DNA of 54,860 bases, counting the filler, from Bipalium vagum (taxonomy: Eukaryota), in assembly GCA_037834085.1 (NCBI GenBank). It is 3 parts of 3 records of this genome, joined end to end, with 100 filler letters (N's around TTAATTAATTAA, not from the genome) between each part and the next. Parts side by side here need not be neighbours in the genome. Positions count along the whole stretch, not along the records: positions 16,981 to 34,356 come from JBBMKC010069438.1; 2 more parts are not named here. One strand, written 5' to 3'. Below the pieces are notes generated by a model. It had not been told where the DNA came from. It worked only from the letters and a program-made list of their open reading frames with translations, and did not search any database. The position numbers were made by a program, and so were the translations under genes. Below are positions 1 to 54,860 of this stretch, piece after piece (positions within the stretch are counted from its first letter, which is position 1; each line of letters begins with the position of its first letter).

Positions 1-12228: not shown

Positions 12229-14436
12229 CCGTAAATACGCGAGTATACAGCGAGATTTTTAAGCTGCAATTTAAGTGAAATTTGGGGAGTCGCGGCATTC
12301 TCGAGACACAACAATAATTTAATTTATTGGACACTGATTTCAGATGTCGGAAACTTTAGAAACTTGTTACGATAGCTATGGATCGAAATCGATCGTTTGT
12401 TGGCTCAAAAGACAAAATATTCACATGTTAATAAGAATGGATTCTGAAGTTCTCATGTTTCGAAACCACCATAAACAAATGACCGATATAGACCGCTTTC
12501 CTGTTCACCGCACATTGAAAATCAATAATACGACCGCGTGTTTCATATTTCAGAGACCACCCACGATGCTATGAATATGAATGATGCGCGAGACTATACA
12601 TACATCCTTAAATTGCCAGTTTTAACAAATAAATTCTTGTATAATCTGGTTCGTGTCATTATTTTGTATATTTACAGAATATCGATAGTATTAAAAATTT
12701 GAAATAAATTAATAAGCAAGCCTTTAGAAAATGAGTCAGAAGAGACAACGATCGTCATATGATGCATCTTCCAAATTACGAGTGGTAGAAGCAGCAAAAT
12801 GTAGCAACAATTCTGCAGCAGCTCGTCAATTTGGCGTTTTGGAAAGTACGATTAGAGACTGGAGAAAATTGAAGAATGAATTGATCATAATGCCACCACA
12901 TAAGAAGGTCTGCAGAGGATTATCATCTGCAAATCCCGAACTTGAGAAGTGGCTTTCGGAACACCGAAATAATGGATATGCAGTGTCACGTACCTCCATC
13001 CGATTGCAAGCATTGCGACTAAAGAAGTATGGAGAGTTCAGTAGTAGTGCTAACTTTATAGCTTCAGCAGGTTGGTGTACCCGTTTCATGGAACGCCATG
13101 GACTGACATTGAGACAACGGACAAAACTCTCCCAGAAACTGCTGAAGGATTTGGAAAACAAAATTAACAGTTTCCACAGATTTGTAATCAAGTTACGAAA
13201 ATGTCACAATTACGACCTTGGAAATATTGGAAACATGGACGAAACACCTATGACCTTTGATTTGCCAGGAAATCGTACAGTTCATGCCAAGGGAGAGAAA
13301 ACCGTTCTTGTGAATACTACCGGACACGAGAAGACGCATTTTACGGTCGTCCTTGCATGTATGGCAGATGGGACAAAATTGAAGTCACTGATTATTTTTA
13401 AGCGGAAAACTCTACCGAAGAATTCGAAATTCCCAATTGGCGTAATTGTCAGAGCTCAACAGAAAGGTTTGATGGATGTAGAAGGTGTTCAATTTTGGAT
13501 GAAAAATATATAGGATCGTAGACCTGGAAGTATGCGGCAGAGGCGGTCACTTTTGTTCTGGGATATGTTCAGTGCCCATCTAGAAAACAATGTGAAATGT
13601 GCCGCCATACGTGAGTGCACAGACATATGTGTTATACCTGGTGGCTTGACATCGCAGCTTCAGCCTCTTGACGTATGCCTGAAAAAACCATTTAAAGATC
13701 GAGTCCGAAAGATGTGGTCGGACTGGATCTGTTCTGATCAGATGAAAAATACTAAAAGTGGCCTGCCCCAACGACCAGATATCATTCTCGTTTCTCATTA
13801 GGTAAAGGATGCTTGGGATTCCATACCATCTGACATGATTCAAAAGTCTTTTCAAAATTTTTTTTTCATCAGCAATGCTTTGGACGGAACTGAAGATAAC
13901 ACCATATATCAAGACGAAGATGAAGACGCGGACGAGGAGGAAATCAGCAGTACAACACTACAGAACTGGCGCAAGAAGAAATGCAACTACTGTTTGCAAG
14001 TGATGAATCGGACACGGAATACGAAGGATTTTAGGAAAGTTTTAATTTATTAAACTAAATTTCACAACTTTCTCTAAATATTTTTAAAAGAATTAAATTG
14101 AAAAAAAATAAAAACTTTTAGTCAGAACGCACCTACTTGTGATTATATTTTGTATTTTTGTTTCTATGTTTATTATATATAATATCACGATTCCCTAGTT
14201 AAAGCTGGTAGAATTATCGCTCAATGTGTGCTTATCGTTACGATGTGGTTAAGAGATTTCAATGTAAAGTTAATGGTGTTTTGAAAAAATATATATTTTA
14301 CCGGTTCACAATACATAGCATTTGGCCAATTTTTACTCTCGCGATATACTAGCGTTTTGCATTTTTAAATACTTTTTCACCCAATTTTGTATGTCTCGCG
14401 TTATAGTCGGGTGGCGTTATACTTGCGTATCTACGG
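12229..14436 (+). mobile_element. pogo/Tc2-group (POGK-like) DNA transposon, 2208 bp, full-length with TIRs and TA target-site duplication
   Basis: Left TIR CCGTAAATACGCGAGTATA; right TIR (reverse complement) CCGTAGATACGCAAGTATA; TA on both sides (12227-12228 and 14437-14438). CG-rich subterminal repeats and an internal transposase. Confidence 0.95.
12731..14053 (+). pseudogene. pogo transposase (Brinker-type DBD + CENP-B/Tc5 HTH + DDE_1), disrupted
   Basis: ORFs 12731..13513, 13532..13801 and 13835..14053 share one frame, separated by TAG stops at 13511-13513 and 13799-13801. Motifs: YDASSKLRVVEAA, FIASAGWCTRFMERH, GNMDETP, LLFWDMFSAH, IPGGLTSQLQPLDVC, ISNALDGTED plus an acidic tail. Confidence 0.93.
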
Positions 14437-14914
14437 TATCTTGTTGATACATACAATTTTTAAATTCAAGTTGAAACAATTTTAATTCAAATTTGTTTTT
14501 TTATTAAATTATGACATCATTCTAGCACATTCGGAGAAATTTTATTTCATATTTTGAAACCATCATTTACAGTTGTCTCTAGTAATTGTATCTAGTTCTT
14601 TAATTAATTATTAATTATAACCAAACATTTACTGACTGCTTCGCTTTCAACATATTCAAAAAATTATTTATATACCCATAAATGAGCTACATTTGTAAAT
14701 CCTGATAATTTTAGGTAATTCTGTATCATTATTAATAATTTTATACTGTTTATTTTGTGCACCCTCTTCATTGATACACTCATAATCTTCGTAACAGTCT
14801 GAACTATTCCTGATCTAATCTAAAAATGAAATTGATAAAATACGAATTTGAATAAAAAATGTAATAATTGGACCTAAAATTGTTCCAACTTGAAATAAAA
14901 ACCCTGTCCAACCT

Positions 14915-15600
14915 CTTTCGTAATTTTATATAACTTGAACCAACTAATGACTGATATTCACCTTAAGTTAATTCTAATTTCTTTAATATACTTTAACGAC
15001 CAATCAGAACCAGTAAATTCTTCTTCCTCTTATAATTATATCTCGAAAAACATTTTTAGATGCATTTTCATTTTTACTGTAATCTTATTTTTTATAAAAT
15101 TTTTTATATTCACATTTTATTTTAATTTGAAAAACAAATTTAATTTAATAGCATAAAATAATTTTAATAAATTTACCTCTTCTCTTAATTCATATAGAGA
15201 TTTTAACTTTTATTTAATTCATACTTTGATTCGGAAATTTTAATTATCTGATAATTATAAAATACTTATCTAAATCAGAAAAAACTAAAAAATCATTTAG
15301 ACAAAATTTTATTTACTAAAATCCTAAATAACGACATGCTACTACTCCTAATGTATTCACCTTGTTTTCCTAACTATTCACTAATAATTAACATTTTACG
15401 GATTAAAACAAAAACTTCGTATTTCTGTTCTTAAACTTATCTTCAATCATTGATAACTATTCCTTTCAATTTATTTATTCATGTTCTCACTTCATATTTA
15501 TTCTTAAATCATGAAAGTAGGAATTCCATTAAATATTTAATTAAAATGTATTTTTTTGGACAATTTATTTATTTCTTACCATTTTTTCATAAATTAAATG
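14915..15600 (-). pseudogene. Polinton/Maverick protein-primed DNA polymerase B, N-terminal remnant
   Basis: The minus strand of 15029-14915 reads EEEEFTGSDWSLKYIKEIRINL/(+1 frameshift)GEYQSLVGSSYIKLRK. This matches the recalled Maverick pPolB motif E…GSGW-x-L-x-x-I…INI-x-x-Y-x-PL-x-GSSYI-x-LP. The flanks are decayed and the polymerase core is absent. Confidence 0.7.
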
Positions 15601-15894
15601 AAGTTTCATATTTTTGTTTCTGACAAAGTTTGAAAACATCTCCAGAAATTCATTTTAGTTTTAATTATGGTCAATTATTGATGAAAAGTAAACATTCCAA
15701 TTCAAAGCTATTTTCACTTATCATTATTTTAATCAATTTAATTGCTCAAAAAACCAAAGGTAAAATGAAAAATTTATATCGAAAAAAAAGGAAATCTATT
15801 TTATCAATCAATCAATCAATTTATCGATTTTCTGATCATGATCACAAATCAGATTTCACTGAAAATTAAAAACAGCAAATAACCTTACAAAAAA

Positions 15895-16359
15895 TCAAAT
15901 CTTCAAAGCGGTGACATAATGAATGAGATATTCGTTCTTGATTAATCTGGCCAGCTCTTCTGCTTCTTGTAACTTGTCTATTTTCACCAAAAGCTTCACT
16001 CTTTTGTCAGGTTCAATTTTGTCCATGTATTTGTTCAAATTTTCGACATTTTTGTATTTGGCACATATCTCCCCGATATCGTAAAACGTGACGGGCATCT
16101 TCCGGTTCCATTTCGATATAGTTGAATTAAACTCTTCCCAATTGTTTGTCTTTGCACATACTTTTAGCTTTCTCCAATAAAACTGACGATCTGATATTTT
16201 CATTTTCTGCTTAAACGATTCTGCCCGTTCGTAAAGTTTGTGCTTAAAAAGCAAGGACAAATAACCATGTATGGAATAATTGCAACCGAGAACATCGATC
16301 TCGGTATTTTTTGCGCTGGTCATTAAACTTTGAGTTAGTATTTTTTCATCGTCCATTAT
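15895..16359 (-). CDS. VPS16: Vacuolar protein sorting-associated protein 16, terminal exon (Vps16_C)
   Basis: ORF 15895..16356 behind the acceptor 'ttttatag'. RAESFKQKMKISDRQFYWRKLKVCAKTNNWEEF…PVTFYDIGEICAKY…DKRVKLLVKI…EAEELA aligns with the Vps16 C-terminal pattern (RAEQL…FRIPDKRLWWLKL…DWEELE…PIGYLPFVEIC…). Confidence 0.88.
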   Translation of the reverse strand: MMDDEKILTQSLMTSAKNTEIDVLGCNYSIHGYLSLLFKHKLYERAESFKQKMKISDRQFYWRKLKVCAKTNNWEEFNSTISKWNRKMPVTFYDIGEICAKYKNVENLNKYMDKIEPDKRVKLLVKIDKLQEAEELARLIKNEYLIHYVTALKI

Positions 16360-16675
16360 CTATAAAATCTTGCTTAATATTTTAAACTCGTTTATAATTC
16401 AATACAATCAATAATTAACATTAATCATATTTTAAGACATTGAAAAATTAAAATTCAAAATAATCTGTAATAATTAGAAGTTAATTTCAAAAAGAATTTC
16501 AATTTAAACTATTGAAGAATTGGTAGTCAATAAAAATTTTAAATGACCAATAAAATCATTAAATATAGTTTTTCATTGTTATTTTATTAAGAAAATCTAT
16601 TTTTTATTGATATTTTTTATTCATTATAAAAATTATATTTTTTAATTAATTTTCAATTTAAACTATAAAAAATAT

Positions 16676-16880
16676 ACAGTTTAGTCCGGTTATTACAAAA
16701 AATCAGTTATTACGAAAAATAATTTTGGCAATGGCGCCTAGGTGAATAATTATGTGGTTTTATACCGGTCATTCCGAAATCGGTTAATCCGAAAAGTCAT
16801 TTGTTACGAATTTTTTTGAGCCACATAAACGAAAAATATAAGTATTCTATACCGGTTATTACGAATTTCATTATTTCAAG
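16676..16880 (+). mobile_element. Tigger/pogo-like MITE end with subterminal repeats, truncated by a gap
   Basis: TA-CAGT terminus followed by repeated CCGGTTATTAC(G/A)AA-like units (about five variants). Confidence 0.55.
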
Positions 16881-17012
16881 NNNNNNNNNNNNNNNNNNNN
16901 NNNNNNNNNNNNNNNNNNNNNNNNTTAATTAATTAANNNNNNNNNNNNNNNNNNNNNNNNNNNNNNNNNNNNNNNNNNNNAATAATAATTACTAATTTTA
17001 TTTAATTAAAGA

Positions 17013-18147
17013 GTAGGGTTTTTGTCTTTCACAAATCCTTACATAAAAAATAAAAATTAAATTAAATTAAAAACACAAAAATAATCACAATTGTCAATAA
17101 ATAAATGTTTATTGTGGGATACTCCACACAATTACAAATACTAAAATTAGGCACTGTAAGTATAAGTATTCTTGTATAAGCATGACTAATACACCAAAGC
17201 TAAAGTGACCTCACGAACGTTTTTGAAAATCTATTCTCATAAAGGACTCTCTGTTAGCCAATGCTAAAAATGGTTTAGCAAATTTAAAGATGACAATATA
17301 AGTCGTAAAGATCTTGAAGTTGAAAACCTAAAGAAATTGATTGAAGAGAACCCAAAGCAAAAGTCTAAAGAAATGGTCACAATTTTCGATTGTCATGCGA
17401 AGACGATAAGAATTCACTTATTTGAAATGGGGAAATCATATAGAGCCGGAAGATGGGAATCGTATGATTAATTGGAATGCAAACCTCATAAGACATGATT
17501 CAGATCCATTTTAAAAAAGAATTGTGGCAACTGATAAAATGTTGGTTAAATACACTAATCCTGATTATCGCAAGCAATTTTTATCGTGAAAAAAATCCAT
17601 TTGCCCCCTCCAAACCAGGCCTATTCTCAAAAAAAGGTTCTATGGTCTTTTTGCTAGGAACTCTTGAAAATGACATATTTTTAACTTTGAACGTTACTGC
17701 GAACAATTAAACAGTATATACAGCGCTCTTCAAAATAACAAGATCCACTTTTATTATCAGAAAAGAGATTATTTTTCAGTATAGTAATGCTAGACCCTGC
17801 GTATCAAAAATGACTAACAGAAATTAATAGAAATTATGAAGTCCAGCCACATACAACAGATAACTCAGATATCGCGATTACGGATTGTCATCTGTTTCGT
17901 TCAATGTCTCACTTTCCTTAAGGAGAAAAATATGAAAACCTGTCGACATGAAAAATGACACAAATATTTTTTAATGAAAAAGGTACTGACTTTTATTCCA
18001 ATGACGATCATTTTTTGATATTACATAGATGGCAGAGAGTAGTTGACAACCATGGAGAATATTTAATCAATTAATGTTTTTATGTTGTTATACTAATAAA
18101 AATTATTTTTGTTGATTATGGCCCATAATTAAATTGGAATCCTAATA
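17013..18147 (+). mobile_element. Decayed mariner element
   Basis: Fragments KWFSKFKD…LIEENPKQ…TIRIHLFEMGK…GRWESYD (WVPHEL-like), FQYSNARPCV, DIAITDCHLFRSMSHFL, RWQRVVDNHGEYL. TIR-like end …ggaatcctaa-TA. Left boundary uncertain. Confidence 0.85.
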
Positions 18148-18750
18148 TATTTCTAATGTTTTAAATGATTACAATTTCAATAGTTTTTTATTTAAGTCAA
18201 TCAAAAATTACGAAATGCCTTTACGCAACCCAATAATTAATACTAATAATAATAATACTTCTTTTTCTTTATTACACATAGTATTATCTATCTATCTATT
18301 ATTATTATTATTTATTATTACATTTTAAGATTATGTCAACTACTTCTCAGATTAAATGTAAAGGTAATTTAACAATAATTTGCAAATATAGAAATAAATA
18401 ACAATTTTATATTAAATTAAAATTATTACGTTTTAAAATACAAAATGGTAAGCGTACATAAATTAGAAATATAAATATCATTAATACTGATTTTCCCCTA
18501 GAGTTCTTCTCATTCATGAGTAATGAGATCTAACAAGTTGATCTTGATCTGACTTCAAATAATATATTAATAATTAGGTAAGAAGGAAACCAATACTCAA
18601 TTTGTAAGATTAATAGTTCCATAACGAAAGTGCAATCTCCAACCTAAGTCATGTAATGACATCCCTTAATGCAAGACTAAATACCAATAGTGAAATTTTA
18701 ACCAGAGACTATAAGAAGACAAAAGCAATAGTAAGAAATTCTCTCCCCAC

Positions 18751-18844
18751 CTGAATTTTTTCCTTTGATAGCGCACCATGATCTTGCGAATATTTTCTTA
18801 ACGATGATAGATTATGCTCTGCAATGTTTTGACAGTAGTTTACT
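18751..18844 (-). CDS. Possible penultimate VPS16 exon
   Basis: Open frame VNYCQNIAEHNLSSLRKYSQDHGALSKEKIQ ending at 'cag|gtgggg', which joins in phase 0 to the VPS16 terminal exon. The acceptor is weak. Confidence 0.4.
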
Positions 18845-21498
18845 CTTTGACATTAAATTTTTGATTTGTTTCAGCTTTTATAAATATATAATGTAAATAG
18901 ATTATGTTCGCAACACTTGTTACTTTATTAATATTTACATTTGAAAAATTTATTTTTAGTAACATTTTCATTTTGAATTTTTAAATTAAATTTTGATTTT
19001 TTTCATTGTTTTAATTTTGGTTTTAAAAAAATTATAAAACATTTAAATTTTTTTCCCTTGCTGTTTATTTTTATATCTTTAAACGTTTAACTGAATATTT
19101 AGTATGGGGAAACCAGTTTTTGTAAACAGAACTCTAAAATACAAAATTACCTTCTATTTTCACGCTATCGTTGGGAAATTATGTATAAAATATAAAATAA
19201 CGGAGAAATTTGTTAGGAACACATTTTTATAATTCTCTTTTACTTGCATACTCTTACAAGAAATAATTATAAAAATATTTTTTTTCCTCAAACACTGATT
19301 TTCTATACTATATAAAAAAATTTGTACATGTTTTACTAGTGATTTTTCCCTTTTTTTATATATTTTATATTTGTTACATAAATTCCAAAAATTCCAAAAT
19401 GAAAAAAGTCAAATTTTCTCTTAAAAAATTGAAAATCAAACAAGAACATCAAGGCTTCGAATAAACTCAAATAATGTTACTGATGAAGAAACACTGAAAA
19501 CAACGAATAGATTTCTTCAAAACAGGAATTATGAAATATTCATAAACATCATCAACAATAACAATCAAAATGACAACCAATTAACAATTTTATTTTTTCA
19601 GAATACGTATCTTTATTCTTTAAACATCTCTTTAGTTCATTATATAAATATTGTTAAAGTTGTAACTTTGGATTTTCTATTTCTATGATATTCATTATAT
19701 TTTATTTTCTGGAATATTTCTATATTGTGTAACATTCAATTTATGACAATTTTTACTTTAATTTTTTGTGGAATAATACTCAAGTATAGGTTTTATTTGA
19801 GAATATTGTGAGCATTTTCAGAAATTACAACATACATCAATTTGATAAGTTTTGAATTTTAAATTTAACACTTTTTAAAAGAAAAAAATGAAAATTATTA
19901 TCTCATATTAAATTTAATTACTTGAAAGTAACGAGGAATTTTAATCAATAATTATTTATTATTTTAGAATGATACGAGTACTGATACTATCTTATTTATC
20001 TTTTATTATTAAATTGTTGTAAACCTGAAATATAATTATTTTGTTTTAGACTTGTACCATTTGAAAGAATGAAAGTTCTAAAAGAATATTTAGATGTATC
20101 TAGATTCGATATATTATATAAACAAAAAATCGATTAAATATCAATCTAATAATTAAATCTAATTTTATTTATATGCAACTAATTTAATATTAAATAAGTG
20201 CGATTTAGATTGTACTTGTATAATCGCCGGTTTCCTTTCTCAGCACCTAATAGAGAAGTTATTGATGTATTTCTATTTGATTAAACTATTTTATTATCAA
20301 GAAAAATCAATAAAACACCATATGGTAACATACGATGGTAATATAATATAAATGATAATCATTATTTTCTTATAAATGAATTATTCATTTAAATAAATTG
20401 TTAATTCACTTTCTTCTTTCATAGTTGTCCATGTTCAATGTTTCCTTGGTTATTTTCCTAGTTTTTTTTGACAAATTTCCCACAAAAAATATGCAGGTAA
20501 TTATGAATAATTTTGAAATTATAGGAATACCCCATTCAAAAAGCTTAACAATTTTTAATAAAACTAATTGAAACTTTCAAATGTCTTATCTTCACATTTG
20601 TTTCATTCACTTCAGAGGAAAATAAAAATTTAGATTAAATTATAATATAAATATTACTAAAGATTTTTATTTTTAGAAAATATTAAATTTAATTACTTTA
20701 TGAATTAAATTTAATTAAAATAAATTGCAGCTTAGTTCAGAAAATTCTTTATTAACAAGAATTTCAATTTATAAAAAATAGAAAATGTAAAATGAATTTT
20801 AATCATTTCAGTTCAAAATATAATTAGCCATCATTTCCTTTTAAATTTAGATTAAAAAACGTTTAATAAATTTATTAATTTATACTATAGGAAATATATT
20901 TTATTTAAATTATTTGTTTTGTTTAAAATAATTATTATGAATTAAATTCTTTTGTTTAAATTGTTCATTTTATTCAAATTATTTTAAAATTATGATTTCG
21001 CGTGATTTAAAAAGATATAAAGATTTAAAGAAAATTTAAGTTGAAATATATTTTTAATTTAATATTTTTTTTATTAAAGTGACATATGGTAATATAATTT
21101 TAGTAATTTTACAAAAGATCATTAATATTTGATTTTTTGATTTTAATGAAAAACAAAGAATTGTACTTAAACAATTTATTTCGTATTAATATTAAGAATG
21201 TAATAATAAACACCAAAATATGTAGGTGAATACCAAACATATCAAAAGTTAGGTTTGAACTTGAGAAAATAATTATATCCGTTATAAAACTGTGATATTG
21301 ATATTATTCTTATTATAACATTAATAATGATGTAATGTAAGTAATTCTTTTTCAATTTTTTGTTAGCCCCTCTGATTTTATTCTTAAATAACCAATGACT
21401 AAAGTATTTGTGATTAAAATAATTAGTTTAAACAACGGGGACTTCAACCGTTTGAGCTCAAAACTTTAGTAAAATATAGTTTTTAGTTGAAAATTAAT

Positions 21499-21571
21499 CG
21501 GAGATACTGGGATTCGAGCCCAAGGCCTTTTACATGCGCGTGAACTGTTCTGACCGCAAAGCTATATACAA
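21499..21571 (-). pseudogene. tRNA-Ala(CGC)-derived pseudogene or SINE head
   Basis: Minus strand TTGTATATAGCTTTGCGGTCAGAACAGTTCACGCGCATGTAAAAGGCCTTGGGCTCGAATCCCAGTATCTCCG. It keeps an A-box-like TAGC…GG, a CGC-AT anticodon loop, a T-arm TTGGG-CTCGAAT-CCCAG and an Ala-type 3' end ATCTCC. The acceptor and anticodon stems are mismatched. Confidence 0.7.
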
Positions 21572-22996
21572 CGACCGATTTTCAATTTATCTCACATCCC
21601 CATCCTGTAAAGCTCATACCCAGACCCGTAATCGCCCCGAGTCTCTTCTTTCCATTTCCTTTTCCTTTACTTCGCTTTTCTTTATAAATTATTTTTTAAT
21701 CACATAAATCAATATTTTTCAAAAAAGTGACTTAAATTTATTTATCGAATTACATGACATTTCTCCTCAATATCATCTGACAATATCCCAATCTGGCTTA
21801 CAATTATATCTAATATTATTATTGTTAAAAATACGATCTTGAGACTGTACCTGTCTATTCAAGATCAAGTTTCTCAGAGATCAATAATAATATTTCTCAT
21901 TCATTCAAATGTTTCGATTGCATTCATTTGGTAAAAGAATAAATTGAAACTTGTATTGAATAATCTGAAATATATTTTTATTTTTTTTCCATTATTTTTA
22001 TTTTATTATAATAAATTTTAAAAAAAAACAATATTACATGATTGAGAAATTTTTCTCATTCTTTCAATTAAGGATTAATTAAAAAGAAAAAGTGAAAATA
22101 TTTTTTTTGTTTTTCTCTATGTATTTAATATTTATATATAAATTTTTAAATATATAAAAAAATATTCTACCAAATATAATATTTTTAATTAATTATATAT
22201 AAATCAATTGAAAGACAATTTGTTATTAGAAAATTTTATTGTCTATTAACAGCCAGTCAAATTCACGCAAATTAATTGATTTTGAAAATACATAATTATA
22301 GATTTCATTTTAATAATTATTATTCTCTACGGTTGAAATAATACAATTAAAATTGTTTCTAATTAAAATCGGATCTGAAACCATCTTGACATTGGTAAAC
22401 AGATGGAACGTTATTTAGATTATTATAATATTAAGAATAAACATTTTGTTGTTAAAAACGATTCTTATTTTTTTTAATTCTTAACTGGCGGTTATCAGGA
22501 ATTTAGAAATGCCGTTTTAGAATATTGTCTATTTTGAATATTTTTGGTAGAAAGAAACCTTTAAAAGCAACGGTTTGAAATATGTATATATTGTTTAAAT
22601 TATTAAATATATTTTATATACAATCAATGAAATTATATACAGCAAACGAATATGAAACTCCAATTTCCTACATATTGTTTGAATTAGCTAATCTTAAGGA
22701 TAAATATCAGCATGGAAACCTAATTATTTTACTAATTATTTTCTAGGAAATAAATCAAATTAAACACCACCTTACATTCTTGTATGAACTTGATTAGTTG
22801 CTTCAAATCCCAAAAATGATTGAAAAAATTCAAATTGGAGAACTAAATAAAATGTTCCGTGAACAATTCTTGGAAGAAAAAACAGCATAAAAACTGAATC
22901 GTGCGTAGAATCCATCGAGATCATATTGTGTCATTCATAATATTTGAAATAGAATTTCTCATTAAATACTGTACGATTTTTGGGATAAATTTACGT

Positions 22997-23060
22997 TTAA
23001 CCCTCAGACGGCTAAAGTAAACTTACACAACAAGCTGGATAGGTACATTTGTACTTATAT
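22997..23060 (+). mobile_element. piggyBac-like terminus remnant
   Basis: TTAA followed by CCCTCAGACGGC…, a typical piggyBac 5' end. No matching partner end found nearby. Confidence 0.3.
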
Positions 23061-23342
23061 TTGTCAAACAACATATTTAAATAATTATTTAAATCAATAA
23101 TAAAATAAATTACTGTCAATAAACAGTTATTAGATTTTCGTGGAAATACATGATTTTTTCACTATATATATACATATATATCATTTAAACCAGCCAAATA
23201 TGGTATCAATATATTCAATGGTTCAATGGTTCTCCTTTACAATGTGAAATAGAATCGAATAATTCTTGGTTTGTGAAAAGATTCGCTAATTTAAGGTTTT
23301 TATTTTATTTTAAAATGAGCATTTTAATAATTTATATTCAAT

Positions 23343-24420
23343 TTGATTATGAGCTTCAGAAAACTTGGTTCATCTTCACTAGCTCAGAAAAGTCATAGAT
23401 TATCATGCGGATTTCTTCAAAAAAATTTTATCATTTTAGTAATGGTTTCAATCAAGCTTTCTAAAGGTAAAACTTATTTACCAAATTATTCAAATCGATG
23501 GCACGTGAACTGTCGAAACGGCGCTTTCGCAAATATGGTGAAATCACAGTTTGGATCGATGAATGGATTTAGTCTAAAAAAGAAAAATAGTTATTTGCTT
23601 TTGCTTTTACATAAGAGGACAGAAAGAAGAACATTAGTTGTCAGCTACGGAAATGAAGTTCCATAAAAGAAAATTCTATATCATTATTGTAAAATAAAAG
23701 GGACGAATTATCTAGAGAGTAGAGCTTTCTACTAGAGTTTATTTCAGCAAGAATACTGCGCAGAACAGGCTGGAGAAGATTAGAGTCAGAAATTATGTTT
23801 TCGATTCATCCCAGGATTTTGATAGCACATATATATGCTAGAAATTCAGATGCTAGCTTTTCAAGAAAATATGTCCCTATTCCATGCTCTTTGACTAATT
23901 TTATCGAAGAATATGCTAACCGAGGATGAAACGCGTTGAGTCTTTATGTTCCATAAAGCAAGCGTGAGTCTCCAAAATATTTTTTTCCAGAGTAAAAAAC
24001 ACAAAAATGCTTCTTTAAAAACATCTGATCGAAAATTTGTCATTCTAGTGTTATGTGGACAGAAATCGGATCTCTTAAAACAAGTTAAATATTTTTTCAA
24101 TGAAAAAGATGTATATTTTTCGAAGATTTTGTCTTCACATTGGTAAATACCTGGAAGCTGGACTTTATATAGAAAAATGGTTCTGTGTATTTATATTTTT
24201 GTATCATTCATTTTTTTAGGACTCTTCGGACTTCCTATATACAACATATACTTGATATGCATAGATTTTGGTCACCAAAATATTTAATTTTTAGAACATC
24301 TAAATACGATAGAAAAGAACTCCTCGTTTATTCTGTTATTCTTGTGTTTAAATAACTAAATAGTAAATATCAATAAAGGTCACAAAATGAAATGGACCTC
24401 TTTTCAAGAATTAACATAAG
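23343..24420 (+). pseudogene. Decayed exon-structured gene, weakly RhoGEF(DH)-like
   Basis: Broken frames with LRKVIDYHADFFKKI, YHYCKIKG, EYCAEQAG…KLCFRFIP, LILSKNMLTEDE…HKASVSLQNI in the order expected for DH helices. Many stops. Confidence 0.25.
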
Positions 24421-24643
24421 TGCAGTGAAATCATAATATAAATATCACATAATAATATTATCATATACAATAATTATAATTTTATATATTTAGACAAAAT
24501 ATAAATATAATTACACTCCTTGATCAAAATGTTAAAATAAATAAATAATTTAGTACAAAACGACAAACCTGGATTTTTCATAAAAATATTTGTTACTAAA
24601 AATATCGGTTCTATTTTTAGAATTGGTAAACCACGAAATCCAG

Positions 24644-24650
24644 TATAAAA
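24644..24650 (+). promoter_or_regulatory. TATA box of cysteine-rich peptide gene copy 1
   Basis: TATAAAA 35 nt upstream of the ATG, conserved in copy 2 (33696-33702) together with the preceding ~70 bp. Confidence 0.65.
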
Positions 24651-24678
24651 AGGAAGGCGAATTATTTTCTTTATAACT

Positions 24679-24995
24679 ATGATCGCAGCTACTTTAAAAA
24701 CATTATTTGTTTTGAGCTTTTTGTTAAGTTTACCTAAACTATTGGATGCAGGAGTGGGCGGTGTTTTGGGCTATGGAATTTGTCAGAGTGCTTGCAACGC
24801 AGGTTATGTGACTTGCTTGGCTCCCACTGGTTTCGTAGCAGGTATCAGTATATTTAAATATTCGATTTCTATTGTCCATTTTTAGGAACCTTTACCCTTG
24901 GAGCTGGAATTCCCGCGGCAGTCTTTGGTTGTTGTGCAGCCCAAGGCTTATGCATGGCAGCTTGCGCCGCATTCGCATTGAATCCAGCTACATAA
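24679..24995 (+). CDS. Secreted Gly/Ala/Cys-rich hairpin peptide, copy 1 (90 aa; exons 24679-24841 and 24886-24995)
   Basis: A 44-bp GT-AG phase-1 intron gives MIAATLKTLFVLSFLLSLPKLLDA|GVGGVLGYGICQSACNAGYVTCLAPTGFVAGTFTLGAGIPAAVFGCCAAQGLCMAACAAFALNPAT*. Signal-peptide-like N-terminus, TATA upstream, AATAAA at 25117-25122. Confidence 0.92.
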
Positions 24996-25916
24996 AATTG
25001 GATATTATCTTCATTCGTGGAAATCATTTTTGTACAGACATTTTCATTTTTTGTTCGAAGATATTTTATGTCATGTGTATAAAGGTCCTTGATAATTGTA
25101 TTTTATAAAATTTTTCAATAAAAATTTCGTTCTCAATTTTATTTATTCCTATTTTTGAAACAGGTCTATAATATAGGTCTATATCCAAAGTTTGTCATAT
25201 ACCTTACTATAAAAGGAATATGGTCTTATCGAACCTTCCGTTGAACATTAACATTGAATCGTTTTTCAGTTCACCTCCACTACCTGAATAATTCACTGAA
25301 AATAATTTATCTAAAACTAAAATTTTAAAATACCTCTTACTTATTTATAATTAATACCCTTAACCTATAACATGACTTTTATTATATATTATTACTAAAC
25401 AAATTAAAGATTAGAGAAAGAAGGCAGTAGTTTATAGTCTGCATATCCGACAACCAATTGTGTTTTTACTCTCGTTTTTTAAATCCATAATTGTCGCAAT
25501 AAAATTCTCACTCAAAAAATATTTTTGAGGAGAATAAACAAGAATATTGATTTTCTCAAAATTCACAATAAATAAAAAAACTATATTAATATAATAAAAT
25601 GGAAAAGTCAAAATAATATTAAAAACATTAAGTAACAAAAACATGTTTTTAAAAAATTTTAGGCATTTACTTCCCTAAGGTCAACAAAAAAAAAGATTAA
25701 CAGATTTAAATTATGCAGAAATTTCAAGAATAAATAACACTTCCACAAAATATTTATTTTCGAATATTNNNNNNNNNNNNNNNNNNNNNNNNNNNNNNNN
25801 NNNNNNNNNNNNNNNNNNNNNNNNNNNNNNNNNNNNNNNNNNNNNNNNNNNNNNNNNNNNNNNNNNNNNNNNNNNNNNNNNNNNNNNNNNNNNNNNNNNN
25901 NNNNNNNNNNNNNNNN

Positions 25917-26320
25917 TATTCAAATAAACATTGGGTTGAATCACTCCAACCATCAACTTCGACTGCCAAGCAAAATATTAGTTCGAAGAAGGGTTTGTTA
26001 TGTATCTTGTGAGACCAGAAATGAGTTATTAAACAATGGTGAAACGATCAACGCCAGTCGTTATACATAACAACTGATTCAAATGAACATGGCATTGAAG
26101 CAGAAACGACCAGAATAGGACAAGAGGCATAGGAAATTTATTCTATTACATGACAATGCCAAACCTCAAGTAGCAAATTCAGTCAAGGATACGTGGAAAG
26201 AACTTGGATTTGAAGTCTTATCTCATTCGTCATGTTCGTCAGACATGGCGATATCTAATTTCCATTCATTCAGATCGATGGCACATGGACTGTCAGAACG
26301 GTCCTTTGACAAATATATTT
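25917..26320 (+). mobile_element. Mariner (Mos1/mauritiana-like) transposase remnant
   Basis: WVESLQPSTSTAKQNI…ELLNNGETINASRY…LKQKRPE…FILLHDNAKPQVA…FEVLSHSSCSSDMAISNFHSFRSMAHGLSE. Confidence 0.9.
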
Positions 26321-27991
26321 GACAAAAATATATTAAACAAAATAGGCTATCATATATATGTTTTTAATTCTTAATTTCTTTGCGAACTTAATTTTAAAAC
26401 AATTAATAAATTCTCACTATTTTGTGGAGACCGAATTGATATTGTATTTTTTAACAATTAATAGATTTTTTAAATATATCAAACCCATTGGCTTTTAGGT
26501 GATTGTATGAAATGAGATCAATTAAATAAGTTCCAGGAAATATAATATTTCTTTTTTGGGACCTCAAATACTGCGCTCCAAGAATTTTTCAATTCGAAAT
26601 CAATGAAATCTTATAAAGATGACATCATGAAACTATTTTATTCCACATTGTGGACAACAATATGGCCGTTGTATTTAATTGATGAACCTGTTCTGTGTCA
26701 TTTTTTGTTGTTTAACGTTTTCTGATATAAAACGACATTACACCTGTCGACGACATAACGTTACTTTGATACGGATGAAAGTATGAAAAAATATTATAAT
26801 GATAAAAATAAAAGATAAAAATATATATCTCCTAAGATAATTTTGTCCAATAATTAAATCTGACTTCTCAACAATTTTCGCAATGAAATTCGCTGTCTAT
26901 TTTTTATGACTGTTGTAAATGTTTTTGCTTGAGTGATTTATACATCATCTAATTATTGATTTATTTTTTTGTTGATAAACATTTTTTTAAAAACCCCAAC
27001 CCTTCCCTGATTTTCTATTTCATCTATATGAAATAGATTTCCAGAATCGTTTATGGTAATTTATCCCAACCGATTATGAAACAATAATCCCCAATAGTCT
27101 CATAATAGAGATGAATGTGTAAAATTGCTTTGAAAGATTACACTTTCAATCTGGTAATGCAGCTGGTTTTTGTTTTCCCATTTTCTGAAATGAGAATTTG
27201 TCCATTGTTTTAAAATCTCTGTCAATATTTAACATGTGGCAGATATCAATTTGAGATAGTTATGGACATTTCCTGGAGGGTAGCTGATATCGTTAATGAG
27301 GAGAATGGCAGCAGTGATGATGATAGTGATGAAGGGCAATAGAATTTATCATAATTTGATCAATTATTCAGATAGGTAGAAGTTCTACTTGATGATAATA
27401 TCCGTTTTTATTTAGCAGGCCAACTGTAGATAAGGGTCAAATGCAAAAAATATCTATCTATCAAAAAATACTTGTAAATTTCACTTGTGAGCTAAACTGT
27501 CATAAATAATTATAATAATAATAATAATGTTATCATTATTAAGTTTTTGTCAGACTGCATTTCTCCAGTCTCATCATCTCTGTTGGCAGCTTAACTGTCA
27601 TTGTAAGCCAGAGAAATGATAAAAAAATCCTAAAGTTTTCCAACTCTTCGAAAACAAAATCAAAATGTGTTTTGAGAAATGATATTAATAACATGGTTTC
27701 ATTTTAGAATATAAATTAATAAAAATATTTTTTGACAATAAATGAAACATTAGGTTTTTTAAAAATGGACGTCTGTTTTTATAAATATAATTTATTTAAT
27801 GTTATTTTGAGATACATTTTTGTTGTTTTAATAAATATTATATCTTTTTAAAGTTTTAAATTTAAATTCTATTTCTGTAACCATTCCATTATTATTTATT
27901 TTAGAACAACTTTAATATGAATTTTTAATGATATTATTATTATTATAAATATTTTCATAAAAATTGTTGTTTCATTAAACCTATATTATTA

Positions 27992-28260
27992 TTAGGTCTG
28001 CAACTATGACTGTGCCCTTTTTATAGAAAATTAAAGTCTCAATAATAAAATAATGAAGAATGTTGTTTCGTCGGCATAAAATTGTCTATTTTGAAGTCTA
28101 TTAATTAATAAAACTAATCAATAAACAAATATATATCATACAGATTTTAAATCCTTAATTATTCAGCTTTCAAATGAAATATAAATCGTTTTAATCCGTT
28201 AAAAAGTGGACACTCTATTGGCTGCGGAATAAAAGAGCACATTCATAGTTGTAGACCTAA
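27992..28260. mobile_element. Mariner-type MITE, 269 bp, with ~32-bp TIRs and TA target-site duplication
   Basis: Left TTAGGTCTGCAACTATGACTGTGCCCTTTTTAT; right (reverse complement) TTAGGTCTACAACTATGAATGTGCTCTTTTAT; TA at 27990-27991 and 28261-28262. No coding capacity. Confidence 0.9.
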
Positions 28261-29084
28261 TATCTTATTATATTAAACATAAATTTGTATATAAGAACAA
28301 TATACTGATAATAATAATAATATTATTATTATTACTATTATTTATATAATTTTAAAAAATATTAATAGTTAAAAAAACAGACATAATACTGGTTTACATA
28401 AAAAAGTAATTAGTATAAATAAAAACAACTTTAAAGGTAACAGATTGTAAAAACAGTATTAAGAAGTTGTTTGGAAAAAAATTTCCAATTTTTATTTTTA
28501 TATATTATTATGATAATATTAATTTTATACTTATTATACTACACGTTATATTACTATAGTATAATAAAACCTTGAAAAAGGAAAGAGATCAATATAATAT
28601 AATGATCTAAAGAACACTTATCACTAGCAAATCATTGTTAAAGTTTTACTGTCAGCCAGGTATGTTGAATAAATTTCAAAATTCATTTATTTTATGAATA
28701 TATTTTATTTATTATTTAAAAATAAATTGTATTTATTTAAAAATAATTTCAATTTAATTATTATATAATTTTTTATAAATTATATTTTTTCAATTTATAT
28801 TTTACCATTGTTTGAAAAATCAGACCCCTCCCTTCGGAAAGCCGTCGAAAGTTGATCTGATCCATTTAAAAAATAATACCTGTAGATATTATTTTGTCAA
28901 TGAATCAAATATGAAAATCGAAAAATTTACTGAATTATATTATATATAAATATAAAAATATTATTTCGTCACTTTATCAACATTAATAATAAATATTGAA
29001 ATGAGGAGGGATGAGAGCAAAATTAATTTTTATTGAAATTAATTAAAATATAAACAAATAAATATAAATATTGTAATGGGTACA

Positions 29085-30137
29085 TCAAGATACATTTCTG
29101 GGAGAAAGATGATCGTCGGTATTAATGATTTTATACATGGTCAAATAGGCAATCAATAGTTCGATTGTTATGGCTCTGAGGACAAATTTTCCCAAATGCA
29201 AATAATTGTAGACATAACCCCTTATGGCGCTATTGTTGAACAGGTAGATGGAAAAGGATCGAGAGAACTTTTCCAAATTTCTTGTCAGATCAAAACTGAT
29301 ATTGATGACCGTGATGACCACGAAAATGACGGTAAGAAATTTGTTGATTATTCGCCTGTTGGACTCCATTCTCATCGTTCGGTTGATGTACTCAGCCGTA
29401 TTCTGGGACTTGAAAATACGTAAACCGACGCTAACTGACGGGCCGGAAAAGTTTCCAGTTTTTCTTCGATTGAAAACCAAATAAAAGAAAATGGACAACA
29501 TTAAAAATACGCTTATGATCTGAGGAAAAAGAATTTCGAAAAGGATTTCGATTTTGACAATGAGTTTATAATAGATCTCCTGATACTCCACCAATACCAG
29601 ACATGTCTTGTCTGGCATCTCCGGAGGTTTCAGCCAGCCAAACATCCACAAATAGTTGCAAAGGGCTGACAGAGACAGTATGAAAAACAATGCCGTACCA
29701 ATTTTCAGTCTGAATACTGCAAAATAACGTTTGGATTTCTCTTTGAATATAATGGTAAAGGCCCTTTCAATAGCCAAGCAAGTAACCATCCATTCGTTGA
29801 GAAGAAGTCCAGAATGGGATAGGAAATTGAACAACTTACATAAAAAGTTGGAAATCAAGTTCCATCCTTCCAGATAGTGCCATATTTCTGTAAAGTTTAA
29901 AATCCAAGTAAGAAGTCCGGAAACAAATAAATTAAATACATCGATAAAAGAGATACATCTTATGAGATAAATACCACCGATTTTTCGATTTATTAACATT
30001 AATTGTCGTAATTGAACGATAATGATTACATTTATGATACAACCAAGAACAAAAAATGACAATATAAAATAATAACCAAAGATATATAATAGGTTTTCTA
30101 TATCATTGTTAGTTTTATTTTGGAAGCTGACATTCAT
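29085..30137 (-). CDS. Intronless rhodopsin-class (class A) GPCR, peptide-receptor-like orphan
   Basis: 350-aa ORF with seven hydrophobic segments and N-terminal N-glycosylation sequons. TM1 GxxxN (GCIIN), TM2 ISFID, TM3 CK…LAIERA (E/DRY-like), ECL2 Cys, TM5 Pro. Confidence 0.9.
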   Translation of the reverse strand: MNVSFQNKTNNDIENLLYIFGYYFILSFFVLGCIINVIIIVQLRQLMLINRKIGGIYLIRCISFIDVFNLFVSGLLTWILNFTEIWHYLEGWNLISNFLCKLFNFLSHSGLLLNEWMVTCLAIERAFTIIFKEKSKRYFAVFRLKIGTALFFILSLSALCNYLWMFGWLKPPEMPDKTCLVLVEYQEIYYKLIVKIEILFEILFPQIISVFLMLSIFFYLVFNRRKTGNFSGPSVSVGLRIFKSQNTAEYINRTMRMESNRRIINKFLTVIFVVITVINISFDLTRNLEKFSRSFSIYLFNNSAIRGYVYNYLHLGKFVLRAITIELLIAYLTMYKIINTDDHLSPRNVS

Positions 30138-30548
30138 TGTGATAAAAATAAGGAGAAAAATTATTACTTGAAATTATTCGTTTATTGAGCCAATAAAAAA
30201 TCAGTTTTTATTTTTCATTTTGTCAAATATGATTGGTCAAAAAAATTTCATTCAAAATTATATTCTGTTAGAAAAAGCTTACTAATTGTTTGTGTTACCG
30301 TAGAAAGTGAAAAACAACAGAGAAAAGAAAAAAGGTATAACAATACATTACTAGAATAAATTTATATACAAAATTTGAAACAGTGGATCAGGTTGAGCAG
30401 GTTTTACGTGAATTTTTTACCTTCAAAAACAAAGAAGGATATTTTCATAAAATTCGACAATTTAGTAGAGATTTGGTATGAGGTCGTTTAAAACAAAGAC
30501 GTATATTTAGAAGATAATCACCTTTTGCTCTCCTTTTATGTACATGTA

Positions 30549-31510
30549 CAGTCCTCGTAAAAAGTCTGTTCATCCCTATAAGAAATGTAACTTTTAATGG
30601 AAATGAATAAGTTCAAACTTGAAATTTATTAAATAAGTAAGTACTTAATAGTTTTAATATTTAGTAGGATATCCTTCAGATGTTTTGACCAATTCCAATA
30701 TTTTTGGCATGGAGGACACAGTCTTCTTGCATAGATCTGGATTAATTTTGTACCATTCATCTTGAACTGTCTTCCATAATTCTTCAGCAGAGTTGTGTAG
30801 CACTTTTGAAACTTTTCTTTTCAGGATACCACCGATATTTTCGATGGGATTCGTGTCAGGAGAATTACCTGGCTAGGATAAGACATCAATATTTTTATTT
30901 TTTTAAGAAAGACTGGGTTTTTTGACTCTTTGTGATGGAACCAAATCATGTAGAAAGACAAACACGGTTTTTGAGAATTCTAAGCATTTTCCAATCATAT
31001 TTATGTCCTGAAGAATCTCTTTTTGATATTTCTCGGTATTCATATTACCATTGTATCTTTAAAAGTTCAACTCCAGTACTGTTGAAGCAGCCTCAGACAT
31101 ATATATGTGTGCCATGTTTTAAAACTGGTTGCACAGTCATCTTTAATGTTAGATTCATCTAATCAATAATTTACTTGAGGACGAATATGATTGAAATATG
31201 TACTCGTCCCTAAATATAACAGCTCTCCATTTGATATAAGCCTTGGTCCAGGTAACTCTTTTCATACGTTGATTTAATTTTATAAATGGCTTCTGAGTTG
31301 CTGAATATCTTCTCAAATCGTAATTTTTGAGGCTTTTTTGAACAGTATTGGTAGAAACACGTTGGCCAGCATTAGTGTTGTACGTACAAGTTAATCTATA
31401 TCCACAAATAATAAGCGATTGCTTTAGTAAATGTGTGTTATAGCCCGTGGATCTATGGTTATACAATTGGTAATTAAGTAACAAAAGTTCATTTGTATCC
31501 AAAAACACAT
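30549..31510 (-). mobile_element. Decayed Tc1 (DD34E) element
   Basis: TA-CAGT terminus at 30547-30552. Minus-strand fragments KPFIKLNQRMKRVTWTK…WRAVIFRDE, KHGTHIYV*GCF, PGNSPDTNPIEN, EWYKINPDLCKKTVSSMP…GYPTKY*. Confidence 0.88.
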
Positions 31511-31559
31511 ATATCATAACTTTTCATACTGATGAAACCATCTTGATCTTTTTTGTTAC

Positions 31560-32050
31560 GTTTTAACAAGCTTCTATCCACTTCTTAGATTATACTTATG
31601 TGCAGTGGAGGATCCATATTTCATCCATAATAACTAAAAGGAGAATAAAATATGATTTATTATCATTAAATTGATCCAGACATGATTGAGAAACATTGCA
31701 TGCAATTTCATCGACTGTTAGAAGATATGCACCCATCTTTTAAAAATTATTTTCATCTTTAAATCTTCATGCAAAATATACCAAACTCGGTCAACTGAAA
31801 TGCCTGTGGCAGAATCTTTTTCACTCAATTTTATCCAATGATCATCTATAACCATACCATAAATAATTTTTTGTGTTGAGACATTTTTTAGGCATAGGGG
31901 ATCTTCAATCATTGTATGACCATTTACATATTACAATTCATCTTTTTTATTGAAAAAGAAGGAGCATCACTTTGCGTGGATATCTGTTGCGGATAATTCT
32001 TCCAAGTGAAAGAATTTTATTAATTTAATATATGATAGAACAGATATTCC
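31560..32050 (-). mobile_element. Mariner transposase remnant
   Basis: GISVDRVWYILHEDLKMKIIFKRWVHIF (HTH plus WVPH-like) followed by LVIMDEIWI. Confidence 0.75.
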
Positions 32051-33416
32051 AATTGGTCTAATATGTTAATATTTCAAAATTTTTGAATCTAAGCATGTTA
32101 ACATTTATTATTTATTATTTTATATAGAACAAGTGCTGCAGAAGACTACCAGATGCTTTGTGAGGTTTTAGAAAAACATGGTACATGTGAGCATTAGTTT
32201 AAGCGCTTCAGGAATAACGATTTCATTGTTCAGGCTGTCGTTAAGAATAAATGTATAACATAACAGAATATTATAATAAAATAATTAAATTAAAATCAAT
32301 AATACCAAAGTAATTATTTTTATTGGTGATCGATTTCTAATGTGATTACCATTCATTATTGATGGACATTCACAAATGAATTCGATATTTCAACGTATAC
32401 TTTTCTTTCATTAGACTTTGATCTGGAAAAATAAGCATTAGATGAAAATAGCGTAAAAATGGTTTCTCCAGAAGGTATATATATATACCATTTAAAAGGA
32501 ATTCCATTAATAACAGTAACAGTTTGACAGGCAAAAATTCATTAACCTTTGAACTGCTACCTAATTCTTGCCGGTATACACAAAATGTAAACACAGAAAG
32601 AGACCAAGAGCACATTTTAACACGAATTAAATTATAATGAAATTCTTAATGAAATCACATATAGCTTCAATCACCCTGACCATTTTCCCTTTCTCCTTAA
32701 ATCAGCCTTTTATTTTATGAAACTATGAAGTTTATTCTAAATCTTCCTCGTTATATTCAACAGGATAAATTCCTTTACTTTGGAAAAGTCCATGGAGGAT
32801 TGGTATAGTTTTTCTTTAGCATTTCAAATTGAAAAGTATTTTTCTTCTTTGATCAATTTGGAAACACATTATTTAATCAATCAAGCATAAAAAATCCCAA
32901 TTCCAATTCATAGTTGAACACTGTCAAATTTTATTGGTGCAAATTTACATTTTGTGAATATTTCCAATTTTCATTTGCCTCTGACAATGAGCAAAAAGGT
33001 TCTGGCAACTTTATAAGAAGCACTCCCAATTTCCCAATCTTCCCAGAATGTAAGATCACCAATCTATAATTAATAGATAAAAATAACATATGTGGACTAC
33101 ATAATTGTAAAGTTTAATTAGATTTTTGGTAAAATTCTTTTTAAAAATTAAATAAAATGAAGAAATATTCCAGAAAGAATTTTCATTATCATCATAATTG
33201 ACAGGTATTGGTTTTAATTACCAAATTTTGTTAATTTTAGAACTTTAGAAAACCAAAGAATATTGTTGAATACGAAGGTCAAGTTTATTACCCTTCTGGT
33301 TAAATAATTGAATATTGAATATCATTTCAGATCACTTAATATAATGGAACCCTTCTCAAGAGGTAAGATAAATAAAGGGATTTAGGTATAAAAATATTTT
33401 AACCTTTTTAAAAAAT

Positions 33417-33654
33417 TTTTTAGTAACAAATATTTTAATGAAAGCGCGGTTCTCAATTTAGACACTCAATTGTTATTTTTTTAACATCTTGATCAAAAAG
33501 TCTATTTAGATTACTATTATTATTATTTTATATATTTAGACAAAATATAAATATAATTAGACTTTTTATTTAGGCTTTCAAAATATTGAACAATGTTACT
33601 TGTGTTACAAAACATCAAATCAGGATTTTCCATAAAAATATTTGTTACTAAAAA
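33417..33654. repeat. Inverted repeat (foldback/MITE-like) upstream of peptide gene copy 2
   Basis: TTTTTAGTAACAAATATTTTAATGAAA (33417-33443) is the near-perfect reverse complement of TTTCCATAAAAATATTTGTTACTAAAAA (33627-33654). Weaker pairing continues inward. Confidence 0.7.
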
Positions 33655-33729
33655 TATCTGTTCTATTTTTAGAATTGGTAAACCACGAAATTCAGTATAA
33701 AAGGGAGGCGAATTATTTTCTTTATAACT

Positions 33730-34046
33730 ATGATCGCAGCTACTTTGAAAATATTATTTGTTTTGAGCTTTCTGTTAAGTTTACCTAAACTATTGGATGC
33801 AGGAGTGGGCGGTGTTTTGGGCTATGGAGTTTGTCAGAGTGCTTGCAACGCAGGTTATGTGGCTTGTTTGGCTCCCACTGGTTTCGTAGCAGGTATCAGT
33901 ATATCTAAAAATAAGATTTCTATTGTCCATTCGTAGGAACGTTTACCCTTGGAGCTGGAATTCCCGCGGCAGTATTTGGTTGTTGTGCAGCACAAGGATT
34001 ATGCATGGCAGCTTGCGCTGCATTGGCATTAAATCCAGCTACATAA
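33730..34046 (+). CDS. Secreted Gly/Ala/Cys-rich hairpin peptide, copy 2 (90 aa; exons 33730-33892 and 33937-34046)
   Basis: Same 44-bp intron. MIAATLKILFVLSFLLSLPKLLDA|GVGGVLGYGVCQSACNAGYVACLAPTGFVAGTFTLGAGIPAAVFGCCAAQGLCMAACAALALNPAT*. Four amino-acid differences from copy 1. TATA at 33696, AATAAA at 34168-34173. Confidence 0.92.
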
Positions 34047-34456
34047 AATTGGATATTATCTTCATTCGTGGAAATTATTTTTGTACAAACATTTTCATTT
34101 TTTGTACGAAACTATTTTATGTCATGTGTATAAAGGTCCTTGATAATTGTATTTTATAAAAATTCTCAATAAAAAATTTCACTTTAAATTTTTTTGTAAT
34201 TTTAAAACAGATATCAATTGATGGGTATTGCCCACTTGCCTTGAACAGATTAATTATTCTGGATGCTGAACTTTTCGCCATCTTCAGCTTCTTACTAATA
34301 GCACTTAATGAATTACCTTCTTTGTGTAATAATAAAATATTAGATCGTGTAATTGGNNNNNNNNNNNNNNNNNNNNNNNNNNNNNNNNNNNNNNNNNNNN
34401 TTAATTAATTAANNNNNNNNNNNNNNNNNNNNNNNNNNNNNNNNNNNNNNNNNNNN

Positions 34457-34524
<68 letters not shown>

Positions 34525-34580
34525 TTATTATTACTATTATTATTATTATCATAATTATTATCATAATTATTATTATAATT
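34457..34580. repeat. (ATT)n microsatellite at a contig edge
   Basis: Long TAT run that degrades rightwards, next to an N-gap. Confidence 0.95.
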
Positions 34581-35185
34581 GTTATTTATTTATTTACTGT
34601 CTATAAGATCGATTTTAAAATTTCTTAACCAAACTTAATTGCATTTAATATATTATATAATAAAAGTATATTAGTTTTATTGTGTTGGCTACTTTCTTCA
34701 CATTATCTGAAATATTATTAATGTAGCAGAAAGTTTATCTTATTTACATGTTGTAAAGTGTTTCAAGGTGAAGAGGTAATACATTATTAAATATAGAAAT
34801 AAAATTAAAAACAAATATATTACTAATTCTTCTTTAAACAGTAATAAATTTAAAATTGAAGTTTAAGTAGTGTTGTCGCCATCTTAGTTAATACCACATA
34901 ATCTATACCTTTAGAATTCATTAAGTCAAGATTGAGTATAATATTTATTTGATCTAAATAATTGGGTTTTTGAAAATTTTTTTTTTTTATTATTTATTTA
35001 AACAAATTAATTATCTAAAATTATAATAATAATAATTATTAAGATTAATTTAATTATTTAATTTTAAAAAATTTAAATTCTTTTTATTATTACTTCAACA
35101 TTTTTTCTTTGAAATATTTATAATTTTTTTTAATTTAAACAATAAATTAATCAAAAAATAAATTAAACAATAAAACAAATCCAAC

Positions 35186-36242
35186 CTTTTTGATCTTAAT
35201 TTTGTTATCGTTCATGTTTTCTTTCAATTTATCTTTGATTTTATCCTTTCTACTTGAGCTGACTAATTGTTTTTGTTCTGGACTGGAACTTGAACTTTTA
35301 GCTGGAGATGTGCTGGAAGATCGTCTTTTAGTGATTTTGGAAGTTTCTTCTTGCAGATGTTTGGCTGGAGTGCTGAGAGTGGAAGTCATGACAACGTAGT
35401 TGTAACCACCGGTATTGGAAACTGGTGAAAAGTCAATAAATTGTCTGTTGGAAATTTTGTTCGACTTAATTTTACAAGGGGAATTCGGTACGGAATACTG
35501 GTAAGTATCATCGACATTGGTACTGGAAGACAATTTACATCTACCAAATAAGGCATTTTTTATCAAAGAACTGGATCGTGCTTTGCTAGGGGAATTTTTC
35601 TCCAGACTTTGTTTCGTTGGAGAACTTTTATTACCGTATTTCGAAGGGGCGTGTATCATTTGTTTGGTATTTTGTGATTTCAATTGATTGCAATCCACGA
35701 AGATATTTTCCGTCTTTGGAGATTTATCTCTTCTTGATGGAATTTGGTTTTCAATATCATTTTTCCTTGACATAGTTTTTGACGATAATTGAGTCTTTTT
35801 TGTACGGACATTTTCTTGCTGATGAAATTGATTGGAAGGTATCTGGATGGAATCAAACGTTCTGGATCCTGCTGGAATGCAAGGAAACGAGACAGGAGAG
35901 TTTGAGAGATGATAGGAGTCAATATAGGTGTTCTGAGAATTTGAGGATTGTGAATTATTGAAACCCTGAGTGTGTCTGTCTAATGAATGATAGTTTGAAG
36001 TATTTAACAATGAGGTATTCAAGACCGCATTGTCCTTGTTGTTGAATTGACATTTTTGGTCTTTTCCATTGTTATTGTATCGTACTGGGGATAGGCTTTG
36101 AGCTCGATTTGTTTCTTCCGATACTGATCTGACCCATTCGGCAACCCTTGTAAAATTTGGCTCAACGGACGGATTGCTATACTGACTGGTTTTGTAATTG
36201 TCATTGTTATTTGTCATTTGCACATTTCTGTGCTTGGCTGAT
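35186..36242 (-). CDS. KIF26: KIF26/VAB-8-like kinesin, exon (low-complexity Ser/Asn/Lys tail)
   Basis: The acceptor 'cataaag' joins in phase 2 to the previous exon across a 55-bp intron (…RKRHK|SAKHRNVQMT…). Donor 'aag|gttgga'. Corresponds to ORF 35147..36223. Confidence 0.78.
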
Positions 36243-36297
36243 CTTTATGATAAAAGTTCAATGATTATTTGCTAGAATAATAAGATAATGAAAATAC

Positions 36298-36926
36298 TTG
36301 TGCCTTTTACGACCCTCTCTTTCCTTATTTTCGGAAACTTGTTCGGTCGTCACAGCTGGTCTTGATTTATTCAGCAGCTGCTGATGCTTGGCACAGTGTC
36401 TGATATTGCGTTTCTGAGGAGATTGGACATTTTCAACAGGGTCCATGTGGAATGGATAAGAATCGAGTTGAGTGATTTGCTGTGATTCCGTATTCATGTC
36501 ACTATGTTTTTCCACCCAGTCCCACACGAAATTTTTGTGTGACTGATGACTTACAATGGACGTCATGTTGGACGTGGACTGGTTGACAATATTGGACCGT
36601 TGTGATTGATTATTACAGGAAGATTTTTGAAATTGGAAATGAGCCGGTGATTCTGAAGGAATGGAAACATCATTTAGCTTTTGGTCTCCATCTGAAGAGC
36701 CGACAACGGCTGTCGTCGATTCTCGAGACGACGGGTTGTCATTTGACGTAGAATTCGTTGACGTTATTGAAGTGGTATTGATGGTGTTTATTTCCTGAAT
36801 GTTTGCGTTGATGTCAATGATCTGAGATACTATCTCACAGTTTTGGTTGATGTCAGGTACATGCTTGGACTTTGAGTTATTGTCTTTAGAGATGGAAGCC
36901 TTTTCTTTATAATAGGTCTGGGGTTC
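36298..36926 (-). CDS. KIF26: KIF26/VAB-8-like kinesin, exon
   Basis: Acceptor 'caacag|gaa' (phase 0), donor 'aa|gtattt'. EPQTYYKEK…FVWDWVEKH…RKRHK. Phase-compatible with the flanking exons. Confidence 0.78.
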
Positions 36927-38939
36927 CTGTTGTAATTTAACAATAATAATAACAACAACAAAAATCATTAAATTGAATTAAAAAACAGATTTCATAAATA
37001 ATAATATGAGAAATTATATAATAATCATTATTTAAAGTTTATAGGTTAATAAAATTGTAAATTTCTGAATTAAGTTGACAGGAAGGAATTAATTAAAAGT
37101 AAAATAATTAAATTGGTCAAATGATTTTGTTTTAGTTAAAGAATTTTAATAATTACTGGTTTTACTTTCAATAGTAATGATGTAGCCAATTTTGGTTATT
37201 TAAATATTTTTTTTATTAAATAAATAATAAAATTATTATTTATTTTTATTGTAATTAATAAATCGACAAAAAACAAAATTGAAAATCAATGAAAATTAAA
37301 ATAACTAAAAAAAAAGAATAAGATATTTTTTTTGTTTATAATAAAAATTTATTTTATCCCAAATCTAAAATTAATGAATATTTCGATTTTTTCCCATAAA
37401 ATTGTTAAATAAGTCATTTAAATAATAAAATATTAAGCTTAAATTTTATTTGCCAAATATAAAATTTTATAAAAATTCCAATTTCAAAATTTTCCAATCA
37501 ACAAATTCTCTAATTAAGAAAATGGATCATTAAATTTTTTTAAGATCATACTCCTCTTATGTTTGAGATCTAATTAATGTCTTTGATATTTTTCATATAC
37601 TTCTAAAAGCATAGAAATTAAATTTAATTTTCTAACATTTCTACTATATTTACTTTGTGTTTTGTTTAAATGAAATGCGTCAAAAATAAATATGGAAAGT
37701 AAATAAAAAATAAAAAAATTATGTTAAATATTCATTTAAAGTTGAAAAAAAAATGTTTTTTTACTTGCCAGTTTTATTATTTTTTTAATATTTTTATTTT
37801 TAAAATAAAAAATTAACGATAATTAATTTTTTAATATAAGAACATTTAACATATTTCAGATATTTTTTTGGTTGCCAAATTTTTTTTTCAAGAGATTATA
37901 TTCTGCAACTTCCGATTGCCATTAATTGATTAATTTAAATTTTTTATTAATAATTTAGAAAAAATCATTAGAAATTTGTTTTTTTTGTTTAAATGAACTT
38001 TTTAAAATTGTGAACGTTTATAATTTTTTTTCAAAGAGTAAAGTTCGTTTTTGTTTCGGAAAAAATATATTTGTTTGATGATTTTAAGTATAAAATTATT
38101 TTTTATAAATATTATTTAATATTTTATGTATTATTTGCTTTATATTTGTATTATATTTTATATAATAAACTTTATTATGAATATTTATTACCTATTGTTT
38201 ACTGGATTATTATAATATTACAACTCACTATATTACTTAAAGAATTTTTTAACATAAAGAAAAAAGTATAAACGGTAAATTATTCTAATTATGATCGTCT
38301 TATACAATTCTTGATCCATAATTTATTTTTTCTAATTAAAAAAATCTGAAAAAGATATGCAAGAATTTGTTTCTTTAATTACGATTTGATTGAAGGTAAA
38401 ACAGAATTTGCAATTTTTCTGCATATTTAATATTTAATATTTAATAATTTCTTAGTTTATTTTTGATATATTTTTTTTGCTTATGAAATTTGTGGAATTA
38501 ATAATATAAAAATTAAAAATGTTTATTAATAAATTAATAGTAATAATAATAATATTATTATTAATAAGTAATATTTATTAGCTGTAATTTCAACAAATTC
38601 AGACAATTTTTTAAGATTTTATTGATTTATGAAAAATAATAATATTAAAAAAATTTTACAAATTCGATAAATTAATATAATGTGCCTTAATTGTAAAAAT
38701 TTTGAAATTAGAGATATTTTTAATTTTAATAAAAAACATTTTAAATTAATAAAAATTATAAAATGTTTAAATATTCACAATAAAAGCACTATCCAACAAT
38801 TTGTGAACTTTTTTAAAGCTCCCTTCAATTTTTGAAAAATACATAAACATATTTTTGAACAAATAATAATTTAATGATGTTAATTTTTTAAAACCATTAA
38901 AAAAGTAAAAATCTTTTTAAAATTTTTTAGTATTTAGCC

Positions 38940-39150
38940 TTGGGTTTTTGTTCAACATTTGCCTGATTGGTTCTTTTCAATACCAGCAGCAGTCGACTGC
39001 GATAACGGGAATCATTTTTTCCATAATTACAACGTCTTGATGAAATCTTTCACTCTGTGTATCGCCGAAGTCACCACAATTTTCTGGTAAAAATAACAGA
39101 TGACAATGCATGAAATGCCGTTTTAGTGACATCAGACGGTCCAAAATCTT
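38940..39150 (-). mobile_element. Chapaev3/CMC-type transposase C-terminal remnant
   Basis: MSLKRHFMHCHLLFLPENCGDFGDTQSERFHQDVVIMEKM…AVDCCW matches the recalled motif MSLKxHFLHSHLDFFPENLGxxSDEQGERFHQDI…ADYCW. The superfamily label is from memory. Confidence 0.7.
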
Positions 39151-39299
39151 ATAAGTTTTTAATAAATCATAAATAAAATTTTTTTGTTTAAAATGTTTTA
39201 ATTAATACAAAAAATATATGAAATATTTGAGAAACACATAAGCAAACACATCTTATTTTAGCAAACACAAAGACATTTAAAATTTCGATGTCATATTTG

Positions 39300-39540
39300 C
39301 ATAGAACATTAAATGATAAGACATCAATTAAATATCATAAGAAATTTAAGATACTTAAACGAACGAAAACCAACAATCCCAAGCAAAGCAAAAATGTGGT
39401 TGTATAGAAAGTTCTTCAATAAAAATTTATTCTTAATGATGAGGCTTATTTCACTTTATCCAATACAACCGTATCAGGAAATGATGGATATTATACCAGC
39501 AACATTGAAACTGTTCATGTCTGTGTAAAATTTAAATAGA
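39300..39540 (+). mobile_element. Tc1/mariner-superfamily (DD37D/E-type) transposase remnant
   Basis: LYRKFFNK/FILNDEAYFTLSNTTVSGNDGYYTSN…VKFK (DDESYF…GNxxFY motif), frameshifted. Confidence 0.65.
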
Positions 39541-40338
39541 ATGTTTGGTCTAAATAGCCATTGGTCTATTAGTTGATTTTTATTTAATTTATTTCTTCAT
39601 TTTATTTCATTTCTATTTTCTTATTGTTTATCTCTCAATTTTTTGTTTTAATTTAATCTCTTCTAAGAAACATTAATTTAATTTAATTGATCAAAAAAAA
39701 TTTTCTTTATAGAGATTAATTAAAGAGAAAATAAATGAAAGATAAATTGCAGCTGTGAATGAAACTGAATTTGAGAACTCTAAATCAATCAGAAAAGGAT
39801 AGCATAAACGAGTATACATAAAAGAACAATTACAAAATGAAAAGAGAAATGCATTAAGATCATTATAAAACCATTTTAAAAAATAAACGAAATAAAATTG
39901 AAATCATAAAATGAATATGAGGAACATTATTTTCATCATTTTCAATTAATAAAAGAGATCATTAATTAAGTAAATTAAGCAGATTAATTAATCTAATTGA
40001 TGGTTAGCATCATTTTCCAATTATTTTCAATTTGGTATGGTATGGCTTTTGAGTAAAGACTGAATTAGGTATACTTATCCATGGCCTAAATCAATGAAAA
40101 TGTTATTTATTTTTTTTGAAAAATAATAAATAATATTGAATAAGAAAAATTATATTTAACAAGTTGAAATGAATAATTTTCTAAAAAAAAATTAAACGCA
40201 CTTTTAACATCACTTTGGAGATAAATTTTTAATATTAATATTTGTTAATTTTTATGGTAATATTAATTATATAAAATTTATTTAAAAATAAATAAAAAAT
40301 AGATGTAATTAATTAAATTAAATAATTATAAAATTAAC

Positions 40339-40557
40339 ATTTTCGTTGAATTTTAATGGATTTTCACAAAACTCTCGATTCTTATTCTTATTTAGAACCA
40401 TTGGTCCATCAACCCACATTTCTTTTTGAGTACTCAGCGTTTCAATGGCGTTTTTAGCAGCAACCTTTGGCCATACCAGAGCATTGGTTCTTACTGAAGC
40501 TTTAGGATAATGATGAGAACTGATGTGATATTTTGATATGTCGAGTTTGAGTAAATC
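40339..40557 (-). CDS. KIF26: KIF26/VAB-8-like kinesin, exon (73 codons)
   Basis: Acceptor 'tttatttag|gat', donor 'aat|gttaat', phase 0-0. DLLKLDISK…QKEMWVDGPMV…; the ExW(V/I)DGP motif is recalled from invertebrate KIF26 tails. Not in the ORF track. Confidence 0.75.
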
Positions 40558-40739
40558 CTAAATAAAAATATTATATAAATGAAGGTCCAAAAAATATATA
40601 AAAAATAATAATGAAACATAACGCACAGATTTTATGTTTTCTCTCAATTAAAATTTTATAAAAATTCACAAAAGAAAATAAATTAAACAAAATAATGTTT
40701 CTAAAGCGCTAAAGAAAATTTCTCAAAGTAGTTATGACA

Positions 40740-42010
40740 TATTGGGTCATCCGAAAATTAATATCCGCTTTTTTTATCAACATATTAATAGTTTTAATAA
40801 AATTAATCAATATACGTGGGTGAATCAAAAAGTAAAGATACAAATCATTTAAATTTTTTCATGGATAAGTAGTAGAAACAATATTTAGGTATTAATAAAT
40901 TAATGACTACTTGTTTAAATAATATGATTTATTTAAAATATCTGCAGCTAATTTAAAAATTGAATTAATGACCTTGTCCGAACACTACAAAGAAAAGATA
41001 AGGCAACGGGCAATTGTAAAATAAAATAGATTAATATTTCATGAAAAAATAGAGATGTAAAAAATTCATATAAAATTATTTCGAAATAATCTATCAAGAA
41101 TGAAAATTGTTCGTAAAGATTCGGAACTTATTTAATTTATATATTTTATTTTCTTCAATATCGAAAAGTTTTCAGTTCTCAATATTTTATCTCAAACATT
41201 AATTTATTCAAATTTATCAGTAGAATGCACTGAATTTTGTTTGGTTTTAGTAGAGTATCATACATTTGTGGAATCTTGAAATTTCATCTCTGTTGTAAAA
41301 GTTTATGGCGTTTGAAGAGGATTGATAAAAAGAAATGATAAATGCTTAAAATATATAGTGAACATTTATAAAATAAAACTTTTTAAATTTAACAAAAAGA
41401 ACCTTCGATTTAAAAGACTGAATAGGAGAAAGACTTTCAGTAAGAAGAGTACTAGGAATAAAGGGGTGCAAAATGTTTATAATTTACTTATCCACAATGA
41501 TTACTAAACTCAGTTATATATGGAATATTGGATATATTTGAATCAAATATTGTCAATTTAAAAAAAATGTTTGCAAAGGAAAAGGGGCTTACAGAATAAG
41601 AATCAAAATAAAATCTTCCTACTAATATATATTTAAGAAATACATAAAATATTGTAACATAAATAACGACCATCATATATAGAACATAGTGGATGACAAC
41701 ATCAAATCATACGTTGATAAAGGAACATTGCACAAACTAAATGAGTTGAGGTACGAGATTTGGCCTTATCATTTATATTTTCTAGACTTGAAAACAACAG
41801 ACTTTTTTTCTTTAAGCATCTGATCAAAGTCTTATAGAAAAGACTGTAGAAACCCATCTAATGACCGAACGGTATTCGATGACTTCATTGTCTGATAAAC
41901 GAGGATTCTACTTGAAATATATCAATAAACCTATTTTACGTTGAGAGAAATGGACTAAATTTGTTGGTTATATTTTGATTATTTATATTCATCTTGAACA
42001 AAGTTAAAAG
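40740..42010 (+). mobile_element. Nested, decayed mariner fragments
   Basis: TIR-like TATTGGGTCATCCG (40740) and TACGTGGGTGAATCAAAAAGTAA (40813). The C-terminal remnant at 41690-41985 reads DDNIKSYV…LHKLNELRYEIWPYHLYFLDLKTTDF…INKPILR*EKW. Confidence 0.65.
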
Positions 42011-43989
42011 ATTCTCAGTTTTATACAGTTAAACCTGTAACTAGTGAACACTAGAATTAAAAATAGCCCTCATTGATTAAATGGCATTTAGTGAATAAAA
42101 CAATTTCATTGGTCTAATTTAAATTAAAGAACGACATTATTTTTTTACCACGTTAGTATTTTAATTCATTATATATATATAGAAAATAGAACATCTGATG
42201 GGAACTTCAATTAAGTTTGGTAATTTTTTCTAAACAGTCTAACTAAAGAAAGAATGAAAATTTAATATCTCAGATGTCACGCAAAGATCATTTTTTAATA
42301 GACATTTTTTCAATATTATGAATGTTATTCGTACATTTCAAAATGTTTAGGATACCCAGAGAGATGAAGCTTAACGAAATACAATAACTAATCTAAGTTT
42401 CACAACACACGGGAATAAAATCAAACCAGATTTTCAATATTAATAATTTCCGAGTTTAGAAGATCATGAAAACATGTAGCATCAGAGATACTTGACAGTA
42501 GTTTTGGAGTATGTATGGAAAACCACTGGAAACCAAGACGTAAGCACTATTTTGATTTTCAACAATAGATACAATATAAGAATAATAACGAGACATATCA
42601 TCTCCACGGATATGTTCTAATCAAAAATTTATTCAGAAAATAATTTTTTTGAAGAGCTAAAGATATTAATAAAAAATATATAAATAACAATGCTATCTTT
42701 TCCTGAACAGTGACCAGTTATCTAAAAACGTAATCAAAAGTTCGAAAGAACGTAACAGAATGAGAAAAGAAAGAAAATTGCGAATTTATCTTTCTGACCT
42801 CGTTATTTTATTTCTTGGCAAGATCAGATCATAAATTTCTATATTTAGTCGACAGCCTGGTCGGAATCAGACTAATTATCATATGAAGAAATTGATTGTA
42901 GAATTCGGCAAATATAAAAGAGAAAATGGTTATTTTGTTAAAAATAATGAAAACTATTTTCTATTAATCAAATAATTTTTTTCTAATAAAACAATGATAA
43001 TAATGCTTTTTTTCTTTTTCCTTTTTATTATTCAAAAAATATTTATTAAAAGTTNNNNNNNNNNNNNNNNNNNNNNNNNNNNNNNNNNNNNNNNNNNNNN
43101 NNNNNNNNNNNNNNNNNNNNNNNNNNNNNNNNNNNNNNNNNNNNNNNNNNNNNNNNNNNNNNNNNNNNNNNNNNNNNNNNNNNNNTATTTTTTATAAATA
43201 AATTTAGTTTTAAAATAAAATCAGAAAATATTTTTAATTTTAACAAAATTTTGAAAATCTAAATCTCGTAGTTTACAGTTAAATTAAATAATTCATAATA
43301 TTATAAATAAAAAAATCATAACTCAAAAATTCCAAAGCAGAAAAATTGTTATAATTTTTTTTCCTACAGCACTTCTCCGTTACTTAAGATATCTTAAGTT
43401 ATTTTGCCAATGGAGATAAAAATATCCCAAATCAATCGCATATACAGACAAAGAATATAATTTAATGAGTTACAAAATCGGAGAATTTTCAATAAATTAT
43501 TTATTTATATCAAATTAATTTAAAATGAATTTAAAGTAAACAACAATCGTTATAAATGTAAATTACACTGGGAATGACTTTGTCACACAAGTCACAAATT
43601 GAGAAAAAATATAAATAAATAATATAATTCTATTTCCTGTCATTTTCAACAGTATTAGTTATGTTGATGTCATCGATAATCAGAATATTTATTCAATTAT
43701 TTATTTTTTGTGATTTTTTATTTCTATTTAAATTAATCTAGGTGCAAAGATTTAGTGGAAAATTAGGAGAATACGAAAATTAATTAAAATTTAATTAGCC
43801 ATGAAAATTAATTCTATTAAAAGAAAATTCAACAAAATCTACCAAATCATCAAATGACATTAATTAAATTCGATCTTTTGTTTCAATAAACACCGAATTA
43901 AAAAAATCATAAATATTTATGAACTGTTTTCACTAATAATTTTTGTTTGCACTAGATTAGATTAATTAAAAAAATCTTCGAAAATGTAT

Positions 43990-44785
43990 ATAATTTCGCG
44001 GTGTGATCTTTTTTTATTTCTCAAAGGGTTTGACAAGAAAGAAATTATTAATCAGCTTCTATAGGTAAACGATGAAGAAGACCCTTCTCAGGCAATCATT
44101 AATAAGTGGATCCGAGAATTCTCTTGTGGTAGAAAAAAGGCGTTTATGTAACTAAAAGTGAGAGACCTGTCAAAATAGATGAAAAAATTATTGAAAGATT
44201 AAAAGGTATTGTGACAAAGGAACGGAAACCCAGCTATCTGAGAGGCTAAGTGTATGCAAAAGAGCCTTTTAGGCCTTGTTCGTGTCGAGATTTTTTGCTG
44301 AGATGATGGATAGACGAAAATGACTTGTCAAAGGAATCTTTGTCTTCTGAATGCAGTTGAACCAAAAGTTGAACCAAACATCTAAAGCAGGGTACGGAGT
44401 CAAGAGTTTTTTTGCTTTGTGAAAACTCTCCTCTTCACAGATCCAAGAAAACATAGGCATATTAACAAAATCTGTCTTTGTGAATCTGAATCCTCTTCCA
44501 TACAATCCAGATCTTGGATCATATAATTTTCGGTTGTTCAGTTACCTGAAGGAACATATGCGAGAACATAAATTTGTTATCAAACGATGATATAGAGCAT
44601 GGAACAAAAATCCGCATGGAGGAAGATCAAAATTTCTTTGAAATAGGCTCCAATGGAATAGTCGACCAAAGAGAATAGTTCGCCAATGTAAACTGTGGTG
44701 ATATATACAAATTAGATTTATATTGTTTATTATATAAATGTTTAATTATTACTGAAAATATTTTATTGAGTTGACTCCATTATTT
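43990..44785 (+). mobile_element. Decayed mariner element (internally deleted)
   Basis: RGVIFFYFSKGL…INKWIREFSCGR; LPYNPDLGSYNFRLFSYLKEHMR (YSPDL-like); FFEIGSNGIVDQ. Confidence 0.8.
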
Positions 44786-45301
44786 TTGGTAGAGTAAGTA
44801 CTTTTAAATCTGATAAGCAGAATTCCATAATGTTTATTTTGTTTTTAATTCGTTTTCACAAACCCTTCTCATTGCTCTTTTCTGTATTTATAATTTTTTC
44901 AATATTATAAAATTTAATCCTAAAATTATGAAACTGTTTCCTTTGACATTTACAAACTTATAATTGATCCAGTTAGAAAACATCGGCCGTATCCAGGACA
45001 GTGTTCAACAGTGACTCCAAAACCGGATATTACTTTTAAAAAAGTATATGCTATATATCTGAAACAGTTATCGAGTCATGAAATACTATGGGTAGCTTGG
45101 AAGAAAAGACGCTCAACGCCACAATGAACAAATCAATTCAAGGAATAGAAATCTGGAAAAACAACCACCAGTCACAATAATAGGAAGTCGAAAAGTCATT
45201 CTTCCTCATCACAACACTTCAGATATATAAAAATTTCATTCATGAATTATTATAGTGATACGTTTCGATATATTTTTAATTAATATTTTCTATCCAGACA
45301 A

Positions 45302-45497
45302 AGTTCTTGATTCTTATTAATGTTAGTAAATGAAGAAATTTATTCCCTGTTAAACGTCTTTTGGGATTGAAACGGCATCTTGAAGCGTTAGATTTTACTG
45401 AAGAAATCTTAAATTCTGATTATTACAGTAATAGCATATTTAAAACCCGAAACATTCAACTCCAGTTCTTGATTCTTATTAATGTTAGTAAATGAAG
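45302..45497. repeat. Exact 34-bp direct repeat pair (45302-45335 and 45464-45497)
   Basis: AGTTCTTGATTCTTATTAATGTTAGTAAATGAAG occurs twice, separated by 128 bp. Confidence 0.9.
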
Positions 45498-48400
45498 CAT
45501 TTTTACGAGATAAACTACAATTCATTGAAATGTCACCAAAGAGAATATTATTTTACTCAATTATAATTGTCCAAAATTATCATCTTGAATTATTCAGAGA
45601 ATACACTGACAAACCATTGATTTCTACAATCCCCTGTTTGTATATAAAGAATTCAGTGAAATAATTTTAATTAAAAAGTACAATTGTTTAGTTAATTAAA
45701 ACTAAAAACTATTACATAATTCTGTCGACTTTTTCATTAAGTCCGAAAAACGTGAAATGTTTTTATAAAAAATTTGTACAACGGGTAAATAAGCAGAGAA
45801 ATATAGAATATTTTGATTAATAAAAAATACTATTTTTTTATTTAAAAAATGATCGTTAATTCAATGATCTAATTGTTTTAATTTTTAAGATAAATTTTTG
45901 TTTAATTAATGAAAATTTAATAAATCGATATTTATTAATTATATATACTGGAATTATGGAGAGCAATAGAAAATTCCTTTAGAGGATCTTCATGTTTCCT
46001 TTTGAATGTTTGATTACGGCATTTTGTCTGTTTTTGTTTTAATATTGCAAAATACTCTATGAAATAATTGTTAATTTTAAACGATTAAATTAAATAAATC
46101 TGATGATATCAGCTTTCAAAAAAATATTTGGAAAATAAAATATAGAATAAGGATTTGGGAACGTGACAAATGAAAATCTCACATATTCCCATTATATTTT
46201 CACCTAAAAGCATCAATAGGGGTGGATCATGCTCACTTAAGATGGATAAAACGTGCATTGTTAAATTATTACCAAATGCCATTAGTCTTATAATGAGATT
46301 GGAAGGATAACTGTAATTTTATAACTCATTATAAGCCACCTGCTTTAATTTTTTTTATTTTTCGTGATTATTTTTCATTATATATTTTTAATGCACATTT
46401 TTCTATCATTTTAAATAATATCTTAATAATTAAAATAACAGTCAAAACCTTTGTTTAATTAAGATATAGCTGGAATTACATCTATGCTCACATATGATCC
46501 ATATTATATTTTATTTCGAAATTTCTTCTTAAAAATAACATTTAATTTTCCATGAAATTGTGAAAATATTTATAAAAATTATAAAAAAAAATATAAAATA
46601 ATATTTGATTTTACCCTTGCCCACAAAATAATTTATATTTTTAATCAAAAATTTAGATAGTGATATGATATTGGACTATAAATCTTTAAGGATATTGACC
46701 AATGATAAGATTAAAACATAAGTTAGTCCGTTTTTAAAATCATTTATTAGTCAATAATATTTAAGCAAAATAAAGACTTTTATTCCATGATAAACAGAGA
46801 TCAATCAGTTACGTATTGTAGATCCTATTTTCAACTTTTTCCATCGTTTTACCAATTTGTTGATCCAGTTTTTTCAAAATTAAGCTGGTCTGGAATAAAA
46901 GTAATTCTCAATCCAATACCTCACAAGCCAGTACAATACCTCAATTTTTTTGCAACCACGATTGTAGGAAAAAAGCATCAGATGTCGATAATGTACATCT
47001 TTATCAATAAATTCCATTGGTCAATTTAATTTATCCGCAAAGTAAATATTATAAATTAGTTCAGTAAAACAAAATTATGTACAATGGATAATTATTTTTC
47101 AAAACATTCATAATACTTTGCTAAATAAAACCAAAATTGGGACAAAAAACTCATTTGAAAACGACGAAAGAAATTAATTATTTTTCAAAATAATATAATC
47201 ATAAAATATTTCTGGTGGTTTAATTAATAAAATGTCGTAAACATTAAAATGTTATGATGCACTATTGAATTATTATTTGTATCTTATGAAAACTAGTCTA
47301 ACACAAAAGTTTCTGATCTTTCGATTAAAAGATAAAATTCTTTTCAGTGGCATCCCAGATAGCACGACCAGACTCCATTCTACATCTATTAGAGTGAGGA
47401 AGAAGATCGCGGTCGGTTATATTGGAAAAATTAGACAAATAAATAAATGAACCAATGTGCTTGATAATCAGTCTCCATTAATTAATCTACCTCTATAAAT
47501 TCTATGCAATCCAATTATTTTTAAGAAATAATATCAGTAAAATAAACAGAGGTTTTCTGAGAATATTTACCGTAATCAAGTTCTAAACGTTTGGACGAAA
47601 TCTGCTATTATTATCATGAAATTCTAATTTTTATTTATTAGTTATTTCCAGATATCTATAGTCACGGCATTCTTAATATCATCTAGTTAAGAATCAAATT
47701 TAAAGGTTTTCTCACTAGGCAGAAGCACATCATTTCAGTCAAATTCCGAGAAAAACTTTTTAAAAGATGTAAATCTATTGGGTTGGCAATTAAGTGCGTT
47801 CGGTTTTTCAAAAGAAATAAAAACATTTTATTGATAAAATAATCTCAATCAGTGATGTGTGATTTTTTATTAAAGATCCATGTTTTTCTTCTCTTACTAA
47901 GAGTTTTACAAATGGATATTCCAGGTTCATTTTTAAAGAAGGTTGCAAACAGAAATAAGATAATTAATATTTCTTTCTATCAATATAATATGTTCCAAAA
48001 GTTCATAACGAAAGATTTTAGTCTTGAACAAATCAAACAGTAGCTTTAAATTTTGAAAACCACAAGAGTGACTGGTCATATCATTGTTTCAATATTTTTC
48101 TTTTTTATTTTTGCTTTAAGAATAACGAATTAATAAAAATAATATAATTGGTTGGTGAAAATTTTAACGTTGGTGCACTAAAGGATTAAATTAATCATAA
48201 ATTTCAACATGTTACACATTTACTATTAAAACAAAATTACTTAAAAAAATTAACGAGTTTTGTTAGTAATCACTTCAAAATAATAAGTTGATTTTTAACT
48301 TATCTCTCGATCTAATATTTGTTTGGTTATTTCAAGAATGGTGTTTACAAAATCAAAACTTTTCAATAGATATGCTTAAATACAACAGGAAGTTATGCAT

Positions 48401-48922
48401 ATACACACAAAACGAAAGAACCTTTAATGACAAAATTGTTACAAATACTCAGATTATCTCTCAAGTGATTCAGGTCAATAGTCAGTCTCTATTTTGCTTA
48501 TTCTTCTAAGAACGTCTCTCATAACATTAGTACTTCAATCACGGTTTTGAATGTTTTTATTCTTCTTTTGACTTCAAATTAACAAAATATGGATAACCAT
48601 GCCCTAAGTTTATGTCAGCGGTTATGAGATAAATGTAACGGGGCTCAGATACAAAACTTCATTATTTGAGTTATATTGGAGAATTTTATTAAAATTGTTA
48701 ACACAACACCTTGTAGAGGTTACAGAAAATTGTTTATTTATTTTTTCTTAATTATAAAAACATTGTTAGAAATTAATAATCGTTATTCTAAGTTCCCATA
48801 TATTTTATGTAATATAATGTTACAGGATTTTATAATCGTTTCCTAATAATTGTTAATCTCTCATTTCATTCTAGTTTCAGAAAATGATATAATTTCAAAG
48901 TTACGATAAAAAAATGTATTAC

Positions 48923-49270
48923 AGATTCTGATCCAGATCTTTCCAGAATGGCATTTGAGAAACCTGGGGATGATATTCTTCTTTTTCTCATCATAAAAGA
49001 AGATTGATCTTTTCCAATTTTATTTCTTGATGCTCCCAAATAAATGACAGTATCACAAGATTGTTCACTGCTCGAAGTGTAGTCAGCTTCCGATGACGTC
49101 ATTCCATTGTTACTGGAACTGGATGATACTCCAACATTTCCATTCTTATTTCTGCTTGCTCTCCGAAATCCAAAACTGTCGCACGAAGAACTGTCATCCG
49201 AGCTGGTTCCTGACATTTTGGAATACTTTCGACTTTTCAATCTTTGTAACTTGGCGGCGAATTGAAGAAT
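48923..49270 (-). CDS. KIF26: KIF26/VAB-8-like kinesin, exon (motor end + neck + SSSEQSCDTVIY motif)
   Basis: Acceptor 'tattttag|att', donor 'tct|gtaata', 116 codons. ILQFAAKLQRLKSRKY…SSEADYTSSSEQSCDTVIYLG matches the KIF26 hallmark SSDPDYSSSSEQSCDTVIY. Confidence 0.93.
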
Positions 49271-49693
49271 CTAAAATAGAAAAATACTCACATAGACTGC
49301 CACTGCAAAAATATACCATAAAATATGAAGAAACTCATTTTCCAGTACAATGAAATTAGTAATATATATTTATTTATTTTCATCGTTATACGTATATGAG
49401 ATTGGTATATATGATATAAGATGTTGATTAATGTTTATTTCTTTGTTTTACCAGTTTCCTTTTTGATTAATGAAACGAGATGAAATAAATATTATAATAA
49501 TATTATGGGACAACAAAATAACATTCTTTTATTTCATGTCTCAAGAAAAAGATATACAAACGTAATGCTCTAACACTTTTACGAAACGCAGTGTAGTCTT
49601 ACTTCGGTAGTTAAAAATAATTTCTAAATAATTATTGATTAATTAAAATTATTCACTATATTTTATATTTATTAACAAAAATTCACATTAATA

Positions 49694-50966
49694 TTAGGAT
49701 GATTCATCAATAATTTCGTTTATTATTTAAAATAATAAAAACAAAATAAAACAAAAACAAAATTATATTATGTTTCGACATAAAGGCCATTTGAATAAAT
49801 AATTTTAAGCCATCTATCTGACAGTTGTTGGATACCTTATTGGTATCATTCCTTGTCCTTGGGCCTGAAAAATACGCCGTTTTGATTTCCTTCAAGTTAT
49901 TGAATCTACGCACTCAGAAAATGTGCCATTGATCGAAAAAGATGGTAATACTATGGAACAAGATCGGAACTGTATGCTGGATGTGGTAGCATTTCAATAG
50001 ATTCACATTCTCTGATTTTTCGATTGTTTTCTTGGCAGTGTGCGGTTTTGCATTATCTTGCTGTAAGACTACCCGATTTCTATTGACAAATGCCGGATAT
50101 TTCAGTTTTAATTTTTGAAATATTCGATTCAATTGAGCACAATATAGTGTGCGTCTAGTGATATACTATTTGAAATCAATTCGAAGTGGATCATGTCTTC
50201 GAGATTCAACCAGACGTACAATAATGTCTTCTGTGAGAATCGGTCTCTTTGTGAAACCGGTTCTGTCACTTTCCCAGAGGCAACACACTGATTATTTTTG
50301 TGAGGATTGGTAAAATATTTCCACTTTTCATTAGATGTTACAATGTGTATAATGAAACAATCATCCGCGGATTTTCCAGATGATTTCTACATGTTTCTAT
50401 ACGTCGTTTTGCCAGATTTTCGGTCAAATCTTGAAGTACTTCTCTACATCGTTTGTTGACTTTACCGATTACTTTAATGTGTCGTACAACTGTTGCTTGG
50501 GAAATACCTAGATCAGCAGATAATATTTGAGTGCTAGTCCGTGGTTTGGTCTCAACAACATTGCCTAGCACTTCTTTATTCACAGTTACTGGCATACCGG
50601 TACGTGGTTGATCGTATAAATCATTGTAACCTTCATTAATTTTTTTGAACCAGATTTAGGCTATACTAATGAAGACCACATCTTCACCTTCCACGTCACA
50701 TATTTTGCTGGCAGCTTCATTTGGTTTGAACTGTTGCTTCCAATAATGTCGAAGCAGAGTGCAAATTTTGATTTTTTCCATTTTTATTTCAGCTAAAATA
50801 AAAGATTGTATTACATTTATATAACATAAATTAATTAACCTAATGGTTGAAAATTTATTAAGTTTTAAATTGATATATAAATCAATATATTCATATTGTT
50901 TATCAACTAAAAAAATTATTTGAACTATTTAAACAAAAAAACAAAATTATTTATGAATCACCCTAA
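49694..50966 (-). mobile_element. Full-length but decayed mariner element (1273 bp) with TIRs and TA target-site duplication
   Basis: TIRs TTAGGATGATTCATCAATAATTTCGT and (reverse complement) TTAGGGTGATTCATAAATAATTTTGT, TA on both sides. The transposase runs from ~50780 (MEKIKICTLLRHYWKQ…) through VLQQDNAKPHTA, with stops and frameshifts. Confidence 0.92.
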
Positions 50967-51900
50967 TATATTACTAATAATAATTAATTAAAAATATTTA
51001 AAAATAATTTTTATTTATTCTTCCCAACAATTGTGATGGAAAAGTTTTCAAAAGTCGAGCAATCTCAACACTAAGCCGAAAACATTTTTCATTTTTTTTC
51101 AAAATGAACAATTAAAACAATTGAAATTAGTATGCATTCAAACAAAAAATCCGTTTCTTTACGACAAATTATTTCTCCTTTAACAGCTTCAATTTAGCTT
51201 GTTTTACATTGTTGTGATTAATATTATTTATTTTTTAATTTTATTGTGCAATTTATGCCATTGAAAACAAAATTGAAAATAATTCACAAACGAAGGAAGT
51301 TTCATTAACAATAAACAAATTGATACAATCAATATTTTTTAATTGATTCTTTATTAATTAAGACATTCACCTTTTTTCCCACATAAAACAGCTTATGATA
51401 TAAACAAGGAATCCATTGTTTTATTGATTTTAAGAAAATTATCGCCTTTTCTTTTTGGATCAAGCAAATTTGTAACAATTAATTATCTCTTTTAATTATT
51501 GGCAACTTTGAGATAGTGTCAGAAGTTAGGATAGCTGAAAAAGTCTTGGGTAAGGAGTTCTTGAATGAATTGGTTGGATCTAGTAGCCTTTTGCTAATTA
51601 TTTATTTATTTTTTGAATAAAGAAATTTTTGAAATTTGTATTGTCATTCGTTTTTGGGATGGTCACTGTAAATGAATATTAATTTAATTTGGCTGTAAAA
51701 AATTATTGATTTGTATTATATCTATACCAGACCTTCAAGAGTTATGACGATTTTAAAAAATGGCTATATAGTTGGATTGTTGGAAACCTAATCAATTATT
51801 TTCCGATGGAATTTAGAATTTCCATTTCAGACTTTTGAGGTCATTTTATTATTATTTTCAAAATACTTTAATATATTCTTAAAAATTTAAACTAATAATT

Positions 51901-53220
51901 CAAGGGGGTCCAAAATATTTTCGCTTTCTTCATTTTTTAAAGAAATATTAATCTAATTTATTAAGGATAAACCAGAACCAAACACTTATGGTGCACGTGT
52001 AAACATTTAAGATGTCACAATTAGTTACCATATTCATTAACAATCAGTTGAAGATCATTCTGGAGTCTTTCAAATTCACTGACAAATATATCCGCAACGA
52101 AAGACGTCATGAAACGATAAGCACAGGTCAAAATTGTTTTTTTATTTGACAATTTTTTAGTTTTTCCGAAAACTTTCAAAATTTCGGAAGAATGCCCTAT
52201 CCATCATATTCATATTCGGGGGGTAAGCTGGCAGGGGCAGATTTTGGATGTTCTGATGATTGAAAAATTGAACTGTCATTCTGGACTTATGTGCTCGTGC
52301 ATTGTTGTGTTGAATTGTTAAATCGAAATCATGTATTGGAGGTGTTAATAATGACAATTTTTATCAAGTTTGTTAAAAATGAAATGTAGCACTAGGAATC
52401 CACTCTCTCATTTTCATTTGGAAAATCTGCATGATAGTGTCCTTGAAAGTTAGCTGCCAATACTATAAGATACATCTTGTCACCCAATGTTCTACGGGCA
52501 ATAACTGGATGTTTTCCTCCAGTGGCAATGCATAATCGCATATTACTAGCAGCGGGAACATGAAGTAAGTAGACCCATTTTTCATCAATGGTAAAGACAT
52601 TCCTTCGAAATTTTCTTGTATAACAAGCATTAAGGATAAGTATAGTTCCATCTCTTCTTTTTTCTTTCTATAAACATTCAGGATGTGGGGAATCCATTTT
52701 GAAGAAACAGGTTTTAGCTTAAGGCCATTATGAATGATTCTTTAAAGAGAAGGACGTGTAATAAAGATAATCATTTGTAGCTGGGAAAGAGAGATGAGGA
52801 TGTATTTACCGGAAACAAAGTTTATTTTCCAATTCAATAATTATCATACATGACATCAGATTTTATTCAATGTTCTCAAAGTAAATCTTTCTTCATTAAT
52901 AACGAAATTATTTGATTTGAATTTTCTACCTGCAGTTTCTCTCAATCTTCTTCGTTATACATTCTGGAACATTGTTTTAAAATCACTCATTTATTGTACG
53001 CCATTATGCTGTTTAATCACCTGATGTCTGGATTAGGTTTTTGTCGCTTCCTCAGCATTGCGACCAAGTTTGAATTCATGTAACAGAATGATTTGAATTT
53101 CTTCTTGTTTTGAAAGTATTTTAAAAATTTTTAAAATAAATTGATGCAATTAAACAATGACCTTCCAGATTATTTGATTGAAATAATTCAAATGGAATAC
53201 CCTAAGAAATTTTTCCAAAT
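51901..53220 (-). mobile_element. Decayed Tc1/mariner fragments
   Basis: IQHNNARAHKS…PAYPPNMN (52157-52357), N-terminal IILLHEFKLGRNAEEA (~53050-53110), TIR-like CAAGGGGGTCCAAAATA at 51901. Possibly two nested elements. Confidence 0.7.
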
Positions 53221-53306
53221 AATACTGTTCAGAAAATGTAAAATATGATAATTAAATATTTACAAGTTAACCATTATGTTACTATTTTTATCCATTAATA
53301 ATTCAC

Positions 53307-53617
53307 CTGTATACTATCTGAACAATGGGTTGTATTCATTGCAACATGGGCAACCATACATGTTCGACAAGACAAGCTGCTCATGGCTTCCCTTAGCAAT
53401 TGAGATAGTTTACTAGTTCTATAAGGAATGTGACGCTGGCCATTGACAAGGGCTAATAATACTGCAGCTATGGATGGCAACGACAAAGCTGTTGAATTTG
53501 ACTGAGGTTCTGGTTTCAACCATTCATTTGTTGAACTTTCTTTACTGCCAGAATCAAGTGGACCGATTTTGCCCGATCCAAAATCCAATAAATGCAGTCG
53601 ACTACGACCTCCAGCGA
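53307..53617 (-). CDS. KIF26: KIF26/VAB-8-like kinesin-11, motor-domain exon
   Basis: Acceptor 'catttcag', donor 'cag|gtgaat'. AGGRSRLHLLDFGSG…LSLPSIAAVLLALVNGQRHIPYRTSKLSQLLREAMSSLSCRTCMVAHV matches KIF26 (GGRSRLHLIDLGS…LALVNG.KH.PY..SKL..LLRE…CRT.MIAH). Upstream exons lie beyond the window. Confidence 0.95.
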
Positions 53618-53683
53618 CTGAAATGCGAACAGTAAAATGTTTGAAAACGTGATGATGATGATAATTTTAATAATAATAACGAA

Positions 53684-53714
<31 letters not shown>

Positions 53715-54647
53715 TAAAAAAAGAAAATATACGCGAAGGAGAATTTTACTAATGATAATAATAAAACCAGTAAGAATTGTTAATTTCTGATCTGATAGAC
53801 AATTATTTATTGATGGAATATCCCAAGAAGCCCATCTTCATCATTAACCATGTCAGAGAGAATTCTGAATTTTCCTAGATTTGTTTTGCTCCAAAAAAAC
53901 TCAATCATACGTTGAATGGCTTAATTGAAGTTGACAGGAACTCGCAATTATCAAAAAGATAAAGTGATTTGGAAAATTCCGATAACTTTGTAACTTTGGA
54001 GATGATTTAATTAAATTTGATTTTATTTGTTTGTCATTTATCAAATCCCGATAATGAAAACCGACCTCACGCAAGACATTTATTTTTTTTCCATATATTT
54101 CTAATTATTTTTTTGCCTAAACTTGAAAAGTTTTTCTCTCATTATTATTTGGGTTTTCGTCCTTTTATAAGGGTTTTTAATAATTGTTTTTATTATTTTT
54201 TGATAGTAACAGCCACTCTATTTTATTCAGAAGAAGTATTTTCTATTTTAAATTAAATATTATTAAAAATAATTATTATTAGAGTATTATTAATTATTTT
54301 TATTATTGTTAATATTTCTTAATAGTAAAACTACCACCAATGATAATGATGATGATGATGATGAAATTATTAGTTTTGATAATTATATATTATTAATATT
54401 TCGAATTTGTTATTATTATTATAAAGCTATGATTATGGTAATTATTAAAAATTTATTAAATTTTTTATTAATTATAATAATATATATTTATTTCAAAATG
54501 GTTTTTCAAGATATTAATAATCAAGAGATTGTCAATCTGAACAAAGAATAAAACATCTAAAATTATATTAAATATAACCAGTATTAGTATTATAATAATT
54601 TTTATATTATTATTAATATTTTTATATCACTATGGACAATAAAAAAA

Positions 54648-54648
<1 letters not shown>

Positions 54649-54701
<53 letters not shown>

Positions 54702-54702
54702 T
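54649..54702. repeat. (AAT)n microsatellite
   Basis: Perfect TAA run. Confidence 0.95.
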
Positions 54703-54860
54703 GTGGGTATTTAAACTGATTTCTAGTTTTTGAATTTTTATATATATTTATATATATTTTTATATTAATTTAATTTAATTTTATTTTTCGAATATACGCT
54801 TTTTATTAAATGAATACAAAATTTATTCAAATATATATTTTCATGAAACATGTTTCGAAC

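Follow-up and report, generated by a model that had tools for sequence, protein, structure and literature searches.

Two closely similar loci in the AT-rich invertebrate genome of Bipalium vagum raise the question of whether they encode a working protein and, if so, of what kind. Both lie in a 17-kb piece (JBBMKC010069438.1) of the window, by which we mean the whole stretch of DNA analysed (54,860 nucleotides, filler included, from GenBank assembly GCA_037834085.1). The initial annotation proposed that splicing out a 44-bp intron turns misleading fragments of open reading frame into two intact genes of 90 amino acids, and direct reading of the sequence bears this out. The features are as follows.

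24466..25130 (ends approximate), + strand: duplicated unit, copy 1, promoter to poly(A) signal, from repeat families D1-D3 and pairwise alignment
24644..24649, + strand: TATAAA box of copy 1, a putative promoter element 35 nt before the ATG, kept in both copies
24679..24841, + strand: copy 1 exon 1, encoding residues 1-24 (predicted signal peptide), predicted helix 1 (C35, C39, C46) and the first base of Gly55
24842..24885, + strand: copy 1 intron, 44 nt, GT..AG, phase 1
24886..24995, + strand: copy 1 exon 2, encoding the loop TFTLGAGIP and predicted helix 2 (C70, C71, C77, C81), with TAA at 24993-24995
25117..25122, + strand: putative AATAAA poly(A) signal of copy 1, 122 nt past the stop, kept in both copies
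33512..34181 (ends approximate), + strand: duplicated unit, copy 2, from repeat families and pairwise alignment
33696..33701, + strand: putative TATAAA box of copy 2
33730..33892, + strand: copy 2 exon 1, 33.6 bits against the family profile
33893..33936, + strand: copy 2 intron, 44 nt, GT..AG, phase 1
33937..34046, + strand: copy 2 exon 2 with TAA stop, 34.4 bits against the family profile
34168..34173, + strand: putative AATAAA poly(A) signal of copy 2

Each copy consists of a 163-nt exon, the intron and a 110-nt exon, and the copies are ~9,051 bp apart. The splice sites and phase of both introns, which fall inside a glycine codon, were read from the sequence and recomputed. Because an in-frame TAA occupies positions 24646-24648, 24679 is the earliest possible start of copy 1. 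Homologous proteins are continuous (...AG-TFTLG...) over the proposed exon junction. Against a family profile built without window sequences, the exons of copy 1 each scored highly alone (34.9 bits for exon 1, 34.0 bits for exon 2), and all remaining frames in the 17-kb piece stayed at or below 5 bits. The spliced product is absent from a collection of 5.8 billion proteins. We regard the gene model and the assignment to this family as close to certain.

The duplicated unit is only ~670 bp long, spanning from upstream of the TATAAA box to just beyond the AATAAA signal, with a core identity of 92-94% and a spacing of 9,046-9,052 bp in the repeat families and pairwise alignment. Similarity between the copies begins near 24466 and fades soon past AATAAA. 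As an assembly gap (25769-25916) lies between the copies, the distance separating them is an estimate. The gap is 773 bp downstream of the copy 1 stop and ~640 bp past the end of the duplicated unit, and touches none of the exons, introns or conserved flanks.

The coding sequences of the two copies differ by nine synonymous and four replacement changes (dN/dS 0.136), and divergence is greater in the intron (6/44) than in the exons (13/270). The seven nucleotide differences in exon 2 cause one amino-acid change in the spliced frame, against seven in the open frame of the ORF track. In exon 2 the spliced frame alone is under constraint, and both copies are selectively maintained, under purifying selection. 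It is consequently hard to credit that the loci are unexpressed, whether as dead copies or as a chance pattern. The position of the TATA box, which implies a very short 5′ UTR, would fit such a reading; against it stand this frame-specific constraint, two copies intact through 90 codons, splice sites, TATA box and poly(A) signal conserved between them, and the high profile scores of both exons.

Searching with exon 1 alone yielded nine matches (E 1e-8 to 1e-3) in an exhaustive search of 1.84 billion representatives, while a family member (P0006) used as query gave 15 and a profile search at least 270 relatives. They come from fungi, amoebae, protists, beetles, a mite, a centipede and a nematode, confirming the resemblance to zygote-specific or cysteine-rich proteins of fungi, protists and scattered invertebrates. 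As judged by sequence similarity, the gene is a member of an ancient, uncharacterised family found throughout eukaryotes, whose members appear in databases as 'zygote-specific protein' or 'cysteine-rich protein'. The family has no Pfam model and no solved structure; our literature search found no paper characterising it, and its profile matched no PDB sequence. All 115 intact cores carry C-x3-C-x6-C ... C-x6-C-x3-C, 113 of them lack D, E, K, R and H altogether, and the six cysteines, N40, G51, Q74 and M78 are 100% conserved. Across B. vagum, beetles, fungi and an amoebozoan, core identity is 56-67%. Two metagenome contigs of AT-rich sequence, L005 and L003, carry the nearest relatives, with cores 64-69% identical. 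Tandem copies also occur elsewhere, in a Rhizoctonia pair and in Strigamia (P0001).

The initial annotation suggested that the gene was possibly acquired horizontally and now carries a host-style intron. However, a phase-1 intron in the glycine before TFTLG is common to an amoebozoan (Planoprotostelium), a chytrid (Quaeritorhiza), a glomeromycete (Rhizophagus), a beetle (Callosobruchus, where it is 11,345 nt long) and a mite (Medioppia), as well as to contigs L001-L005. Since these five named taxa share the site, the intron was inherited with the gene and not gained after a transfer. The gene may have been transferred, but neither the intron site, nor host-like GC3 (0.29-0.34), nor an AU test that does not reject animal monophyly (p-AU 0.105) supports this. 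Copy 2 is further linked to the host genome by sequence, free of any N, that joins it to a neighbouring 7tm_1 receptor gene of animal type.

What, then, does the gene encode? The initial annotation was right that an uncharged mature part follows a signal peptide: the only charged residues (K7, K20 and D23) all precede the predicted cleavage site, and the 66-amino-acid mature part contains zero D, E, K, R or H. Its GRAVY is 1.15. On 19-residue Kyte-Doolittle means, helix 2 is a borderline transmembrane segment (1.35-1.78) and helix 1 is not transmembrane-like (0.6-0.9). The cysteine palindrome holds in its spacing, C35-x3-C39-x6-C46 ... C70-x6-C77-x3-C81 in both copies, but not in its count of six, as a seventh cysteine, C71, adjoining C70, was overlooked. 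An odd number of cysteines misfits a purely intramolecular disulfide scheme.

AlphaFold2 models of two homologues are helix-turn-helix structures: P0006, whose core is 67% identical (pLDDT 83.5; helices 2-26 and 40-63), and P0057 (pLDDT 86.0; helices 2-25 and 36-62). They support the proposed helical hairpin, which we consider likely for the window protein. The support for the nested disulfides proposed with it is indirect. The three cysteines of each helix lie on one face, paired positions sum to a constant 116 (window numbering), and in one variant (P0022) the first and last cysteines are shifted outward together by four residues, giving C-x7-C ... C-x7-C. A triple disulfide ladder is, on this evidence, somewhat more probable than not. 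Fold searches returned generic helical hairpins only, which are uninformative as to function.

The same cysteines might alternatively bind metal as thiolates, with paired hairpins forming a four-helix bundle whose core of six cysteines and M78 would hold Cu(I) or another soft metal, much as bacterial copper storage proteins do. All six cysteines do face inward, an invariant methionine and glutamine lie at the same level, and an odd cysteine count would pose no problem. Yet the signal peptide implies a secretory route, where thiols get oxidised; His, Asp and Glu are all absent; neither copper storage proteins nor metallothioneins were matched in sequence, or at a significant level in fold; and intramolecular pairs account more simply for the mirrored spacing. 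We therefore rate metal binding as very improbable.

Overall, we lean towards an explanation in which two maintained paralogues encode a secreted, stapled hairpin with a structural or interface role. Cleavage between A24 and G25 would release the 66-amino-acid product, which is predicted from homologues to fold as an antiparallel two-helix hairpin, with a helix-helix interface of Gly, Ala and Cys and a conserved AGTFTLGxGxP tip forming a short beta-turn. Three nested disulfides (35-81, 39-77 and 46-70) would lock the hairpin, leaving the window-specific C71 free or open to an intermolecular bond. Given its lack of charge and its hydropathy, the stapled hairpin presumably could not persist as a lone soluble monomer. 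It may instead act by self-association, or by partitioning into an extracellular hydrophobic phase such as a wall, the matrix of an egg or cocoon, mucus or the surface of a membrane. That its role is specifically one of extracellular self-assembly or interface activity is a tentative suggestion.

Hydrophobicity of this degree would also suit a small integral membrane 'proteolipid', in which a two-helix hairpin zippered by Gly, Ala and Cys sits in the membrane after signal-peptide cleavage, its cysteines reduced or C71 acylated, and its invariant Asn, Gln and Met serving oligomerisation or partner binding within the bilayer. The charge-free cores, the GRAVY value, the hydropathy of helix 2 and helices of ~25 residues agree with this, as do shape matches to a 'Glycine zipper 2TM' cluster and the MscS transmembrane hairpin. 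The invariant asparagine faces outward from an apolar helix, and Asn in such a helix drives helix association in membranes. NCBI calls some Ceratobasidium members 'transmembrane protein', but these database names are automatic. Moreover, helix 1 is too weakly hydrophobic, no flanking Lys or Arg could set the topology, Pfam glycine-zipper and other membrane models find no match, and the mirrored spacing, with its concerted shift in P0022, fits paired disulfides and not lipid-facing thiols. We consider the proteolipid unlikely.

Still less probable is the idea placed first in the initial annotation, that the protein is secreted to act on membranes, as a defence peptide or toxin whose stapled hydrophobic hairpin inserts into target membranes and permeabilises them. 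Cross-braced helical hairpins do occur among plant alpha-hairpinins, sactibiotics and nemertean B-neurotoxins, and a signal peptide, small size, multiple cysteines, tandem duplication and a hydrophobic surface are all compatible with such a role. The weak PDB fold matches are to a worm neurotoxin braced by disulfides (1vib; TM 0.50-0.60) and to one component of an alpha-pore-forming toxin (6h2f), but at E 6-9 they are not significant. Defence peptides and toxins normally diverge fast, whereas this core keeps ten invariant residues and selection on the two copies is purifying and not diversifying (dN/dS 0.14). Nor is there the cationic or amphipathic charge pattern found in most antimicrobial peptides, and the B-IV toxin differs likewise in being very basic. 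We favour a structural or interface role over an arms-race toxin because the core is so well conserved across animal, beetles, fungi and amoebozoan, and because the genes stand in tandem arrays, which would suit a need for high dosage.

Comparison with known systems places the protein most closely beside its own family, exemplified by the many 86-amino-acid proteins of Rhizoctonia solani and Ceratobasidium, Callosobruchus chinensis CAH7728321.1, Strigamia maritima T1J1C0 and Planoprotostelium PROFUN_12403. It shares their length (~85-90 amino acids), signal peptide, mirrored cysteines, invariant N, G, Q and M, AGTFTLGxGxP loop, charge-free core, phase-1 intron and tandem copies. It differs in its C-terminus (NPAT, usually APTP), its mature N-terminus (GVGG, as against GP) and C71, a position at which 89% of the family carries Ser; in 33% the seventh cysteine adjoins the third instead.

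Plant alpha-hairpinins are helix-loop-helix peptides (CxxxC ... CxxxC) with two nested disulfides, excised from seed-storage precursors. The window family resembles them as a helical hairpin with mirrored outer C-x3-C pairs and an expected nested pairing, but has a third rung, no charges, much longer helices (~25 residues), its own signal peptide and gene, and a distribution beyond plants; the PDB search with the family profile revealed no sequence relation. Twin-Cx3C and twin-Cx9C (CHCH) proteins of the mitochondrial intermembrane space are likewise helix-loop-helix structures with nested disulfides between mirrored motifs, as the window family probably is. Unlike it, they lack a signal peptide, depend on Mia40 for import, carry charges, are soluble and have just two rungs; neither Pfam models nor the family-profile PDB search detected similarity. 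Neurotoxin B-IV of Cerebratulus lacteus (1vib), a worm-secreted, disulfide-braced helical hairpin of 55 residues, is the sole small disulfide-rich protein among the Foldseek matches (TM 0.50 by query, 0.60 by target), a match that is not significant (E 8.7, probability 0.16) and involves no sequence relation. B-IV is strongly basic, with four disulfides in another pattern.

Fungal hydrophobins are also small, secreted, cysteine-rich, hydrophobic and multi-copy. They have eight cysteines (C..CC..C..C..CC..C) around a beta-barrel core, whereas the window family has six or seven and is predicted to be all-helical. The family has no match among Pfam hydrophobin models, and the name 'hydrophobin' given by UniRef to some Rhizoctonia members is a mis-annotation. 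Nonetheless, an analogy with hydrophobins as surface-active coat proteins is possible, and we favour viewing this putative structural or interface protein as their analogue, not their relative.

Taken by itself, the window is ordinary, and what merits attention is the family to which, judged by sequence, its two short genes belong: the eukaryotic 'zygote-specific / cysteine-rich' proteins, known by name and uncharacterised. The usable piece (16981-34356, one record of the assembly) is AT-rich, with a GC content of 0.18-0.35 per kilobase. At both 24679 and 33730 the ORF list contains a 68-aa ORF, near-identical between the two places, followed by a 78-aa ORF in a different frame. Read from the DNA, both copies start at an ATG with an in-frame stop 33 nt upstream and comprise an exon 1 of 163 nt, a GT..AG intron of 44 nt in phase 1, placed between the first and second bases of a Gly codon, and an exon 2 of 110 nt with TAA at its end. 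Either copy, once spliced, yields a product of 90 aa.

Features of the usable piece
23343-23666 (+): ORF near copy 1
24679-24995 (+): copy 1, two exons
25769-25916: assembly gap, 773 bp past the copy 1 stop codon and ~640 bp past the end of the duplicated unit
26204-26374 (+): ORF near copy 1
29085-30137 (-): rhodopsin-type receptor gene, intact and intronless, 350 aa (Pfam 7tm_1, E 1.6e-9)
30654-31043 (-): short ORFs, no Pfam match
31155-31517 (-): Tc1/mariner-type transposase remnant (HTH_Tnp_Tc3_2, E 8e-9)
33730-34046 (+): copy 2, two exons

The initial annotation proposed that splicing converts the four ORF fragments into two intact genes, and the pattern of change between the copies bears this out. 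Their coding sequences differ at 13 sites, nine synonymous and four replacement (dN 0.020, dS 0.147, ratio 0.136). Exon 2 has seven nucleotide differences, which alter one amino acid in the spliced frame, versus seven in the open frame of the ORF list; the intron carries six differences in 44 nt. Exons were searched separately, and joined only in local scripts for substitutions, composition and tree placement. A profile built from database relatives, without the window, gives exon 1 33.6-34.9 bits and exon 2 34.0-34.4 bits, each exon scored on its own, versus 5 bits for the best other frame of the 17-kb piece. Homologues also continue ...AG-TFTLG... uninterrupted over the proposed junction. 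We strongly infer from these comparisons that both copies are spliced. That the two loci are not genes at all is scarcely credible beside such frame-specific constraint, and the corrected annotation of the window has, in place of four fragments, two intact genes that each comprise two exons and belong to a recognisable family.

The duplicated unit spans ~670 bp at 92-94% identity. It begins 5′ of a TATAAA box, which lies 35 nt ahead of the ATG, and ends shortly beyond an AATAAA that follows the stop by 122 nt. A six-frame motif search found no third copy in the piece. The assembly gap overlaps no part of either copy; only the nominal inter-copy distance of 9,051 bp depends on its estimated length. 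The receptor gene lies between the copies, has invertebrate chemoreceptor-like clusters as its Atlas neighbours, and is joined to copy 2 by continuous sequence with no N. Its presence shows that the contig is animal-derived and places copy 2 in physical linkage with host DNA, so the window genes are not contamination. The transposase remnant sits between the receptor gene and copy 2. By eye, the two ORFs near copy 1 have a '..RWH..C.NG..' stretch in common; they may be repeat remnants flanking that copy, with no above-threshold Pfam match for either and both missed by a DNA repeat search. A scan for bacterial promoters and terminators was discarded as having no meaning in AT-rich eukaryotic DNA.

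The family itself, to which the initial annotation had likened the window peptide, proved real. A word-index protein search with exon 1 returned no candidate, so the spliced product is absent from that protein collection. Exhaustive search of 1.84 billion representatives with the same exon found nine proteins (E 1.3e-8 to 9.5e-4), including proteins of 87-95 aa from a beetle (Callosobruchus) and a centipede (Strigamia), and also exon-1-only or intron-read-through ORFs on contigs. The beetle protein as query gave 15 relatives, and a 13-sequence profile then gave at least 270. Their range covers fungi, Amoebozoa, Heterolobosea, diatoms, chlorarachniophytes, arthropods, a nematode and the window invertebrate.

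Members of the family by group
Rhizoctonia and Ceratobasidium (fungi): dozens, under the database labels 'Zygote-specific protein', 'Cysteine-rich protein', 'Hydrophobin' and 'transmembrane protein'
Glomeromycota: Rhizophagus, Gigaspora, Racocetra, Scutellospora, Cetraspora
Chytrids: Phlyctochytrium, Quaeritorhiza, Geranomyces
Protists: Planoprotostelium, Acrasis, Skeletonema, Amorphochlora, MMETSP transcripts
Animals: four bruchine beetles, the mite Medioppia, Strigamia, the nematode Plectus

Members of the family often stand in tandem, as do the window pair, a pair in Rhizoctonia and three consecutive copies in Strigamia. The Rhizoctonia solani genes (L006:2001-2317 and 3462-3775) stand 1.46 kb apart, and the 291-aa 'protein' P0001 of Strigamia maritima is a mis-model running through its three adjacent copies. 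One GC-rich homologue (P0009, at L002:388-700) has TGA at the family's fifth Cys codon and the same intron site as the window, and is either a pseudogene or the product of a sequencing error. The family is named after the class V zygote protein of Chlamydomonas, reportedly described by Matters & Goodenough in 1992; the putative link between the two comes through database names. Among the 120 matches listed there was no Chlamydomonas sequence. The protein ZYS1 proved a false lead to the namesake: it is a different protein, ZYS1A and ZYS1B being a putative transcription factor (PMC4889651).

Across 115 intact cores the pattern C-x3-C-x6-C ... C-x6-C-x3-C is present without exception, and 113 of them contain no charged residue. 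Conservation reaches 100% at ten positions (the six Cys, N40, G51, Q74 and M78), all of them present in the window, and the loop AGTFTLGxGxP comes close to it. Identity with the window core is 67% for the beetle core, 56-59% for fungal cores and 58% for the amoebozoan one. The closest relatives are the AT-rich metagenome contigs L005 (69%) and L003 (64%). At the C-terminus, where the family reads A-P-T-P, the window reads N-P-A-T: the Pro, 98% conserved, is kept and the last two residues differ. The NP.. ending is common to the window, L003 and L005, making it a trait of a sub-clade that does not exclude membership. It is striking that a family of this size, with cores 56-67% identical among animals, fungi and an amoebozoan, is yet without a Pfam model, structure or literature. 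At E up to 1, Pfam matched neither the exons of both window copies nor 13 family members, and none of the members among the matches listed carries a Pfam domain. The family profile retrieved nothing from the PDB by sequence (all E 5 or more), and our literature search found no characterisation of the family.

Residues 1-24 of the window protein resemble a signal peptide on inspection, with K7, an 11-residue hydrophobic stretch and then ...LDA|G, aligned with the family boundary ...VQA|GP; the Leu at -3 is unusual. As the initial annotation had it, the 66-residue mature part (residues 25-90) lacks D, E, K, R and H entirely, in both copies. It holds 15 Ala, 12 Gly, 7 Cys, 5 Val, 5 Leu and 5 Thr, with fewer of every other residue, and has a GRAVY of 1.15. 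Such strict exclusion of charge from a secreted protein must mean an unusual physical principle, whether of assembly, interface or membrane.

The mirrored cysteines described for the window (C35, C39, C46 | C70, C77, C81) are indeed present in both copies, and that part of the proposed hairpin pattern stands; what it overlooked is C71, which brings the mature peptide to an odd total of seven. C71 occupies a position where Ser is 89% conserved in the family, and it would be unpaired. Cores with six Cys number 75 of the 115 and those with a seventh adjoining the third Cys 38, and a seventh adjoining the fourth is found only in the two window copies.

The predicted helical hairpin is upheld by models of two homologues, folded with the family alignments in place of the window protein. 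The beetle protein P0006 gave a pLDDT of 83.5 and a pTM of 0.64, with helices at 2-26 and 40-63, and the chytrid protein P0057, the nearest named relative in a quick tree, gave 86.0 and 0.69, with helices at 2-25 and 36-62; both have a two-strand mini-turn between the helices. Beyond the family's own Atlas clusters, fold searches yielded nothing but generic hairpins. Foldseek found no significant match in the PDB (worm neurotoxin B-IV, 1vib, at E 8.7), and a wide VIA-align search was set aside as uninformative, all 987 chains at Z>=5 (best 7.8) being generic helical hairpins.

The spacing of the cysteines (0, 4, 11 and 0, 7, 11) places the three of each helix within ~40 degrees of one face, whose remaining residues are Gly and Ala. 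Further, 35+81, 39+77 and 46+70 all equal 116, and a constant sum is exactly what must hold if the rungs of a ladder are nested between antiparallel helices. In the variant P0022 (a 103-aa protein from a Logan contig, with a long C-terminal extension rich in Gly, Ala and Leu) the pattern is C-x7-C ... C-x7-C: the first Cys and the last each lie four residues further out, and the mirror is kept. This natural covariation supports a putative pairing of the outermost Cys. The three nested disulfides 35-81, 39-77 and 46-70 are, on this geometry, the probable arrangement, and it is very unlikely that these cysteines serve as thiolates in a metal-binding protein.

The initial annotation also suggested a possible horizontal gain followed by acquisition of a host-style intron. 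The intron argues otherwise, as the same site and phase (phase 1, Gly before TFTLG) recur in nine homologue entries.

Homologues with an intron at the window site and phase
Planoprotostelium: 46 nt
Quaeritorhiza: 119 nt
Rhizophagus: 76 nt
Callosobruchus maculatus (L009:3001-14612): 11,345 nt
Medioppia: 72 nt
Contig L001: 60 nt
Contig L002: same intron site
Contigs L003 and L004: 202 nt
Contig L005: 42 nt

The common site implies that the window intron was inherited with the gene and is host-like only in size and base composition. In Rhizoctonia and Phlyctochytrium the intron, likewise in phase 1, instead lies 13 codons upstream of the Gly/TFTLG site, which is the commoner of the two. The 11,345-nt intron of Callosobruchus maculatus shows that its copy belongs to the beetle genome and did not enter the assembly as a fungal contaminant. 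Third-position GC of the window genes is genome-like (0.29-0.34), and their overall GC of 0.47 is due to Ala and Gly codons.

A maximum-likelihood tree of 63 columns is mostly unresolved; it unites the window with L005 and L003 (100/95) and has no single clade of animals, and in the quick tree the window/L005/L003 clade adjoins Quaeritorhiza (SH-aLRT 82). Constraining the named animals, the window and L003/L005 to one clade, which places L003/L005 among animals by assumption, is not rejected (lnL difference 46, p-AU 0.105). Given the inherited intron site, the host-like third-position GC and this test, recent horizontal transfer is unsupported. Horizontal transfer as such is neither shown nor excluded, an ancient event still being compatible with these data. 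Vertical descent with many losses fits an intron common to animals, fungi and Amoebozoa at least as well as transfer does. The conserved intron represents a simple marker for distinguishing the two where, as here, the proteins are too short to give robust trees.

How might such a protein act? We envisage a secreted, wholly uncharged hairpin held by three nested disulfides that would self-associate or partition into a hydrophobic extracellular phase, with C71 free, in the window copies, for a covalent link. A structural or interface role of this kind is a tentative proposal, one possibility among several. It is preferred over a toxin on account of the extreme conservation of the family, the purifying selection between the window copies and the tandem arrays, which hint at dosage. 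The conservation and the purifying selection also tell against a membrane-active defence peptide, which we regard as unlikely. Going beyond the extracellular role, we speculate that the family could be an ancient, eukaryote-wide set of charge-free, triple-disulfide alpha-hairpins that self-assemble into extracellular, hydrophobic layers and cover life stages that are resistant or exposed, for instance in the walls of spores and zygospores, in egg shells, in cocoons or in cuticle. In this broader and rather doubtful proposal, the common intron would point to vertical descent from an ancestor of animals, fungi and amoebae, with many losses.

Three known systems invite comparison. Glycine zipper 2TM (PF05433) matches in generic shape only: there is no Pfam match, and the hydropathy of the family's helix 1 falls under the transmembrane level. 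A membrane-embedded proteolipid is accordingly a somewhat improbable alternative to the extracellular role, the high hydropathy of the mature part as a whole notwithstanding. Alpha-hairpinins are helix-loop-helix peptides with nested disulfides. Their CxxxC ... CxxxC motif corresponds to the outer two rungs of the putative ladder, and a helical hairpin is predicted in the two modelled homologues; no homology was detected with the family profile against the PDB. Hydrophobins (Pfam PF01185 / PF06766) have an eight-Cys pattern, unlike the six or seven Cys of the window family in their different arrangement, and at E up to 1 the hydrophobin models matched neither the window exons nor any of the 13 family members searched, among them P0018, a protein itself named 'Hydrophobin'. 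That database label is wrong. Should the layer-forming proposal hold, the family would be a helical functional counterpart of hydrophobins, and the window invertebrate would have retained two working copies of its gene.
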